From: Candidatus Bathyarchaeota archaeon
Lineage (GTDB): Archaea > Thermoproteota > Bathyarchaeia > Bathyarchaeales > Bathycorpusculaceae
Reading direction: 5' to 3'
DNA: 64,000 nucleotides
NCBI GenBank assembly: GCA_963720565.1
Contig: CAVRFW010000013.1
Coordinates: 32,001 to 96,000 of the forward strand
The notes under the pieces are model-generated. The model worked only from the letters and a program-made list of their open reading frames with translations, had not been told where the DNA came from and did no database searches. This document shows positions 1 to 64,000 of this stretch, one piece after another (position 1 is the stretch's first letter; each line of letters opens with the position of its first letter). The translations under genes were made by a program, and so were the position numbers.

Positions 1-1204
1 GCTTTTCCAGTCTGCATCGGGCGTTACGGGCGACGTGCTCATAGCTGCGGTTGAAAGCAGGGCGATTTCGTACAAGGAAATAGGCTACAGCTTGACAACG
101 GGACAACAGTTATGGGTGCATGATCTCGATCCTGATCACTACACCGCCGCTAGAGCCTTCGGGGAGGGCAAGTACGCCGGCATGAATCCCAACAGCAGAA
201 GCTGGTTTGGCTACGATGCTAGCACGGGTAACCGTTTATGGACCAGTGATCCAGCCGACTATCCTTGGGGAACCTACGGTCTTTCAGGCGTGATCGCGTA
301 TGGCAAGCTATACGCTCTAAGCTACGACGGAAAAGTGCACGCTTTTGACCTTGACACAGGTGATGAGATTTTCAACTACTATAGCGGCGAAGACGTATAC
401 CGTGAAACTCCCTACGGAACTTTTCCGTTCTACTACGGTCCAATAATCGCTGACAACGTGGTCTTTGCCGGTAACGGCGAACACAGTCCGACCCAACCCC
501 TGTTCAGAGGGTATCAACTACACGCTTTCGATGCTCAAACCGGAACTCCAGTGTGGACTCTGCCTGGATGGCATGTCATCCAAGCCATTGCCGATGGTTA
601 CCTCGTATCATACAACGCAGAAGACAACAACATGTACGTTTTCGGCAAAGGGCCGAGTGCAACAACTGTTTCCGCTCCAAATGTCGGAATAACATTTGGC
701 TCGTCTGCAATCATCAGCGGCACTGTCACTGATACATCGGCTGGTGCAAAACAGAATGAGCAGGCTGCTCGTTTTCCAAACGGCGTTCCCGTGGTTTCTG
801 ACGCAAGTGTGAGCGCCTGGATGGAATACGTCTACATGCAACAGGCTTGCCCAGCTGACGTTACAGGCGTTCCAGTGACGATAGACGTGATAGACTCCAA
901 CGGCAATTACCGGAACATAGGCACCGCCACAAGCGACACATACGGCGCATATAGCATCATGTGGACACCCGATATTCCGGGCAAGTACACCGTCATCGCA
1001 TCGTTCGCTGGGTCCGAATCGTACTACGGTTCTTACGCGCAAACTGCTTTCGGTGTAGAAGCACGACCTGAACCTTCGATGGGACCAACCGCACCACCTG
1101 CATCGTTGGCTGATCAGTATCTGCTTCCAGGAATCGGCGGCATCATCGCAGCAATCGCAGTAGTTGGCGTAGTACTAGCAGCGCTTCTGCTTAGAAAGAA
1201 GTGA
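1..1204 (+). CDS. Secreted PQQ-like beta-propeller repeat surface protein, paralog 1 (5' end outside window)
   Basis: Repeated beta-propeller motifs (AFDLDTGDEIF, AFDAQTGTPVW), conserved RFPNGVP..SD.SxSAWMEYVYMQQ block, C-terminal SLADQYLLP + hydrophobic helix + LRKK shared with four other genes in the window. Confidence 0.85.
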   Translation, partial: LFQSASGVTGDVLIAAVESRAISYKEIGYSLTTGQQLWVHDLDPDHYTAARAFGEGKYAGMNPNSRSWFGYDASTGNRLWTSDPADYPWGTYGLSGVIAYGKLYALSYDGKVHAFDLDTGDEIFNYYSGEDVYRETPYGTFPFYYGPIIADNVVFAGNGEHSPTQPLFRGYQLHAFDAQTGTPVWTLPGWHVIQAIADGYLVSYNAEDNNMYVFGKGPSATTVSAPNVGITFGSSAIISGTVTDTSAGAKQNEQAARFPNGVPVVSDASVSAWMEYVYMQQACPADVTGVPVTIDVIDSNGNYRNIGTATSDTYGAYSIMWTPDIPGKYTVIASFAGSESYYGSYAQTAFGVEARPEPSMGPTAPPASLADQYLLPGIGGIIAAIAVVGVVLAALLLRKK

Positions 1205-1241
1205 ACAATCGAAACAAACTTTCACTCTCCCCCTTTTTAGT
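1205..1241 (+). terminator. Putative terminator of paralog 1
   Basis: CCCCCTTTTTAGT tract after the stop; the same tract follows all five paralogs. Confidence 0.5.
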
Positions 1242-1284
1242 GGGACAATAAAACATCCGAACAACAAAGAACAAAGAGGAGAAA

Positions 1285-1400
1285 GATGGGCTGAGTGGGC
1301 TCTGGATTGAACTCTTGATATCGCAGTAGCGGTATAGATTTAGCATTCTCAATTCTCCTTTTTCTCTTATTTTTCGCGTTGCAGAGCCCCAGCAAACCCC
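1285..1400 (+). ncRNA. Candidate structured ncRNA, copy 1 (BHB-like arms, variable interior)
   Basis: Arms GATGGGCTGAGTGGGCTCTGG and GAGCCCCAGCAAACCCC recur at 25765-25874 and are mutually complementary; internal hairpin ATATCGC-AGTA-GCGGTAT; strand inferred from a U.G wobble and BHB geometry. Confidence 0.6.
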
Positions 1401-1412
1401 AACTGCACGACC

Positions 1413-1690
1413 TTATTGTTGAAGCACAGTCAAGATTGGACGATTAACAACGGTGCATTTGCTTGGAATATTGCAACCGGCGATGTTGATTTTGACGGTG
1501 AAGTGGAGATTACCACTGTCGGGTGCATGGGAATCGATCAACTCTACGATCCTGACATAAGAATCTGGTCTGTCTAAAAAACGGAAGGTGACCAGCTTAT
1601 TCTTGTCCTTGTGCTTGTAGGAATAACTGCCGTGATAGGGATTTCCTCAGGCGTTCTTTTTGCGCTAAAGAAGCGCAAGCAACGTTGTTC
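1413..1690 (+). pseudogene. C-terminal remnant of an FG-GAP-like repeat surface protein
   Basis: Frame reads ...NIATGDVDFDGEVEITTVG...RIWSV*KTEGDQLILVLVLVGITAVIGISSGVLFALKKRK; in-frame TAA at 1575-1577; no N-terminus. Confidence 0.6.
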
Positions 1691-1938
1691 CCACAATAAT
1701 GGATTATTAGGCTTGGACTGTCATACGCAATCCTTAAGCCAGAAGACACAGGTGCGAGTGTGCCGATCGAAATCTTCGGCACGGCAGCCACTACAGTCGC
1801 AGCATCCGTCATCGCCATAGCATTTTTCACAATTGCAATGCAAAGGCGAAAAGAACCCGCTTTCTACGCTTCTTATTCTTTCAACGAGATAATGAAAGAC
1901 AAATAAAGGGTGCCTAGCAAATTACCTGTGGGATTTGA

Positions 1939-2268
1939 ATGACAATCTTGTTTTACGTAAAAACAAATGAAAGCCCGAAAATAGTTGGAGAAGTAATCTG
2001 TAAATTCAACTATACCCGCGGTGAGCATCCTGAAGACGAATACAGTTGGATTGTGCAGGAAAGAAAGAGCGGAACCGAAGAATACTGGGAGATTAAGAGC
2101 AAGTACTCTGGATTGAAAGACCTTGCTTCTGTTGGTTTTACCTACCGAAAAGGAGACACTGTAGTCCTTTCAGATGTAGATGACGGATTTGCCTCAAACT
2201 TTTTAGACCCCTTGATTGAAAAGTACGGGTTTGATAACGTGAAATGGATAGTTGTTCCAAAACGCTAG
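1939..2268 (+). CDS. Hypothetical protein
   Basis: 109-aa ATG ORF with protein-like composition. Confidence 0.65.
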   Translation: MTILFYVKTNESPKIVGEVICKFNYTRGEHPEDEYSWIVQERKSGTEEYWEIKSKYSGLKDLASVGFTYRKGDTVVLSDVDDGFASNFLDPLIEKYGFDNVKWIVVPKR

Positions 2269-2342
2269 CCCCAACAAACAAGCACGGTTGCTGTCAGATA
2301 ACACGCCGGAAAATATGAGCGTCCAAAAGGCTGTTCAAGGGT

Positions 2343-2724
2343 ATGAAGCCGAAAATCGTGAAAGCTACTTCACTGAAAGAGTCATTGACGCCTGAAGGAT
2401 GTTTTATCTCTGAGAATTGGGGACTAGCTGAGTTTTGGGGATGCGGCAGTGTCGATTGCACGCGCCAGAGTTGAACCTGGAGTAACCACAAAGGCACATC
2501 ATTTGAAAGGAATACGAGAGATTTACCTCATCCTGAAGGGGAACGGAAAAGTCCGAATCGGCGGCCTTGAACCTGCCAACGTTACAGAAGGTGACGCCGT
2601 CATTATTCCAGCGGGAACAAGCCAAAAAATAACGAATGAAGGAAAAACTGACTTGGTTTTCTACTGCATCTGCACGCCCGCATTCACGCAGGACCGCTAC
2701 CGCGACGAAGAGACAAAAATGTAA
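2343..2724 (+). CDS. Cupin domain protein (frameshift near 2435)
   Basis: ATG 2343 gives MKPKIVKATSLKE...; shifts at ttttgggg into VSIARARVEPG..HHLKG..EIY..G.G cupin motif. Confidence 0.8.
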
Positions 2725-2890
2725 CAGAAAGGACTAAGCTGCCGTGTACGCTTATTCTCCTTCTCTCTGGTCCACCGTACCCAACCGATTAACCTCTAGG
2801 TGCAAGCATAAGGAATACAGCGCTAGAAACGTACTTATTGAACTTGTTTGAAAGAATTGGCATTACTAGGGTTGATTCGGGGGAAAAGAG

Positions 2891-3803
2891 TTGAAGTATT
2901 TCGAGTGGTTAGCAACAACCAAAACCAAGTTGGTTGCTCTGCTAGTTGTGCTGGTTATCGTTCTCGCAAGCCTTATCGGAGCATTGGCGTTCAATCAATC
3001 GGATACACCTATTTCAACTCCAACTCCAGCACCTACTTCAACTCCAACATCCTACTCCAACACCCACTCCAACACCTACTCCAACTCCAACACCCACTCC
3101 AACACCTACTTCAACTCCAACACCCACTCCAACACCTACTCCTACTCCAACACCCACTCCAACGCCTTCACCTGCTCCAACTCCAACACCTCCACCAGAC
3201 GGAAACTGGGACGGGGGTACAGAATTTCTAATTCGAGACGAGATCCACACGTTTTCCGACAATTCACCTGTCGCCGTAGAGAACTGTGGCTGGCATTTCT
3301 GGTACGACACGTCAAGGTATCCTCAGAATTGGTACTCGCCTGTCGACTTCTGGAATGGCAAGATTTACACCCGCTGGGAGATTATAACACAGCCCACCAA
3401 CACAGCCTGCAGCTTCCAGATAGTCTGGTGGAAAGCCCTTCCAGAAGTAGTCAACGGCGTGGAAGTTGTGCAGGAGCTTTGGGATTTGCCCCAGCATCTT
3501 GCGGGGGGCGCAGGGTCAGTTGGCACATTCAGCACGGTGCTGAGCAACTTTCATGTTCAAGGATTAGGTATCGATTTGCACAACACAGGCAATCTCTGGC
3601 GTCAGGGAATCGCGATTATTGATGATGCCACCGGAAGCCCGGTATCTCCCCCTTCATGGGGATATGACGATGAGCCTTGGAACAGCCGCGCACAATGGTT
3701 CCCCATGAAAATGCGTTTGACTATCGTCGCCGTGGCAGCAGGAGCCACCTTCTCCGGATGGGATAGCTGGGTATCGACGCCTCCCACAGACGGCACCAGT
3801 TGA
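2891..3803 (+). CDS. Membrane-anchored/secreted protein with Pro-Thr linker (frameshift near 3048)
   Basis: N-terminal hydrophobic helix in the 2891 frame joins the (PT)n linker and Trp-rich globular domain of the 2946 frame. Confidence 0.7.
3013..3192 (+). repeat. Coding tandem repeat (ACTCCAACACCY units) encoding (Pro-Thr)n
   Basis: Repeated actccaacacccactccaacacct units visible directly. Confidence 0.9.
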
Positions 3804-4038
3804 GAAAGTTAAGCGCGCGACGAGTAAGAAGACCAATCTTAGCTGGAAATATCACCTTTGTTTAGCTTACAGCATCAATACGGGAGCACATATTTGATTC
3901 TGGTTGTAAGAGAAGACTGATAGCCAAAGATGGTTCAAACAACAATGCGACGCGCTCACGTTGCAAAGTACAATCGTTTTTTTAGTGAAGCTGAGTTCTT
4001 AGAAAATCTTAAGAGCACAAAAAAACAGTTGAACATCC

Positions 4039-4158
4039 ATGCCCATTGAGCTAAGTATCAAGGAAGAGTTAGAGAAGGTTACTTCAGAAATTGCCAGATT
4101 AGAGCGCTGCAAGAAAGTTTTAGAAGACACTCTAACTCTTAAATTGGTCAAGCGTTAA
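4039..4158 (+). CDS. Small coiled-coil-like protein (39 aa)
   Basis: MPIELSIKEELEKVTSEIARLERCKKVLEDTLTLKLVKR, heptad-like; below the ORF track cutoff. Confidence 0.4.
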   Translation: MPIELSIKEELEKVTSEIARLERCKKVLEDTLTLKLVKR

Positions 4159-4186
4159 GTTCCTTTAAGAAATATCGCGTTAACAC

Positions 4187-5579
4187 GTGTTTAGTTCAGG
4201 TTGCAAGAGAAAACTGACAGCCAAGAAATATACAAACAACCAAGCGCCTCCTAACAGCAACAATATACTTAATGGTAAATCAGAGACTTCTCTAAAAAGA
4301 GAACTAAACTTAGTCCAGTCTCTGCTCTTAGGCGTAGGCACAGCAATCGGCGGCGTAATGTTCGCCATTATGGGAAGAGCTGCCGACGCAGCAGGTCCCA
4401 GCATAGTTCTAACATTCCTGATAGGCGCTTTCTTTGCTCTTCTCATGGGGTTATCATACGCGGAACTCGGCTCTACAGTTCCAAGCGCCGCTGGCGGAGC
4501 AATAGCCTTTGTTGAACGAGCTTTTGGCAAGAAGACTCCAACTTTCCTTGCAGGCTGGTTCAGCTGGATAGGCAGCGTCACTGACTGCGCCATAGGCTCA
4601 GTGGTTTTTGCATTCTCAGTTCATTACTTCATCGGATGGATAGACCCGTTCCTCTTGGCAGTCATTACTCTGATTGTGTTTGCTTTGATTAATTTTAGAG
4701 GAACGCGAAGCATGGGAATCGTTCAATTCGGTTTGACAGCAGTTTTGATATTCACGCTTTGCTTTTTTATGGCTGGGTCATCCTTGAATTTCAGTTTCGG
4801 CAGGTTTGAACCCTTCTTTCCTAATGGCTTAACACCTACACTATTCATGGTTAGCTTCATCTTTCCAACTTACGCAGGCTACGAATCTATAACTCAGCTT
4901 TCAGAAGAAATCCGCGTGGCAGGCAAGACTGTTCCAAGAGCGCTTCTTCTCACATTAATCGTTGTTACGCTGCTTTTCACGGGTACTGTTGTGGCAATGA
5001 TTGGCGGTGCTCCACGTGAAGTGTACATAAACTCTTCTACGCCTTTGCAGGATGCAGCGAATTACTTTATGGGTCCAGCAGGCGGTGCAATAGTGTCAAT
5101 CGGCGCCATAGTTGCAACGTCTATCCACGATTAACGGTGCTATGGCGGGTGGTTCACGTATAGCTTTCGCTCTCAGCAGAAATGATTTCTTGCCATCTGT
5201 CTTCAAAAAAGTTCATCCAAGATATAGGTCACCGTTCGCAGCTTTGGCTCTAACCACGCTTCTTGCTGTTCTTTTTGTGTTGACTCGCGGGGTTGACTTC
5301 ATTGTGTACGCGATTACACTTGGCTACTCAGTGACAGCTATAATGGTGATTTTGGCGTTGATTCGTTTAAGGAAGACTGAACCCCATCTTTATCATCCTT
5401 TTAAGGTGCCTCTGTACCCATACGTTCCTGTCGCAGGCATCATAGTATTGTGCTTCATGATTGCAACGCTGAGTTGGGAGTCCTTGGTTCTGGGCATAGC
5501 TTTCGGTATGATAGGTGTAATTCTGCTGTTTGCTCTCAAAAGAATGAGAGGCAAGCAAACGAATGTAAGTGACAAATAG
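4187..5579 (+). CDS. APC family amino acid permease (frameshift near 5121)
   Basis: LKRELNL..GVGTAIGG, AGPS, SYAELGS..PSAAGG, YAGYE motifs; continues in the 5112 ORF (SRIAFALSR..LP..F.KVHPRY.SP). Confidence 0.9.
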
Positions 5580-5664
5580 CTGAAGCGCTCAGCAAAGAAT
5601 GTATAATACCACTTTTTTCAGGAGCGCGCGCGGAAAAGAAAGCCTAAGAAAGGCGCGAGTTCGA

Positions 5665-6138
5665 CTAAAAATTCTCCCTGACCAGGCGATAGAGAAACCA
5701 TTCTGAGCGTTCAGCCTTGTTTCTCTCGTAGAATTGTTGAGCCGATTTATTCCAGGTTAGAACGCTAAATTCGATTCTGCTACATCCCTGGAGTTTGGCG
5801 ATTTCTCTAATTTCGTCAAACATTTTCTTGCCGATCCCCTGTCCTCTGTACTCTTCAAGAACAAAAATATCCTCCAGAAAAAGGGTCGGCAGGGCAAGAA
5901 AGCTCGAATACGTGAAGAAGTAAAGCGCGTATGAAACGCATTTACCGCCGATTTTCCCCACGAACGCTTCATACTTAGGTTTCTCTGACAGATAGTCTAC
6001 ACGCAGCCTTTCCTTTGCTGCTTCATCCGGCGGAGATAATTTCTCATACTGGGCAAGCTTTTCAACCAAACCTAAAAATTCGTCAAACGTGCCAGCATCA
6101 ACTTTTCTGATAACCAACTGGTTTTCTTGTTTTTTCAT
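5665..6138 (-). CDS. GNAT family N-acetyltransferase
   Basis: LFLEDIFVLEEYRGQGIGK acetyl-CoA motif A; WNKSAQQFYE. Confidence 0.9.
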   Translation of the reverse strand: MKKQENQLVIRKVDAGTFDEFLGLVEKLAQYEKLSPPDEAAKERLRVDYLSEKPKYEAFVGKIGGKCVSYALYFFTYSSFLALPTLFLEDIFVLEEYRGQGIGKKMFDEIREIAKLQGCSRIEFSVLTWNKSAQQFYERNKAERSEWFLYRLVRENF

Positions 6139-6549
6139 GCAAAAAAGTGGTTGTTTCTAAAATAAAGCTTTGCCCTTGCCGATCGGGCTCTAGGCATCTT
6201 TCCAATGTTCAACACACACAGACTAAAATCTAGTCCCCCAAACCCAAACCGGAGAAAAAGAGGCAAAACATTGAATTCTAGTCTACCAACCAACTGTCTA
6301 CGATGTGGATGGATTTGCAAACCGCTCGCTTGAAAATGAATGTTTGAAAGAAGATACATCTGCCAAAACCCTTAAGTAACATGCTTTAGTGTCATGAAAG
6401 AAAAACGGTGCATGCTTCAAGTCCGCTTCACACAATTTGTGTGTTCAGAAACTGGAACATTCTGTTCTATAACATAGGACTTTAAGCTTGCCAATGCATT
6501 GGAATGCGGTTTCCATCGACTCGCTCTCGTTGCTGAGTGATTATGAAAT

Positions 6550-7911
6550 ATGTTTGAAAACATATTCTATTACCTGACGTTCATCCTTTGGGCGTTCATA
6601 CTATTCAATTTCGCCTACACAGTCATCCTAGCTTTTGCCGGGTTAAAACCTCAAAAGCCTACTCCAAAGCATGATGCAACCAAACGATTCGCAGTCTTGG
6701 TTCCAGCCCACAACGAAGCCAACGTAATAAGCGATTTGATAAATAGTCTCAAAAACCAAAACTACCCCTCAGACCTCTTTGACATTCACATAATAGCTGA
6801 CCACTGTGAAGACAACACCGCAGCAACAGCAGAACAATGCGGAGCAAAAGTCCACGTTCGCAACTCCGGACCTAAAGGAAAAGGCGGCGTAATACGGTTC
6901 TTCCTAGACAAACTATCAAGTGAATTGCCCAGTTACGATGCAGTCTGCATTTTCGACGCTGACAACATCGCACACCCGGACTTCCTACAAAAGATGAATG
7001 ATGCACTCTGCGAAGGAAAAACCTGCATCCAAGGATACCTAGGCACCAAAAACCCGCATGACAACTGGGTCACCAAGGCCATATACTCTAGCTATTTAAT
7101 CACCAATCGTCTGTGGCAGCTTGGAAAAGAGAACTTGGGATTGTCAGCAGCCTGCGGAGGAACAGGATTCTGCGTGTCCACCCCGATTCTAGAACGGTTC
7201 GGCTGGCCAGCTCAGAGCTTAACAGAGGACTTGGAAATGCAAATGCTCTATTCTCTTCACGGAATAAAGTTCAGTTGGTCTCATGAAGCAATAACCTACG
7301 ACGAGAAACCCCTTTCAATCAAGATTGCGATAAACCAGCGCGTCAGATGGACGATTGGACATCTTGATGTGCAACGCAGATACGTTATGAAATTCATTAA
7401 GAACATGATTAAACAAAGAGACATCAAACTACTAGACCAGATCATTTATCTGCTATCGCCATTATACTGGGTGGTTTTTAGCGTTTTGCTCTTTGGATTT
7501 GCTGCCGAGTTCCTTGTCGGCATACAAATGTTTAAGCTGGGAGTAACGGAAGCCTTTGTTCTAAACGTGCTATCACTGCTCATCTATCCTATTGCAGGGA
7601 TTTATTTGGAGACTAAATCATTGAAGGCCATGCATATGGTTCCGTTTCTGTTGGCTTTTACGCCGATTTGGTTTGTGGCCGTAGTTTTGGCATTAAAGAG
7701 TTTTAACAAGAAAGACTGGTTTCACACGCCCCATGGCGTAACAAAGGGGCAAAACAAGGTCCTCCCTAGCTGGAATATTGGCCGATTAGGCTATGCTTTT
7801 CCAAACAAAGGAAACCTCAGTCCAGTATTTCTGGTTAATCCCACTAACCCCCTTATCTCTGAACAAAAGCGTCCTAATAGAAAGGCCAAGACCGAAATAA
7901 AACCTGTTTAA
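6550..7911 (+). CDS. Glycosyltransferase family 2, membrane-bound (cellulose synthase-like)
   Basis: VPAHNE, FDAD, LTED, QRVRW motifs plus TM helices. Confidence 0.9.
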   Translation: MFENIFYYLTFILWAFILFNFAYTVILAFAGLKPQKPTPKHDATKRFAVLVPAHNEANVISDLINSLKNQNYPSDLFDIHIIADHCEDNTAATAEQCGAKVHVRNSGPKGKGGVIRFFLDKLSSELPSYDAVCIFDADNIAHPDFLQKMNDALCEGKTCIQGYLGTKNPHDNWVTKAIYSSYLITNRLWQLGKENLGLSAACGGTGFCVSTPILERFGWPAQSLTEDLEMQMLYSLHGIKFSWSHEAITYDEKPLSIKIAINQRVRWTIGHLDVQRRYVMKFIKNMIKQRDIKLLDQIIYLLSPLYWVVFSVLLFGFAAEFLVGIQMFKLGVTEAFVLNVLSLLIYPIAGIYLETKSLKAMHMVPFLLAFTPIWFVAVVLALKSFNKKDWFHTPHGVTKGQNKVLPSWNIGRLGYAFPNKGNLSPVFLVNPTNPLISEQKRPNRKAKTEIKPV

Positions 7912-8201
7912 AAGCAAGTTCTCCTCCGCAAGCTGAAGCTATCTCGTTTTAAGGGTCTTAGAGGAAACATGGAGCATGTGCCTTTTGGGGCATCACTACA
8001 CGATAGCGTTGAGTATTATCAGAAAGGACGCAGCAGTTACGATGAGATCCCAGACGGTTTTTTCATTCACAGATCTTTTTCCGTCCCAAACAAAATCCAC
8101 TGCTGTTTGTATCGGTTTTAAATCAAAGATGGCAACAACCTGGATAGTTGAGTATCCGGCTCTTGCTGACGCTGCTAATACTCTGTTGGTTGGATCAAAA
8201 T

Positions 8202-8624
8202 TTAGTATTTCTTTTCTTGAAATCTTCGCGATTTGCTTTCGTCCTCTTTATGTAGCCAAAGCCACTGCTTGCGATACCTTTCATTGCTCCAGACTTCTCG
8301 CTGCTCTTTCACCCATTTTTCAGTTCCTATGGTTTTTTGTCTTCTCAGATTCTCTATTGCAGGCAGATGGGTTGACCTAATAGGACTGTAGCAGAACTGA
8401 ATCAGCTTTGAACAGGGCAACTCCTCGCAGTCTTTGCATGATTTAAGGCCTTTCTTGTCCACGCAGCATTTGTAAATGTCACAGCTTCCATGATACTCTG
8501 AGATACCGCATCCGCAAGTGCAGCGGCACCCGTGACAGCTCTTGTCCAAATATTCAACACAAACGCCACAATAGAGACCGCATGGAGTAGCAAGTTTCAG
8601 GTAACCAGAATTGTCCAGTCTCAT
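8202..8624 (-). CDS. Cys-rich DUF3795-like protein
   Basis: PCGLYCGVC...CHGC...CC..KGLKSCKDCEELPC pattern. Confidence 0.75.
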   Translation of the reverse strand: MRLDNSGYLKLATPCGLYCGVCVEYLDKSCHGCRCTCGCGISEYHGSCDIYKCCVDKKGLKSCKDCEELPCSKLIQFCYSPIRSTHLPAIENLRRQKTIGTEKWVKEQREVWSNERYRKQWLWLHKEDESKSRRFQEKKY

Positions 8625-8719
8625 CCCACGGGTTGAAAAGAATTAAAATCGCAAATATATACTTACGATTGACTGTGTGTGCACTAAATTTTTAGCCAAC
8701 CAACCATGGAAGGCGTTTT

Positions 8720-9139
8720 CTATTTCTTGTGTACTTTAGCCCGAATTCCGCGAGCATCTGCCGGGATTTTCCCCTTCAGCCCAGCACGATTGTAAGCCAC
8801 GGCAGCACGGATGATATTTTTCAGAGCGCGCTCATTAATTCCATCACTCTCGTGGAAATCGATTGCTCGCCACTTATTGCCTTCAAGGCCGGCATTGAAG
8901 AGCTTTTCTGGATCCAGAAGGCTTGCGCCTTGAGAGAAGGTCAATTTTACCTTATCCTTGTGAGCGTTGGCGACCGAGATTAGTCCATTGTGAGACCATA
9001 CTGGGGAACCCATCCATTTCCATTCCTCGACTATCTCGGGGTCAGCATCATGAATGATTTTGCGAAGATTGGCAAGCATTTTGCTGCGCCAGTCCGTAAG
9101 ATCTGCGATATATTTGTCAATAAGTTCGGATGGGTTCAT
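8720..9139 (-). CDS. DUF1801 (YdhG-like) protein
   Basis: IDKYIA..DWR..LRKII..ADPEIVEEWKW.GSPVW. Confidence 0.85.
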   Translation of the reverse strand: MNPSELIDKYIADLTDWRSKMLANLRKIIHDADPEIVEEWKWMGSPVWSHNGLISVANAHKDKVKLTFSQGASLLDPEKLFNAGLEGNKWRAIDFHESDGINERALKNIIRAAVAYNRAGLKGKIPADARGIRAKVHKK

Positions 9140-9258
9140 TGACGGTGCACACCACATTGAAGGCGTCCTATATTCTAATATCTTGCGGAAGAGAACTTTG
9201 GGAAAAAAGTTATAGCCAATATAGGTACAATCAGGAATGGCGAAAGAGGATTGCGAAA

Positions 9259-10080
9259 ATGGCGCGGTTGCTTTTTGAGGATTTAGCGAAGAAGATACTT
9301 ACTTCAGCTAGAATTCAGAAATTGCACAGTTGGGTTGAAAACGCAAGCTCTGCAAGGAAATCCAGGTCTGTGGATGCATTTGCAAACCAGTATGACAAGG
9401 CTGAAGAGATTCTCACTTTCTACACATTTGCTCCTTTAATGTTAAGTCTAAACAGACTGGGCTTAACCAATAGGGTTCTTGGATTAGTCGGCATCAGTCC
9501 ACATGAAGAGAACGTGGTCGCTGTAGACATAGAAAGGTTATGTCAACCTCCAGCTGGCTATTTGCACTGGCTTAGAAATGAGGTAAAGAGTCATCCAATA
9601 AGGTACATCAGAGAACAGGCTATAGCCCATTCTAAGACAAACAAGCCATTGGAGTCACACACTCATGTGGACGCATTTGTTGAAACCGACAAGTTGCTTA
9701 TCTTTTTTGAAATAAAGTTTACTTCCGATATCTCTTTTTGTACAACTTTTAATCCAGTGAGAAATCAGTTGGCAAGGCTGATTGATGTTGGGTTAGATGT
9801 GGCTAAGCTCAGCGGCAAGGAGGTTTTGGTACTTTTGTCCACACCTTCCAGATTCTATGAGAGCAGAAGTAGGCTTTACTACTATAAAGTGCAGGAGTAT
9901 TCGGATCCTTTGCTAATTAGTAATGATGTTGCTTGGAGAACTGTTTCAGAGATAAGGGATAATGTTTTAGCGGTTAAATGGGTTGCTTTAGAGGACCTCA
10001 TCAAGGTTTTCTACACAGACTTTAGGCATCCTGACAAGGAGGAGGCTCTGGATTTCTTCAAAGAAAGACACCTTGCCTAA
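9259..10080 (+). CDS. Hypothetical protein, PD-(D/E)XK nuclease-like fold
   Basis: THVDAFVETDKLLIFFEIKF followed by RNQLAR helix. Confidence 0.6.
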   Translation: MARLLFEDLAKKILTSARIQKLHSWVENASSARKSRSVDAFANQYDKAEEILTFYTFAPLMLSLNRLGLTNRVLGLVGISPHEENVVAVDIERLCQPPAGYLHWLRNEVKSHPIRYIREQAIAHSKTNKPLESHTHVDAFVETDKLLIFFEIKFTSDISFCTTFNPVRNQLARLIDVGLDVAKLSGKEVLVLLSTPSRFYESRSRLYYYKVQEYSDPLLISNDVAWRTVSEIRDNVLAVKWVALEDLIKVFYTDFRHPDKEEALDFFKERHLA

Positions 10081-10114
10081 TTTTTGGGATGTTTGAAATG
10101 AAAAAGCTACTCCT

Positions 10115-10363
10115 TTAGTTTGTTTTAGCCGGTGGGTTCAAGCAGAGGTAGCACCCTGCAAGCTTATGTTCATGGTAGATTGGGCAGAACACACAGTTGC
10201 ATCCTAGTGCTCTCACTTGGTCTACTGGTTTTTTGGTGATTCCTCTGGCACAGTATAGGACTGTTTTGTCTGGATTGGTTAAGCATTCTGTGCAATGGCA
10301 TTTGTTCTCGGTTTCTTCATTGTCAGGTACTGGTTTCTTTTGTTTGGCGTGTTTGAAAAGCAT
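10115..10363 (-). CDS. Small Cys-rich DUF2769-like protein
   Basis: VPDNEE..KCHCTEC...LYCARG...GCNCVFCPIY. Confidence 0.7.
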   Translation of the reverse strand: MLFKHAKQKKPVPDNEETENKCHCTECLTNPDKTVLYCARGITKKPVDQVRALGCNCVFCPIYHEHKLAGCYLCLNPPAKTN

Positions 10364-10490
10364 AATGATAGATAAGTGCCTCCATCTTTAAATTTCTTGA
10401 TACTGAGTCCTGGAATGTTTGAAGTGAAAAAGTGAAAACCAAGTACTTGCTAATCCTTCATCTTCAAAAATGTTTTGGAGAAATCCAACC

Positions 10491-11147
10491 TCAAGCTGGA
10501 ATGTAACGTTCCCTCTCCGCCGTGAGCGTTCCACTTCTTCCAATCTGCACTTGTTTCTCGCCTCTAAACGACAACACCCGAGCATTAACAATCCGGACAG
10601 TGTCTCCCACAGAAACAGACCTTATCTGCTCACCCCACAGCACAAGCTTCACAGTCCCACTACTGTCCTCGATCAACGCGTCAGCCAAAACCCCCGGGTT
10701 GCCAAAACGCGTAATAATGGAATGGGGCTCACAAATCTCCATAACCCTAGCGGTCAGGTTAATCCTTCTCATCCCAACATGCAAATCACTGATTGCGCTC
10801 AGCCCAAAGATGCAAGCACTCTTCTTAGCCACGTACCTGCGAATCCGCTCAGAATCCATAAACTTGCTAATCGGATTGATCTTCTCCGAAAGAAAAACCT
10901 CCCCCAGCTGAATCTGCGCCACAACTTTTGAATCATTCTTCATCAGGAAAATCCTTCTGTCCCCAACCCTCCCGCGGCATTCGATTGAAAGACTCCCGCA
11001 CATGTTTTTCTGCTTCTCCTTGGTCGAGACCAAAACTTGAAACAATCGGTCAGGGTCAACACTATGCTTCGCTGAAAGAACAGCGAGATACTCGCCCTCT
11101 GGCACGTTCCTATTCCTCAAAGTTTCTTTTCTCCCACAGTGATTCAC
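10491..11147 (-). CDS. OB-fold single-stranded nucleic-acid binding (SSB/RPA-like) protein with N-terminal extension
   Basis: ISDL..GMRRINLTARV..., IEDSSGTVKLVLW, VGDTVRIVNA..FRGE.QVQIGR. Confidence 0.8.
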   Translation of the reverse strand: MNHCGRKETLRNRNVPEGEYLAVLSAKHSVDPDRLFQVLVSTKEKQKNMCGSLSIECRGRVGDRRIFLMKNDSKVVAQIQLGEVFLSEKINPISKFMDSERIRRYVAKKSACIFGLSAISDLHVGMRRINLTARVMEICEPHSIITRFGNPGVLADALIEDSSGTVKLVLWGEQIRSVSVGDTVRIVNARVLSFRGEKQVQIGRSGTLTAERERYIPA

Positions 11148-11563
11148 CAGAACAGAGAAAGACTGAGAAACACCGCTACGATACAGATCTTAAGCTTTCT
11201 ATCTAGAGAAGTTCTGCCCCTTGACTAGGATGCAAACTCCCCATATTAACCTACCCCAGTTCCTAATTCCCTCAACCGTCAAGCTTTGAGATGGAATCTA
11301 CAACTGAAATCCACCCAAAAGCAAGCAACGGTTCCAACGAAGCCTCTAGATTGAAGAATATGTTTTCGAATTGGAGTTCTATCTACAGGGTCGTGACTTG
11401 TGCCAAAGTCGATGAGAATGCCGAGGACCGGGTTTGGACCAACGATTTGTGGAGATGTCTCCCGCACAATCTCCTTCTTTCTTTTTTCGCCTTCGCTATC
11501 TATTTTTCCCCTCTCATAATCTAGCGAGCAGAGAGGCAAATGTTATAAAAAGACAAGACACAA

Positions 11564-12208
11564 ATGGTTAATGGGGAATTTGCGATGGTTGAATTTAAAG
11601 AAATGCCTTATGACGAAAAACTAACTGGCATACTGGGTTATACGAAGATGGTGGAAAGTTTTGCTCCACAGCTTGTTAAGAAGGAGTTGGGCGAAGAAAA
11701 AGCAGATGAGCTGCGAAACCTGTGGAAAAAGGGGGCAAAGCCCATTCCTGAAGATGCCTCTGACAAAGAAAGATATGAGATAGCTTACAGAAATTTCATG
11801 GAGAAATGGGTTAGCGCCAACAACTTCATGAGTACGCATCAGGGTGAAGATGGCACTAAAAAGTACATGCAGGCTGCGATAGCAGCATGGAATCGGAAAT
11901 ACGCCCTCCGCGGCCTAATGTTTAAAGTTGTTGGCGGAATATCGCGCAAGAATGCCTTTCGGGTTGTTTCAAAGGGACTTGCGTATCAACTTCAAGTGTT
12001 CAGCCCTTTTTCGGTGACTGAACTAAAGGAAAATCGCATGGTCTTCGCCGTTACTCCCTGCAAAATCCTAGCGGACCAAAATGGCAGTGGTTTCTGTGTA
12101 ATGGCTTGCCAGAATATTATTCCATCTTGGCTAGAAGCGCAGTTCAACGTGAAAATGAACCTGAGCCGACAGGGAAGCAACTGCAACGCCATCTTTGAAC
12201 CTTTTTAG
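11564..12208 (+). CDS. Hypothetical protein
   Basis: 214-aa ORF; C-terminal V.PCK...FC..AC pattern suggests a V4R-like ligand-binding fold (weak). Confidence 0.65.
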   Translation: MVNGEFAMVEFKEMPYDEKLTGILGYTKMVESFAPQLVKKELGEEKADELRNLWKKGAKPIPEDASDKERYEIAYRNFMEKWVSANNFMSTHQGEDGTKKYMQAAIAAWNRKYALRGLMFKVVGGISRKNAFRVVSKGLAYQLQVFSPFSVTELKENRMVFAVTPCKILADQNGSGFCVMACQNIIPSWLEAQFNVKMNLSRQGSNCNAIFEPF

Positions 12209-12520
12209 CTCTTGCATCCTTCAGATAATGAGAGAAATTAGGCGAGTCAACGCTGGGTTTATTTCTTCCATGGTCTTCTGACGCCTTTACTATCCCAATA
12301 AGCACAACACATGCGAACGGTAACAAACATAGTTATTCCTTCATGGTAACAGAATTTCTTGTTTGTCGCACCAGCCTTTGATCCGTCGGGAAGCGAGATG
12401 AGATCTGCTTTCTGTGCTTTTTCTCGTGAAAAATTAGGAGGATGAGGGAATTAAATTTTAGTGCACACGCACTCAGCGCGCGCACAAAATCATAAATAGC
12501 GATTATGCAATTGGTGATTC

Positions 12521-12991
12521 TTGGGGGGCGTGGTTAGTTTGGAATCTGGTGGACATGCGCGCATCAAGAGTATCATACGCAATATGCTTGAAGCATACAA
12601 CAAGAAGGACTTAGCGAGCATGCTTTCTTTCTTTGCAGATGATGCGGTCTATATTAGATCTGAGGGAACTTTTAGAGGAAAGGAAGAGATCAAGCGGTAC
12701 TACACTTGGAGTTATTCGAATTATTCAGAGGTATCTCTTAAAGAGAAAGGCATCGTTATCGAAGGGGATAGGGCTGTCCTTGAGTGGGCTTTAGAAGGGA
12801 CTTCTGTCAGGGGTGGCGGCAAGAAGGCACAGCTCGAAGGGCTGGATATATTTGAGTTCAAAAACGGCAAAGTTCAAGAGGTTCATATTTATCAGGATAG
12901 GCTTCTGGTTGCCAAACAGTTGGCAAGCGGGTGGTTTGAGAAGACAATAATAAACGCCGTTGTGAATAGGATGGAAAAAGGTCTACGTTAA
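12521..12991 (+). CDS. NTF2/SnoaL-like domain protein
   Basis: AYNKKDL..FFADDAVY..GKEEI; EGDRAVLEW; FEFKNGKV. Confidence 0.85.
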   Translation: MGGVVSLESGGHARIKSIIRNMLEAYNKKDLASMLSFFADDAVYIRSEGTFRGKEEIKRYYTWSYSNYSEVSLKEKGIVIEGDRAVLEWALEGTSVRGGGKKAQLEGLDIFEFKNGKVQEVHIYQDRLLVAKQLASGWFEKTIINAVVNRMEKGLR

Positions 12992-13241
12992 CACTTAACA
13001 CACACACCCCAAGATTAGAATTTAATCAAAAAAAAATTAACGCCAATAGTAGACCGTCCGCCGCTCTGAAAAGGCAGGTGTGTATGCAGGCGTGCAGGAT
13101 ACATGCTGCTTTTCTACACCATTCGCAAGCGACAATTTTCAGAATTGAATTTCTGAAGGGATACCTTTTAAAAGCAGTCTACCATTAAGAGCTTAAGCAA
13201 AAGCGATTTTGCCGAGTAATATAACAGGAGTTGAAAAAGTA

Positions 13242-13382
13242 TTGTCATATGGTAAAGAGATGCACAAGGCAACCTGCGCCGACTGCCAGAAGGAATGTGA
13301 AGTTCCATTCAAGCCAGACGGAAGCAGACCAGTTTATTGCCGAGAGTGCTACAGCAAACGAAGACCACCACGAAGATATTAA
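13242..13382 (+). CDS. CxxC-x17-CxxC zinc-ribbon protein (46 aa)
   Basis: MHKATCADCQKECEVPFKPDGSRPVYCRECY, AGGAG upstream, T-rich tract downstream; missing from the ORF track. Confidence 0.9.
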   Translation: MSYGKEMHKATCADCQKECEVPFKPDGSRPVYCRECYSKRRPPRRY

Positions 13383-13557
13383 GCTAACAAGCTAACATCT
13401 TAACTTCGTCTTAACAATCTATTTTCCTTTTTCTCTTTTCTTATTCAAATTTTTGGTGCAAGAAAAAACACTGAAATTTAATCAGCCATGAGTTGCCCTT
13501 GACTGGCGCAGGCTACTCTTCTAGATTCAATTCCCGTCGGACCCGCCCTATGTTTTC

Positions 13558-14520
13558 TTAGAGTTTCTGGCGTGTTGTTCGTTTGGGCGGTTCATCCGAT
13601 TGATTTCTTGGCGAGTTAGAGTTTGTTTTGGTTTCCGTGTTTAGGAGTTGCTTTAACCGCCAGATTAATACATCACGGTCATTGGGTTTTTGTTGCATCC
13701 ACAATTCACGGTTCTCTCTAAATTGTTCGCCTGTGATTTTGTGTTGCTTTTGCAGTTCGCCCAGCAACTTAGTGAATCCTTGCATGTCCAACTGTTCGCC
13801 GGTCACTTCGTTTGTTGTTTTTGTTTCCCCTGACAGGTTTGCTCCGACTGGTTCGCTGTCTGGCGGAGGATAAGTGTGGTATAAGAAACGTACAAAGTAC
13901 AGATTATCCCAGCCTTGAGTTATGGACAAGCTGTTTTTGGCTTTTGCCAACTCATCAGTATAGTGTTCATATTCTTGACCAAGTGAGTAGTACTTGGTCT
14001 GTACACTCGACGCATCGATCACGCGGTTAACAAAATGCCGCAGATGCTGATTGCTTAAGATGGGTAAAACCGTTCCACTTTCATAATTAAAGCAATATAT
14101 GATTTTTTTGGCAATTTGCTTGTCTTGCCCGAGTCCGCCTATTTTATCCCAAGGAGCATCCACTTTTTGTGCCAAAGACTTCCTGCTATCCACCACAGTG
14201 CGAAGCAAGTTCTTGAAGTCACCAATTTGAAGTCGAGCGTTGCGGTAAACGTTAGAGCTGCCAAAGGTTGGGTAGCCCAGCGACTTAAAGTAGTTTTCCA
14301 GAAATTGGAAGAATTCGCCGACTTCATCAGGATTTAATTTAAAGAGTTTATCAGGGTCTAACCATTCTATTGATCGAAGATTTTCGACAAAAGGAAATTT
14401 CTTTCTAAACTCTTTAAGCAATCCAAGCGCGGTATCAACCTCAGTTTTGACTAAGCCACTTTTGTCAAAGGCATTTGCTTTCTCTTGAATTGAATTACTT
14501 CGAAGCATTCTAACCCACAA
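13558..14520 (-). CDS. Hypothetical protein
   Basis: 320-aa ORF, no family recognised. Confidence 0.7.
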   Translation of the reverse strand: MWVRMLRSNSIQEKANAFDKSGLVKTEVDTALGLLKEFRKKFPFVENLRSIEWLDPDKLFKLNPDEVGEFFQFLENYFKSLGYPTFGSSNVYRNARLQIGDFKNLLRTVVDSRKSLAQKVDAPWDKIGGLGQDKQIAKKIIYCFNYESGTVLPILSNQHLRHFVNRVIDASSVQTKYYSLGQEYEHYTDELAKAKNSLSITQGWDNLYFVRFLYHTYPPPDSEPVGANLSGETKTTNEVTGEQLDMQGFTKLLGELQKQHKITGEQFRENRELWMQQKPNDRDVLIWRLKQLLNTETKTNSNSPRNQSDEPPKRTTRQKL

Positions 14521-14873
14521 CTAGTATTCATAATTTAGGCTAAATACATTTGCAGTAAACTTCGTAATATAATATAAAGCGCGCGTTAAAACTCACGATG
14601 TTGATCTTGTGCCCGAGGTCAGAGATTGAGTGTGTCGCATTTCGGGCATTTCCAATCCGAGTTTTCTTCAAGCGAAACAACAAATTGCTGACCACATTTC
14701 TTGCAGACTCTATCTGTTCTAAATTGACAAGGCATTATTGGCACTCTTCACCGAAGACGCCTAAGAATAAGTAGAGCGCGGAAACATATAAGAACTCTGG
14801 AAAAAGCCGACAAATCCAGTGGGCTTAGTTTATCACACGCACGTGGAGAACGAATAGGGTTTTGGTTTAGCTT

Positions 14874-15284
14874 CTAAGTATTTTTCTTGGTTAGCCTTGG
14901 AGAAGTCTCCATGTCTTTCATGAAAACACCCCAAATTGGTCCAATCGTATCCGCAAACTTGCGGTGAACTTTGTATAAAGCTTTGAAATAAAGTTTGGTT
15001 GCCTGTTCGTATTCTGTTTGTGCCATTCTCTCTCCATGTTCGGGCAAGCAGGATTTGTATGCCTCGTCTATTTCTGAGTCAAGAGTCTTCTTTGCTTCCT
15101 TCACTATCATGTTATCTTGGGTGTAAATGTCCCATGCATTTTTGATTCCATCACGATAAGCCTTTCTTGCTTCTCTTACTTTCTCTTCGTCTTTACTCAG
15201 CGTCTTCCTTTCCCTAATCAAATGTCCCCAACTTGTGCTGACTTCGATTCTGAAGAATTGCTTTGCGTTCACATTTGTCACCAC
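14874..15284 (-). CDS. Hypothetical helical protein
   Basis: 136-aa ORF. Confidence 0.55.
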   Translation of the reverse strand: MVTNVNAKQFFRIEVSTSWGHLIRERKTLSKDEEKVREARKAYRDGIKNAWDIYTQDNMIVKEAKKTLDSEIDEAYKSCLPEHGERMAQTEYEQATKLYFKALYKVHRKFADTIGPIWGVFMKDMETSPRLTKKNT

Positions 15285-15504
15285 TCTACAATTAGAGAGC
15301 AGACGGCAACATAAACTTGTTATTGAAGCAACTCCTTGAAAGAATAGAACTTAACTCTTGTTTTGACTATGTGCGGGTCTGCCGCTCTTTTAAGCAGTTC
15401 TTTGATCTGGTCTATCAGTGTCTTCAGAGAATATTGTCATGGGAAACTATTTTTTATGCCCATTTTTCTTCATTTCTGCTTACTGCTGCTTCCACGTCTT
15501 TTTT

Positions 15505-15563
15505 CCTTTGTTTTTTGTTTTGCTTTTTGTTTCGTTTTTCGGTTTGTTTTTTGTTTTGTTTTT
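15505..15563. repeat. Low-complexity ~12-bp tandem repeat (TTTTGTTTTTG-like)
   Basis: tttgttttttgttttgctttttgtttcgtttttcggtttgttttttgttttgttttt. Confidence 0.7.
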
Positions 15564-15692
15564 AATTTTGATTGCCCCTCCTGCACTATTCCTTCCACTG
15601 TTCAATTGTCCCGGACCCTTATTCGTTTTGCCTCCTGCCTCTTCAAGCAATCATCGAGTTTCTAGTTTAAACCAAAATGTGACGGATAAACT

Positions 15693-16157
15693 TCAACGCG
15701 CAAACTCGTTGTCTGCTGCTTCTTCTTTTTCCTTCTTTTCAGTTGGCTCCACAATTCTTACAGCATCATGGTGCCGTATCCTCAAAAACTTGTCAATCTT
15801 TTCCATGTCTTTTTCGAGAAGATAAAACTTCTCATGTAATTCTGCTTTGCGATGCGCCTGCTTGTAGGTTAAACCTTCAGTTTCCATTAAAGAGAGCTCA
15901 TATTTTTCGTGCCCCTGAAGAACACGCTCCCTTCTTTTTGGGTTCTCAAAAACGTCTTGCCTCATCCAGATTTCATCCTCTGGAATCTTACCACGCAAGT
16001 TCTCTGGCAATTCGTTCTGCGGGCACAAACCGTGAAGGGCAATGTAGTCACCCATTACTGACCGCGGTTTAACCACCACAGTGAAAGGCACAGTTGCTTT
16101 CCCGCGTCCATAAACATCATACGGCTTCTTTTCACTCTTGCTTCCACTTTTAGCCAA
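15693..16157 (-). CDS. Hypothetical protein
   Basis: 154-aa ORF with GGAGA upstream; HE..E motif suggests metal binding (weak). Confidence 0.6.
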   Translation of the reverse strand: MAKSGSKSEKKPYDVYGRGKATVPFTVVVKPRSVMGDYIALHGLCPQNELPENLRGKIPEDEIWMRQDVFENPKRRERVLQGHEKYELSLMETEGLTYKQAHRKAELHEKFYLLEKDMEKIDKFLRIRHHDAVRIVEPTEKKEKEEAADNEFAR

Positions 16158-16300
16158 ATATCGACTCTCCCTGAGAATTGGAAAGAGATAAACAGTTACT
16201 AGTAGTTATTTTTTCCGAAACCATTTTTGGAAGCCCGCTGCGCAATTTCCGTTTCATACTCTTAAATAAACCACCAAACAATACAACATCAGGCGTCGAG

Positions 16301-16633
16301 ATGAGCAAGAAAAAAGCAGAAGAAAAAACCTATCATGACGCGTGCGTTAGAGAAATTGCCAATGAATTAAAAAAGGACAATTGGGCGGTGAAGGCAAGTC
16401 TGGACGATTGGGAAAAACCATCCAAAATCGGAGAGAGCGTTCCAGACATAGTAGCGAAGAAAGGCTGTTTGAAGCGGATTTGTGAGGTGGCAACTGAGGA
16501 TATGTTTGAGGGAAACAAAAAACGATATAGAGAGTTCAAGAACTACTGCGACGAATACGACTTTCACTTTTTTATCCTGGACAAGGATGGAAAACGAAGG
16601 CAAATCGACCCTGAAACCTTCGGAAAGAAATAG
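16301..16633 (+). CDS. Hypothetical protein, small restriction-endonuclease-like fold
   Basis: ATG 16301; VPDIVAKKG...ICEVAT. Confidence 0.55.
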   Translation: MSKKKAEEKTYHDACVREIANELKKDNWAVKASLDDWEKPSKIGESVPDIVAKKGCLKRICEVATEDMFEGNKKRYREFKNYCDEYDFHFFILDKDGKRRQIDPETFGKK

Positions 16634-16759
16634 CTCCTTTTACCGTCGTAAGTACTCGCGCGAGGTGACAGGACAGTTGAATCCAAGAATCTCAAGGTTA
16701 AATAATAATATCGACGACCTTTCAGTACTGTTTAGCGTTTGCCCATATAGGATACCAAG

Positions 16760-17896
16760 GTGATAGTAATGACTGAAAAAAAGAATTACTACGAGATTCT
16801 AGGCGTTCCAAAATCCGCATCCAAAGACGTGATAAAAGACGCCTACAGGAAACTAGCGCTGCAATATCACCCTGACAGGAACAAGTCTCCGGGAGCTGAA
16901 GAGAAGTTCAAGGAGATATCTGAAGCCTACGCAGTGCTATCGGATGATGAGAAACGGCAACAGTATGACACATTAGGTGATGCTGGATTTGACCAAAGGT
17001 ATAGTCGAGAGGACATTTTCCGAGGTGCAGACTTCGACTCGATATTCCGCGACATGGGAGTCAGTTCCGGCTTTGGAGATCTCTTCAACGTTTTCTTCGG
17101 AGGTCAAGACTTCGAAGAAAGACAGGAGGTTATCAGCGGTCGAGATTTGCGCTACGAAGTTTACATAACCCTTGAAGAAGCAGCGAGTGGTGTTGAAAAG
17201 GAAATTGATATCCCACGGATTGAGAGATGCGAAGTCTGTGGGGGCTCTGGAGCTGCGACAGGCACTTCTGTGCAAACTTGTCCAAAGTGCAAGGGGTCTG
17301 GACAGCTCCAAAAAAGAAGCGGAAGCGGCTTTGGTACATTTGTGCAGATCGTGCCGTGCTCTGCATGCAAAGGCCGGGGTCAAATCATTGTTTCACCATG
17401 CAGAAACTGCAAGGGAAAAGGCCGCGTAAAAAGGGAGCGGAAAATTACGGTGAAGATACCGGTTGGCATAACTGAAGGATACCAGCTTAGGCTTGAAGGA
17501 CAAGGAGAAGCACCGCCTGGCGAAGGCCCCTCAGGAGATTTGTACATTCTTATCCACATGGTGCCTCATCGATACTTCATGAGAGATGGAGACAATCTCT
17601 TGTACAATCTAAATATTAGCGTTCCTCAAGCAGCATTAGGCGCGGAAGTTACTATACCCGCGATCGAAGGAAAGGCCAACCTGAGAATTCATCCTGGAAC
17701 ACAGCCTGGGCAAATTCTTAGGGTTAAAGGCAGGGGCATGCCGAGAATTGGAGGGTATGGCAGAGGCGATCTGCGAGTTCGTGTGAACGTGGTTGTTCCT
17801 GAAAAGCTGACTCAGCATCAAAGGACCCTAATGGAAGAGCTGGCCAGAGAACTAGACCAGAATGTCCAACAAAAGGATGAAAAACTGAGGTTCTAA
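16760..17896 (+). CDS. dnaJ: Chaperone DnaJ
   Basis: J domain with HPD, G/F region, four CxxCxGxG repeats, C-terminal domain. Confidence 0.97.
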
Positions 17897-18090
17897 GCGC
17901 ACTTAATAAGAATTTTGCATAGAAACGCCCAGATAATTGTTTCTTATTGCACGCCCTAAATCGCAGACAGGCACGAGTTTGTCAAGAAAATTTGACTAAG
18001 AAAACCGGTTTTTGGGCGTATTTAGTCAAGAAACCTTTACAAAAACCCCTTTAAGTAAAAAAGGACATAGCTTAACTGGGGACACGACTG

Positions 18091-19230
18091 TTGCAGAGTG
18101 TCATAAAAGGGCGGATTGAAAGTTTCCTGGCAACCGTCTTAGTGCTTATCCCTCTGATAGTTGGAAGCTTTGCAGTCTACGGCTCACAGTCTATGATCAG
18201 CAACGTTGAAATCAAGGAGCCTCTTGAAATACTCGACTATCCTGCCAACTTGGTTCTTTACCCGGGAGAAACTGTAGACTTCAACGTTACTGTTCAGAAT
18301 TATGCGTCTGTAACCTACTCTGTGCTACTTGACTTTCGTTTAAACGATACAGACTATCAGTCAAAGTACGTTACTTTCGCTGACAACAATTACAGTGTAT
18401 TGCCTGGAACGCAAAAGCTTCCTACGTTATTGACAGTGGCTCCGCACGCCCCATCGGCAAACCTTCTGATGACGATAAACCTTGTGCGTAACTTGCAGTC
18501 TAGTGTGTCGCCTTCACCAACTCCTCAAACACCGACAAAATCAGAGTTGCAGCCGTCCTTAGAGCTTCTCAGCGGAGGTGCCAGATGGGCTGCCCGGGAA
18601 GGCAAATCTGCCTTGTACGTTAATTGGCTGGATAATTGGAATGCACACCACCTGAGCGGTGGTGCCGACTGGGAGTGGTTCTCAGAGGCATCCATGCAAA
18701 ACTGGCGTTCATCGATAACGGCCGCTTTGGAACAGGCAGGTTTCGAAGTGACGCTTTCCGGAGACATACCTGACGACTTTAATTCCTATGATTTGGTTGT
18801 TCTCTTTGCATATTATGCGGTTGAGCCTCAGCATGAACCTCTAATCAGAGACTACATCTTGAATGGGGGAAGCTTGGTCGTATTGGCTGGCACTCAGCAA
18901 TATCTGACGGTTTATTCAAAGAGCCTTTCAACTAGTCCATCCTATTTCGGCGATTTCTCTGATGAAAACACGTCGATGCAGGAATGGTTTGGATGCAGCG
19001 GTTACGTAAATACTGGTGGGTCTGCAAGCCCTGCTTTTGACTATCCATTTGAAACCTCGCTTTCTGTGAACGACATACTCTTTAGTGGTGTACCAACGCA
19101 TGCAGGAGTCAATTCTTTGAACGAGAACGCTACAGCCATAGCATTTTGGAGTTCAGGTGATATCTTTGCTTTTACATATGAATATGGCGATGGCCGGATT
19201 TACTATCAAGCAATTGTTGAACAAATTTGA
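18091..19230 (+). CDS. Secreted/membrane-anchored hypothetical protein
   Basis: N-terminal hydrophobic helix, Ig-like segment, S/P/T linker, YDLVVL...YILNGGSLVVL (GATase/ThuA-like, weak). Confidence 0.7.
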   Translation: MQSVIKGRIESFLATVLVLIPLIVGSFAVYGSQSMISNVEIKEPLEILDYPANLVLYPGETVDFNVTVQNYASVTYSVLLDFRLNDTDYQSKYVTFADNNYSVLPGTQKLPTLLTVAPHAPSANLLMTINLVRNLQSSVSPSPTPQTPTKSELQPSLELLSGGARWAAREGKSALYVNWLDNWNAHHLSGGADWEWFSEASMQNWRSSITAALEQAGFEVTLSGDIPDDFNSYDLVVLFAYYAVEPQHEPLIRDYILNGGSLVVLAGTQQYLTVYSKSLSTSPSYFGDFSDENTSMQEWFGCSGYVNTGGSASPAFDYPFETSLSVNDILFSGVPTHAGVNSLNENATAIAFWSSGDIFAFTYEYGDGRIYYQAIVEQI

Positions 19231-19330
19231 TGCGTGCGTTGACTGCTTCTGCTATTAACAGTGACCGACAGAGTGACTGAGACAAAGTGACAGACTGACT
19301 GGAGGGGGATACACAAACGCAAGGGCACAC

Positions 19331-20125
19331 TTAGATATTTTTTTTGCCCGCAGTTTCCCAAAGGGTCTCAAAGTGGTCTTTAAGAATTGTGACCATGCTG
19401 GGGTTGTTCGTCCAAAGAGTCGTGGACTCAGCCAAAGACTTTGACGGAGAATAGTTGAAAGCCACTTCCTTGTTGTCGAAGATTGCGTAGTTTTTTCCAG
19501 AGGTATTTTTCACTTTTCTTATTTCTAGGTTGGGTTTTTTGAGCAGCGCTCGAGCATTTTCTGGAAAGTTGATTTCGGAGTCCAGTTCTTCTAATATTCC
19601 TCGATAATGCACTCCTCTGTTTAATGATTCTTCCCATGTGTTATAACAGTATTCGATGATTTGCATCCACCGTTTTGTGGTGGAGATGAAATCTACGCTG
19701 AATTTAGCATGGTCTTGTCCTGTTCTTAGTACTTGCAGCAGTTTATATTTCCCTTTGTTGACTACGATTCGGGATTCAGTGTCCTGGGGGGTTTCTTGGG
19801 TTTTGTCGAATTTTCGGACTAATCGGTCCAGTTTCTTCCGGTTTTCATTGTATTCCTCTAGTTGCCTCATCAGCAGAACTTGCGTTCCGATCTGGATTGG
19901 TACGGCCTCGTACTTGTACGGTGCTGCTAATTGTTTCTCGACTAAGCCAATATCTTGCAGTTCGTTAAGTATTCTATAGGTCTCCGTTCGAGGAGTCTTA
20001 GTCTGCTGTGAGAGGGCTATGGCGTCTTCTTTTCCATTTTTGAGAAGTGTGAGATAAAGATGTGCTTGGGAATTGGTTAGCCCCGTGTTTGTTAGGAATT
20101 GCACGTCTTCCTCTCGAATCGTCAA
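19331..20125 (-). CDS. TrmB family transcriptional regulator
   Basis: GLTNSQAHLYLTLL..ALS..TPRTETYRILNELQDIGLVEK HTH and C-terminal sensing domain (IFDNKEV..WTNN..HFETLW). Confidence 0.9.
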   Translation of the reverse strand: MTIREEDVQFLTNTGLTNSQAHLYLTLLKNGKEDAIALSQQTKTPRTETYRILNELQDIGLVEKQLAAPYKYEAVPIQIGTQVLLMRQLEEYNENRKKLDRLVRKFDKTQETPQDTESRIVVNKGKYKLLQVLRTGQDHAKFSVDFISTTKRWMQIIEYCYNTWEESLNRGVHYRGILEELDSEINFPENARALLKKPNLEIRKVKNTSGKNYAIFDNKEVAFNYSPSKSLAESTTLWTNNPSMVTILKDHFETLWETAGKKNI

Positions 20126-20170
20126 TTTTGAAGTCTCCGAGAAACCCGCCTATGTTTTATCTGCACTTCG

Positions 20171-20275
20171 AGATTTAGTTCTTTCTGTAATAATATTGTA
20201 TTATTACAAGAAGTTATCTTCTTTCAGTGCCACTTGGACGCAGAAGCATTATTGCTTCTTATAAAGAAAGGAGAA
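20171..20275 (+). promoter_or_regulatory. Duplicated upstream region A (palindrome, hairpin, SD-like AAGGAGAA)
   Basis: 95/105 ungapped identity with 22981-23085; perfect TGTAATAATA-TTG-TATTATTACA at 20186-20208; AGAAGCA-TTAT-TGCTTCT at 20242-20259. Confidence 0.8.
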
Positions 20276-20282
20276 AAGCAGA

Positions 20283-22903
20283 ATGCATAAAAGTAATACT
20301 GCAATAGCGATTGTCCTATTTCTGATGTTTACGCTAACACTCACAGCATTACCTCTGGCTAAAGCACACGATCCTCCGTGGCAGATTCCAACGTATGCAT
20401 ACATACAAGCTGTTCCAAACCCCGTTGGTGTCGGACAGGCAGCCCACGTTTACATGTGGATTGACAAGATTCCTAACGGTGCCTCCCCAACCAATAACAT
20501 CCGACTGCACGACTACAAGCTCACGATCACGACGCCAGATGGCACAACAACAACAAAGACCTGGGCTACCGTTGAAGATACAACGTCAAACCAAGGTTAC
20601 TCTTTTACTCCCGCCCAAACAGGTACATTACACTCTCAAGTTCGATTTTCCAGGATTGACATTCACCTACACCGATTTAGTCTTTAGTTTCTTTGGTCCC
20701 CCTGGACCAAGTGCATACATCAACGATACTTATCTCCCTAGCACCGCAACAACTACGCTAACCGTTCAGGAAGAACCACTATACACGTACCCAACCACTC
20801 CACTTCCAACAGAATACTGGACACGACCAATATACGGAGAAAACTCAAATTGGTGGGCTATCTCTTCAAACTGGCTAGGCACTGGTGCACCCGGCTATGA
20901 TAACGGCATCGGAGGCGCTGGCTTCCCAGGCGACGCAATAGGCCCCCAAACCAGTCACGTCATGTGGACCAAACCCTTCCAAAGCGGCGGAGTCGTAGGA
21001 GGAAACAACTATGAAATCCAAGGAGACACATTCTTCGAAGGCTCAGCATACGCCAACAGATTCAACAACCCAATAATCGTTGATGGAATGCTCTACTACA
21101 AGGAACCCCTCTCTTTCGGCAGCGGGTCAGGCGGACCAACCAAATGCGTTGACCTGCGGACCGGACAAGTCATCTGGTCCCGCACCGACGTACCATCGCT
21201 ATCATTCGCCTACATGTATGACGTACAAAGCTTCAACCAGCACGGAGTCTATCCGCCAATTCTGTTTGCGAGCACCGGTGGATTCTTTTTCTCGGGCCCT
21301 GTGACTTTGAGAGCCTATGACGCATACACAGGCGACCATCTATTCAACTTGACAGGCGTCCCTGACGGCCAGACGGACATGGGTCCCAAAGGGGAGTACT
21401 TGGTCATCGGACTCACAAACTTGGGCAACTTCATGGCGCCAAACTACTATTTGACACAGTGGAACATGTCAAAACTATGGGAAAGCCAATACTTCGGGGC
21501 AAGCACAACACCCTCCATCATTCCACCAATTACCGACGCAACCAACCCAAGCCTATACGACTACAACATGTCAATGCCAACGCTCAACACTATGGCTTCG
21601 CCCACCATGCTTGCAGCCTTCACCGGGGACGTCGCGCTCTTCAGGAGCGGATCCTACCCTTGCAGGTGCAAGCACCTCGTTCAGTGCGCCAAGCAGCTCT
21701 CCCTACACGTACTTCGCAGTGAACCTCAACTCATCCAAGGGCGCAATCGGGTCCATTCAGTGGTCAAACACGGTCACCCCGCCAACAGGCAACATCACTG
21801 TCTCGTTCGCAGCAGCCGACCCGGACACCGATGTGTTCGTTGAATACCAAACAGAAACCATGCAGTACGTTGGATATAGCATGACGACAGGCCAGAAAAT
21901 ATGGGGACCAATCGGCAACCAAGACGCACTAGCCTTCTACTGGATGGGCTACAGCGGTCAAGGTGCCCAAGTTGCCTACGGAAACCTCTACAGCTGCAGC
22001 AACATGGCAGGAATAGTCTACTGCTTTGACCTGAAAACCGGAACCCAATTGTGGTCATACGGCAACGGCGGAGAAGGAAACAGCACACACAGCGGCTTCG
22101 AAGTACCGGGACCATATCCAACTATCATATATGCCATCGGCAACGACGTAGTATACACAGTGACCAGCGAACACACGGTTGAAACACCGATATACAAAGG
22201 CGCACTCACAAGAGCCATCAACGCCCACACCGGAGAAGAAATCTGGACGCTTTCAAACGACAACAACGCAGGTTCCTCAGCAGCTGCCATCGCAGACGGC
22301 TACGCAACCATCGCCAACGGCTATGACAACCAAATCTACGTCATCGGAAGAGGCTCTAGCCTAACCACTGCAACCGCGGGACCGAAAGTTCAGACATTCG
22401 GAAACAACGTGATCATAGAAGGCACAATCATGGACAGCTCCTCCGGCACGAAACAGGAAGAGCAGATTGCCCGTTTTCCAAACGGAGTCCCCTGTGCATC
22501 TGATGCAAGCATGAGTGACTGGATGAGCTACATCTACCAACAACAACCGTTTCCAACAGACTTCACAGGCGTCGAAGTATCAATTGACGTTTTTGACTCT
22601 AACGGCAACTACCGAAACATAGGCACAGCAACAACCGATGCAAAAGGCATGTACAGTTTCACATGGACCCCAGATATTCCAGGCGACTTCAAGGTAATCG
22701 TGACTTTCGCAGGCACAAACGGCTATTGGCCATCAAGCTCGGAAACAGTCTTCAACGTAATGCCCGCCCCGGAAGCCACCGTCGCCCCCACAGCATCCCC
22801 TGCATCATTAGCTGACCAGTACATGCTACCAGGAATTGGCGTCATAGTCGCTGCAATCGCAGTAGTCGGCGCTGTAATAGTGCTGATGCTCAGAAAGAAG
22901 TAA
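20283..22903 (+). CDS. Secreted PQQ-like beta-propeller surface protein, paralog 2 (frameshifts near 20628 and 21660)
   Basis: Signal peptide, PNPVGVGQ, PLPTEYWTRPI, HVMWTKP, RFPNGVP, SLADQYMLP-TM-LRKK distributed over three ORFs. Confidence 0.85.
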
Positions 22904-22952
22904 ACGCTTGAGAAGACCGAAATCTTCTCTTTCCCCTTTTTTAGTCAACCAA
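22904..22952 (+). terminator. Hairpin plus pyrimidine-tract terminator
   Basis: GAGAAGA-CCGAAA-TCTTCTC then TTTCCCCTTTTTT; 49 bp identical to 25679-25727. Confidence 0.75.
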
Positions 22953-22980
22953 CAAACACAGAGGAGAAATAGGCATTTAG

Positions 22981-23085
22981 AGATTTGGTTTTTTCTGTAT
23001 TAATATTGTGTTATTACAAGAAGTTATCTTCTTCCAGTCCTACTTGGTCGCAGAAGCATTATTGCTTCTTAAAATGAAAGGAGAA
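22981..23085 (+). promoter_or_regulatory. Duplicated upstream region B
   Basis: 95/105 identical to 20171-20275; the palindrome carries two substitutions. Confidence 0.8.
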
Positions 23086-23094
23086 TAAGAAAAA

Positions 23095-25678
23095 ATGAAA
23101 TTTGCTAAAACTACATCTTTGTTTGCTTTGATTCTGATGATAACGCTAACAATCCCCATGATAATGCAAGCACCTGTAAAAGCGGATTCGACGGTGAATG
23201 TTAAAACTTATCTGTTTGTCAATGCGGCACCTAGCCCCGTGGGCGTCGGTCAAACTATATTCGTTAGCCTCTTCTTCAGCAAACCTGTACCCATTATCGG
23301 CGGATTCGGCGGCGCAACCCTGCTTGAAAATCTAAAGGTCAATATTGTCAAGCCAGACGGAACTAATGAGACACTCGGACCATATACATCTGACACGACA
23401 GGCGGTGTAGGCGGACTCACTTACACGCCAGCTACAACAGGAACCTACACCTTCCAAGGTATATTCCCTGGGCAAAATATTGGGATGGACTCTTTCACCA
23501 ACACTACCTATCATATGAATGCAGATATGAGTCCTGCCGTCACAGTTGTCGTACAGGAAGAAGCGGTAGGGGGCTATTTCTAGTCCTCCGCTTCCAACCG
23601 ATTACTGGACACGTCCATTATACGCAACAAACTACGATTGGGCGCAAAAGATTGGCGGAAACTGGTATGGCTTAGGAAGACCCGCGTTCAACCATTGCGG
23701 TGGATACGATGCCTCAAACAACAACTACAATCCATATAGCACTGCACCGAAAACTGCTCACGTTTTGTGGACCAAACCAACTACAACCGGAGGCCAACCT
23801 GGCGGCGAAACAATCGCTGATCAAAACAGCGCGTACTGTGCATCTTCTCCACTCTACCACAGCTTTGAGCCGGTGATTCTGAACGGAATAGTCTACTATA
23901 ATTATTGGGCAGCTCAAACAGACAATGCAGGCATCCTTGCAGTCGACATTCGCACAGGAGAAACACTCTGGCACAAAAACACCACTGACATATTGATTTA
24001 CGGTCAAGTTATGACGTTCCACAACAACGAGGAATTCGGCTCTCAAGCATTTCTATGGACATCACATGAGGCTGGCATAGGACCCATGGGCATGTTTGGC
24101 CCAACAATCATCTACGAATACAAAATAATCGATCCAGTAACAGGAAATGACATGGCCACCGTAACTGACATTCCCAGCGCAATCGGTGGTATGTTTTCAA
24201 CATCAATAGGCGCATCAATAGATAAAGAGCCAACCACTGGATTCTATTGCTCAGGAGGAATACTAATCCACTGGGTGGACAGCGGCAAACTCTACATGTG
24301 GAACTCAACTCTCATCCTAGCCCCTCCCTTTGCCTTCTTCGCGACACCATACAAGCCAACAGGCAGCTACAACTTCACAGCCGGCATACAATGGTCGGTA
24401 ACTCTCCCTGCAGCAAATCCAGCATATAGTATAGGACAAGCTCCTATAACCGACGAAGCAATAGTATTGACTTCATATCCCTCAATCCTTCCGACTTTCG
24501 CCACACAATACGGCGGTCCTACCGCTACAGACATAGCATACAATCCTAAAACTGGAGCACTCTTGTGGGGACCAGTAACCCAGACTTTGACGGAGCAGAA
24601 TCAAGTAGGCGTAGTAGCTGCAGGCGAGGGCGTCTATGTAAGACACGACAAAGATACAAATGAAGCGTTCGGATATTCACTGACAAATGGACAGAAACTC
24701 TGGGGACCAACCCAGCTTGTAGGCAACGCTCTAAGCCACCTATATGAATCTGCCGCAATCGCTTATGGCAGAGTTTACATTTGGGACTACGGCGGCTACT
24801 GCAACGCTATTGATCTTGAAACTGGACACCTTGACTGGACCTACACCCGCGGATCCTCTGGCTATGATAACCCATTCGGCTCATATCCTCTCTGGGTCTA
24901 CTCCTCCCAAAGCATTGCTGACGGAATGCTATTCCTCTCCGAAGGAAAGCTGTACGATCCACCTCTGTTCCCTAATGCACGAAAACTAGCCATAAACTGC
25001 ACTGACGGCTCAGTTGTCTGGTCGATAAACGGAGCATTCCAAAGAGACGTAGCACCTATCGCAGATGGCGAAATGCTTGCATGGAACGGATATGACGGCC
25101 AAATATACGCTTTCGGCACTGGAGCAACTAAGACTACTGTCACCGCACCTAACGTGGGCGTTACGACTTCCACGCCAATAACGATAACGGGTACAGTAAC
25201 GGATATCTCATCAGGCGCATCGCAAAATGCAGTTGCATCGAACTTCCCCAATGGCTTACCATGCGTTTCTGACGCAAGTATGACTCCATTTATGGAAGCC
25301 GTTTACGAGCAGCAAACAATGCCAACCAGCCTGACCGGAGTAACAGTAACAGTATCTGTCACCGACATAAACGGCAACAGTTACGACATAGGCACAACAA
25401 CAACTGACCCAACCACAGGTTTCTACAGCATAAACTGGACACCCACCATACCCGGCAACTTCCTTGTCACTGCAACTTTCGCAAACACTCAATCATACTA
25501 CGGATCCTCCGCTAAGACAGCCTTCTACGCAAGCGAAGCCCCTGCTGCCACTCCCGAACCGACTCAGGCACCTGCATCACTAGCTGACCAGTACTTGCTT
25601 CCTGCAACGGGCGGAATAATCGCGGCAATCGCAATAGTCGGCATAGCGATAATTGCGCTGATGCTCAGAAAAAAGTAG
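23095..25678 (+). CDS. Secreted PQQ-like beta-propeller surface protein, paralog 3 (frameshift near 23577)
   Basis: Removing one T restores GYSSPPLPTDYWTRP and joins the 23095 and 23765 ORFs; same family motifs and C-terminal anchor. Confidence 0.88.
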
Positions 25679-25727
25679 ACGCTTGAGAAGACCGAAATCT
25701 TCTCTTTCCCCTTTTTTAGTCAACCAA
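25679..25727 (+). terminator. Hairpin plus pyrimidine-tract terminator
   Basis: Identical to 22904-22952. Confidence 0.75.
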
Positions 25728-25764
25728 TAACGAGTACAAAGGAGAAGGATGGAGAGTTTAGAAG

Positions 25765-25874
25765 GATGGGGCTGAGTGGGCTCTGGAACAAGTCATGACT
25801 GTCTAGTCAGCAGTCAAGAGTTGAATTTCTTTCCTTTCTCCTTACAGTATAATTCCGGAGCCCCAGCAAACCCC
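25765..25874 (+). ncRNA. Candidate structured ncRNA, copy 2 (BHB-like arms, variable interior)
   Basis: GGG-GCTG-AGT-GGGCTCTGGAA ... TTCCGGAGCCC-CAGC-AAA-CCC; 11-bp inner stem with one U.G pair; internal hairpin TGACTG-TCTAGTCAG-CAGTCA. Confidence 0.65.
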
Positions 25875-26159
25875 TATTTATCTTTACTCAGGAGGCGCTT
25901 GGGGTCCAAAATCTTCAAAGAAGCAAGTCAGTCTTGGATCTTTCATGGTTAATTAAGAATTCTGCATGGAAATACCCAGATAATTATTTCAACCTCAGTC
26001 TGAGTGCGTGTAACGCATAAGTTGGTTATTCTCAAATCTTACTGGCTGCTTCGTTTAGTTTTTTCCGTGTTTTTGCCTGTGCTAAATAGTATTAAATACA
26101 AGTTGGTCTGAAAGGAGCATTGGCCTTGAAAAGGGCTTATAATGAAAGGAGAATAGAAA

Positions 26160-28691
26160 TTGACTAGAAATAGAATTGCTGCAGCGATTGTTATGTTTCT
26201 GATGTTAAGCATGATCATTGCGACAGTTGCTTTTCCGGCTGTTCGAGCACAGATTCTTCCCTCGTTCCTGCTAATCAACGTTGCACCTAACCCCATCGGC
26301 GTCGGACAAACCGCGCAGGTGAACGCTTTTCTAAGTAAACCGCCAATGACAGCGGGTCTGGGTGGTTCCGGCGACATGTTCAAAGGCATCACGGTGGAAG
26401 TCACGAGGCCTGACGGAACAAAGCAAACTCTGGGACCATTCACATCTGACGCAACAGGAGGAACCTACACCGCTTTCACGCCTAGTACAGTTGGCAACTA
26501 CACATTCAAAGCGTCTTACCCAGGGCAACGTATAGAGGCATGGTCGTACTCGCCGTTTGGTCCCCCGACTTTTATCAATGTTACATATACGGCCAGTACT
26601 AGCCCAACAGTAACCCTTGTCGTACAGGAAGAAGCTATACCGACATATTCCAGTCCTCCCCTTCCGACGGAATACTGGTCTCGCCCAATATACGCAACAA
26701 ACTACGGGTGGGCTCAACTTGGCGGAAGCTGGTTTGGACTTGCACCGGCAGTATTCGCCACCACTGGAGGGTATGATGCAACTGGAAACTTCAATCCATA
26801 CACCACCGCACCAAACACTGCTCACGTAATGTGGACAAAACCCACGCATTTCGGAGGACAAGCAGGATCACCTATAAGCGCCGACCAAATGAGCCAATAC
26901 ATGTCCACAACGATAGCCACGAACTTCTTCGAACCCGTAATCCTTAACGGAATACTCTACTACACTCATTTTGCGGGTCCAAACGCCGCCAAAGCAAGCT
27001 GGGAAGCTGTAGACATACGCACAGGAGAAGTCCTGTGGAGCAGATCAGCGGGCGAAACAGGCAATGAAGTCATTCGCATGGGCCAAATCCTGCGTTGGCA
27101 TTCGATTCAAGAATATGGTTCTTGGGCTTTCCTATATAGCTGCGAATCGGGAGGATTCTTCCAAGCAATATCCTTCTTCTCAATATATGATGCATTCACA
27201 GGAGAATTCGTAGCAAACATAACTGGAGTTCAGAATCCATCATTTCTGATGGATCTTGAATCAGAACAGCAGGGAACATTACTAGGCTACTACGTCGCTT
27301 CAGATGGCAACTTGACTCTTTGGAACTCGACCCGACTAATGATGAGCAATAGTTGGGATCAGATAACTATCCGTCCAGCCGGCACATACAATTGGTCGAC
27401 AGGAATAGAGTGGTCAGTGCCGATGCCAACAACGGTTGGAAACGCACCCATAGGCGGATCGATGGGCATTGCCGCAATAACTCCCGAAGTGATATTGCTC
27501 CGTTATGCTCCTTCACCCGGCATGTTTGTCGAACTCAGTTACGGCTATCAGATCACCGCAGGTATCGATGCAAAAACTGGAAGGTTGCTCTGGGGACCAA
27601 CAAACCAAACAATACCTAACCTTCAAGACGTGGCTATAATAGCAGCAGACGAAGGTGTCTACGTATTGCACAACAAAGACACGAATGAAGCATACGGTTA
27701 CTCACTAGAAACAGGGAACCTAATGTGGGGACCAGTTAAACTTCCAGGAAACGCTTGGGCCGTTATGTCACGGTCCGCGGAAATCGCCTACGGCAAAATA
27801 TTCATCTGGGACTTCGGCGGCTACGTGAATGCTTTGAACGCAGATACAGGAAGTATCGAGTGGACTTTAGTCCCGAGAAGTGCTGGCTACAACACTGGCT
27901 ATGGCATCTATCCCCTTTGGTACACTGGAAGCATATGCGACGGAAAGCTATTCCTCTCAGAGAGCCACATGTACAATCCGCCGCTGTTCCCAGACGCTCA
28001 AAGACTCGTTATCGACTGCGAAACAGGAGAGCTTGTCTGGAGCGTACTAAGCTTCGACGGGCGAGTGCCTGCCGCTCATGCAGACGGCTACATGGTAGAG
28101 TGGAACAGCTACGATAACCAAATATACTCATTCGGCAAGGGTCAAACCGCCACCACAATCGCAGCTTCGCCAAAGGTTTCAGTGCAAGGCAACAAAGTAT
28201 TGGTTGAAGGAACTGTTACTGACGAATCACCTGGAACGAAAGATTCCGATAGGACAGCTCGTTTTCCAAACGGCGTCCCAGCAGTCTCTGACACAAGCAT
28301 GAGTGCATGGATGGAATACGTTTACATGCAACAGCCCAAGCCTACGGACACAACTGGCGTTGAAGTAGTCATAACCGTTCTTGATCCTAACGGCAACTGT
28401 TACGAGGTAGGCAGAACAGCAAGCGACATGGACGGCTTTTTCAAGCTGACGTTTGAACCAGAAGTCCCAGGCGAATACACCGTATATGCCTCGTTTGAAG
28501 GCTCAGAGTCATACTGGCCCTCATCTGCGCTCACCGCTATAAGTGTGGCAGAAGCAACTGAAGCTACTCCTGAACCAACACAAGCGCCTGCAACTATGGC
28601 TGAACAGTACTTGCTGCCCGGAGTAGTCGGCCTGTTCGCTGCAATCGCAATCGTCGGCGTCGTATTAGCACTGCTACTCAGAAAACGCTAA
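26160..28691 (+). CDS. Secreted PQQ-like beta-propeller surface protein, paralog 4 (intact, 843 aa)
   Basis: TTG start after AAGGAGAA, signal peptide, propeller repeats, MAEQYLLP-TM-LRKR. Confidence 0.92.
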   Translation: MTRNRIAAAIVMFLMLSMIIATVAFPAVRAQILPSFLLINVAPNPIGVGQTAQVNAFLSKPPMTAGLGGSGDMFKGITVEVTRPDGTKQTLGPFTSDATGGTYTAFTPSTVGNYTFKASYPGQRIEAWSYSPFGPPTFINVTYTASTSPTVTLVVQEEAIPTYSSPPLPTEYWSRPIYATNYGWAQLGGSWFGLAPAVFATTGGYDATGNFNPYTTAPNTAHVMWTKPTHFGGQAGSPISADQMSQYMSTTIATNFFEPVILNGILYYTHFAGPNAAKASWEAVDIRTGEVLWSRSAGETGNEVIRMGQILRWHSIQEYGSWAFLYSCESGGFFQAISFFSIYDAFTGEFVANITGVQNPSFLMDLESEQQGTLLGYYVASDGNLTLWNSTRLMMSNSWDQITIRPAGTYNWSTGIEWSVPMPTTVGNAPIGGSMGIAAITPEVILLRYAPSPGMFVELSYGYQITAGIDAKTGRLLWGPTNQTIPNLQDVAIIAADEGVYVLHNKDTNEAYGYSLETGNLMWGPVKLPGNAWAVMSRSAEIAYGKIFIWDFGGYVNALNADTGSIEWTLVPRSAGYNTGYGIYPLWYTGSICDGKLFLSESHMYNPPLFPDAQRLVIDCETGELVWSVLSFDGRVPAAHADGYMVEWNSYDNQIYSFGKGQTATTIAASPKVSVQGNKVLVEGTVTDESPGTKDSDRTARFPNGVPAVSDTSMSAWMEYVYMQQPKPTDTTGVEVVITVLDPNGNCYEVGRTASDMDGFFKLTFEPEVPGEYTVYASFEGSESYWPSSALTAISVAEATEATPEPTQAPATMAEQYLLPGVVGLFAAIAIVGVVLALLLRKR

Positions 28692-28735
28692 ACATCTTGA
28701 AAGCACAAGCTTTCAACTTCCCCTTTTTTAGTCAA
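28692..28735 (+). terminator. Hairpin plus T-tract terminator
   Basis: TTGAAAGC-ACAA-GCTTTCAA then CTTCCCTTTTTTAGTCAA. Confidence 0.7.
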
Positions 28736-28876
28736 ACAATAAGCAATCGAAATAACAAAAATTGGTACATGGATAAAGCCATCTAACACTTGAAACAATT
28801 GTATTGGGGCGCGAGCGCCTTTCTTATAAAGAACCTTCCCCATAAAGAACAAATCACAGAAACACTGCGTGCCAAG

Positions 28877-29251
28877 ATGAAGGCCAAGAATATTGTTGCC
28901 TGCGCAGACGGAGCGTACGTTAAAGATGGAAAAGTATTGCTTTTGAAGAGGGCGAAAGAGCCATTCAAGGACCGTTGGAGCCTTGTCGGAGGTCACGCTG
29001 AAGGAAAGGAGACATTGGAAGAAGCTTTGAAGAGAGAATTCAAAGAAGAGACTAATTTAGAGGTAGAGATTGGCGAGCCACTGGGAGAACGATTTGAGGA
29101 GACCTTTGACAGAATAAAGAAGATCGTGACGTTTGAGGTGACTTCTGCCAAAGGAGACATCCGCCTTAATTCAGAAAACACAGAATACGGCTGGTTCGAC
29201 CACATACCTCCAAACTCAGTCTTTGACTACGCCAAATACCTTAAGAAATAA
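28877..29251 (+). CDS. NUDIX hydrolase
   Basis: [24 protein letters not shown]udix box. Confidence 0.9.
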
Positions 29252-29549
29252 TTTAAGCATTGACCAAACGTCGTATGCGCGTGCAGAAAAACCCCCTCAA
29301 AATTATTATGCCTAACCGTTAGTATTCCACCAAAAAAATACGGGAAGCGAAAATAGCCGTTTCCAGAATGCCTAGCGCACACTTACCGAGTTATTGCATG
29401 GCAGAGAATGTTCTTTGAAAACGAGACCGAAAATTCCGCCTGGTTTGCAAAGAAGAATTGACTTGCCAGGTGAAGTGGGATTCTCAAATAAACTTAAAAC
29501 CGCAGAAGATCTGTTGACTCTCAAAGGCTTGAGTGCTGGGTGAAAAACC

Positions 29550-29723
29550 TTGGAAATAACTCGAGAGCAGTTTCTTGACTATGAGGCTGTGAGGCTTTCC
29601 GGAGTGACAAACATGAGCATCATCACCATTATTGAAGAACTGACTGAACTATCCCGGGAACAAATATTTGAGATAAGAAAGCGCTATGATGAACTGAAAA
29701 AGAAGTACGTCAAAAGAGAGTGA
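29550..29723 (+). CDS. Small protein, DUF5049-like (57 aa)
   Basis: MEITREQFLDYEAVRLSGVTNM...YDELKKKY; missing from the ORF track; family by recollection of the R.SG.TNM motif. Confidence 0.6.
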   Translation: MEITREQFLDYEAVRLSGVTNMSIITIIEELTELSREQIFEIRKRYDELKKKYVKRE

Positions 29724-29876
29724 ATGTACTCGGCAGACCGAATCCTCTGAAGAGACTTCTGCTAAGTTGAACTCTTAACCCCACCAGCTGCTTCTCTATG
29801 CACGAGCAATAATATTCTTGGCCCAGATTGAAAGGCTAAGCAGCCTGCTCTGTCCAGCTAAAATGAGGCACGCAAA

Positions 29877-30029
29877 CTATTCGTCGAACAGGGTGATTAT
29901 GTTGCCGAAAACTATCAGAGCCAAACCAATCGGAAGGTTCAGGTCAATGTGCTGCACGAGTGCATGAACCATAAGAACAGAACCAGCAACCAGAAAGAAA
30001 CCCGCAAGCAGCTTCCTCTTGTTTTTCAT
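29877..30029 (-). CDS. Small two-helix membrane protein (50 aa)
   Basis: MKNKRKLLAGFFLVAGSVLMVHALVQHIDLNLPIGLALIVFGNIITLFDE. Confidence 0.5.
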   Translation of the reverse strand: MKNKRKLLAGFFLVAGSVLMVHALVQHIDLNLPIGLALIVFGNIITLFDE

Positions 30030-30210
30030 TTGCAACCAGCGCCTTCCAACTCTCTTTTCCTCATAAAAACCCTTTCAATAACCTGTACAGCACAGAAACA
30101 CCAAAAGGGAGAGCCCACGGAAACTAGTTCTTGCAGCGGCAGGAACACAGCAGCTCAACATCGCTTTTTCCCAATCCTTGTGCGCGTTTAGCCAGTCGGG
30201 TAGTAGCGTA

Positions 30211-31338
30211 TTACCGTTCTTTCAACTGGTGGAAAGACATGAACGAGAAAACAGCAAAGAACACGCCCGTCGCAGCGAAAACTGGACTATAACCCACAGC
30301 TTGAGCCACAAGCCCGGCCGCTAGAACAGACCCAAATTCTGCCAGACGCATAGGCACGTGAAGCAAACCGATGTCAACAGAAACGTTTCTCCGATTTAGT
30401 GCCACTTTGGCGACGAGGTGCTCAAAGAACGCGACGCCAAACCCACGCACGAAAGCGAGAGCAAAGAGCAACGCTGGGAAAAACAATCCCGAATCAGCAA
30501 GGAGGACAGATGCTGATATGGCAACCGCGCCTTGAATCACGGCGCGTCTGAGGCTAAGGGATATTCTCAACGTGATGAACGTTGTCACAGAGGCTATCAA
30601 GTTGTAGAGCATGAACAGCCCACCTATAACGATATAGCTGTAGCCCATCTGCTGATCCATGAAGACGGGAAGAAGAAACGTGAGCAGAGGATAAGTGGCG
30701 ACACTGTTAAACATCAAGGCAATGGAAGCCCACCAGAAAGCTGAGCCTTTCCCACGCGGGTCAAGAAGCCGCAAAATGTTGGAAGTCTCCACCTTCGACG
30801 TCTTTTTTCCCGTCTTCCAGAGTAACCCAGCGGGGATTCCAATAGACGCAGAAGCAAAAACCAACAGGACTATGGTCCAAGAGAAACCAGCGTACGCGAT
30901 CCCAATGCCCGCTGCTGCACTTCCAACAGCGGTTGCTAGCCATATTACTGCGTTGTTCCTCGTGGCTTCACGACCCTCCCGATTAGGCGACAGATGAAAG
31001 ATGGCTGTCCGGTTCACCGCCCAGTACGAGGCATCCCTTAAGCCCTCGACTAATTTGCCAGCGAAAAAAACTGGAAGCGATGAGGCAACATAATATATCA
31101 GGGTGGAAAGGACAGTGGCTGGCCAGTTAAACAGGAGAAATACGTGCGACCAACCTATTCGGTCTGCGACGGCGGCGAACAAGAGGCGGGCAACCAAGAA
31201 CACAATGGGCAACACTGACAATACCACGCCTATTTCCGCCAAATTCACGTTCTGAGCAACGAGCAACAACGGAATTAGAAGTGTTAATGAGCCGGAAACG
31301 AAATTATTCAGAAAAGTTATGGCGTTGACTCTTCTCAT
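30211..31338 (-). CDS. MFS transporter
   Basis: About 12 hydrophobic segments; AVADRIGW motif-A-like loop. Confidence 0.85.
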   Translation of the reverse strand: MRRVNAITFLNNFVSGSLTLLIPLLLVAQNVNLAEIGVVLSVLPIVFLVARLLFAAVADRIGWSHVFLLFNWPATVLSTLIYYVASSLPVFFAGKLVEGLRDASYWAVNRTAIFHLSPNREGREATRNNAVIWLATAVGSAAAGIGIAYAGFSWTIVLLVFASASIGIPAGLLWKTGKKTSKVETSNILRLLDPRGKGSAFWWASIALMFNSVATYPLLTFLLPVFMDQQMGYSYIVIGGLFMLYNLIASVTTFITLRISLSLRRAVIQGAVAISASVLLADSGLFFPALLFALAFVRGFGVAFFEHLVAKVALNRRNVSVDIGLLHVPMRLAEFGSVLAAGLVAQAVGYSPVFAATGVFFAVFSFMSFHQLKER

Positions 31339-31507
31339 TCAATTTAACCTCTCATTTCCCCAAGCCCCTATTACTCGCCACCATAATTCGGCAATTCTGG
31401 GAAGCAGCCCCTAATTAAAACTTCAGGTTTTCGGACGAACCGACAGTTTGAAACCATCTAGTCCATATAGAAGCGCGCCCGATAGTGGATAAAGATGAGG
31501 ATTTTAG

Positions 31508-32428
31508 CTATTGTGTTTTCATTTGTTTCTTACGTTTCTTAGCCAGCAGTACGGCAACGGTGAAGACAGCTACTATCGCGATGATAGCTGCTGCGGCGTA
31601 GAAGGCTTCAGGAGGCAATCCACCTGCGCCTGTCGGCTCAAGCGAGGAAGTAATTGTTGGAGTGGGTGTTGGAGTTGTGGATGTACTGTAGGTGATTTCA
31701 AGTTTCAATACGGAATATTCGCCGTATTCTTCACCATATTCTCTGCTGTCGAAAATTCCTCCTCTATACCCGCCCGCTTCATTGTCTAGCTTGATTAAGA
31801 AGCCCAAGTTCGGATACGCATCGCTCGCCCAGCCTTTCACAATGTTTGTGACTGTTAAGTTCAGGCTAGTCCAAGTCATCGGATAAGGAGGAATAACGAC
31901 TGTTGCACTGTCCTCCAGCGCACAGTCACCGCCCGGCGTTCCCCAGTTACTCGTAGCTGTTGTGAGCCCATCCATGTAATTGTATTCGTTCCATGTGACT
32001 CCATCCTGAGCTGGCGCGCTCGGCTCTCCTGTTCCCTCAACCCAATCGTGGGTGATCCTACATGCCCTTAGAGTGTCGCCTGAAGGATAGCCTGATGACC
32101 ATGGAGTAGGTCCCCAGAGCTTAAGCGTGGCCGCAGTGATTTGTTCTCCGGAGAGTGTCGGAGGCAGGTCAAACTGAACCAAGACGCGATGAACGACGTT
32201 GCTGCCATTGTCAAACCCAAAATCTAGACGATAATAAGCGCCATAATTCACGTCCATCGAACCACCGCTACTGATTGAAGCATCTTTTGAAGGTGTGTCA
32301 AGAGTCAATTCGGAAATTGCCTGAGCACTACCAAAAGAAAACGTACTGAAAGTTAAGACTGAGACAAATAGGAGAAGAACCAGAGCCAACCGCAATATCT
32401 TATTCATTATTTCACAACCACGACACAA
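31508..32428 (-). CDS. Secreted DNRLRE/disaggregatase-like domain protein with C-terminal TM anchor
   Basis: Signal peptide, DASI...NYG...RVLVQFDL...I.AATLKL, W.EG.G, PNLGFLIK, FDSRE; TM plus KKRKK. Confidence 0.75.
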   Translation of the reverse strand: MCRGCEIMNKILRLALVLLLFVSVLTFSTFSFGSAQAISELTLDTPSKDASISSGGSMDVNYGAYYRLDFGFDNGSNVVHRVLVQFDLPPTLSGEQITAATLKLWGPTPWSSGYPSGDTLRACRITHDWVEGTGEPSAPAQDGVTWNEYNYMDGLTTATSNWGTPGGDCALEDSATVVIPPYPMTWTSLNLTVTNIVKGWASDAYPNLGFLIKLDNEAGGYRGGIFDSREYGEEYGEYSVLKLEITYSTSTTPTPTPTITSSLEPTGAGGLPPEAFYAAAAIIAIVAVFTVAVLLAKKRKKQMKTQ

Positions 32429-32476
32429 ACCAATTCTTTGCGTGACATGTTATTACAGTTGTAACGCGTGCGCACG

Positions 32477-32674
32477 CTAAATACATTGGAGATAGGCTTC
32501 TCTTTCACTAAACTTGTACCCACATTTTGTACACCTGTATTCGCCGTTATGGTAAAGAATGTATTCGGTTTCCATTGTGGACGCAAGTTCCATATGTCCG
32601 AACCCGCGCACTGATTCGGGTGCAGCAATGAGTCTGGGCTTTCCAAACTTGGCGTTGCATTTAGGGCATTTCAT
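32477..32674 (-). CDS. Small zinc-ribbon protein
   Basis: MKCPKC...YRCTKCGYKF. Confidence 0.6.
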   Translation of the reverse strand: MKCPKCNAKFGKPRLIAAPESVRGFGHMELASTMETEYILYHNGEYRCTKCGYKFSEREAYLQCI

Positions 32675-33060
32675 GTTAGGTAGCGATATTGATGCATAAC
32701 ATAGATATAGTTTGTTATTTTGCGTGTGTGTTCCTAAATTCACTTTAGAGTGAGTCTGATACCTCTCCATGGGATGAGCGAGCGCAGGAGAAGAACAACA
32801 ACACGTGTTTTTCCGAAACACACAACCGTTTTTCTTTCACACACTTCCGAGTTATTTTCAGAACAGACATGCGCGCGATCATGAGAAAAATCAAAGACTT
32901 GTTGGGTAAAGACAGAATCAAGAATGCAAACAAAGAGGCTGCAACTTGAGCCTGTAATGTTTCTATTGAAAACACGTGCCAAGTTGGATGCCGAAAGCCC
33001 AACCCAGAGTATCGACCTTATAAAGACGAAATTCGTATTCGATTTTGCGAGGAAGACATT

Positions 33061-33810
33061 TTGAATACGGCAAGGCGAAAAACTGTTTGGCTTGATGAAC
33101 TAAGTACTTGCGAAGCGAAAGCTGCCGCAGACAAGGGAACAGTGGTAATCTTTCCCGTGGGAAGCGTCGAGGAGCACGGCAGGCACCTGCCGCTCTGCAC
33201 CGACAGCCTCCAAGCCGAGTATGTAGCTGTTGAAGTAGCCAAAAAGACCGGTTGCCTCGTAGCGCCACCCTTTCGCCAGGGCATCTGCAATGCAGGCCAC
33301 AACTTTCCCGGAACCATCTCAATCGGGTTCAACACGCTTTTCGCGGTAGCTCGGGATGTGCTTTCGGAGTTGGCACGAAATGGTTTTTGCCGCGTTATCG
33401 TGCTTACTGGTCACGCGGGCTCCACCCACATTACGGCTCTCAAACTTGCAGCTCAAGAAATCGTGAAACACCAGCCGAACGCCGGCAAGAGGAAAACTCG
33501 CATCATGGTTCTCTCCGACTGTGACTTCGCCTTCGAATTGAAAGACAAGCTTGGCTTCAACAAAAACGATGGTCATGCAGGCGCCATTGAAACAAGCCGG
33601 GTAATGGCCATTAGACCCGACTTGGTAAAAGCTAAGGGTGAGGCAAGTTTTCCGAAGATGCCTAGGTTCGAGATTGTTGCTGACCCAGAAAAGTATTTTC
33701 CGAGTGGCGTGAATGGTGACCCAACCCAAGCCACCCCGAAAAAAGGACAGGAACTAAACGAGTATGTTATCGAGCAGCTCACAAAGCTGGTGGATGAACT
33801 AAAAGGTTAG
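33061..33810 (+). CDS. Creatininase family amidohydrolase
   Basis: PVGSVEEHGRHLPLCTD, FPGTIS, GHAG, HAGAIETS, GVNGDP. Confidence 0.92.
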   Translation: MNTARRKTVWLDELSTCEAKAAADKGTVVIFPVGSVEEHGRHLPLCTDSLQAEYVAVEVAKKTGCLVAPPFRQGICNAGHNFPGTISIGFNTLFAVARDVLSELARNGFCRVIVLTGHAGSTHITALKLAAQEIVKHQPNAGKRKTRIMVLSDCDFAFELKDKLGFNKNDGHAGAIETSRVMAIRPDLVKAKGEASFPKMPRFEIVADPEKYFPSGVNGDPTQATPKKGQELNEYVIEQLTKLVDELKG

Positions 33811-34010
33811 CTAATTCCAAGTTTGATTTTGCTGGCAAATTGGAGTCATAATCCCATTAGGATTCGAATTGCGCGCGTCGGTTTTTTTTGTGTATGCTTG
33901 TTCTCCAGGTGTGCGGTATAGTGTATTGAATCGTAAGATTTAAATCAGTATCTCTCTTAACTGTTAACATCACAGGCCCTTAACAAATTTATAGCAGGAG
34001 AAAAAATTTC

Positions 34011-35747
34011 ATGCCTGTTCACGCAAGAAAAGAACCCAAAAAAAGGTTTATGCTGCCCTTCGCCACTCCAGGCACGAGTAGATTCAAAGATTTCACAAAA
34101 AACATGGAAAGGGCCGCAGTCTTGTACCTGGCGGAATCCAACAGGAAAAAAGGCGAAAGCAGCCTCCTAAGGAAAACGGATGAAAAACTTGTTTTCATAA
34201 CCGAAGCCTGCTATCCCGTTTGGCTAGCTCCTTGCAACACGGCAACCTTGATGTTCGACGGGCTAGGCATATCTTCGCACACGTTCTCCATTGATGATAC
34301 ACCGGACGTTGAAGTCTTTAGCAAGGACATACGAAGAAACCAGAAGACAACCGAAGCCTACACTGCTGCCCTCACCAGAAACATAGATTACTTCAAAAAC
34401 GCGCAAGGCACACAAGAAACAAAGATCGAAGGCTTAATCACAGATCCCGACCTAAAAGAAGCCTTCAAAAACTACCTTCCACACATGAAGGAAATCAAAA
34501 AGCCACCCACAGCCAAGGTATTCTTAAAACCTGCAATTAAGGCCTGTGAAATCCAAGCCGGCATCACGCAGCTCTCAAATCTGAGAAAGAAAATTGACAG
34601 AGAAATCGAAAGCATTGACGCAAGCATGAAACTTCTCAACACTACTACCACGCGAAGGGTCAAAGCAATCAAGAATGAAATCAAAAAATCCCGGCAAAAA
34701 CATCATAGAAAAACCAAGGAAACCATGCTCAAGTCAACCCGAAAGCTGCTGCAGATCCAGAGCCAGTATAACCAGAAAATCACGAGAGCCTCCAGAAAAT
34801 TCAAGAAAAGACTTTTGCAGCTCAACAAAAATCAGATCAAACTCAAGAAAGCCCAAAGAAACCTGAGAAAGGAAGCCAAACGATGCGAAACAAAACTTCA
34901 GTCATGCAGACGCCACAGCAGGAAACGAAGCGAGCGCCACTGGTTCCTCAAGCTCGAAAGAACCAAAAAGAAGCTCTCAGCATTGCACAAAAGAATCGAA
35001 GAGAACGCCAAACAAATACGCCATGTTGAAAAAGCTCAGAAACTTGAATTAGCCAAGCAAAGAATCGAATGTTGCAAACGCATAGAGGCAGCCAACAAGA
35101 AATTCCTAGATCTTCAAGGCTCCAGAGAAGCCGAAACAATCATGAAACGCCAAGAAATAGCGACCCTCGAAGACATTACCCGCTACATCACCAAGTCAAT
35201 GCAGGAAATAACCCAGAACAAGAGACTCTTCAACGCAGAACTCGACACAATAGCCATGCCCGGAGGAAAAAGCTCTCTCAGATTGGTGTACATGCCCTTT
35301 TACCTTGTCCGCCTTGAGAAAGAAGACAAGAAAAGATACGCCCTATATCCACCCTCAGTAGTGGGAGACATGGGAGTCCTCATAAAGATGAAGGGAGCCC
35401 TCGGCGCCGCAAAAGTAAAAGCCCTACTTCAACCCAGATCAGAAGCCATGGCCACATTCCTGAATAGACTGCCAACGCTTTTCGAAAAGAAGCCCATGCT
35501 TGAAAAATACGTAACCGAAGCAGGCATACGAAGAAGCATCCTTTTAAGAAAACAGCTGCGAGCAAGCGTCACAAAAGGCCTTCGAGAACTAGAAAACGAA
35601 AACTGGATTTCAAAAAGTGAACATCAGACTTTCAGCAAAATCCTATACATATATGCCTCGGCAATAAAACGGCGGACAAATGTCAAGCTGATTCGAGAGA
35701 ACAACCATCTAAAGTTTTTACCCGCTCAAATAGCTCACGCTAACTAA
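34011..35747 (+). CDS. Basic coiled-coil hypothetical protein
   Basis: 578-aa ORF, K/R-rich central heptad region. Confidence 0.75.
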   Translation: MPVHARKEPKKRFMLPFATPGTSRFKDFTKNMERAAVLYLAESNRKKGESSLLRKTDEKLVFITEACYPVWLAPCNTATLMFDGLGISSHTFSIDDTPDVEVFSKDIRRNQKTTEAYTAALTRNIDYFKNAQGTQETKIEGLITDPDLKEAFKNYLPHMKEIKKPPTAKVFLKPAIKACEIQAGITQLSNLRKKIDREIESIDASMKLLNTTTTRRVKAIKNEIKKSRQKHHRKTKETMLKSTRKLLQIQSQYNQKITRASRKFKKRLLQLNKNQIKLKKAQRNLRKEAKRCETKLQSCRRHSRKRSERHWFLKLERTKKKLSALHKRIEENAKQIRHVEKAQKLELAKQRIECCKRIEAANKKFLDLQGSREAETIMKRQEIATLEDITRYITKSMQEITQNKRLFNAELDTIAMPGGKSSLRLVYMPFYLVRLEKEDKKRYALYPPSVVGDMGVLIKMKGALGAAKVKALLQPRSEAMATFLNRLPTLFEKKPMLEKYVTEAGIRRSILLRKQLRASVTKGLRELENENWISKSEHQTFSKILYIYASAIKRRTNVKLIRENNHLKFLPAQIAHAN

Positions 35748-35842
35748 TTTGCCAGTGCGCGCTCCCCAAAAAAAGGGGACGGTAAAGTACGTGTTCGCGA
35801 ACAAAGTACTGTTAATAAATACGATTCTTGTACTCTGTCTCT

Positions 35843-36961
35843 ATGCGCATTTCCCCTTTCAAACTGGAAAGATACCTGGAACTGTACGAGTTCACAGCCA
35901 AGTACATGCTTGGCGCTTCCGACTGCGAAAGCTTCGAAATAAAAGAAATCCTCTCCGAACAGGAACTCTCCGAAATGGCTTCTCTGAGGCTTGGCTATTC
36001 TATGGCTCAGGGAAATCTTCCTCTAAGACAAGAAATCTCCAACCTTTTCTGCGCTACAGGTCCCGAAGACATACTGATTTGCGTTCCCCAAGAAGGAATC
36101 TTCATCACCATGAACGCGTTGCTAGAACCGGGAGACAAGGTAATCGTTCAGGTTCCATGCTACCAATCACTGTGTGAACTGCCCAAAGCTTTGGGCTGCA
36201 AGGTTCTCCCCTGGGAGCCAGACGCCGAGAACAAACGTTGGGAATGGAACCTCGATTTCCTAAGAGAGAACGTTGACAACAAAACCAAGTTGGTAGTAAT
36301 CAATTCTCCACAGAACCCAACCGGGCAAACCTTCAGCAAACAAGAGTACCTCGAAATCCTCGACATAGCAAGAAGAAATCGGTGCTACGTGTTTTCAGAC
36401 GAAATGTACAGGCTGCTTGAACACGACTCCCAAGACAGGCTGGCGTCTGGTTCAGACACATACGAAAAATGCATCTCGCTATCCGGGATGTCAAAAACCT
36501 TCGGTCTAGGCGGCCTACGAGTAGGCTGGATAAGCACCAGAGATAAACACGCCCTCAAAAGAATAATCGAATTCAAAGACTATACAACCATATCCAACAA
36601 CGCGATAGGAGAATATGTTGCGATGGTTGCCCTCAAGAAGAAAGAAATCCTCCTAGCCAGAAACCGCAGCATAATCATGAACAATCTTGGACTTCTCGAT
36701 TCCTTCTTTGCCAGACACGAAAACCTCTTCGGCTGGTTGAAGCCGAAAGCAGCCTCAATAGCCTTCGTCCAGACCAAATTCAACATGAAAGCCGAGGCTT
36801 TCTGCGAAGATCTAGTCAAGAAAAAAGATGTCTTGCTAGTTCCCAGCACCAAGTTCGGCTACGGAAACCACCATTTCAGACTGGGATTCGGCAGAACAAA
36901 CATGCAAGACGGACTAAAACTCCTAGAACAATACGTTCAAGAGGAAATTCAGAAGTTCTAG
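35843..36961 (+). CDS. PLP-dependent aminotransferase class I/II
   Basis: NSPQNPTG, SDEMY, SGMSKTFGLGGLRVGW. Confidence 0.92.
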   Translation: MRISPFKLERYLELYEFTAKYMLGASDCESFEIKEILSEQELSEMASLRLGYSMAQGNLPLRQEISNLFCATGPEDILICVPQEGIFITMNALLEPGDKVIVQVPCYQSLCELPKALGCKVLPWEPDAENKRWEWNLDFLRENVDNKTKLVVINSPQNPTGQTFSKQEYLEILDIARRNRCYVFSDEMYRLLEHDSQDRLASGSDTYEKCISLSGMSKTFGLGGLRVGWISTRDKHALKRIIEFKDYTTISNNAIGEYVAMVALKKKEILLARNRSIIMNNLGLLDSFFARHENLFGWLKPKAASIAFVQTKFNMKAEAFCEDLVKKKDVLLVPSTKFGYGNHHFRLGFGRTNMQDGLKLLEQYVQEEIQKF

Positions 36962-37180
36962 TTGCCAAACAGTTCTCGCGCGCACACTAACTCTCTGAAT
37001 CCGCCAAGTCGAAAACCGCTGCGTGAGCCAAGCTTTCTCTTCTTTTTTTTCGGCGCGAGCTTTGACAGAACACCTCATCTTGAAATCGCCACAAACACCA
37101 GCTTCGCGCGCGTACACGAAAATCTTATCTCCTATCCAAGCCATAATTGGGTATTAGGCAAAGGAAAGGGAGATGCGAAA

Positions 37181-37885
37181 TTGAAAAAACAGAAGTTAGT
37201 GATGATGTTTCTCTTAGCAGGATTAATCCTGTCTTCGATGCCTTTAGCTATGGCTGCAGCAACGCTTGCTCCTCCAACTGTTAGCATGCCCAACAGCAAC
37301 TGGGAAGAGACTGACTCCACCTCGTACCCTAATACTGTGGCAGAACATGATCCAGATGGAGCGGGCATGCTAGAATATACTGACAACACCAACCACGACA
37401 TGATCACCATCTACTACGAAAAAGCTCAAGTATCCGGTTACTCCTCGCCACAACTGAAAACCGAAGCTGAAAACATTTTCGAGGAATATGACAGCAGTGA
37501 CACGCGCTCGCTAGATGCCAGTGGAACAGCAACTTTTGCCGGAGTAGAAGCGGGCTATGCAGAAGGATACGATGATACCGAAGAAACCTACATAACCGAG
37601 CTGGTGTTCATAAAAGGCGGCTACTACTTCAACGTCCAAGCATACTATGACGCCACCACGCAGAGCGAAGAAGACGTAGATGCCCTAATAAACAGCATAA
37701 GCGTCAGCGGACTACCCGGAGATTCAACTTCATCCTTTACGTGGCTCTACGCCATCATCGGAGTCGTTGCAGTCATCGCCGTCATCGTCATTGTCATCAT
37801 GTTTGCCAGAAAGAAGAAATCTGCTCAGCCTCAGCAGCAACCGCCATACGATTTTCCGCCTCCTCCGCCACCGCCAGGACAGTAG
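37181..37885 (+). CDS. Secreted protein with C-terminal TM and Pro-rich tail
   Basis: TTG start, signal peptide, TM plus RKKK, PPPPPPP tail. Confidence 0.75.
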   Translation: MKKQKLVMMFLLAGLILSSMPLAMAAATLAPPTVSMPNSNWEETDSTSYPNTVAEHDPDGAGMLEYTDNTNHDMITIYYEKAQVSGYSSPQLKTEAENIFEEYDSSDTRSLDASGTATFAGVEAGYAEGYDDTEETYITELVFIKGGYYFNVQAYYDATTQSEEDVDALINSISVSGLPGDSTSSFTWLYAIIGVVAVIAVIVIVIMFARKKKSAQPQQQPPYDFPPPPPPPGQ

Positions 37886-38044
37886 CCCACGAGCACACTA
37901 TAGGCAATCGAGTTTCCCTTTTTTCCTTTCAGCGCTCGACTCCTATCTTCAATCGAGCAAGGGGAAGTGAAGCGTGCGCTTCATGCACGCATAAGCCAAA
38001 CTAACTAGCAACAAATCATCTAAGAGAGATTAGTAGGAATATGC

Positions 38045-38377
38045 TTGAGGAGACTATACTGGGTTCTCTTTATTCTTCTTCTGCTTGCACCTTTAGTAGT
38101 TAATCTTGTTTTCATGTCAAGCATTCACAGCTTGGCCCAAAGATTCTTTATACGTTACAGGTTTACTCCATCGAACATTCTCTTGAAAGACATTCTATTC
38201 ATAGAGGGACTTTTTCTAATCATTTTTGGATGGCTATCCGGAGAGCACATTTGGAATTATTTTCGGAATAGGAAGAAAAACGGAAGATTAAGCGATCAGC
38301 CAACAGAATTTGGAGTTGGAATAGCATTTTTGGTTTTTGGAATCACCTATGTTTTAGCAGGATTATTGCTCCCTTAG
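38045..38377 (+). CDS. Small membrane protein
   Basis: Three hydrophobic segments. Confidence 0.55.
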   Translation: MRRLYWVLFILLLLAPLVVNLVFMSSIHSLAQRFFIRYRFTPSNILLKDILFIEGLFLIIFGWLSGEHIWNYFRNRKKNGRLSDQPTEFGVGIAFLVFGITYVLAGLLLP

Positions 38378-38549
38378 AAAAAACGAACCGCCGCATAAAA
38401 TGAAGCCAGTGCGAGAGGTTGAGACAGTCATCGCAGTTATCCTTGCACTTTTTACCCCGCGAGACAAGCAAAGGCAGCACGCCAATTCTGACATAACGCT
38501 TATGAGTCTGGAAGAATCATTTTCTCATTGACAGTTCTGGGTTTTAGAA

Positions 38550-39437
38550 ATGATGCTAAAAATAGTAGTGGCGTTATTGGGACTGAATCTGGCGTTTGCG
38601 ACTTGTGTCATCGGAGAAGTAAAAACTCAGACTGATTACTCTATCGATATTGCAGGGGCTACATGGGATCATTCAACCATCAGAATCCTGCTAATTCCCA
38701 GACATAACGAATCCTGGTGGGACCCTGCGTTCATTAACTTGACACTCCAGGCCGTTGACATGTGGAACAAGGCACTTGCGGCTTTCGCGTCCACACGCGA
38801 AGATTTCGCATATGTCTCGAATATCAGTCTGGACCCAACAGAATCCGCAGGAACGATCCAAGACTTTGATGTCAACATCTCATGGACAGAGAATCCAATC
38901 GGCAACAGTCTTGACAACGTGGGACTCACCGAGCTATACTCGCTTTCCGGAGTCATAGACAACTGCATTATTACTCTGGCGGCAAAGGACGGATTCGGCA
39001 TTCCACTAACCAACGTTGTTAGGCAAGGCGTCGCCGCCCACGAGATCGGTCATGCCCTAGGGCTGCTCCACACAAACTCCTCAGACGATATTATGTTCAA
39101 GCAAATTAGTCTTGACATAACAGTTCGCCCGCTCTCCACCCTCGACGCCTACGGCGTTGCCCAGGTCTTTCGATGGAGATCAGTTTCTTCGCAATACAAA
39201 CCTTCTAATCAAGAATTAAGACCTAACTCTGTGAGCCTCCCTTCAGGAATCGAATATGAATACTTGAATGCACCCCCACAAGATCCCTTGAGCAGAATCA
39301 TATCGTCCTTTCTGCAATACATTCAGACCCCACAAGGCCTAAAGGACCTAACCGTCATCTCAATCGTTATGATTGGGCTCATAACTATTTTCTCAGCGAT
39401 TTACAGATACATCAGACTCCGAAAAGAAGGCGGCTGA
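38550..39437 (+). CDS. Matrixin-like (M10) zinc metalloprotease, membrane anchored
   Basis: HEIGHALGLLH plus Met-turn DIMF; signal peptide and C-terminal TM. Confidence 0.88.
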   Translation: MMLKIVVALLGLNLAFATCVIGEVKTQTDYSIDIAGATWDHSTIRILLIPRHNESWWDPAFINLTLQAVDMWNKALAAFASTREDFAYVSNISLDPTESAGTIQDFDVNISWTENPIGNSLDNVGLTELYSLSGVIDNCIITLAAKDGFGIPLTNVVRQGVAAHEIGHALGLLHTNSSDDIMFKQISLDITVRPLSTLDAYGVAQVFRWRSVSSQYKPSNQELRPNSVSLPSGIEYEYLNAPPQDPLSRIISSFLQYIQTPQGLKDLTVISIVMIGLITIFSAIYRYIRLRKEGG

Positions 39438-39577
39438 AGCAAACATCGATTATGGGATGGATGGTCAGCAGGTGGAATAGCCAAGAAGGTAATTGTGTAC
39501 TATACTATTGAGAACCACTTCGCTTTTTGTGTGGAGCAGCTTTTTGATGCTTTGTTTGGTTTTGACCTAAACCTGAT

Positions 39578-41108
39578 TCAGCGTACGCTTAGGTCCTCTT
39601 CTTTGCCTCTTATTATCTTCTTGAATACTTCGGCGCTCTTCCTGCTTGTCCGCAGCTTCGTTTCCAGATCAACCGAACACAACCCAAACTTCAAACCGAA
39701 ACCCTTAGCCCACTCGTAGTTGTCTGTCAAGGCCCAATGGAAGTATCCGCGAACGTCAATTTTCTCTTCACCCACAGCCTTCTCCAAAACCTTCAGGTGC
39801 TCGACCAAATAGCTTGGTCTAAGCGCGTCTTTTGCATCTGCGACACCGTTTTCCATTACGTACAGTGGCTTCCCATATGTTTTCATCGATTTCAAGGCAT
39901 CAAGTAATCCTTGTGGATATATTTCCCATCCTGAATCCGAAGTCTGCTAACCCATCGGCGGATTTCGAATTAGGCTGGCAGCCGAAACCATAGCCGGGAA
40001 CTATCTCTGGAACTGCAGAGACTCCCATAAACAACTTGGCCAAGATAGAGGTTTTTCCTTTCACCACAAACCTTGTATAATAGTTCACGCCCAGCCAGTC
40101 GAGGCGCTGCCCAAGATAATTCTTCGTTTCTCCTTTCTCTCTTGCTCCATTGAGGTTTTCATCCAACCAGCCACTGCAAACAGAATTTATGAAGAAATGA
40201 TTATGCATGTTATCCATGAACTCCGCGGCTTTAACATCTAACCTGTTATCTGCAGAAAGAGGGACGGTCGGGATCACGTTATGTATCAATCCAACGTTGG
40301 CAGCGCTGCCGCTTCCCCTGTCGGCTTTGATAGTATCCATCTTCTTTATAACGTCAAAGGCGCGTGCATGAGCGACAACCAGGTGCCGAGCCACTTTTCT
40401 TGAAGCCCTAAAATTGTTGAGCCCCGGAGGAAAACCAGACTCTGCTATAACGTAACCCGTCTCAGGCAACACCGCAGGCTCATTGAAAGTCGCCCAATTA
40501 TCTACCACATCCCCAAACTTCCAAGAAATGTAAGCCGCATACTTTGTGAACTCAACAACGGTGTTTTCGTCAACCCACCCTTTCAAACCCCTACGCAATC
40601 GCGTATCACGAACGGTTATCGGATCATGAATCCATAAAGGCAAAGTGAAATGATTCAAACACACAAACACTTCAAGGCCGTTAGCCCGTAAATCTTCTAT
40701 CACACGTCGATAGTGGCTTACCGCGTCTTTGTGTGCGATTTTCTCCAGATCTTCGAGAGCAGACTCGTCAACGTCTATCTTAGCTATGTTTCCATCGGAT
40801 GCTCTTTCCACTCCGACTTCAACGGCGGATGTGCTCTTGGGAAAAATTCTGCTCCATTCAATCCCAGTCCTGTAAGCGTTTAAACCAAGCTTCTTGGCAA
40901 GGGCGTGGTCTTGCTTGTAGAGACTCCAGTAGTCTATACCCTTTTCAGGCAGATCACCGCTAACGATGCCCTTCTGCACGTTCAATGGGTCCAGAACCCA
41001 GACGTACCAATCCGAGTTACGATCAATATTCTCTGAAGCCAAATCCCCCATCTCAAACTGAAATCCGCTATTCGAAACCCCCCACAGAAAACTCCTTGGA
41101 AAGACCAT
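39578..41108 (-). CDS. Glycoside hydrolase family 1 beta-glycosidase (frameshift near 39945)
   Basis: FLWGVS.SGFQFEMG, IEWSRIFP, NHFTLP, TFNEP, GVNYY, VMENG, DNYEW. Confidence 0.93.
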
Positions 41109-41258
41109 AATCTTACCTATTCGATACCCACCGGACGCCATTATTAAATTTAGCTTCTTGAAAATAGCAGTTGCGCCCGCTTTTCTTCTAACATGCCATT
41201 ATACCCAAATACAGTCTTTCCGTGTACTAACGAGCTAAACCTTTCGCGATGTCATATA

Positions 41259-42887
41259 TCACTTCTTTCTGGAAAAGATATGAGGCAAAGAGGATAGTTC
41301 TCCCACATAGAAGCCTAATCGGGGCACAAACTGTTCTCCAATAACTATTGCTTTCTGAATCGGGGCGTCAACATAGAATCTCATGAAGCAATTTCTGCAA
41401 ATTACCTCAAAAACAAACAGGAGTTTGCTTCCGTCAGAATGCAAATTTTTGTATTCGATGAATTCATGGCAGAACGGGCATTTTACCCTTAAATCATAAT
41501 TATGAGGAGAGTTCATCTCATATTCAGAAGGCATGGTATGCCTACAATGTTTGATATTTAATCTCAGGATCCTTCTTTCTAATTTCTTTATGTCGTTGTC
41601 GCTCATCTTGTCTGTTATATTCAAGTATTCGTAGCTCTGGGCTCCTTCTTGTAATCGTTCTTTAACAAAAAGCACTTCATTCTTGATTAGGCCTTTTTGT
41701 AGGCAATGTTCGTATATTTTGCTACCAGGGTACGGCATCACAAAGGCCAAACGAACTTGACCTTCAGCATTTCCTATCCACCAATCTAATGTTTGCTTCG
41801 CGGTCTCATTGGTTTCTGCAACATCTCCAAAAATGAAAGTAGCGGCAACATTCATTTTTTGTCTGATTGTCTCATGAAAAGCAAAATCAATCTGTTCGGG
41901 TTTAATCGCCTTTCTCATGCTTCTGAGAACAACAGGACTAAAACTCTCAAACCCATAAGATACCGTTGTGCAACCCGCGTCTTTTAGCAGATGAAGTAGG
42001 TCCCGATCAACATGGCAAACCATCACTTGACAAAACCATTTTATGTCCTTCTCTTTCATTTTCATTAGGTTTTTAATTTCCGAGCAGAATTCTTTTGTTC
42101 TTTCCTTGTCAAGAGAGAAGCAGTCATCATATATTTGTAGGAAATTTACGTTATATTTGTCAACAGCCATTTCAATTTCAGACATTATGTTCTTTATGCT
42201 TCGTTTTCGGTAATGCCCGTAGTGGTAACAGAAAGTGCATTGAAAAGGACAGGATCTGCTTCCAAGCAGCGGGTATACTCTGGGGCTATCGAGAATAGTT
42301 GTCCATATCAGAAAGTTGCTGTGCGAGTTGTCTAGCTGTTTTTCGAATTCTAAGCCCTCATAGTCAGGGAATGGTATTGCATCTAAATTCTCTATCGGGT
42401 TCCGTTTTTCAGTTATTACAACCTGGTTTCCGTCCCTGAATACTATGCCTCTTACACTCTGTAGGTTTCTATTATTAGCAATAGAGTCAATCAATTCCAC
42501 AACAGTTTCTTCGCCATCACCTATTACGCCAAAATCAATCCCGAATTCCGCGAATACTAATTTAGGCATTGTTGTAAGTATCGGTCCTCCCAAGATTATC
42601 TTGGGTTTTGTGGTATGATTTTTTGCGGTATCGATAATCTTTTCTATCACAGAATAAGCAAGTGCATTGCCACCTGTGCACACAAAATCATATTTTTTCC
42701 GGTTTAGCTTGCTGTTCAAAATATCCTTAATATTTCCAGGGTAATGGTTTAGGTTCAGAGCATCAACATTATGGTTCGCTTTTTTTAGGACAACAGATAT
42801 GTAACTTAAACCTATGGGGAATAAGTAGTCAAAATTTTCCGTCAATTTGTCAGAGTATCTGGGTACTACTAGCAGTATTTCCATCAA
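41259..42887 (-). CDS. B12-binding domain radical SAM protein
   Basis: PIGLSYI, IILGGP, GDGEET, SRSCPFQCTFC, YDDCF, GFES. Confidence 0.92.
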   Translation of the reverse strand: MMEILLVVPRYSDKLTENFDYLFPIGLSYISVVLKKANHNVDALNLNHYPGNIKDILNSKLNRKKYDFVCTGGNALAYSVIEKIIDTAKNHTTKPKIILGGPILTTMPKLVFAEFGIDFGVIGDGEETVVELIDSIANNRNLQSVRGIVFRDGNQVVITEKRNPIENLDAIPFPDYEGLEFEKQLDNSHSNFLIWTTILDSPRVYPLLGSRSCPFQCTFCYHYGHYRKRSIKNIMSEIEMAVDKYNVNFLQIYDDCFSLDKERTKEFCSEIKNLMKMKEKDIKWFCQVMVCHVDRDLLHLLKDAGCTTVSYGFESFSPVVLRSMRKAIKPEQIDFAFHETIRQKMNVAATFIFGDVAETNETAKQTLDWWIGNAEGQVRLAFVMPYPGSKIYEHCLQKGLIKNEVLFVKERLQEGAQSYEYLNITDKMSDNDIKKLERRILRLNIKHCRHTMPSEYEMNSPHNYDLRVKCPFCHEFIEYKNLHSDGSKLLFVFEVICRNCFMRFYVDAPIQKAIVIGEQFVPRLGFYVGELSSLPHIFSRKK

Positions 42888-43126
42888 TCTTTACTCCAAC
42901 CCGCAAAACGGGAGATGTTAGATAGGTCAACAACGACATTCTTCGAAGCATTGAGTGATGCTTTAGGCATAAGAATTTTGAGAATCTTGAGTAAAGTTTA
43001 TCACTCTTCATTTTCAATTGGCTCTCTCCCGAATGTTAGGTAGTTGCGCGTGCTTATGACTGAGAACCCAAATCCGACTACCCTATGAACAGTATAAGTT
43101 TTTCGAAAGCGCACTTGACTACGTGT

Positions 43127-43642
43127 CTATTTTCTGTATGTTGCGTCTCCTTTGAAGATTACCTGCTTGAACTTCCAGCCCGAGTCTTCCACGATTTTTT
43201 TTATCGGGTTGCGCACCTTGCTCACGTCAAAAGAGTAATCGTAGATTTTGCCCCCAGATGTCGGCTCTTCGGTTTTCTTGACGCCCCATTCCTTCGCAAA
43301 CTGCTTTGACCCGATAACTTTTCCACGGAAAAACTTTTTTTCTCCTGAAAAGTCCGCCCCACCTATTGAAACGGCTGCCTCTCCCGAAGTCTCCGCCATT
43401 TCCTCGTTGTATCTCGCCTCGTGCGTCTTCTCGTCCAATAGGAGGAAAGCCTTGTAGCTCTTCTTCAATTTTTCAACTTTGTCTATTTCATATTCTGTTG
43501 CGTCCACTATCTTTCGTTCCACGACAAAATCAGTTTCAGGCGAAGCAACAAACCTGAACTGATCGCTTTTCTGTCCCAACTCGATCAGCTTCGCCGACAA
43601 ATCAATCTTAGACAAAACATTCTTTCTTCCAAACAAAGGCAT
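43127..43642 (-). CDS. Hypothetical protein
   Basis: 171-aa ATG ORF with GGAGG upstream. Confidence 0.7.
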   Translation of the reverse strand: MPLFGRKNVLSKIDLSAKLIELGQKSDQFRFVASPETDFVVERKIVDATEYEIDKVEKLKKSYKAFLLLDEKTHEARYNEEMAETSGEAAVSIGGADFSGEKKFFRGKVIGSKQFAKEWGVKKTEEPTSGGKIYDYSFDVSKVRNPIKKIVEDSGWKFKQVIFKGDATYRK

Positions 43643-43973
43643 ATGTGAACCTCCAAAAACAAAAATAATTCACTTGCGATTTATCGTTTGCGGTTCCACC
43701 ATTGCAAGCCACGCGCGCTCTGTAATTTCTTGCCAAGATTAATGAAAGAATAACAAAAGCAAAGCAGAATTTTCTGTGATGATTATGAAAGCTCCATATG
43801 GCAAGAATTACCCTCACACCCTCTGACAATCATTATCGAGATAATCCCAAAATTCAGAAAAGGAAAAGTGCGTTCTTTCAATAATTTTATAAGCAATTCC
43901 AATGCACAGTAGCAAATGCGTTCTTGCGTGCCTTACTCGCGAGAACAGCAAAAGAAAGGAGAAAAGAAATTAC

Positions 43974-46646
43974 TTGAAAATACACAAAAACGCAGCAGCG
44001 ATAATTTTGCTTTCTACGTTACTAATGCTTTCGATGGAAGTTTCAGTACTAGGACAAGTCACTTTTCCACCAGGAACCAAAATACCAACATACGCCTTCA
44101 TCAACGTTGCACCTAACCCAATAGGCGTCGGTCAATCAGTAACCGTTAACTTCTTCCTTGCAACACCCATGGAAAACAACGAAAGACCCACAAACATGAA
44201 TGTTAAGATAACCAAGCCTGACGGAACAACCCAAACACTGGGACCATTCACAGGAGACACAACCGGAGGATCATTCACCACATTCGTTCCCAGCCAAACT
44301 GGCACCTACTCGTTCCAGTTCCTCTATGGCGGACAAACACTAGCGCCAGGCGGAGGCTACGGAGGCCTCGTTAACCAGCCTAAGCGAAAGTGCTGTAGTA
44401 ATGCTCACAGTGCAAGAAGAACCGATATACGAAAGCGCGTATCCAGCCTCTCCGCTTCCAAGCAACTATTGGCAAACACCGGTTTCATCAATGAACGTCG
44501 AGAACTGGTACAAGATCATGGGACCATGGCTTGGAACTGGCTCAGTCACCTTTGCGCAAACCGGAGGCTACAACGTCAGCTCCATGTGCAATCCATACAC
44601 TGAATCAGTATTGTCCGGTCACGTTCTCTGGACAAAAGTCTGGGGTACCGGAGGCGTAGTCGGCGGCGATGCGGGCGGAGGTCAAGAATCGGGTCACTAC
44701 TGGTCAACCAGACAGTACTGGCCTCAATACGCACCGGTCATAATAAACGGCATAATGTATTCTACCTACTACCCGGAAACCACGGGCTACTCAAATGGCA
44801 TTCTCGCAACAGACCTCTACACAGGCGAAACCCTCTGGACAATAAACACCACTAACGCGTTGCGATGCGGCATGACCATGGACGTTAAAACAGCCAACGC
44901 TTACGGCGCTGTCGGTCCATACATCTGGACCACCGGCACTCTCCCAGCAGCAGACACAGGCGGAAGGCAAATCGGAGGTGGACCCTCGTCGTATATGAAC
45001 ACGACAGGAACACAATGGAACATGTATTCCGGCTTAACTGGACAATACGTCCTCAGCGTAGTCAACGGCACAACCATGACGCTTAGGCCAGACGAAAACG
45101 GAAACTTGATAGGCTACTACATCAACAGCACCGCCGGCCCACAAAATGTCTATTCCTTTGGAGAGGGAGGCGGATTCTTCGGACCCTCACTAGTCCCACG
45201 ATGGTGAATATTACTGGTCCTCGCATGTGCGCTTTCAACATGACACAATTGATAGGCAGTTCTTGGGGATGGGGTCCCTCGGTTAACGGCGTCTATGACT
45301 TTGCGCTAGGTGTAATGTGGTCAAAGCCAGTACCTACCACCATTTCAGGTGTGCCTATAACTCCGGGTCTTGCTTTGAACTCGATAACCGGCGATGCACT
45401 AGTTCTAAGCGGCGGATATGTTCACGGACAAGGAGTCGGAGGAGAAACGGCAGGCTGGCTCGTCATAGCAAGCATGGATCAAAACACAGGCAACGTGTTG
45501 ATGGTAAAGAACCTAACATACCCATCAACAATCTCGTTGTTACCTTTCACAAGAACAACCAGCTCGTTCGGTGACGGCCTGATCGCTATCGCAAACGACG
45601 TCAACAAAAACGTAGTTGCCTACGATGTGCATACAGGCAACAAGGTATGGGAAACAGCTCTTCAAACCGACAGCACTGACGGAAACCAAACGATTACGAC
45701 CTATTCAGCCTAAAGTCATGGGTAGCAAACGGCGTGATGTACTGGTTTGGCTTAGGAGGAGACATCTGGGCTCTTGAAACCAGACAACGGAAACGTAAGA
45801 TGGTACACAAACACGACAAGACTCATCGGCGACCCAGGAATTGAGACTCCCTACGGAATTTGGCCACTATGGGTTTTCAACAGCATGGGCCTCACAAACG
45901 ATGTGGCTTACTTCACTATCGGCCACGAATACAACCCACCACTCTTCCACGGCGCACAGATGCTAGCCGTAAACGCAACTAACGGAGAATTGATATGGAG
46001 CGAACTGGGCACCTACATCAGATCCACAGCCATTGCCTACGGAGTCATGTTGTCTCTGAACGCCTACGATAACCAGATATACGCATTCGCCAAGGGACCA
46101 AGCGCAACCACCGTCACGGCTCCCAGCGTAGGAGTCGCAACCGACACCCCAATAACGATAACAGGCACGGTAATGGACGTTTCAGCTGGCACTCAACAAA
46201 GCGAAGTCGCAAAGAACTTCCCCAACGGCCTCCCATGCGTCTCTGACGAAAGCATGAGCAGCTGGATGGAATACGTCTACCAAAACCAGCCATGTCCAGC
46301 AGACTTTACAGGCGTCAAAGTTACCCTAAACGTCCTTGACTCAAACGGCAACTTCAGACCAATCGGCACCGCCACAACCGATGCTTCGGGCACATTCGGC
46401 TACACTTGGACCCCTGACATACCAGGCAACTACCGAGTCATCGCCAACTTTGAAGGAACAAACGGCTACTATCCATCCTCTGCCACAACATACTTCTACG
46501 CCAGCGAAGCTCAACAACCCACTCCTGAACCAACTCAGGCTCCCACATCTTTAGCTGACCAGTATCTGCTGCCTGCAACAGGCGGAATCATCGCTGCAAT
46601 CGCAATAGTCGGCGTCGCGCTAGCACTATTGCTCAGAAAACGGTAA
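43974..46646 (+). CDS. Secreted PQQ-like beta-propeller surface protein, paralog 5 (about four frameshifts)
   Basis: TTG after AAGGAGAA; PNPIGVGQ, HVLWTK, NFPNGLP, SLADQYLLP-TM-LRKR over ORFs 43902, 44401, 45201 and 45774. Confidence 0.85.
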
Positions 46647-46690
46647 ACATCTTGAAGGCAAAGCCTTCACCCCCCTTTTTAGTCAACAAA
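46647..46690 (+). terminator. Hairpin plus T-tract terminator
   Basis: TGAAGGC-AAA-GCCTTCA then CCCCCCTTTTTAGTCAA. Confidence 0.7.
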
Positions 46691-46917
46691 ACAAATTAAC
46701 CAGTTGCTGCCACGCGTCGCACGCCTTTTTCAACAAAGGTTTGTTTCTAAAACACTCCTAAAGTTTATCTGTAGATATTGCAGACTTTTAGTGTCGAGAT
46801 GCGGAAAAATGGTTGGAACCGTAGCAAACGCGTTTGCGCAGGTAACGCTTCACGTGTGGGGGCATAACTATTAAGAATGTCCTTCTTAGGCAGAATCAAG
46901 AAGGCAAGAGGATAGTC

Positions 46918-47868
46918 ATGAGTGAAATTTCTAGGCTCTACGATAGTTGCGGGCGCCCAACAATCAATTTCCGGGTTTCTCTGACCCAGCGTTGCAATCT
47001 GAAATGTCCCTACTGCCACCGCGAAGGCCAGCTCAGAGGCTCCAGCCCCCGAGAAATGACCGCGGACGAAGTTGAACGCCTCGTCAAAATCGCTGTTTCT
47101 CTGGGCATAACGTATGTCAAGATTACTGGGGGCGAACCGCTCCTGCGCGAAGACATAGTCGACATCGTAGGCAGAATAGCAGAGATTGAGGGTTTGCAAG
47201 ACGTATCCTTAACCACAAACGGCACTCGTTTAGCCACTTTCGCCAAGCCTCTTCATGAGGCAGGCTTAAAACGTGTTAACATAAACATTGCATCTCTGAA
47301 CGCCAAAACCTACCACAAACTGAACGGAGGCAACTTGAACGATGCCCTAGAAGGTGTGCAGGCAGCTGTTAAGGCAGGTTTTAACCCCGTCAAGCTGAAC
47401 TATTTGCTTCTTAGAGGCGTCAACGAAAATGAAGTCAATGATATGATGGCGTTCGCTGAAAAAAACAACATAATCCTGCAGATGCTAGAACTTGAACCTG
47501 TTAATACGGAGGACTCATACTTCAAGAAGCACTACTACCCTCTAAATGAGATCGAAGAAACCCTCAAAGAGAAAGCCATTTCAGTAAATCAACGCAAAGA
47601 AATGCAGAACCGACGGATCTACACCCTGCCCAAACTGAAGGTTGAAGTCGTTAACTCGCTGGAAAACAGCGCGTTTTGCGCTCGATGCGCACGTTTGCGG
47701 TTAACCAGCAACGGCTTCCTCAAACCCTGCCTAATGGTGCTTGACAATCTCGTTGACGTGCTAACGCCGCTCAGAAACGGAGCCGATGACACCGAACTAA
47801 AAAAATGCTTCATGGAAGCAGTAAGGAGAAGAAAACCATTTTTTCAGCCCTCAAAAACTGAGTCCTGA
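46918..47868 (+). CDS. moaA: GTP 3',8-cyclase
   Basis: RVSLTQRCNLKCPYC, TGGEPLLR, TTNG, FCARCARLRLT..G.LKPCL. Confidence 0.93.
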   Translation: MSEISRLYDSCGRPTINFRVSLTQRCNLKCPYCHREGQLRGSSPREMTADEVERLVKIAVSLGITYVKITGGEPLLREDIVDIVGRIAEIEGLQDVSLTTNGTRLATFAKPLHEAGLKRVNINIASLNAKTYHKLNGGNLNDALEGVQAAVKAGFNPVKLNYLLLRGVNENEVNDMMAFAEKNNIILQMLELEPVNTEDSYFKKHYYPLNEIEETLKEKAISVNQRKEMQNRRIYTLPKLKVEVVNSLENSAFCARCARLRLTSNGFLKPCLMVLDNLVDVLTPLRNGADDTELKKCFMEAVRRRKPFFQPSKTES

Positions 47869-47878
47869 CTCTACCACT

Positions 47879-48826
47879 TCATGGTCTGTAGCCGTTTAGA
47901 ACGCATAAAGCCAGGGTTGCAGCGGTTATGTCGGCTGTTGTTCCGGGGTTATGTCGGCTTCCCGATTCTCTGAGTCTTTTATCAAACTCTAGAATGGCTA
48001 TTTTTCCCTCTGGAGTTTCCAGTCCGCCTTTCTCGAGCATCTTGAATGCGTCAAACGATATTTCGCGCGCCTTCTCGACGCCGGCTTTTCTGGCTATGAA
48101 AGTGTCTGGGTGCTTTGAGAGAATGTTAAGGAAAGTGTGGATGATTGACGTGTTCAAGTCTCTGCTTTTAAGCTGCTCCATAATGTAGGGATAAGCCAGG
48201 TCGAAGGTTATGGGGTAGTTGTTTACCCACTCCGAGCAGATGTCATCGTAACCCGCGGCTAACTTGAAAACCTCGTAAAGCGAAACCTTGTCTTGCAGAA
48301 TCCGCGATTTCGAAGCTGGGTTGCTTACGTCCAGATCTGGCGCTTCGCCAAGACCGCTGGGCTTCGCTATGTCAATGGCCTCGTAAAGGTGAACCGCGTC
48401 TTTGGGAGTCGTTGACTCAACAGCCAACCTCAGGTTTTCCCTCAACAGTCCAAAATCAAAAACAAAATTCCTCTCGGTTCGGGTCATTCCAGCCGCAACA
48501 GCAAGGGGAACAAACAACATCACGGTGCCAAGCAACGTGTTTCCACCTTTCTGCCAAACACTAATGTCGCTTGCGCATTCCTTCATGATTTTGCCCATTC
48601 CAACCTTGCCTACGCCAAGCCTGCCTTCTGACACGGCGACACCCCTCTCAGCTGCTTTTTCGAAAGACGGCCGTGCAGCCACTGCAGAGGCGAGAAAATG
48701 CTCAACTCGCGTACCGTGAAAACCAACCGAGAAATTCACGTTTCCGGGCTTGTTAGCGCTGACCTCAAGAAGAATCGCCAACTCCAAACACTTGGCAATA
48801 TGCTTTGCTTTTTCACTTTTAGGCAT
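47879..48826 (-). CDS. CitG-like triphosphoribosyl-dephospho-CoA synthase family protein
   Basis: LEVSANKPGNV, NTLLG..L..P, DTFIARK.G, NPGTTAD. Confidence 0.88.
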   Translation of the reverse strand: MPKSEKAKHIAKCLELAILLEVSANKPGNVNFSVGFHGTRVEHFLASAVAARPSFEKAAERGVAVSEGRLGVGKVGMGKIMKECASDISVWQKGGNTLLGTVMLFVPLAVAAGMTRTERNFVFDFGLLRENLRLAVESTTPKDAVHLYEAIDIAKPSGLGEAPDLDVSNPASKSRILQDKVSLYEVFKLAAGYDDICSEWVNNYPITFDLAYPYIMEQLKSRDLNTSIIHTFLNILSKHPDTFIARKAGVEKAREISFDAFKMLEKGGLETPEGKIAILEFDKRLRESGSRHNPGTTADITAATLALCVLNGYRP

Positions 48827-48939
48827 CTGGGAAAACCCGCTTGAGTCTATACTGGCTCAAAAAAAGTTTATTAACGTTATGTAAAAAGGTACAACCAATT
48901 GAACCAATACAACACCGTGGAAAAAAGGGAGGTTTTTGG

Positions 48940-49959
48940 TTGCGCGCTCGCGAGGGTGATTTGATTGAAACGGGAAACAACGTGGTTTTTGACGTGAAGG
49001 GGCTGGTGCATCCTCCCGGCAAAGTCGTTGCTTTTCCTCGTTTCATACCGTCGCCGACAGGCACCCGCAAAACCCGAAAAGGCTTATACGGGAAAGTCTA
49101 CAACCTGGCTGAACGCTTCAAATACCTCCAGGAAAACATGCCAAACCTCATAGTTCATGACCCGGTCTTCGACGAAAATCTCTGCGAAGTCCCGGACACT
49201 TCAATAACGCAGCATTATAAGCCAGCTGAAGGCCTCAGAAAACTCCGCTTCTCCCGCAAGCTAACCGAGCTAGAAAGCAAGGCACTTCGCTTCGCTGGGT
49301 CGTTGAAAGATGCTGCAGGCATCCCCTGGAACGCTGTTGGAATCTCCGGTTCCGTCCTGGTTGGTCTCTCAACTTCAGGCTCTGACATTGACCCAGTAGT
49401 CTACGGCATCGACAACGCCCGCAAGGCCTACGAGGCACTTGAAAAACTGTTAAAAACTCGGGGTTCAGGCTTTAAACCCTACAGCAATGAGGAGCTGCAA
49501 ACGCTCTTCGAGTTCCGTTCGAAAGACACTGAAATGAGCTTCGAAGACTTCGCCCGGGTCGAATCCCGAAAAGCCTTCCAGGGAAAGTTTGACGGCGTCG
49601 ACTACTTCGTGCGTTTCATGAAAGACTGGCGCGAAATAAACGAGGAGTACGGAGATTTGTGCTACAAGAACAGCGGTCACTCAAAAATAACGGCAACAGT
49701 GAAAGATGATTCAGAAGCCCTCTTCACACCATGCACGTACACACTCGAGAACGTCGAGGTTGTTGACGGTTCAAGGCTGAAGCCAATATCCGAAATTGCC
49801 TCGTTCCGCGGAAGATTCTGCCAGCAAGCTCGAATTGGCGAAACTGTAGTGGCTCAAGGAAAAATAGAGCACGTAATCAACAAGAAACAAAACACTGAGC
49901 ACTACAGAATGATAATCGGCAACAAACCCTCAGACTACATGGCACTCTCATACGTCTAA
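48940..49959 (+). CDS. Predicted nucleotidyltransferase (Pol-beta superfamily), paralog A
   Basis: REGD..FDVKG..HP; GISGS..SDIDPVVYG; TPC.Y; SFRGRF. Confidence 0.82.
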   Translation: MRAREGDLIETGNNVVFDVKGLVHPPGKVVAFPRFIPSPTGTRKTRKGLYGKVYNLAERFKYLQENMPNLIVHDPVFDENLCEVPDTSITQHYKPAEGLRKLRFSRKLTELESKALRFAGSLKDAAGIPWNAVGISGSVLVGLSTSGSDIDPVVYGIDNARKAYEALEKLLKTRGSGFKPYSNEELQTLFEFRSKDTEMSFEDFARVESRKAFQGKFDGVDYFVRFMKDWREINEEYGDLCYKNSGHSKITATVKDDSEALFTPCTYTLENVEVVDGSRLKPISEIASFRGRFCQQARIGETVVAQGKIEHVINKKQNTEHYRMIIGNKPSDYMALSYV

Positions 49960-51027
49960 CGCCGAAACTTTCAAAACCTGCTCATAATAACGCGGACAAT
50001 AAGTCAAAGTGACCTGGCGAAAACTGCCCCCTGGCGAAACCACTTCTTCAAGATTGCCCTCCACGATAACGGTCTCGTCTTTCTGGACTTGCTGGCGAAA
50101 CTCCTCCATGTACGAGAACACACGCGCCGCCTCCAGGGATTCTCCATTTCCCTCAAGAACCTCCAAGGGCTCAATGCCATAGACTGAGGGTATAAACGGC
50201 GCATCGGAATCATCAACTACTCGGGCTTTGATTCTTGTCCACCCTTTCGGTATGATGCGGCTCTTCGGATTATACTCTGAGACAATTTCGCTCCAGGCCT
50301 TCACCGGCTCAAACTCTGCCTTCGTGATCCTGCCGCTTTTCTTGTCATCGAATAACCCGTAGATCATTTTCCGCTTCTGATGCCACACGAACTCTTTGAC
50401 ACTCAAATTTTTGAGTCGCCAACGTTTCCCCTCCATAGCCTCTTCCGACTCGAACTCGTTTCTGAACCCTGAATCAGACTCGTCATAAAGTGCCTCCAAC
50501 GTTTCGCGCACCGCAATGTTTTGTTTTCTCCCGTAGACTGTCAGGTCAATGTCTGAAAAGTCAGGGTTATGAAAACCTTGAAGCATTGAACCGAACACGC
50601 CAAAACACTTTGCTGGCACGCCTGAATTTTGGGTCACCTTGTTTAGGACACGCACGGTAGCGTCAACAAGCTTGTCTTTAGACTCAATTTTCAACAAAGC
50701 CTGTAACCGTTTTTCCGGCTTTCTCGCCTCCAGAATATCTTCATGTTTCACTCCCAAAACTTTCTGGTTGAGCATTTTGTGGAGAACGGTGTACTGCGGA
50801 TATTTGTCGAAGACGAGTTTCATGCCTTCGTCGTTGTAGAACTTGTAGAAGAGCTGTTTGCCTCCAGTTCTTGGGGCGCGGGGGTCGGTTGACGAGAAAA
50901 TGTTGGCTGAGGCATATTCAGCGTCGCAGATGTAGGCTTTCTTGGGATGGGAGTAGCCAAATACTCTGAAGATTAAGCCTTCCTTGGTGATTATTCCATC
51001 GCGGTCTCTTAGGTTTGCACGGGCCAA
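49948..51027 (-). CDS. Predicted nucleotidyltransferase, paralog B
   Basis: [36 protein letters not shown]. Confidence 0.82.
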
Positions 51028-52049
51028 ATGTTCTCTTCCTCTGAGGTAGCGGTTCCAACGACGACTTGATGATGGATTTCGCCAGTCTTGACACATTCAA
51101 CCTGCTCTAGCTGCCCCGAAACTTTGATTTCATTGCCTTCCCGAGCCACGTTTCTGTAGCATCCAATATTAGAAACCACGAGCTCAGGTATCTTATCCAA
51201 GGGCAGCTCCGATGCTGCGTCTAAGGGTTTGTACTTGGCGATTTTGTATGTTGCTGGGCGAAACATGGCTTCTGAGTCATCGCTGACTACGCAGTTGAAG
51301 CGAACTGGCTTGATGGGAGAAAACCGGAATTGACCGTACGTGGTGTTTATTTCTTCAGGTTTTCTTGTGGCGTTGTACATGAATATCTTCTTTTTGTATC
51401 GGCCTTGGAATTTCCGGGCGGCGTCCAACCGGTTGCCGATTATGTAGCTTAGCTTGCCAGCTTCCACGAGTCGAGAAATCGTTTTTTCCACGATTCGAAA
51501 GTTCTTTGAACCATAGACAACGAAGTCTATATCCGACTCCGGCGCATGCATATTTAGGGCAATGGAACCGTGAATCCCAAAATCCTTCAGGCTAACACCT
51601 GACTCTTCCGACAGGGATAGGACAAGATCCAACGCCATTCTCTGGAGTTTGTCCGGGTTTTTCAAACGGATTAAAGCTTCTAAACGATCCCTTGGCACAA
51701 AAACCAGCTCAATCCTGCCCAAGGGAGCGATAATCAGCTCCTTTTTGCGCAGATAACAATAGTAAATGTACTCAGGGAAGTGTGCACGTAGAGTCTCGAT
51801 GAAAGACTTGTAGTTCTTGGCCGTGTAGAGTTTTTCTGCACGGAAAAGCTTTCTGCCCTTGTAATTCCATGTCCGCTCCAGCATCTCAACATGAAAAAGC
51901 TCTCTAAAATCAGAGGGAATGTACTTGAGAAACGCAAAAACCCGGTCTATCGGGTGTTCATATCCAAAAGTGTTAAGGATGAAACCGTCTTTTGTTACGA
52001 ATGTATCTCCATCGGCTGGAATCCAATCAGTAACCTCCACTCTTCTCAC
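51009..52049 (-). CDS. Predicted nucleotidyltransferase, paralog C
   Basis: [39 protein letters not shown]. Confidence 0.82.
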
Positions 52050-52205
52050 ACCGCGAATATGGTTATGCCATTAACTAAAAAAGCTATTGCACCTCGCCGT
52101 TTCGGAACAATGATACAACGCGATTTGGCTAAACAATCTGACTCTGCGCAGTTGGCAATGAACCGCTTCGTTAGAATTAGCATTCTCTATAGAAAGTAAC
52201 TCTGA

Positions 52206-52553
52206 TCAGACGAGTTTGTTACAGTCTGTCTCGACCTTTTCTAGCCATTCGTTAAACTCGCTTATGTCGAGTCCTCCTCCAAGGTCCGCGTCAAGTCGTC
52301 TCTGCACCTTTCCCTCAACCAGAAAAATTGCTGTTGGCACAGCTTCAATATTGTAGTCTTCCCACAATGGATTACTGTAATCATCGATTCGCACCATCAG
52401 AAAAGCGGCGAACTTGGATTCTGAAGAGGCTCTTTTGAAAACCGGCAAAAATCGAGTGCAGAAAGGACACCAAGAAGCGTAGAATAGTGCCAGAACCTTT
52501 TTCTCCTTAAAAAGCTGGCTTTCCAGATCCTTCCTGCTGGTGACTTCAATCAT
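52206..52553 (-). CDS. Thioredoxin family protein
   Basis: FYASWCPFC, IEAVPT. Confidence 0.9.
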   Translation of the reverse strand: MIEVTSRKDLESQLFKEKKVLALFYASWCPFCTRFLPVFKRASSESKFAAFLMVRIDDYSNPLWEDYNIEAVPTAIFLVEGKVQRRLDADLGGGLDISEFNEWLEKVETDCNKLV

Positions 52554-52703
52554 AAGTTCAATCTGAACTTCTTACGTCATTCTTAAACATGTCGTCTGCT
52601 AAGGCAACATAAGAAGCCATTTTGTCAATGGCAAATCTGTAAATTTGCAGAGTAGAGAAGGCTCTCCGAAACAAGAAACAGGTTTAGGCAACATCCTATA
52701 TAC

Positions 52704-53469
52704 ATGATTTCACAGTCATTTACAAAAGCCAAAGTGAATTTTTTGAAACCAAAGACAAAGTACAAACGCGGATATGCTGTAGCAACACTGATAGGTATTG
52801 AAGAGACCAACGGGGTAGTGTGGAAGGTCTTTAGTCACGTCGCCAAACATGAGAGAACAATAACCCTGAACGAATCAAGAGACAGCCTGAAATCCTTATA
52901 CAATTTTCACGAAGCAATAATTAACACTCTCAGACCTATTCTAAGAGAGGGTGTTAGGAGCATAATCTTGGCGTCACCTCCCAGGACCAACTACTCGCAA
53001 GAATTCGTTAGGCATGTTCGCCAACACCACGCTTGGCTTAATCAAGGACCCAGCAAAGCAATGCTGTCTGAAATTACAGGGTCAGCAAGTACCCAGTCTC
53101 AAGTAGCTGCATTGACAAGAACCGCAGCGTTCCATGAACTTGTTGACAAAACCACTCTGGAAGAAACAGAAAACCTGCTCGATCTGCTGGAGAAACGACT
53201 CAACACCTCAGACAACAAATACGCTGTGCTGTTTTCGCTAGAAGAAGCAGAAGGCATAATACTAAAACATCAGACAACCGAGCGAACCTGAACCTGAGTA
53301 TCTTCTGCTCACGGACACGTACCTGGCAAACACCCGCCAGAAAAACCGTTTGCATCGACTAATGCAGATTGCCGCAAACAGAAACGTCAAAACCAGAATC
53401 GTGAACGCTGAATCTCAAGCCGGAAAACGCATCACACAGTTGGGCGGACTCGTATGCCTAGTGCATTAG
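52704..53469 (+). CDS. Divergent pelota/eRF1-like protein lacking the N-terminal domain (frameshift near 53280)
   Basis: SIILASP domain-2-like strand; after the shift EYLLLTDTYL...LMQIA..RNVKTRIVNAESQAGKRITQLGGLVC parallels the pelota C-terminus. Confidence 0.65.
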
Positions 53470-54192
53470 TCCAGAACGTTTCAGTTCTTCAATTGAAATC
53501 TTTCCAGAGTGCAGAGCCGTCGCAGCCAAAACACCATAAACGCCTATTTTCTTCATCTCAAGCAAATCTCCCAAGTCCCGAACTCCACCGCCTACAAACA
53601 ACTTTACCATGGAATTTGTAAGGGCTGTTTTCAGAATCTGGGAATTTATTCCTTCCCCGCTACCAACTCTTGCCAAGTCCAACACGATAAAACTCTCAAC
53701 ACCAACTCTCTGAAATTCACTAAGCAAAGCCAACGGTTCAGCGAACTCGCCCGACGGAAGTTGGCTGAGCAACTTGTTTCCCATCAAATCAATACTCACG
53801 ATGACCCTTTCGCTGCCGAAAGTCTCAACAGCTTTCGCGACGAAGTCCATGCTTCGCAGAGTTTCTGTTCCAATAACAACCTTCGACGCGTGACTTTCCA
53901 AGACTTTTTCTGCTTGTTCAATATTCGCCACGCCGGCATCCACCATCAACTCGAGCCCTGTTTTCTCAGCAATGCGTCTGTATATGGCGTAGTTTGCCTT
54001 GTTTCCAATAATAGCGTCCAGATCTGCGAGGTAAAGATCTTGAAAACCGCACTCTTTGAAGGCAGATGCAACCTCTAAGGGGTCAGCAGAAGAACACAGC
54101 ACGCTCTTGACTGGCTGATAATATTTTCTTCGACCCCTAACCGCGTGAACAACAATGCCGCCAAGAATGTCGATGACGGGTACTATCTTCAA
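53458..54192 (-). CDS. HisA/HisF-related TIM-barrel protein (C1-pathway associated type)
   Basis: IVPVIDILGGIVVHAVRG.R..Y.P, LYLADLDAI, VDAG, GTETL, LDLARVGS, GGGVR. Confidence 0.88.
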   Translation of the reverse strand: MKIVPVIDILGGIVVHAVRGRRKYYQPVKSVLCSSADPLEVASAFKECGFQDLYLADLDAIIGNKANYAIYRRIAEKTGLELMVDAGVANIEQAEKVLESHASKVVIGTETLRSMDFVAKAVETFGSERVIVSIDLMGNKLLSQLPSGEFAEPLALLSEFQRVGVESFIVLDLARVGSGEGINSQILKTALTNSMVKLFVGGGVRDLGDLLEMKKIGVYGVLAATALHSGKISIEELKRSGLMH

Positions 54193-54333
54193 TCGTTTCT
54201 ACCCCTCTTGGAAAATAAAAGCGCTCATAGAAAAGAGTATTGCCGACAAGACTTGCATGGCTCAAAACGGAAAGACGAGTTGTCTAATCAAAAACTTTAA
54301 AGGCACTGGTAAACCGCATCATTATGACCTAGA

Positions 54334-55065
54334 TTGAAGCTACTCATAAGTCCCGTTAACGAAAGTGAAGCCATGGAAGCAATCGCTGGAAAAGCAGACA
54401 TCATAGACGTTAAAAACCCAAGAGAAGGCGCGTTAGGCGCGAACTACCCTTGGGTAATTTCGAGGATCAGGCAGCTCGCTCCAAAAGACATTGAAGTGAG
54501 CTGCACCATAGGCGAAGCGCCTAGCCTCCCAGCTACCATGTCGCTGGCTGCTTTAGGAGCGGCATCAACGGGTGTGAACTACATCAAAGCCGGTCTTTGG
54601 GGTTTAAAAACAACCAAAGAAGCCGTTAGCCTATTGCAGAATATTTCCAAGGCAGTCAAGGAATCACACCCGACGATCAACGTGGTTGCAACAGGGTACG
54701 CGGACGCCGAAAGAGTAGACACAGTAAACCCTATGTGCATCCCGGAGATAGCCTACAAGGCCAATGCGGACTTTGCCATGCTCGACACTGCAATCAAGGA
54801 CGGGAAAAGCCTCTTCACCTTCCTCGAGAAAGAGCAACTTAAAACTTTCATCTCCAAAGCTCGGGATTTCGGCCTCAAAACAGCATTAGCCGGCTCGCTC
54901 AGCAAAGAGGATTTAGTTACAATCAAAGAGTTAGGGCCGGATGTTGTGGGTTTAAGAGGTGCAGCTTGCGCCAACGGAGATAGGGCAAACGGTCAAATCA
55001 CAAGGGAAAAAGTGCAAGAACTCACTAGCATCCTCAAGCACGCAGCCAAAGAAAGCCCCACTTGA
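54334..55065 (+). CDS. mfnB: (5-formylfuran-3-yl)methyl phosphate synthase
   Basis: LLISP..EA..A..ADIIDVKNP.EGALGA, MLDTAIKDG, ALAGSL, GLRGAAC. Confidence 0.93.
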   Translation: MKLLISPVNESEAMEAIAGKADIIDVKNPREGALGANYPWVISRIRQLAPKDIEVSCTIGEAPSLPATMSLAALGAASTGVNYIKAGLWGLKTTKEAVSLLQNISKAVKESHPTINVVATGYADAERVDTVNPMCIPEIAYKANADFAMLDTAIKDGKSLFTFLEKEQLKTFISKARDFGLKTALAGSLSKEDLVTIKELGPDVVGLRGAACANGDRANGQITREKVQELTSILKHAAKESPT

Positions 55066-55077
55066 ACTAGGTGAAAT

Positions 55078-56227
55078 ATGCCGTTGCGAACCAAAGGGCT
55101 AACAAAAAAAGCCGTCGTGGTCGAACTGAAGAAAGCCCTAGAGCAAGACTCGAAATACTCTGATGGAAAAATTTTGTGCTCAATGTGCACCCGACCCCAT
55201 CCCATCGCTAAGATTGCTAATCGCCTGTTTTTGGAGTCAAACCTGGGAGACCCCGGATTATTTCTTGGAAGCCTTAGGCTGGAAAGAGAAGCCATTAAGA
55301 AGTTGGCAACTTTTCTGAATGGAGAAGGCAGTGTCGGCTTCCTTGTTTCAGGAGGAACGGAGGCAAATCTGATGGCGCTGCTGGCAGCAAGAAACATGAA
55401 AAACATTGGCAACCCAGAAGTCGTATTGCCCAGAATCAGCGCATTTTTCCTTCACGAAAATCTGTGGTTTGCTTGGATTGAAACCAGTCTATGCGAGTCT
55501 AGACGACTCGTACAGGGTTGACGATGCGTCGGTGGAGAAGTGTTTGACATCCAAAACCGTGGCGATGGTTGGCACGGCTGGGACAGCTGAGCTGGGTGTG
55601 GTTGACCCGATTGCTAAGCTCTCAGAAATCGCGGTTAAAAACGAAATTTACCTTCATGTAGACGCCGCTCTAGGCGGCCTCATAATTCCGTTTCTAGAAC
55701 CCTCAGACCGTAGCAGTTTAGCCTTCGATTTTCGGTTGGAAGGGGTAAAATCAGTTACTGTTGACCCTCATAAGATGGGAATGACGACACTCCCGGCTGG
55801 CGGGATTCTGTTCCGAAACAACAATTACCTAGACTGCATTAAGACAGAGACGCCTTATTTAACAGAAAAACATCAGCACACGATAGTTGGAACAAGAACC
55901 GGAGCAGCCGCAGCAGCAACATGGGCCGTCTTTGAAACCTTAGGCCGCGAAGGATTCCAAAAGATTACTAGACAATGCATAAAGCTGACCCGGCTACTAG
56001 CAACGAAACTTGATGCGTTTGGCTATGGCCTTGTTGTCCAACCGACGTTGAACATAGTTGCTTTCCGCAGTTCAAATTCAAGTTTGCTTCACAAGAAGTT
56101 ATTGCAGCGTGGCTGGTTTGTCTCCTATGTTCCACGTCTAGACTGCGTGAGAATCGTGATAATGCCTCACACCAAGAAGAATCATATCCATGCTTTCCTG
56201 CGGGATCTGCGCAACGTTGATAGGTAA
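55078..56227 (+). CDS. mfnA: L-tyrosine/L-aspartate decarboxylase (frameshift near 55428)
   Basis: ILCSMCT.PHP, NLGDPGLF, SGGTEAN, HVDAA.GG, VDPHKMG, GTR. Confidence 0.92.
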
Positions 56228-56281
56228 TTAGGAAAAAGCTTTTAGACTCAACCTTTTCTCTTCGACTTTGAGAGAACACCT

Positions 56282-57509
56282 TTGCGGATTCTGGTCTACG
56301 AGTACCTGTCAGGAGGAGGCGCAGCCAAAGAACCGATTCCTCCAGACATGTTAAGCGAAGGCTTCGGAATGCTGAGAACGCTAATCTCAGATTTCAAAGC
56401 AGCAGGAAACAACGTAACAACTTTCCTGGACAAGCGACTTACAGTTTTCAGTCCGCCCTTAAACGCCGACAACGTTATCCCGGCCTCTTCGTGGCAACAA
56501 GCAAAAAACACAATTGAAAATATCTCTGGTGCCTTCGATGCAGCATACATTATTGGACCAGAAACAAACCACATCACTCCAATCCATTGTCGAAACCATT
56601 GAACAAACATCCTTGACCTCGCTAAACTGCCCCGCCAGCGCGATTGAGCAAGCATCAAACAAAATGAACCTCTACAAACGCCTCAAACAAAGAGGAATAA
56701 GCACACCAAAAACGATAATGCTCGACGTTTCAAACAAGAAAGAAGAGAGTTTGCAGCTTACAGAATGCCAACTCGAGTTTCCATTGATGTTTAAACCTCT
56801 GGACGGAGTAAGCTGTAGTGGGTCAAGCATCGTTCATGACAAGACTCAAGTGGCCGCTGCTGTCTCCAAGATACGAAAGGAATCAACAGACAAACATTTT
56901 CTCATTCAAGAGTATTTGAAGGGAACTGCCGCCAGTGTTAGCTTGATTGTTTCAAATCAAGGAGTGCGGCCTATCAGTTTGAACAAGCAAGATTTGACCA
57001 TATCAAAGCCTGGAGGCACCTCTAGTTATGACGGAGGCTTGGTTCCGTTTGATGATCCGCTGAGGCAGGAAGCCTTTGCTGTTGCAGCGAAAGCGGTAGA
57101 ATCCTTCGAAAACCTGAAAGGCTACGTTGGAGTTGATTTAGTCTTAACGGAAAAGGAAGCTGTGGTAATAGAAGTTAATCCTCGCCTAACTACGTCGTAT
57201 GTGGGTTTGAAACAAACTGCAGATTTCAGCGTCGCCCAGGCCATTGCTCACTCTGTTTTGGAAAACCGCCTGCCCGACGATGTTCAACTTCGCGGTTATT
57301 CATGTTTTGGAAAAGTTAAAACACGCAAACCAGCAGCTAGTGTTCTTCAGAAAACCTACAAACTTGAGGATCTCGTGTCTCCTCCTTTTCCCACGAGCAC
57401 CGCCGGCGCATGTGCCCTCCTTCAGCACCATGGATCAACTATTGATGAAAGCGTGGCAGGACTAATTAAAGCGAGGAAGCATCTTCACAGAATATTGAGG
57501 GGAGGCTGA
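56282..57509 (+). CDS. mfnD: Tyramine--L-glutamate ligase, ATP-grasp (frameshift near 56570)
   Basis: ILVYEY..EG.GML..DF, I.PE, KP.DGV, GYVGVD, EVNPRLTTSYVG; operon context. Confidence 0.85.
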
Positions 57510-57512
57510 ACA

Positions 57513-58595
57513 CTGGCGAACTATGTCGGCTTAGATATTGGAGGCGCAAATACAAAAGCCGTATTCATAAGCGTAGACCAGGGTCAGTTACGCGGAACTA
57601 AAGTCAAAATTGAATATTTTCCGATATGGAAAGACCCTGAAAAGCTTGTGTCGACGCTTCGTAAACTTCGAGAGTGGCTAGGCAAAGTCGAAATCACCGG
57701 TTTAGGTGTAACCATGACGGCTGAACTCTCTGATGCTTACCAAACAAAACGAGAGGGTGTTAATCACATATTGGCGTGTGTTGCCAAAGTCTTTCCCGAC
57801 ATTCCCGTTGTCGTCTTGAATGTGGACGTGGCTCTGCGGCCTTTGAGTAATGCGCTGTCGGAACCGTTGAAGGTTGCGTCGGCTAACTGGGCAGCAACTG
57901 GCTGGCTAATTTCTCGGCTGGTCAAGGACTGTGTCGTGGTTGATGTTGGAAGCACGAGCACCAGCATAATTCCCGTTGTCGGAGGGCGTGTATCATGCGA
58001 TGGAAAGACGGATTTAGAGAAACTGGCTAATGGAGAACTCGTGTACACGGGCGTCTTGCGTACGAATGTGGCAGCCATGGTCAATGATGTTCCAGTTGGG
58101 GAAACGTGCTCGAGGGTTTCTTCTGAACTGTTCGCTCTGTCCGGTGATGTGCATCTGATTCTGGGAAACATAAAGCCGGAAGAATACACGGTGGAAACTG
58201 CAGACGGTCGGGGAAAAACTCGTTATGAAGCCTTGGCTCGACTTGCCCGAGTTGTGTGCGCTGACACTGACATGCTCAGCGAACAAGAGCTTTTGCCCAT
58301 GGCACAATACATCTACAACAGTCAACTCGAACAAGTAGCCAATGCCTTAAAGCAAGTTCTTGAAAGAACGGAACTGGCTGCAAAAAAGAGAGTCACGGTT
58401 GTTGTTACGGGAATCGGAAAGGAATCTGTCGCTCGAAGAGCAGCAGAGAAATCTGGCTTCCGCGAGATCGTTGACTTGGAAGATCTGATACACAACGTCG
58501 AAGCAGCTAGGGCTTCGCCCGCCTTCGGCGTTGCTCTTTTAGCCGCAGAAAAGTTGGAAGAGAGGACATTTCAATGGACGCCGTTGTCAAAGTAG
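57513..58595 (+). CDS. mfnF: MfnF, hydantoinase/oxoprolinase-family methanofuran biosynthesis enzyme
   Basis: GLDIGGANTK upstream of the annotated ORF (in frame from CTG 57513), TMTAELSD, ASANW, DVGSTS, ELVYTG.LRT, TADG. Confidence 0.88.
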   Translation: MANYVGLDIGGANTKAVFISVDQGQLRGTKVKIEYFPIWKDPEKLVSTLRKLREWLGKVEITGLGVTMTAELSDAYQTKREGVNHILACVAKVFPDIPVVVLNVDVALRPLSNALSEPLKVASANWAATGWLISRLVKDCVVVDVGSTSTSIIPVVGGRVSCDGKTDLEKLANGELVYTGVLRTNVAAMVNDVPVGETCSRVSSELFALSGDVHLILGNIKPEEYTVETADGRGKTRYEALARLARVVCADTDMLSEQELLPMAQYIYNSQLEQVANALKQVLERTELAAKKRVTVVVTGIGKESVARRAAEKSGFREIVDLEDLIHNVEAARASPAFGVALLAAEKLEERTFQWTPLSK

Positions 58596-59386
58596 GCGGT
58601 AGCTTAGCCCAAAACCCTGCAATACTTCGAGGCTTATGCAGCAGACTGAGTGAATACGCTAGGGATTACAAGATAGTCGTTGTGCCCGGAGGAGGAAGGT
58701 TCGCCGATGTTGTACGAGAATTTGACGAGAGCTTTAGCCTGTCTCAAACAACGTCCCACAAGATGGCTATTCTGGGCATGGACCAGTATGCTATAATGCT
58801 AGCAGAAATCACGCCCGGATCGCGTTTGGTTAGCACCGTCAAAGAGATTGGAGAGTTTTCCAAAATTGGGGCTGCACAGATTCTTCTGCCATCCCGCTTG
58901 ATGTTCGAGGAAAATCCTTTGGAAAATTCATGGGACGTTACGTCAGATTCGATCGCGGCCTACGTTGCAAACCGGTTAGGAGCCGCCAAACTCGTCTTAG
59001 TAACTAATGTTGATGGAGTTTTCACGAAGAATCCCCAAGAACATTCGGATGCCAAACTGATTAAAAAGATAACCGCCAAAGAATTGCTTGCGGGAAGCCA
59101 AAGAACAAGCGTCGATAAGTTTCTTCCAAAACTGCTCTTGAAATACCCTTTTCATTGTTACGTGGTCAATGGCAAGCATCCTGAAAGGGTCAGGTCTGTT
59201 TTGGCGGGAAAACTGACGATCTGCACGGAAATACTGCTTCTTCTTCGAAGTAACCTTTCCCTTCCGAAAAAAATATTCCACAGCATATTTCTATCTCACC
59301 ACACATTCAATTTAGTTGTTGAGATGCAAAACCGTGAAGATAATCGAGAAGAACTTGCAGCAGGGCTTTGTGAAGGTGGTTCCTGA
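58574..59386 (+). CDS. mfnE: [5-(aminomethyl)furan-3-yl]methyl phosphate kinase (amino-acid kinase family)
   Basis: VVKVGGSL, VPGGGRFAD, H.MAI..MDQY, SWDVTSDSIA, VDG; the true stop is probably near 59252 if a frameshift is present. Confidence 0.88.
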   Translation: MDAVVKVGGSLAQNPAILRGLCSRLSEYARDYKIVVVPGGGRFADVVREFDESFSLSQTTSHKMAILGMDQYAIMLAEITPGSRLVSTVKEIGEFSKIGAAQILLPSRLMFEENPLENSWDVTSDSIAAYVANRLGAAKLVLVTNVDGVFTKNPQEHSDAKLIKKITAKELLAGSQRTSVDKFLPKLLLKYPFHCYVVNGKHPERVRSVLAGKLTICTEILLLLRSNLSLPKKIFHSIFLSHHTFNLVVEMQNREDNREELAAGLCEGGS

Positions 59387-60422
59387 TTCGGCAGATGATC
59401 TCTGGCACCTTTACAACGTCATCTACAAGGATGATGAAGTTTACGCTTTCTCTTCAAGAGCCATCAAGTCTGACGTAGAGTATTCAAGACCTAAGAGCGC
59501 CGAACGAGTTTCTGCGTTTATGGGAGTCACAGTCGAATCGGTTAGCTGGGACAAGTTTCTGGGAAGGCTTCGCGTTCACGGTCTCATCTGTCATGCTCCC
59601 GACATTATTCCAACAGGTGCTCATCACACGCTTAGCATAGCGTTGAATCAGCCCTTGACAATAGTGAAGAAATCATGGGCTAAGCACCTGCTGGACCGGA
59701 TTACGAGAGCCAGCCAAACCGAGAAGACAATGCTGATTCTTGCCATTGACGACGAAAGCTACGCCATAGCCGAAACCAAGCAGTACGGCGTGGAAGTTAA
59801 AGTGGAAGAACGCATGAAATTGCCAGGAAAACTGGAAGCTGAAAAAAGGTCTTTGGCCACGCGGGATTACTTTCGCCGAGTACTTAGCAGCCTAAACCAA
59901 CTCTGGACACCTGCTCACAATCCAATAATGATCGTGGGCGTGGGATTCATAAAAACCGACTTCACAAAGTTTTTGGCTGAAGAAGCACCTGAAGTATCCA
60001 AGTCTGTCGTTGACATAAAAAGCGTCAACAACGGTGGCGTAGCTGGAATTCACGAAGCACTGCGCTCAGGCGTGCTTTTGACGGCCGCCCACAAGCTGCG
60101 CATATTTGACGAAACCGAAATCATGGAGGAAATCTTGAAAAGACTCGGGAAAGGCGAAGGCACTGTGACTTACGGGCTTGGCCAGGTCGAAAGCGCAGTT
60201 AAGCTGGGAGCAGTTGAGAAAATTGTGTTAGCCGACACACTTTTGCGGGATGCAACTGAAGAGCAGCGGTTACATCTTGAAGAGACTATGCGCGAAGTAG
60301 AATATCGAAGAGGAAGCGTCACGGTCGTCAGCACAGAACACGAGGCAGGCTCCAAACTCCTCGCGCTGGGAGGAATTGCAGCACTCCTCAGATTTCCGAT
60401 TTTCATCAACAGCTCAAAATAG
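59334..60422 (+). CDS. pelA: mRNA surveillance protein pelota
   Basis: DDLWHLYNVI, RLRVHG, HHTL, YG..V..A..GAVE, EHEAG..L.ALGGIAALLRF. Confidence 0.95.
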   Translation: MKIIEKNLQQGFVKVVPDSADDLWHLYNVIYKDDEVYAFSSRAIKSDVEYSRPKSAERVSAFMGVTVESVSWDKFLGRLRVHGLICHAPDIIPTGAHHTLSIALNQPLTIVKKSWAKHLLDRITRASQTEKTMLILAIDDESYAIAETKQYGVEVKVEERMKLPGKLEAEKRSLATRDYFRRVLSSLNQLWTPAHNPIMIVGVGFIKTDFTKFLAEEAPEVSKSVVDIKSVNNGGVAGIHEALRSGVLLTAAHKLRIFDETEIMEEILKRLGKGEGTVTYGLGQVESAVKLGAVEKIVLADTLLRDATEEQRLHLEETMREVEYRRGSVTVVSTEHEAGSKLLALGGIAALLRFPIFINSSK

Positions 60423-60585
60423 GGTAATTCGAGTTTCGATAGGAGTGCAGTTTCCTGCCCGAAGAGCACATTGCAGTTTGCTAGATTCCTTGTTTTCTAT
60501 CTTCTAGAAGTGCAAGATTCAACCTGTGTTTCCTTTATAAATAGATGATGTTATATACTCGTGCTCTTTTAAATAGACAAGAAAC

Positions 60586-61158
60586 GTGAGTCGAATGAGC
60601 AAACGAAAGCCAATAATTCACATTCAAAACATTGTAGCTTCAGTTTCCTTGAATCAAAAGATTGATTTACAGAAGATCGTTGAAAAGTTTCCGCAAACCG
60701 AATACAATCCCAGCGTGTTTCCAGGCTTGGTCTTTCGCTTGAAAAAGCCCAAGACTGCCACTTTGATTTTCGGAACAGGCAAGATGGTTTGTACAGGTGC
60801 AAAGTCGGAGAAAGAATCGCGGAGCGCGGTGGAAAAAGTTGTGAAGGAACTCAGAAGCGAGGGGATTCAGATAACAGAAAAGCCTGTTGTGATGATTCAG
60901 AACATTGTTGCTTCTGCGGAGTTGGGCGGAGAAATAGACTTGGAAAGCCTCGTTTACAAGCTTAGTAGGGTCATGTACGAGCCAGAACAGTTCCCAGGCG
61001 CTGTCTTCAGAATGGACGAGCCAAAGGTCGTGTTCCTCATCTTCTCAGCCGGAAAGCTTGTCTGCGTTGGCGCCAAGAAAGAAGAGCAAGTCTACGAAGC
61101 TGTTGACAAAATACAAAAACTGCTCGAAGAGAAAGAACTAATCTTCTATCCCGCATAA
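60586..61158 (+). CDS. tbp: TATA-box binding protein
   Basis: Two repeats IQNIVAS..YxP..FPG..F..GK.VC.GAK. Confidence 0.97.
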   Translation: MSRMSKRKPIIHIQNIVASVSLNQKIDLQKIVEKFPQTEYNPSVFPGLVFRLKKPKTATLIFGTGKMVCTGAKSEKESRSAVEKVVKELRSEGIQITEKPVVMIQNIVASAELGGEIDLESLVYKLSRVMYEPEQFPGAVFRMDEPKVVFLIFSAGKLVCVGAKKEEQVYEAVDKIQKLLEEKELIFYPA

Positions 61159-61875
61159 GCCATCTTTTTCATTTTTCTACGCAACGCCGGATTCTCATCA
61201 GACAATTTCTTAAGCGCCATCTCAAAAGTTTCTTCGCTGCTTACTTCTTTTTTGATGAACACGCCTGTTCTGCCAACATTGTCTCGCTTCGTAAGAGCCC
61301 GAACGCGGTCTCGAACCGTCTCTGTTGATATTCCCAGAATTCTCGCGGTCTGCTCTTCACAGCCCATGATGCTGCTTTCAACATGTCCCCTCTCTGTTGG
61401 TTCAATCAGCATCAAACGCTTGTTGACTCCTGCCACACGCTTGTCTGCCTCTAGTTGGCTTAGGGTTGCTTCGCCTCCGAACTTGTAGAATTCGGTTTCT
61501 ACCTTGCGCATGCGGGTCAGAGAAATAGAAACGCTGGTTTTGGGGTCTATTTCGATGTAAGCTTTCACCGCATAAGTTGGGGTCGCCTGAACCAGCAAGC
61601 GATTATTAACAGTAATTTGGGCTTTTTCCAGCGCTGTTTCTACGAGGAACGATGATGCCTGTTCGCGTCAAGTGAATATCCACGTCGCTGTTCTTGGTTA
61701 CGTCTCCGCGGGCAAGGCTCCCATGAACAAGCGTTCGCAGGCAACTGCTTTCCAGTGCCTTCATTATGTGTTTGGCTTTTTCCCGATGTTCTCGAAGGAG
61801 AGCCCAACGGGCATCGCTGTAGACTATTTCTCTGAAGTCTGCACGTCTCACTGGTTTAGCCGCCATCAACATCAA
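61146..61875 (-). CDS. Archaeal nucleotidyltransferase domain protein (frameshifted near 61660)
   Basis: VHGSLARGDV..SDVDI joined to VQATP...EFYKFGG...RVAGVNKRL...GRTGVF. Confidence 0.8.
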
Positions 61876-62030
61876 TCCATCATAAGTTGTTAATGTTCAA
61901 TGCTTATTTAGTTAACACTACCCGAGAGAATCCACTGTTATGGTCCAAGTTCGCACTTTTTCTCCATTTGAGTTTGATTGCATAGCAATTCATATGGGAG
62001 GAAGTTTTATTCTGAAGTGGTAGCTGAAAA

Positions 62031-63122
62031 ATGAATAAGACCAAGTTAGTCGCAGTAGTAGCCGTTGTTGTATGTATCAGTTTGGCTGCGAGCCTCGTCT
62101 ATGCAAACAATCAGTACACTTTAGTGCTTGAGGGAAAAGACAGGGACATAGATGACCTGCACAAACTCGAAGCTGTCTTGATAGCGGAAAGGGATGAAGC
62201 GAGGAAACAGCGTGATGAGCTTTCATTCGATGTTCAGCGTTACATGAACTTGACTCAGGAATTGCAGGGAATAATTGACGAGCTGAACAAGACAAATGCG
62301 GACCTGAGAGACATCTTAGTCGGGGGCGATAGTGACCTCGAAACCATTATCTTTCACGTTTGCGAGAAAGGCGAAACCAGCGATTTTGGTCGCCTTCCAA
62401 ACGCAACCTACGTCCTCAATCAAATCAAGAACCTCACTGATTCATATGAGGTTCTGTTCCTTCCCGAATATGTGGGCAATCTTAACTGGACCGAAACTTA
62501 CGCTTGGCTCTTAGAGAACTTTGGCAACGAAGAAATTGTGTTGTCCACGTTTGAAGGTGGAGAAGATGAGATTCCAAACGTGATGCTTGAAATCACCCAG
62601 CTTAGCCAAGCAGTCCAAACACTCAACGTTAAGATGCTTAGGATTGCTGAAATCCAGAGTTTTTACATGAACATTAGTCAACCTTTGCCTTTAGAATGGA
62701 TTAGAGAAGTTCTGTATTTCGCCAGAGCAAACAATCTTAGAGTTGTCTGGAGCGAATGGAAACTTGGCGACGACGTTTACCCAAACATCACCAGAGCCAT
62801 CGAAGGCTTTGAGGATATTGTGACTTTCACATTCCAGACAAATGATGAATACCATGAACCTTTCGAGGGATACTTGGACGCGAGCAACACGTTTGTACAC
62901 TGGGGTGCCTCGGTGCAACCTTGGTACTATGTTGACCATGACCTTGGAGACTTGATGGATATGCCGCCTATGTTGATGGTTGAGCATTTGGTTCAGGCTC
63001 TTAACAGGGGCGCGGAGATTGTCCAGTTTGAGCCGTACTGGTACTTCTTTGACAATTACGGGGAACCCTATGAAGCTTTTAACTTGCTAAAAGAAGTTTT
63101 TAGCAACCACCGCTATTACTAA
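62031..63122 (+). CDS. Membrane-anchored hypothetical protein with coiled-coil stalk
   Basis: N-terminal hydrophobic helix, heptad region, acidic globular domain. Confidence 0.7.
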   Translation: MNKTKLVAVVAVVVCISLAASLVYANNQYTLVLEGKDRDIDDLHKLEAVLIAERDEARKQRDELSFDVQRYMNLTQELQGIIDELNKTNADLRDILVGGDSDLETIIFHVCEKGETSDFGRLPNATYVLNQIKNLTDSYEVLFLPEYVGNLNWTETYAWLLENFGNEEIVLSTFEGGEDEIPNVMLEITQLSQAVQTLNVKMLRIAEIQSFYMNISQPLPLEWIREVLYFARANNLRVVWSEWKLGDDVYPNITRAIEGFEDIVTFTFQTNDEYHEPFEGYLDASNTFVHWGASVQPWYYVDHDLGDLMDMPPMLMVEHLVQALNRGAEIVQFEPYWYFFDNYGEPYEAFNLLKEVFSNHRYY

Positions 63123-63163
63123 CTGAGCGTGCTCACAAGACGGTAGCGCCAAAAGTGATTAAA

Positions 63164-64000
63164 TTGAAGACTGACGCTGATTCCTGCAGGGCTTGCAAAC
63201 GAAGAGCAGCATTCTTTTTTAGGCCATACTCTGGAGAAAAGCTCTGTAAGAAATGTTTTGCCGAGTCAATCGAAGCGAAGGTCAGAGCAACAATCGCCAA
63301 ACATCACATGTTCAACTACAGCGACAAGATAGCCGTGGCCGTCTCCGGGGGTAAGGACAGCCTAAGCCTCCTGCACATTCTAGCGAAGATGGAGCGGCGT
63401 CATCCCAAGTCTTCTCTTGTGGCTATCACAGTGGATGAGGGAATAAGCGGCTACAGAGATGAAGCCCTAAAGCTCACAGTGGAAAGCTGTGAGAAGCTGG
63501 GGATAGCGCAGCACACTGTCTCTTTCAAGGAAATCTACGGTTTAACACTGGACGAGGTAGTGGCTCGATCGAGAAAGAAGAGCGATCACGAGTTAACTTC
63601 CTGCTCGTATTGCGGAGTTCTGCGGAGAAGAGCCCTCAACGTGGCAGCCCGTGAGGTTGGAGCAGACAAGATTGCTACAGCGCACACTCTGGATGATGAG
63701 GTCCAGACTGTTCTCATGAACATTTTCCGAGGCGACATCTCGCGTTTGGTGAAGGAAAAACCGGTGACGGATAATGTTCATCAGCGTTTAGTGCAGAAAG
63801 TTAAGCCGTTCTGCGAAATTCCAGAGAAAGAAAGTGCCTTGTACGCATACATCAAGAAAATCAGGTTCCAGGATACGCCGTGCCCTTACGCTTCTGAAGC
63901 GTTGAGGAACGATATCCGCTTCGTGCTTAATCATATGGAAGCGAAGCACGCGGGAACAAAATTCACGGTTTCAAAGGCTATGGAACGCATGCGCCCCGTC
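63164..64000 (+). CDS. tRNA 2-thiolation protein, TtuA/Ncs6 PP-loop family (runs off window)
   Basis: CRAC...LCKKC, AVSGGKDS, VDEGI.GYR, CSYCGVLRR, AHTLDD, CPYA; absent from the ORF track because it has no stop in the window. Confidence 0.92.
   Translation, partial: MKTDADSCRACKRRAAFFFRPYSGEKLCKKCFAESIEAKVRATIAKHHMFNYSDKIAVAVSGGKDSLSLLHILAKMERRHPKSSLVAITVDEGISGYRDEALKLTVESCEKLGIAQHTVSFKEIYGLTLDEVVARSRKKSDHELTSCSYCGVLRRRALNVAAREVGADKIATAHTLDDEVQTVLMNIFRGDISRLVKEKPVTDNVHQRLVQKVKPFCEIPEKESALYAYIKKIRFQDTPCPYASEALRNDIRFVLNHMEAKHAGTKFTVSKAMERMRPV

Follow-up and report, generated by a model that had tools for sequence, protein, structure and literature searches.

A bulge–helix–bulge-bounded RNA cassette antisense to the 5′ ends of a surface-protein family in Bathyarchaeia, a predicted EndA-excised translational repressor

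Our analysis revealed that the segment 1320–1361 of a Bathyarchaeia contig belongs to the interior of a conserved RNA cassette of approximately 110 nt, which is bounded by a bulge–helix–bulge (BHB) and is antisense to the translation starts of a multi-copy family of surface-protein genes. The RNA structure, its strand, the antisense match, the genomic link to the protein family and the tracking of that family's 5′ ends by lineage were observed in the genomes compared. We consider it probable that the cassette is an EndA-excised, probably circular, family-wide translational repressor, a reading whose RNA-level steps we infer.

Results

The surface-protein paralogs and the setting of the cassette

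The whole 64,000-nt stretch of DNA analysed here, called the window, covers C13:32001–96000 of a 2.09-Mb Bathyarchaeia assembly. The genome contains 16 starts of PQQ-type β-propeller paralogs, each protein having approximately 850 amino acids with a signal peptide, a PQQ_2 β-propeller, Ig-like domains and a C-terminal hydrophobic tail; five of the 16 sit within or beside the window. Paralog 1, the host gene of cassette copy 1 (1288–1398), starts at C13:30679, 1.3 kb before the window. Its 841-aa product has a PQQ-type β-propeller, Ig-like domains and a C-terminal membrane anchor, the last assigned by reading the sequence; the Big_3_5 match was weak. The features are as follows.

2..1204, + strand: 3′ part of paralog 1, with PQQ_2 over the cut-off
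1229..1240, + strand: C-run/U-tract resembling a terminator, present behind family genes whether or not they have a cassette
1273..1286, + strand: purine tract able to pair with the anti-SD, a competitor of the BHB fold in copy 1
1288..1304, + strand: 5′ arm of copy 1 (GG 1288–89, GCTG 1290–93, AGT 1294–96, inner stem 1297–1304)
1296..1395, + strand: predicted excised intron or circular RNA of 100 nt, from the BHB geometry
1318..1335, + strand: small internal hairpin, overlapping the block antisense to Ala-Thr-Ala-Ile-type signal-peptide codons
1342..1361, + strand: single-stranded tract, antisense to the start codon (CAT 1344–46) and the family SD (1353–61)
1382..1398, + strand: 3′ arm of copy 1 (inner stem 1382–89, CAGC 1390–93, AAA 1394–96, CC 1397–98)
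20253..20327, + strand: 5′ end of paralog 2 (ATG 20283), ranked second among the predicted partners of copy 1
23065..23139, + strand: 5′ end of paralog 3 (ATG 23095), which hosts copy 2 and is a weaker candidate target
25769..25872, + strand: cassette copy 2, behind paralog 3
26130..26204, + strand: 5′ end of paralog 4 (TTG 26160), candidate target at −40.0 kcal/mol with copy 1
43944..44018, + strand: 5′ end of paralog 5 (TTG 43974), a weaker candidate target

The protein clusters resembling the host protein are archaeal, Bathyarchaeota being the most frequent; no PDB sequence matched it and no NCBIfam family exceeded the cut-off, and a single-sequence structure prediction was unusable (pLDDT 39.8). 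Six of the 16 paralog reading frames are broken in the assembly, among them paralogs 2, 3 and 5 (20283–22903, 23095–25678 and 43974–46646; first frames of 134, 162 and 209 aa), and so is the RtcB gene. Assembly indel errors are therefore the likely, unproven cause, with true slippage or decay as the alternative.

Several features of the neighbourhood were recorded. The promoter and leader regions of paralogs 2 and 3 (20163–20275 and 22973–23085) are 89% identical over 113 nt while the proteins are distant, a pattern that we read from the sequence as recent conversion of the upstream regions. TrmB-family regulator genes are divergent and lie just upstream of paralog 2 (19331–20125), and a gene of this family, by likeness, is also divergent upstream of paralog 1 (C13 ~29750–30560). 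Two genes with long Pro-Thr repeats (2946–3803 and 31508–32428) carry near-identical repeat DNA in opposite orientation.

Copies of the cassette

A covariance model found eight strong, two degenerate and one doubtful copy in this genome, two of them inside the window. For comparison across genomes, 95 profile matches from this genome and the regions fetched from 11 others yielded 82 that parsed as BHB and 80 distinct copies. Fifty-nine of the 80 follow a family gene within 450 nt, at a median of 80 nt past the stop codon and behind the U-tract. This tract, a putative terminator, occurs at 68 of 82 family gene ends. AGGAG or GGAGA was present in 19 of 47 spacers with a cassette and in 3 of 21 without. 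Only 4 of the 17 family 3′ ends in this genome bear a cassette; in the other genomes the regions were fetched around cassettes, which biases their counts of cassette-bearing ends. Several copies without an adjacent family gene show a TATA-like box.

The cassette corresponds to no Rfam family, none reaching the gathering score within the window, and no tRNA was called at any copy. A tRNA or rRNA intron or processing stem was rejected as its identity, since the flanks form neither. A box C/D or H/ACA guide was likewise rejected: inspection against the box consensus sequences found only a CTGA at the 5′ arm, with no box C or ACA end, and no Rfam family of either class matched even at E ≤ 5.

Partial and grouped cassettes were also seen. 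The 3′ end of paralog 4 (28700–28760) shares the U-tract and the start of the spacer with the copy 1 locus and has no cassette, as if it had been lost or never inserted. Orphan 3′ half-cassettes occur at C5:347156–347182, C6:9282–9316 and C3:36802–36831, those of C5 and C6 having approximately 100 nt of upstream sequence in common, and a 5′ half occurs at C5:347868–347950. At C13:29539 (L014), 1.1 kb upstream of paralog 1, a cassette follows a remnant family-type C-terminal tail and U-tract with the gene body absent. Among relatives, L100, L289, L299, L280 and L063 hold cassette pairs in tandem, 140–330 nt apart, hinting at small arrays able to release two circles.

The cassette ends form a conserved bulge–helix–bulge

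The ends of the cassette pair as an outer helix, a 4-bp GCTG/CAGC central helix and an inner stem; each strand carries a 3-nt bulge on the 3′ side of the central helix. This is the canonical hBHBh′ form, with a 4-bp helix, two 3-nt bulges and flanking helices on both sides, and the described EndA substrate is a BHB of a 4-bp helix with two 3-nt bulges (PMC6379350). In copy 1, the central helix is 1290–93/1390–93, the bulges are 1294–96 and 1394–96, and the outer helix has 2 bp (GG 1288–89/CC 1397–98). With the cut position within the bulge taken from PMC4090602, EndA is predicted to cut copy 1 between 1295 and 1296 and between 1395 and 1396. The predicted excised RNA is 100 nt in copy 1 and 72–107 nt across copies.

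Comparison of copies supported this structure. A MAFFT alignment of 14 copies had 96.4% of the stem cells paired, with four pairs changed on both sides, and in an alignment of 39 copies, fitted to the model, 97.4% were paired and 12 of 16 pairs were changed on both sides, compared with 24–56% pairing in slid controls. The central helix lacks covariation support because it is invariant: GCTG/CAGC was present in 78 of 80 copies, in a set whose parser required the central helix, and the AAA bulge in 76. The outer helix has at least 2 bp in 73 of 80. When the bulge length was left free in 30 distant copies, it was 3 nt in 22, 4 nt in four and 2 nt in one, and three were unparsed. Loose BHB shapes are common by chance (975 in this genome), and therefore only conservation was counted as support.

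The strand was also evident. On the + strand, the stems contain 54 G-U and 12 A-C among 720 positions, an excess indicating that the RNA is the pyrimidine-rich, antisense strand, and the bulges lie 3′ of the central helix on the + strand only.

The genome encodes two EndA-type genes (PF01974) and RtcB (PF01139), the latter split over two frames in the assembly. Long or non-canonical introns were seen in the tRNA genes at C3:167680–167834, C9:493490–493643 and C6:29603–29749, consistent with an active (αβ)2 EndA. In the energy model, the central helix had a probability above 0.5 in 57 of 80 copies; for copy 1 it was 0.2–0.25, and 0 when the purine tract 1273–86 was included. Copy 1 folded no better than shuffled sequence (z 0.04), compared with z −3.2 for copy 2; copy 1 is possibly a weak member, or a switchable one. 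The predicted circle junction was found 0 times in a metagenome contig collection, which shows no sign of holding small circular RNAs.

The same antisense function could be served by a linear small RNA, derived from the 3′ end or free-standing, in which the BHB end binds a protein, stabilises the RNA or is cut without ligation. The near-fixation of the central helix and A-rich bulges goes beyond the described needs of EndA and hints at a binding protein, and both the 4-nt bulge in four of the 30 distant copies and the weak BHB of copy 1 suit this explanation. Against it, the 4-bp/3-nt/3-nt geometry, flanked by an outer helix, agrees with the definition of an EndA substrate given in PMC6379350, and archaea circularise BHB-bounded RNAs, BHB-dependent circles being known for rRNAs, including those of Bathyarchaeia (PMC12918454). 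We regard the linear form as a serious candidate that is nevertheless unlikely, and favor excision by EndA.

Antisense match of the interior to paralog 5′ ends

The first-pass annotation had proposed that the reverse complement of 1320–1361 mirrors the SD, start codon and first codons of paralog 2. We reproduced this alignment with 20267–20311 exactly, as 34 identities, eight mismatches and three single-base gaps in 45 columns, and the match was significant against dinucleotide shuffles (local score 29 versus 13.4 ± 2.3; 0 of 5000 as high). A sliding search of both strands of the whole genome gave 20 sites with a score of at least 26, comprising six cassette copies (self included), five paralog 5′ ends and nine unrelated sites. 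The best site outside the cassettes was the start of the paralog C9:9975 (score 34), and paralog 2 (29) tied with C9:7052 and one unrelated site. These results show that the antisense match is real and points to the paralog family, and not to paralog 2 alone. A short-word BLASTN search with the 42-mer agreed in part: it listed two paralog starts on C9, while paralog 2 was absent at E ≤ 50.

The broader proposal, that the interior mirrors or pairs with the 5′ ends of family members, was borne out, since all ten genome copies scored above shuffles against the 16 paralog starts (z 2.1–11.3; eight copies with 0 of 300 shuffles as high) and the sense orientation did not. Two details of the annotation had to be abandoned. 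The peptide likeness (TAIAI/TATAI) fails in frame, the minus-strand SD/ATG frame reading MLNLYRY..., and copies 1 and 2 are not independent occurrences of the pattern, their interiors being approximately 42% identical and members of one alignable family. A minus-strand leader peptide was rejected as well: an SD-ATG arrangement occurs in 58 of 80 copies, the peptides are unrelated, and the paralog motif is kept in 1 of 58.

The motif is general among the cassettes. In interiors selected by the cassette ends alone, independently of the model, the anti-SD hexamer was present in 92 of 127 from the genomes and 74 of 119 from metagenomes, compared with 4.0 and 2.8 in shuffles, and the sense form in 0 and 2, respectively. 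An anti-ATG lies 3–16 nt 5′ of the anti-SD in 75 genome and 72 metagenome interiors. With gene starts called mechanically, 11 of the 16 paralogs and six of the 1982 other predicted genes carried the 9-mer SD context. When the copies were folded as circles, the anti-SD was unpaired at 0.83, compared with 0.43 for all bases (71 of 80 copies carry the motif); the cassette thus has a single-stranded region complementary to its candidate targets' ribosome-binding site, as in ribosome-binding-site masking. Pairing with paralogs of the same genome is strongest at −14 to −8 and +1 to +3 and shows a lesser plateau at approximately +25 to +33, and a second block matches the signal-peptide codons of 55% of the paralogs versus 13% of other genes.

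Candidate targets and self-pairing

The best predicted partner of copy 1 is C3:164116 (−46.9 kcal/mol), followed by paralog 2 (−41.3), and then C2:6919, paralog 4 and C9:9975 at approximately −40. The suggestion that better partners lie outside the window was thus correct for C3:164116 and C9:9975, while the 5′ end of paralog 1 itself, also named as a possible best target, was the weakest of the 16 partners (−18.3 kcal/mol); paralog 1 lacks the family SD. Both a unique best target and paralog 1 in that role were rejected. Perfect matches to a paralog start extend to at most 10 nt in copy 1 and to 8–22 nt in other copies. At these lengths, and with the cassette at a separate locus, a cis-encoded antisense RNA was rejected. 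The copy at C12:135–247, whose host is lost at the contig end, has a perfect 20-nt antisense match to the C9:7052 leader, the longest in the genome.

Ranked by duplex energy among approximately 2000 mechanically called starts, paralogs occupy 6 of the 20 leading positions for copy 1 and 1, 4, 3 and 1 of them for four sister copies; the figure for copy 2 is 1. The paralog family is therefore enriched among the predicted partners, and not exclusive. Another explanation is that the RNA is a decoy that titrates a factor of the ribosome, an RNA-binding factor or a sense-like RNA of the opposite strand, or hits any gene with an AGGAG-type SD. Background AGGAG-SD genes do pair better than average (−27.0 versus −23.6 kcal/mol), some outranking most paralogs, and the anti-SD resembles the 16S 3′ tail. 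However, the G-U pairs and BHB polarity favor the antisense strand, the minus-strand mini-ORFs are unconserved, and the second block follows signal-peptide codons, perfectly over 17 nt in a second taxonomic family. A decoy is accordingly very improbable in our estimation.

A further possibility is that the 3′ cassette folds back onto the 5′ end of its own mRNA, which stays silent until EndA removes the inhibitor. The frequent position behind a family gene fits this explanation, and the host ranks first among the genome's paralogs in 5 of 47 host-linked copies. Nevertheless, there is no overall self-preference: in these 47 copies, which come from nine genomes and from loci sampled around cassettes, host pairing was below the mean of the other paralogs in 29 (p 0.15), and the four host-linked copies of this genome rank their hosts 13th, 15th, 9th and 13th of 15. 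The host of copy 1 is its worst partner, some copies have no adjacent family gene, several of these with the TATA-like box, and within a genome similarity is greater among the cassettes than among the 5′ ends of their hosts. We consider folding back in cis improbable and favor pairing in trans. At p 0.15, self-avoidance as a rule was rejected as not significant.

Occurrence in relatives and lineage tracking

The covariance model matched cassettes in 39 of 151 genomes of the taxonomic family and 14 of 70 genera, with as many as 19 in one genome; across the class, 12 of 151 genomes had matches, three of five from a second family among them. Among the matches listed, 77 of 80 cassette-bearing records were Bathyarchaeia, one was an uncultured archaeon and two were short contigs in bacterial bins. 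The protein family (E ≤ 1e-30) is also encoded by 36 of the 39 cassette-bearing genomes; in 12 further genomes, the protein family was present and the cassette undetected, and a search for divergent cassettes at 15 loci from four of these 12 found none. No copy with the cassette end pattern occurred in viral contigs.

The interiors follow the 5′ ends of their own lineage. Judged by energy, all 9 of 9 genomes showed a preference for paralogs of the same genome; judged by alignment score, 12 of 14 did. In this taxonomic family, 81 of 96 cassettes carry AGGAGA, as do 72 of 84 starts, and in the second family 0 of 25 cassettes and 0 of 21 starts carry it; cross scores between the two are reciprocal (22.1/16.8 and 25.4/18.8). 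In the second family, perfect matches reach 22 nt, including 17 nt inside signal-peptide codons. The sequence comparison thus shows that cassettes follow the starts of their own lineage, including a reciprocal change of SD motif, a tracking to which kinship and base composition contribute and which covers two lineages only. The annotation had left a choice between an interior derived from a family member and one selected to pair with it; the two are not fully separable, and lineage tracking points to ongoing selection on the interior.

Cassettes also resemble each other within genomes. The similarity is 0.59 within genomes and 0.39 between them, compared with 0.45 and 0.40 for paralog starts, and the nearest neighbour of a cassette is in the same genome for 55 of 80. 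This excess over the paralog starts fits spread and homogenisation of cassettes that follow the family consensus. Copy 2 and a copy on C5, which lie behind different genes, are 96% identical. Such near-identical copies would also be expected of a DNA-level element, either an inverted gene-start copy serving inversion or gene conversion or a neutral remnant multiplied through duplication, and the cassette–target alignments show no excess of G-U over A-C (255 versus 304; none after composition fitting). The stems, however, show compensatory and G-U changes, and the 10-nt longest perfect match of copy 1 is short. The recurrent neighbours of family loci, taken from 110 loci in 23 genomes, are TrmB (30 loci, 15 genomes) and Lrp/AsnC (22 loci, 11 genomes) regulators, with no recombinase among the five clusters scanned. 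We give a DNA-level element very little weight. A dedicated partner protein or enzyme was not evident among these neighbour clusters either.

Discussion

We propose the following mechanism for the cassette as an RNA, in which transcription, cutting, circularisation, pairing in vivo and repression are steps that we infer. The cassette would be transcribed from the same strand as its host gene when transcription passes the U-tract, and free-standing copies from their own promoter. The transcript ends would form the bulge–helix–bulge, EndA would cut both bulges, and RtcB would close the intron of approximately 93 nt into a stable circle, as with tRNA introns. In the circle, a U/C-rich loop would lie exposed and pair in trans with many family mRNAs at their SD, spacer and start codon, and a second block would pair with the signal-peptide codons. 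Such pairing would block initiation, resulting in family-wide negative feedback on large membrane-anchored surface proteins.

Feedback from a 3′ region has a likeness in bacteria. CpxQ and MicL are 3′UTR-derived feedback sRNAs, which are linear, RNase E/Hfq-dependent and single-copy; as proposed for the cassette, an RNA from the 3′ region of a gene limits the synthesis of envelope proteins.

In archaea, the nearest structural relatives are mRNA introns. HVO_1309 of Haloferax volcanii carries a 46-nt BHB intron in its 5′ UTR that is cut by EndA and circularised, and the same source names the cbf5 pre-mRNA intron as the only other such case (PMC7714728). Like the cassette, these are BHB-bounded segments of an mRNA-linked transcript; they are single-copy, lie at the 5′ end or in the coding region and have no antisense role in their description. 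In contrast, the cassette is multi-copy, lies 3′ of a gene or is free-standing, and its intron is itself the antisense part. The tRNA-Trp intron with its box C/D guide and the circularly permuted SRP RNA of Thermoproteus (PMC7714728, PMC12558985, PMC4731332) illustrate how the tRNA splicing machinery releases functional non-coding RNAs in circular form, as we propose here. The cassette differs in having no tRNA body, C/D box pair, SRP or other Rfam match, and in its predicted partners, which are mRNA starts.

With respect to function, sRNA162 of Methanosarcina mazei masks a ribosome-binding site in trans through an unstructured single-stranded region; it is one linear RNA with two targets, and a BHB, a circle and a paralog family are absent from the available description (PMC3510493). 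Sulfolobus solfataricus has circular antisense-box RNAs against transposon ORFs (PMC3326292). These resemble the cassette as circular archaeal RNAs with predicted antisense targets, but as described they are short and directed at transposons, and the terms BHB and bulge are absent from the text of that paper. On our model, the cassette would function like an RBS-masking sRNA and be built like an EndA intron.

In the available sources, the substrates described for EndA comprise tRNA introns, processing stems of rRNA, a single permuted SRP RNA and two individual mRNA introns. We found no description of the cassette in a literature search that covered few subscription journals. Its parts are each known; their combination was not found in that search. 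Should the circle fail, the cassette would still be a new form of antisense small RNA.

The prediction places both cut sites and the targets at single-base resolution. If our interpretation is true, a family with hundreds of copies would make EndA and RtcB producers of regulatory circular RNAs, and the cassette would be a prokaryotic circular RNA with a clearly predicted target. A more speculative extension, which we think doubtful, is a cross-repression network in which each transcribed surface gene sheds an EndA-made circle that silences its paralogs more than itself. If so, the cell would display one or few variants, through RNA-based mutually exclusive expression of surface proteins by way of the tRNA splicing machinery. 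In either case, a true family-wide repressor would reveal control of the largest surface-protein family in an abundant, uncultured lineage of sediment and peat.

What the first reader, a model, noticed from the sequence alone, without database searches (positions are those of the whole stretch)
25796..25852. Interior of copy 2 is antisense to the translation-start region of the next beta-propeller paralog
Seen: 25836-25852 (TTCTCCTTACAGTATAA) is the reverse complement of 26137-26153 (TTATAATGAAAGGAGAA) at 15/17 ungapped positions, and matches the leaders of paralogs 2 and 3 at 14/17. Two more blocks follow in the correct order: AATTTCT (25824-25830) against AGAAATT (26155-26161), and TCTAGTCA (25802-25809) against TGACTAGA (26161-26168, overlapping the TTG start). 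The last block sits in the loop of a 6-bp hairpin. Inference: a constant scaffold carries a variable guide that occludes the SD/start codon of sister surface-protein mRNAs, possibly enabling mutually exclusive paralog expression. If transcribed from the minus strand it would instead be a leader mimic or decoy.
Basis: partly seen in the sequence, partly recalled or inferred. Interest (0 to 1): 0.88.

Follow-up and report, generated by a model that had tools for sequence, protein, structure and literature searches.

The report
Spliced-out antisense RNAs behind surface genes
In a group of sediment archaea, many copies of a surface-protein gene are followed by a small RNA hairpin shaped to be cut out by the tRNA-splicing enzyme, and its loop is complementary to the translation start of the sister genes, which suggests a way for these genes to turn one another down.

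Summary
The model finds 8 copies in this genome and matches 18 of 151 genomes of the class. 59 of 76 exact-scaffold matches lie just 3' of a beta-propeller surface-protein paralog. This is the tRNA splicing endonuclease substrate, and it predicts a 93-nt excised, probably circular RNA (25777-25869). Its unpaired loop is antisense to SD plus start codon. After composition correction, paralog leaders outrank other GGAGA-led starts (AUC 0.75-0.89); raw energies are weaker. Loops track genome-specific leader types. The next gene is not specially targeted (13 of 21, p=0.18). Avoidance of the host gene's own leader is weak (pooled P=0.014; held-out set null). No RNA evidence was obtained. Best reading: excised trans-antisense guides that repress sister surface-protein mRNAs. 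Mutual exclusion is unproven.

The parts
23095..25678 (+). Host gene: beta-propeller (PQQ_2-like) surface-protein paralog; frame break near 23577-23579 in this assembly
25685..25717 (+). Terminator-like end of the host gene: 7-bp hairpin (25685-25691 with 25698-25704), then a C run and a T6 tract (25712-25717)
   Evidence: sequence; a C-T5+ tract lies 15-63 nt (median 30.5) before the scaffold in 134 of 161 copies; terminator role inferred
25768..25788 (+). 5' arm of the scaffold: outer helix 25768-25770, central 4-bp helix strand 25771-25774, 3-nt bulge 25775-25777 (predicted cut 25776/25777), inner stem 25778-25788
25796..25816 (+). Small hairpin inside the loop; its 7-nt loop (25803-25809) is complementary to the start codon and codons 2-3 of the 'M-T-R-N' paralog subfamily
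   Evidence: the near-identical C5 copy changes one A-U pair to G-U
25824..25852 (+). Single-stranded anti-SD / anti-leader block (mean unpaired probability 0.92)
25853..25873 (+). 3' arm: inner stem 25853-25863, central helix strand 25864-25867, AAA bulge 25868-25870 (predicted cut 25869/25870), outer helix 25871-25873
25777..25869 (+). Predicted excised (and probably circularised) 93-nt guide RNA; inferred, not observed
   Evidence: geometry; EndA and RtcB families present in the genome
26090..26098 (+). TATA-like box about 65 nt before the next paralog, implying a 5' UTR that contains the matched leader (inferred)
   Evidence: a similar box at this place in paralogs C2 and C9a-c
26137..26168 (+). 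Leader, SD and TTG start of the next paralog; second-best paralog target of this guide by raw energy
26160..28691 (+). Intact 843-aa paralog: signal-peptide-like N terminus, Ig-like and PQQ_2 beta-propeller matches, C-terminal hydrophobic anchor; no element found behind it
1288..1399 (+). Copy 1 of the same element, behind the paralog that ends at 1204
20259..20285 (+). Leader of another paralog (20283-22903, frameshifted here); a weak target of this copy, a top target of the C3 copy

Best explanation
The element is a gene-linked antisense RNA cassette of Bathyarchaeia. Step 1 (inferred): it is transcribed by readthrough past the U-tract end of the upstream surface-protein gene. Step 2 (structure supported by covariation, cleavage inferred): the two arms fold into a long stem closed by a bulge-helix-bulge, the tRNA splicing endonuclease cuts both bulges, and RtcB probably closes the roughly 95-nt piece into a circle. 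Step 3 (complementarity shown, binding inferred): the open loop pairs in trans with the SD and start codon, often also the first codons, of mRNAs of the roughly 16-member beta-propeller surface-protein family and blocks their translation. An expressed paralog would so damp its sisters more than itself. Whether this gives strict one-at-a-time expression or only a cap on total family output is open. Odds by step: antisense to paralog mRNAs 0.8; EndA excision 0.65; selective sparing of self 0.4.
For: Family and context. Stem: 95.3% of cells paired and two-sided changes in 12 of 16 pairs over 29 sequences. BHB geometry in 68 of 90 copies on +, 5 of 90 on -; G-U 57 against A-C 26. A sequence-blind scan of both strands of the 2.09-Mb genome for strong BHB hairpins gave 4 hits, all four being these elements. 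EndA (two loci) and RtcB are present. An anti-AUG triplet lies 5-14 nt from an anti-SD in 118 of 163 loops, against 21.75 in shuffles. AUC is 0.75-0.89 against GGAGA-led starts for 7 of 7 guides after correction and 0.74-0.92 against signal-peptide-like genes. Same-genome leaders beat other-genome leaders for 61 of 90 guides. In G219 and G224, 0 of 18 leaders have GGAG and 0 of 21 loops have CTCC. In this genome the host leader ranks 11, 13, 14 and 15 of 16.
Against: No transcript, cut or junction was seen. The central 4-bp helix shows no two-sided change and is nearly invariant, although PMC7714728 describes the BHB as lacking sequence conservation. A slipped 3-4-4 register also fits 63 of 90 copies. 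With raw energies only 2 of 7 guides separate paralogs from GGAGA-led starts at p<0.05. In G272, 7 of 7 loops keep CTCC while 0 of 3 sampled leaders have GGAG. The own genome ranks first for only 4 of 15 genomes. Self-avoidance did not replicate in the held-out set. Two genomes carry many paralogs without the element. The element lies behind a terminator-like tract, so expression needs readthrough.
Confidence: 0.55

Rival explanations
1. A linear 3'-derived antisense sRNA: same targets, but the constant end is a protein-binding or nuclease-blocking motif that only looks like a BHB and is not spliced.
For: Near-invariant central helix and 3' bulge (66 of 68 each) suggest sequence recognition; no two-sided change in the central helix; 22 of 90 copies fail the strict BHB rule.
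Against: The 5' bulge varies in sequence but stays 3 nt long (seven triplets); polarity is right only on +; of the alternative geometries tried only the slipped 3-4-4 (63 of 90) and 3-3-5 (32 of 90) registers fit more than 6 of 90.
Confidence: 0.2
2. A cis element: the 3' loop folds back on the leader of its own mRNA (end-to-end pairing, feedback or stability control).
For: Physical linkage to a paralog in 59 of 76 matches; the host leader is the best match in 17 of 72 cases.
Against: 17 of 72 equals chance (16); on average the host leader pairs worse than sisters (+0.72 kcal/mol, P=0.014); it ranks 11-15 of 16 in this genome.
Confidence: 0.07
3. A minus-strand leader mimic, ribosome decoy or micro-ORF, or a neutral relic of inverted duplication of a paralog's 5' end.
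For: Read on the minus strand most loops look like SD + ATG + a few codons; guide-C against target-A mismatches are common (223 of 1964 target A positions).
Against: BHB polarity and G-U bias point to +. 19 of the 45 loops that lack CAT carry CGT, which still pairs with AUG but removes a minus-strand ATG (shuffles give about 17 CGT among about 141 non-CAT). Wobble-type differences exceed mirror types modestly (23% vs 16%, 15% vs 11%). By inspection the micro-ORF frames and lengths differ between copies. The element is conserved across two families.
Confidence: 0.08
4. A general anti-SD brake on leadered mRNAs (or on secreted-protein mRNAs), with the paralog match a by-product of common origin.
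For: Raw-energy rankings put several unrelated G-rich starts on top; a few non-paralog starts recur among the top hits (C2:27208, C2:29326).
Against: After composition correction paralogs take 1-8 of the top 10 places among 220 starts and beat signal-peptide-like controls; the loop differs from the 16S 3' tail of this genome.
Confidence: 0.1

Closest known systems
Archaeal BHB introns cut by EndA and circularised (tRNA introns, pre-16S/23S rRNA, Haloferax HVO_1309 5' UTR; PMC7714728, passages read; PMC12558985 and PMC12918454, passages read)
   Same: 4-bp helix between two 3-nt bulges; predicted release of a small circle; enzymes present in the genome
   Different: Lies behind a protein gene, not in a tRNA or rRNA; here the excised piece looks like the product and the flanks look disposable; multi-copy, with a variable antisense loop. 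tRNA-Trp introns yield C/D guides for rRNA/tRNA, not mRNA blockers.
Methanosarcina mazei sRNA162 (PMC3510493, abstract and section list read)
   Same: Archaeal trans-acting RNA whose single-stranded region masks a ribosome-binding site
   Different: Its abstract describes one sRNA with a few targets and mentions no BHB processing and no link to a paralog family
FopS paralogous sRNAs of Bacteroides thetaiotaomicron (PMC11697453, passages read)
   Same: Multi-copy sRNA family that binds near the start codon of paralogous surface-protein (SusC) mRNAs and represses translation
   Different: FopS are bacterial, mostly intergenic with their own promoters, and share a constant seed. Here the seed varies, the scaffold is constant, and most copies sit behind a member of the target family.
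Yeast free tRNA introns, fitRNAs (PMC13079951, passages read)
   Same: RNAs released by the tRNA splicing endonuclease that repress complementary mRNAs
   Different: fitRNAs are by-products of real tRNAs and pair with ORFs; these elements have no tRNA body and pair with translation starts

Membership tests
EndA substrate (canonical hBHBh') | 4-bp central helix with a 3-nt bulge 3' of it on each strand, flanked by helices | tested here: met
   68 of 90 distinct copies on +, 5 of 90 on - (the 90 include 16 seed sequences); window copy is among 4 of 4 genome-wide strong hits
EndA substrate (canonical hBHBh') | Central helix supported by compensatory change | tested here: inconclusive
   0 of 4 central pairs with a two-sided change, 97.4% of cells paired; flanking helices covary in 12 of 12 pairs
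EndA substrate (canonical hBHBh') | Host encodes EndA and a ligase | tested here: met
   two PF01974 loci; RtcB, in two pieces in this assembly
EndA substrate (canonical hBHBh') | Cleavage in the bulges and a circular product | not testable with these tools
   the four RNA runs laid were contigs, mostly of relatives, with no cover of the element
trans-acting anti-SD sRNA | Accessible seed complementary to SD/start of targets, above background | tested here: met
   unpaired probability 0.92; AUC 0.75-0.89 corrected; only 2 of 7 guides significant uncorrected
trans-acting anti-SD sRNA | Seed covaries with target | tested here: met
   61 of 90; joint loss of GGAG/CTCC in G219 and G224, one genus and so one event; G272 is an exception
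trans-acting anti-SD sRNA | Expressed as RNA and represses targets | not testable with these tools
   uninformative
Any Rfam 15 family (C/D, H/ACA, SRP, riboswitch, CRISPR repeat) | Score at or above the family gathering threshold | tested here: not met
   0 matches in the window; two chance-level matches, E 1.7 and 8.4, in 25650-26200
Mutually exclusive paralog expression system | Guide spares its own gene and hits sisters | tested here: inconclusive
   P=0.0036 (n=60); P=0.64 (n=12 held out); pooled P=0.014, 11 of 16 genomes positive

The most novel reading that the evidence does not exclude
An archaeal counterpart of a microRNA pathway built on the tRNA splicing machinery. Each surface-protein gene emits, from behind its terminator, an EndA-excised circular guide that silences the translation starts of its sisters, so that a cell displays one or a few of about 16 variants (RNA-based allelic exclusion or antigenic-type variation in Bathyarchaeia).
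Probability: 0.28. Interest if true: 0.95.

Novelty: new variant of a known kind. Interest (0 to 1): 0.84.

Why it matters
It would add a dedicated class of regulatory products to the archaeal splicing endonuclease, whose substrates named in the passages read here are tRNAs, rRNAs and single mRNAs. It would be a natural programmable format: a constant self-excising scaffold with an exchangeable 50-80-nt antisense loop, usable for knock-down in archaea. It also gives a testable handle on why these abundant sediment archaea carry so many copies of one large surface protein (about 16 in this genome) and how they choose among them.

Tried and rejected
RNA evidence: 11 runs held small shares of 25300-26500. 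I laid 4 of the 11. All were contigs; they covered bits of paralog coding sequence, mostly from relatives, and nothing over 25671-26097, with no joints. This is uninformative, not negative. Those were chosen after seeing the raw result. Next-gene targeting: not supported. Own promoter: TATA-like words at -45..-18 in only 10 of 161 copies. Auto-inhibition by the upstream GGAG (present in 53 of 161 spacers): not seen in the precursor fold. Invertible DNA promoter: rejected because the arms are imperfect, bulged and G-U biased. That the matched TTATAA is a TATA box of a leaderless mRNA: rejected because it is not conserved among paralogs, while GGAG is (15 of 16) and a TATA-like box lies further up. 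Viral copies: 0 in IMG/VR with a degenerate pattern. Earlier scan notes: none. Literature searches listed no paper whose title or abstract start describes this element; the library lacks most subscription journals and no supplements were read. Rows dropped: 3 upstream and 3 downstream starts judged internal, and one duplicate element; one ORF that is only the antisense of a copy. One paralog start was off by one base and corrected from then on. Start sites were picked by script and some may be wrong (for example two in G224 and G128).

Full report
Observation. All three complementary blocks are in the sequence at the stated places: 15 of 17 to 26137-26153, 14 of 17 to the leaders at 20259 and 23069, then the 7-nt and 8-nt blocks in order. 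The small hairpin is 25797-25802 with 25810-25815, and the + strand of 25765-25880 folds at z = -3.4 (the minus strand scores alike, so energy does not give the strand).

Setting. The window is C13:32001-96000 of a 2.09-Mb, 13-contig genome. Relatives of the element come from records titled Bathyarchaeota or Bathyarchaeia in 68 of 74 loci. The other six are titled Crenarchaeota (2), Nanoarchaeia (2), Methanoregulaceae (1) and Bacteroidota (1); misbinning is my guess. The flanking genes belong to a family of about 850-aa proteins with a signal-peptide-like N terminus, Ig-like and PQQ_2 beta-propeller matches and a C-terminal hydrophobic anchor. I curated 16 paralog starts in this genome. Their function is unknown; surface location is inferred.

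The element is a family. Paired arms occur 7 times in the genome and a covariance model finds 8. The exact scaffold pattern hit 6 of 151 family genomes. The model hit 18 of 151 class genomes, mainly in two families of one order, mostly with 5-11 copies each. In 59 of 76 exact matches a paralog ends within 400 nt upstream on the same strand; several of the rest are at contig ends. A C-T5+ tract precedes the scaffold by 15-63 nt in 134 of 161 copies. Some copies stand in tandem. Of five model-negative genomes checked, three lack the protein family and two have many paralogs but no element, so the cassette is dispensable in some lineages. There is no Rfam match and no viral copy.

The scaffold has bulge-helix-bulge geometry. 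The arms pair as outer helix, 3-nt bulge on the 3' strand, 4-bp helix, 3-nt bulge on the 5' strand, inner stem, each bulge lying 3' of the central helix. [quoted passage not shown] On 29 model-found copies 95.3% of cells pair and 12 of 16 pairs change on both sides, above all 500 shuffles and all slid controls (the alignment was fitted to the structure). The strict geometry holds in 68 of 90 copies on + and 5 of 90 on -, G-U outnumbers A-C 57 to 26, and the predicted excised piece is 69-112 nt. A scan that used no scaffold sequence found 4 strong BHB hairpins in both strands of the genome, all four being these elements. Looser rules do give chance hits in AT-rich DNA. Caveats: the central helix does not covary and is almost invariant, and a slipped register fits 63 of 90 because of the G and C runs. 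EndA (two loci) and RtcB are encoded, and circular 16S rRNA has been reported for some Bathyarchaeia (PMC12918454, passages read). For the window copy the predicted product is 25777-25869, 93 nt, with the anti-SD block open (0.92).

The loop is antisense to translation starts of the family. In 118 of 163 loops CAT stands 5-14 nt from an anti-SD, against 21.75 in shuffles; 19 more have CGT, which keeps pairing to AUG by wobble. Many loops add a second block against the first codons, often shown in a small hairpin (by inspection). In this genome raw duplex energies separate paralogs from 204 GGAGA-led starts for only 2 of 7 guides (window copy p=0.067), because U-rich guides favour any G-rich target. 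With complementarity alignment or a shuffled-guide baseline all 7 separate (AUC 0.82-0.89 and 0.75-0.88; window copy 0.89 and 0.87, with 6 paralogs in its top 10 of 220). They also separate from 104 SD-led signal-peptide-like genes (AUC 0.74-0.92). Paralog leaders are related to each other, so these p-values overstate. Across genomes, 61 of 90 guides pair better with leaders of their own genome; the own genome ranks first of 15 in 4 cases and in the top four in 8. The clearest case is G219 and G224, one genus: 0 of 18 leaders carry GGAG, 0 of 21 loops carry CTCC, and single loops match single leaders closely. G272 is an exception. The loop is not a copy of the 16S tail.

Which paralog. For the window copy the order by raw energy is C9:7052, then the neighbour, with the host gene 13th of 16. 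Over 21 cases the next gene is no better than other sisters (13 of 21, p=0.18), although one other copy in this genome fits its unusual next leader best. The host leader pairs worse than sisters by 0.92 kcal/mol in 60 pairs from 14 genomes (P=0.0036), not in 12 held-out pairs (P=0.64), and by 0.72 pooled (P=0.014; 11 of 16 genomes). It is still the best target as often as chance gives. Paralog sets outside this genome are incomplete and starts were machine-picked. Guides within a genome are often near-identical, and the C5 copy shares 87.6% over 202 nt with this one, gene end included. This suggests spread by recombination at the conserved gene ends (inference) and fits a family-wide brake as well as exclusion.

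Mechanism, with status. Shown: family, position, covarying stem, BHB geometry, strand, open loop, complementarity and its covariation. Inferred: readthrough of the U-tract (termination at such tracts is partial in Methanococcus, median 30-55%; PMC8716108, passages read); EndA cutting and RtcB closure, which would shield the piece from exonucleases; pairing in trans; translational block. Not obtained: any RNA evidence.

Comparison. It works like sRNA162 (archaeal RBS masking; PMC3510493, abstract) and FopS (paralogous sRNAs against paralogous surface proteins; PMC11697453, passages). Its predicted biogenesis is that of tRNA introns, and yeast fitRNAs show that such introns can repress mRNAs (PMC13079951, passages). 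It is a member of none. Searches listed no description of it; supplements were not read and subscription journals are mostly missing from the library.

Verdict. A real, apparently undescribed RNA family with good comparative support for structure and for antisense pairing, a strong structural hint of EndA processing, and weak support for mutual exclusion. Novelty: new variant of a known kind. Interest 0.84.

Noticed in passing
window 20283-22903, 23095-25678, 43974-46646: Three of the four complete paralogs in the window are frameshifted. RtcB is also in two pieces, so assembly indels are likely, but pseudogenes or slipped-strand switching were not excluded.
   Followed up: no
window 25949-25990 and 17903-17943; also G000 C3:36858-36899, C3 near 32830, C6:9497: A second, roughly 42-nt AT-rich repeat recurs in intergenic DNA, several times near elements or lone right arms; possibly a regulator site.
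   Followed up: partly
G000 C5:347164, C6:9298, C3:36812 (lone right arms); C5:347868 (lone left arm with loop): Half elements without a partner arm, behind unrelated genes; probably decayed or rearranged copies.
   Followed up: partly
L149, L150, L151, L152, L153, L154, L165, L166: Tandem pairs of elements with different loops, 20-50 nt apart, behind one U-tract: a possible polycistronic guide precursor.
   Followed up: partly
window 19331-20125 (-): A TrmB-family regulator lies head to head with the three-paralog cluster; the upstream regions of the first two paralogs share 113 nt at 89%.
   Followed up: no
G000 C2:27208, C2:29326, C9:65056: Non-paralog genes with signal-peptide-like starts that recur among the top predicted targets; they may be further targets.
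   Followed up: no
L044, L050, L058, L094: Exact scaffold matches in records titled Methanoregulaceae, Nanoarchaeia and Bacteroidota, three of the four beside the same beta-propeller family; misbinned contigs are the simplest reading.
   Followed up: no
window 15487-15582 and 2981-3203: A 12-nt T-rich tandem repeat and a Pro/Thr-coding repeat.
   Followed up: no

Follow-up and report, generated by a model that had tools for sequence, protein, structure and literature searches.

We have high confidence that two non-coding elements in the window (the whole 64-kb stretch of DNA analysed, C13:32001-96000 of a genome of 2.09 Mb and 13 contigs, designated G000) belong to a large, conserved, multi-copy family of structured RNAs. 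Each element would represent a conserved gene for a structured RNA of approximately 95-100 nt, with ends that form the bulge-helix-bulge (BHB) motif cut by the archaeal splicing endonuclease EndA and an interior that is antisense to the translation start regions of a family of paralogous genes. The best explanation, to which an even chance may be given, is that the element is excised by EndA as a probably circular RNA that blocks translation of the paralogs in trans.

The two arms described by a previous sequence-only reading of this DNA, GATGGG(G)CTGAGTGGGCTCTGG and GAGCCCCAGCAAACCCC, were recovered exactly at 1285-1305/1384-1400 (copy 1) and 25765-25786/25858-25874 (copy 2), and the arm start was located 81 and 87 nt behind the stop of the upstream paralog (1204 and 25678, respectively), as that reading had stated. 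Within the window, the 16-mer of the 5' arm had two exact occurrences and one with three mismatches, and three or more matches were reached in none of 100 shuffles; the 17-mer of the 3' arm occurred twice, a number reached in one of 100 shuffles. The pairing proposed for the + strand was also reproduced: GG(G) pairs with CC(C), followed by a GCUG/CAGC helix with the 3-nt bulges AGU and AAA, each 3' of this helix, and by an inner stem (P1) of 8 bp in copy 1 and 11 bp in copy 2.

All features of the two copies lie on the + strand. In copy 1, whose full covariance-model match covers 1283..1403 (G000:C13:33283-33403, 94 bits, E 4e-20), a purine-rich leader AGAGGAGAAAGAU resembling a Shine-Dalgarno (SD)/start region (1275..1287) directly precedes the motif, which continues with the outer helix GG (1288-1289), the central helix strand GCUG (1290-1293), the bulge AGU (1294-1296) and the 5' strand of P1 (1297..1304), and returns through the 3' strand of P1 (1382-1389), CAGC (1390-1393), the bulge AAA (1394-1396) and the outer CC (1397-1398). 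The interior contains an apical hairpin, AUAUCGC-AGUA-GCGGUAU, with one U-G pair (1318..1335), which is antisense to palindromic paralog codons ~6-11, and a tract (1337..1374) composed of the anti-start sequence GAUUUAGCAU, which holds CAU, and an anti-SD CU tract including UUCUCCUUUUUCUC. This tract is predicted to be unpaired with a probability of ~0.9, and in reverse complement it can be aligned with the start regions of paralogs C3b and C9b over SD and ATG. The match of copy 2 (25764..25877; G000:C13:57764-57877, 86.7 bits, E 3e-18) shows the same order: a purine-rich, start-region-like leader (25738..25767), the outer helix GGG (25768-25770), GCUG (25771-25774), the bulge AGU (25775-25777) and the 5' strand of P1 (25778..25788; 11 bp with 25853-25863, including one U-G pair), followed after the interior by the 3' strand of P1, CAGC (25864-25867), the bulge AAA (25868-25870) and the outer CCC (25871-25873). 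Its apical hairpin UGACUG..CAGUCA (25796..25816) carries the loop UCUAGUCA, which by eye is antisense to the UUGACUAGA start of several paralogs, and the adjoining anti-start-region tract UUCUUUCCUUUCUCCUUACAGUAUAA (25818..25852), again predicted unpaired with a probability of ~0.9, is identical at 20 of 22 positions to the start region of paralog C9a from -23 to -1.

In the canonical BHB motif, cleavage occurs after the second base of each bulge. If this rule holds here, the cuts would fall at 1295/1296 and 1395/1396 in copy 1 and at 25776/25777 and 25869/25870 in copy 2, and the predicted excised pieces would be 1296-1395 (100 nt) and 25777-25869 (93 nt).

RNAalifold produced an identical helix-bulge-helix structure on 8 copies and on 25 copies, and single-sequence folding favoured a slightly different register near the bulges; the fold of a single sequence was significant for copy 2 only (z -3.1, versus -0.5 for copy 1). 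Two statements of the sequence-only reading had to be revised. The "two-copy element" has seven intact copies in G000 plus two decayed ones, and the interiors, described as unrelated, diverge across copies while the arms stay, yet all have a stacked helix and hairpin, a GAUUUGCAU-like motif and a CU-rich tract in common. The general layout is P1, a second helix, the apical hairpin, and approximately 30 unpaired CU-rich bases leading back to P1. No tRNA gene was detected in the window by ARAGORN, and Rfam 15 gave no match, neither for the window when searched at the gathering threshold nor for five loci at E values up to 10. An integron attC site, a K-turn or C/D box and an H/ACA RNA were also considered but, judged by inspection against their consensus motifs, did not fit.

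A more extensive survey revealed the size of the family. A strict two-arm pattern detected 25 copies in 7 of 61 related genomes (reversed-pattern control: 0), and a covariance model (R1) built on these copies, with matches accepted at E values up to 0.001, found the element in 38 of 151 genomes of the same taxonomic family, covering 13 of 70 genera with 1-19 copies per genome, and in 12 of 151 genomes of a class-wide sample (f1, 7/15; f7, 3/5; f24, 1/27). The f7 genomes with matches were all three of those in genus g48, with 5-16 copies. With over 250 matches in all, the family comprises hundreds of copies in at least two taxonomic families of uncultured archaea. Tandem element pairs are present among the R1 matches, and near-identical copies, some at contig ends, were observed in genome G003. 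The decayed copies of G000 have either a decayed 5' arm (C12:107396-107511, minus strand) or no 3' arm (C5:347863-347973), and three further pieces consist of the 3' arm only. A set of CAGCAAACCC repeats on contig C7 turned out to be unrelated: they are the C-terminal anchors of a different gene family, read on the opposite strand.

The paralogs next to the elements form a family of ~16 members in G000 and 9-22 in relatives, which encode secreted proteins with a signal peptide, Ig-like parts and a PQQ_2 propeller and have a common leader, ..UAUAAUGAAAGGAGAAUAGAAA-AUG/UUG. The element interior was found to be antisense to the SD region, the start codon and the first codons of these genes, suggesting a likely job for an excised RNA. 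The 11-mer TGAAAGGAGAA occurs 10 times in the 2.09 Mb, at seven paralog starts, in two element complements and once elsewhere. Reverse-complemented interiors align to paralog starts from about -30 to between +10 and +30, with 20 contiguous bases for element C12p versus paralog C9a and 31 of 36 aligned columns identical for C3m versus C1. When eight elements were scored against 15 paralog start regions, with 600 other SD-bearing start regions of G000 as control, 4-12 of the 15 exceeded the 99th percentile of the control for each element: 12 for both C3m and C12p, 10 for C5m, 9 for both copy 1 (W1) and copy 2 (W2), 6 for both C9p and C12m, and 4 for C13a. Local alignment scores were 14-47 for the reverse complement versus 12-26 for sense-strand controls. 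Other measures were less clear: the model interior matched the opposite strand of the start region at 23066-23137 of the window (C13:55066-55137, minus) only weakly (E 0.54), plain BLAST placed start regions among the top matches for four of seven elements only, and only one pair had a whole-element duplex energy better than the best among 300 random windows. The duplex energies are not discriminating because the GC-rich arms dominate them, and local alignment was used instead.

The antisense tract also follows the leaders of each lineage. By eye, elements of G006 contain the complement of their own UUGGAGA-type leaders and those of G033 the complement of UAGGAGAUGAAA. The elements of G052 contain the complement of GAAGGUGAAAAAAUG / GAAGGUGAAAAAAUGAAAAAAC of their own lineage, one pair agreeing at 21 of 21 positions and another at 27 of 29. 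In predicted circles the CU tract is unpaired with a folding probability of ~0.9, and the palindromic codons ~6-11 can form a hairpin in the mRNA, which suggests a loop-loop contact with the apical hairpin. Predicted targets in the window include the start regions of the paralogs at 23095 (AAAAUGAAAGGAGAAUAAGAAAAAAUG, 23070..23097, +) and 26160 (UAUAAUGAAAGGAGAAUAGAAAUUG, 26138..26162, +). Scores against the gene directly upstream were 27, 23 and 24 for C3m, C5m and W2, compared with best scores of 43, 34 and 34, and W1 scored 12 against its own upstream gene, the lowest of 15; these four pairs give a hint, and only a hint, that action on other paralogs is favoured. Instead of selection for pairing, part of the antisense similarity could reflect gene conversion or descent from a 5' fragment that became inverted. 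Overall, the chance that the elements control the paralogs by antisense pairing appears to be even or slightly better.

The elements are usually found 54-94 nt behind a paralog stop. A same-strand paralog-type ORF ends 58-94 nt upstream in 16 of the 25 copies, the linked ORFs having a C-terminus with a hydrophobic stretch and an RKK/RKRP tail, and such an ORF lies 54-86 nt upstream in 13 of 29 further representatives, several others of which show only the hairpin and T-run of the gene. By coordinates, 10 of 12 elements in G052 are located directly behind paralogs. Elements and paralogs also tend to occur together: of 29 f1 genomes listed explicitly in the results of both searches, which are related and not independent, eight had both and 19 had neither, the discordant cases being G017 (elements only) and G009 (one paralog match only). 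Within f7, genus g48 has 12-16 elements together with 15-18 paralog matches, and G042 has neither.

A hairpin and T-run follow the stop of the paralog upstream of copy 2 (25679..25716, +; GAGAAGA..UCUUCUC UUUCCCCUUUUUU), which was not called by a simple terminator scan. The hairpin with CCCCUUUUUU is also present behind paralogs without an element (window positions 22903-22945 and 28692-28732), and therefore should be regarded as part of the paralog gene and not of the element. Because this structure separates the element from the upstream gene, transcription from the paralog would require read-through. No promoter of the element was identified, a sigma-70/terminator scan being uninformative. 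CCCCTTTTTTAG, which lies ~20 to 52 nt from the 5' arm as counted on the 25 copies, was tried as the element's own promoter and rejected as a part of the element, since the same hairpin and T-run occur behind element-less paralogs; it might nevertheless serve as a TATA box too. Downstream neighbours are variable and often convergent, implying that the element does not serve the following gene as a leader. Splicing to restore an open frame, as in cbf5, was rejected as well: the predicted intron lengths in the 25 copies range from 85 to 103 nt and follow no frame, no conserved frame crosses the joint, and start-like codons at the 5' arm appear in two frames.

In a different role, the element would act in cis, as a segment that can be excised from read-through or intergenic transcripts, excision being a regulatory step or a mere processing cut with the piece as by-product, as has been proposed for the 5' UTR intron of Haloferax HVO_1309, and the anti-start tract pairing within the same RNA, with either the purine-rich leader or the start region of a downstream paralog. 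For most of the 25 copies, inspection showed a purine-rich GGAGA-type tract resembling a start region 8-30 nt 5' of the 5' arm. In addition, copy 2 matches the start region of the paralog at 26160, which follows it at a distance of ~290 nt, C13a has its best score, though a weak one (26), with its downstream paralog, and BHB excision from a 5' UTR is documented for Haloferax HVO_1309 (PMC7714728). However, several copies precede a convergent or unrelated gene and no paralog, the elements match the start region of their own upstream gene poorly, and any pairing of the leader with the tract would run across the inner stem, in competition with the motif. We therefore regard a cis role as possible, with about one chance in five.

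Further evidence for the structure comes from comparison of 36 representatives, mostly one per genome, 14 of which were training rows of the model; the related genomes are not independent, and the alignment leans towards the model structure because its rows were fitted to a model containing the motif. The 3-4-3 geometry noted in the two window copies is kept in register in 35 of the 36, and all four pairs of the central helix are present in 33. Overall, 96.5% of cells pair, and none of 500 shuffles reached any of the observed measures; when the partner strand was slid by 1-3 columns, pairing fell to only 26-57%. Compensatory changes on both sides were observed for 11 of 16 pairs (42 cells), and both flanking helices covary, including 9 of 10 pairs of the inner helix h', which is 8-13 bp long. 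Bulge 1 varies (AGA, AAA, AGU, AAU, AUA and UAU), and bulge 2 is AAA in all 36. By definition, each bulge of a BHB lies 3' of its central-helix strand, which is the case on the + strand only, the bulges being 5' of the central helix on the minus strand. The preference for the + strand proposed from the U-G pairs was further upheld by the 25-copy alignment, in which G-U pairs occur in 5 of 10 inner-stem pairs, in 2-5 sequences each. The arms thus show two 3-nt bulges on opposite strands, a 4-bp helix and flanking helices, as in the archaeal hBHBh' motif, and comparison strongly supports the original proposal of a true BHB on the + strand.

Two properties of the arms are less typical and raise the possibility that the same + strand RNA family is read by a factor other than EndA, such as a sequence-specific RNA-binding protein or nuclease, with neither excision nor circle formation. 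The first is that GCUG/CAGC and AAAC are almost invariant in sequence among the 36 representatives. EndA recognition does not demand sequence invariance, and structure alone gives no explanation for it, which could point to another reader. The second is the weak outer helix in many copies: among the 36 representatives, it has 0-1 bp in three, 2-3 bp in 23 and 4-7 bp in 10, and both window copies have 2-3 bp. In the single-contig f7 genome G052, the outer helix extends over 8 perfect bp in two of five copies examined (AAAAUGGG/CCCAUUUU or GAAAUGGG/CCCAUUUC), and a third has the same 8-bp helix but CAGU, with a G-U pair, in the central helix. The strict 3-4-3 spacing, the 3' bulges on opposite strands and the covariation of two helices nevertheless correspond exactly to the EndA motif, and no K-turn or C/D signature was seen by inspection, so that another reader seems rather unlikely.

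The multi-copy nature of the family, the near-identical copies in G003, the half elements and tandem pairs, and the imperfect inverted repeat formed by the arms (GGGCTCTGG/CCGGAGCCC) might also be explained by a DNA-level element, either a miniature mobile element or an invertible/recombination cassette. This is very unlikely, since the G-U pairs are confined to one strand and compensatory changes occur, all 16 linked copies have the same placement and direction with respect to the upstream paralog, and the interior is inverted in none of 25 copies. No flanking direct repeats were seen by eye in 25 copies, and no MITE-like features were noticed. A transposase beside the 3'-arm-only copies was considered and discarded, the genes adjoining these half copies being KaiC-like ATPase genes. 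A non-functional relic, namely an inverted paralog 5' fragment spread by gene duplication, is hardly credible even though the interior is homologous, in antisense, to paralog 5' ends and decayed copies exist, because conservation across two taxonomic families is highest in the arms, for which the paralogs offer no counterpart, because covariation is seen in the structure, and because the antisense tract follows lineage-specific start regions.

Returning to excision by EndA, the enzymes that it would involve are encoded in G000. Two genes with the EndA catalytic domain were detected (PF01974, 99 and 77 bits; 184 and 187 aa), on contigs C9 (270 kb) and C5 (259 kb), one product presumably being catalytic and the other structural, as judged from the catalytic residues of the enzyme; together, the two genes and these residues suggest an alpha2-beta2 EndA with relaxed specificity. 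RtcB is present (PF01139, 493 bits), and several tRNAs of G000 have predicted introns. Cleavage of the element by EndA is likely, and closure of the excised piece into a circle has slightly better than even prospects. Metatranscriptome contigs (runs X19 and X20) cover parts of paralog genes and leave copy 1, copy 2 and C13a uncovered, which is uninformative either way. One DNA contig of run X3, with 85% likeness, shows a 70-nt skip inside copy 1, which was read as the shorter interior of a relative.

The proposed mechanism would begin with transcription of the element, either by read-through of the hairpin and T-run of the upstream paralog or from an unseen promoter. EndA would then cut at both bulges, and RtcB would likely close the excised piece into a circle, with a joint connecting ...CCCCAGCAA to (U/A)GGGCUC, whereas ligation of the flanks would connect ...GGGCUGA(G/A) to ACC(C). 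The resulting RNA would pair with the SD/start-codon region of the mRNAs of other paralogs and block their translation in trans. An extended version, in which the tail of an expressed paralog releases a circular antisense RNA that silences the other paralogs and spares its own gene, would amount to a cross-silencing network; this version is speculative and rather improbable at present.

To our knowledge, the archaeal splicing endonuclease has only isolated substrates apart from tRNA and rRNA, namely the cbf5 mRNA and the HVO_1309 leader, and functional excised introns are known only as tRNA-hosted guide RNAs. In the 5' UTR of HVO_1309 of Haloferax volcanii, a BHB intron of 46 nt is excised by EndA and was found as a circle (Schwarz et al. 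2020, PMC7714728). This intron resembles the element in that its BHB belongs to neither a tRNA nor an rRNA and sits in a non-coding stretch of a transcript, and differs in being single and in having no antisense target, multi-copy family or paralog linkage; excision of the element is predicted only. The cbf5 pre-mRNA intron of Crenarchaeota (Watanabe 2002 and Yokobori 2009, as cited in PMC7714728) is likewise bounded by a BHB in a transcript other than tRNA or rRNA, in a TACK-type archaeon with a two-subunit endonuclease; it interrupts a reading frame, whereas no open frame crosses the joint of the element in 25 copies.

Two further systems show that an excised or BHB-processed RNA may be functional. 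The tRNA-Trp intron is a box C/D guide RNA that functions as an excised circular intron by base-pairing in trans, with a tRNA as host and rRNA/tRNA methylation directed through C/D boxes (PMC12558985). The element, in contrast, has no host tRNA, no C/D boxes on inspection, and complementarity to mRNA start regions. The permuted SRP RNA of Thermoproteus is reported to be matured by BHB cleavage and circularisation and shares with the element its nature as a stand-alone non-coding RNA and maturation via BHB and ligation (predicted in the case of the element), but it is a universal housekeeping RNA with one copy and is not an antisense regulator (PMC4731332). No description of BHB-flanked antisense RNA families was found in searches of the literature outside subscription journals.

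Further close parallels might be found in bacteria, where trans- and cis-encoded antisense RNAs occlude SD sequences and start codons and where small RNAs are derived from 3' UTRs. The element resembles them in presenting a single-stranded pyrimidine tract to SD and AUG and a hairpin to a target hairpin, and in its location behind a coding gene. The bacterial RNAs are linear and made by termination or RNase cuts, and we know of none that is bounded by a splicing-endonuclease motif. The element, by contrast, forms a whole gene family with a textbook splicing motif around an antisense cassette, the processing of which is predicted.

If the processing is true, EndA and RtcB would manufacture regulatory, probably circular, RNAs in these archaea, which would provide a first handle on the control of their large family of secreted propeller proteins as well as a natural compact scaffold for circular antisense RNA. 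If cross-silencing also proved to be true, the tRNA-splicing machinery would be newly used to make regulatory circular RNAs, and only one or a few of the ~15-20 surface proteins may be displayed at a time, in a selective and possibly mutually exclusive manner.

The paralogs behind which the elements usually lie, genes for secreted PQQ-propeller proteins, encode C-termini in which LLP(A/G)(T/I/V)GG is followed by a hydrophobic stretch and RKK or RKR (window 1120-1204, 25590-25678 and 28600-28691), an arrangement that resembles an LPxTG-type sorting signal in sequence. What seems to be a single paralog is present in two pieces, an N-terminal ORF of 162 aa (window 23095-23583) and a 637-aa remainder (23765-25678), and the genome search placed stops within its match; the gene may be frameshifted or a pseudogene, or the assembly may be in error here.

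Behind another paralog, window 22903-22990 carries the hairpin/T-run that accompanies paralog stops and the purine leader, and then UAGAGAUUUGG.. with the arms absent, which is possibly a decayed element. Directly 3' of the 3' arm of copy 1 (window 1283-1403), a short ORF (1416-1577) encodes the C-terminus of an FG-GAP-like protein, and the gene in its complete form stands 3' of the decayed element copy elsewhere in the source genome, G000 (C12:107396-107511); beside copy 1, a deletion seems to have removed most of this gene, as far as the arm.

An ORF at window 2946-3803 contains a long Thr-Pro repeat (PTPTPT...) with a globular part downstream, and the overlapping open frames there are due to this repeat. 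About ten copies of GTAAACCAGCAAACCCAAG on the minus strand of G000 contig C7 (about 36-95 kb) were ruled out as relatives of the element, being the opposite strand of C-terminal anchors (..GLGLLVYLKKR) in a second paralogous gene family.

The tRNA-Arg(CCT) gene of G000 (C3:167680-167834) has a predicted intron of 78 nt, with borders from ARAGORN that may be imprecise, and its 3' end, GAGCACCAGAGAGCACCAGC, resembles the 3' arm of the element in sequence.

Half elements were detected at C5:347135-347183, C5:347863-347973, C6:9301-9316 and C3:36815-36830 of G000, those with a 3' arm and CU tract lying 3' of KaiC-like ATPase genes. On C5, the 3'-arm piece is followed, 700 nt further downstream, by a half element that has a 5' arm, hairpin and CU tract and lacks the 3' arm, a permuted-looking order. 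Tandem pairs spaced 10-40 nt apart were found in five other genomes (G130:C15:7270-7537, G097:C8:5026-5281, G020:C3:48598-48818, G153:C37:12605-12862 and G296:C1:4352-4630), and from each such pair two excised RNAs are predicted to come from one transcript.
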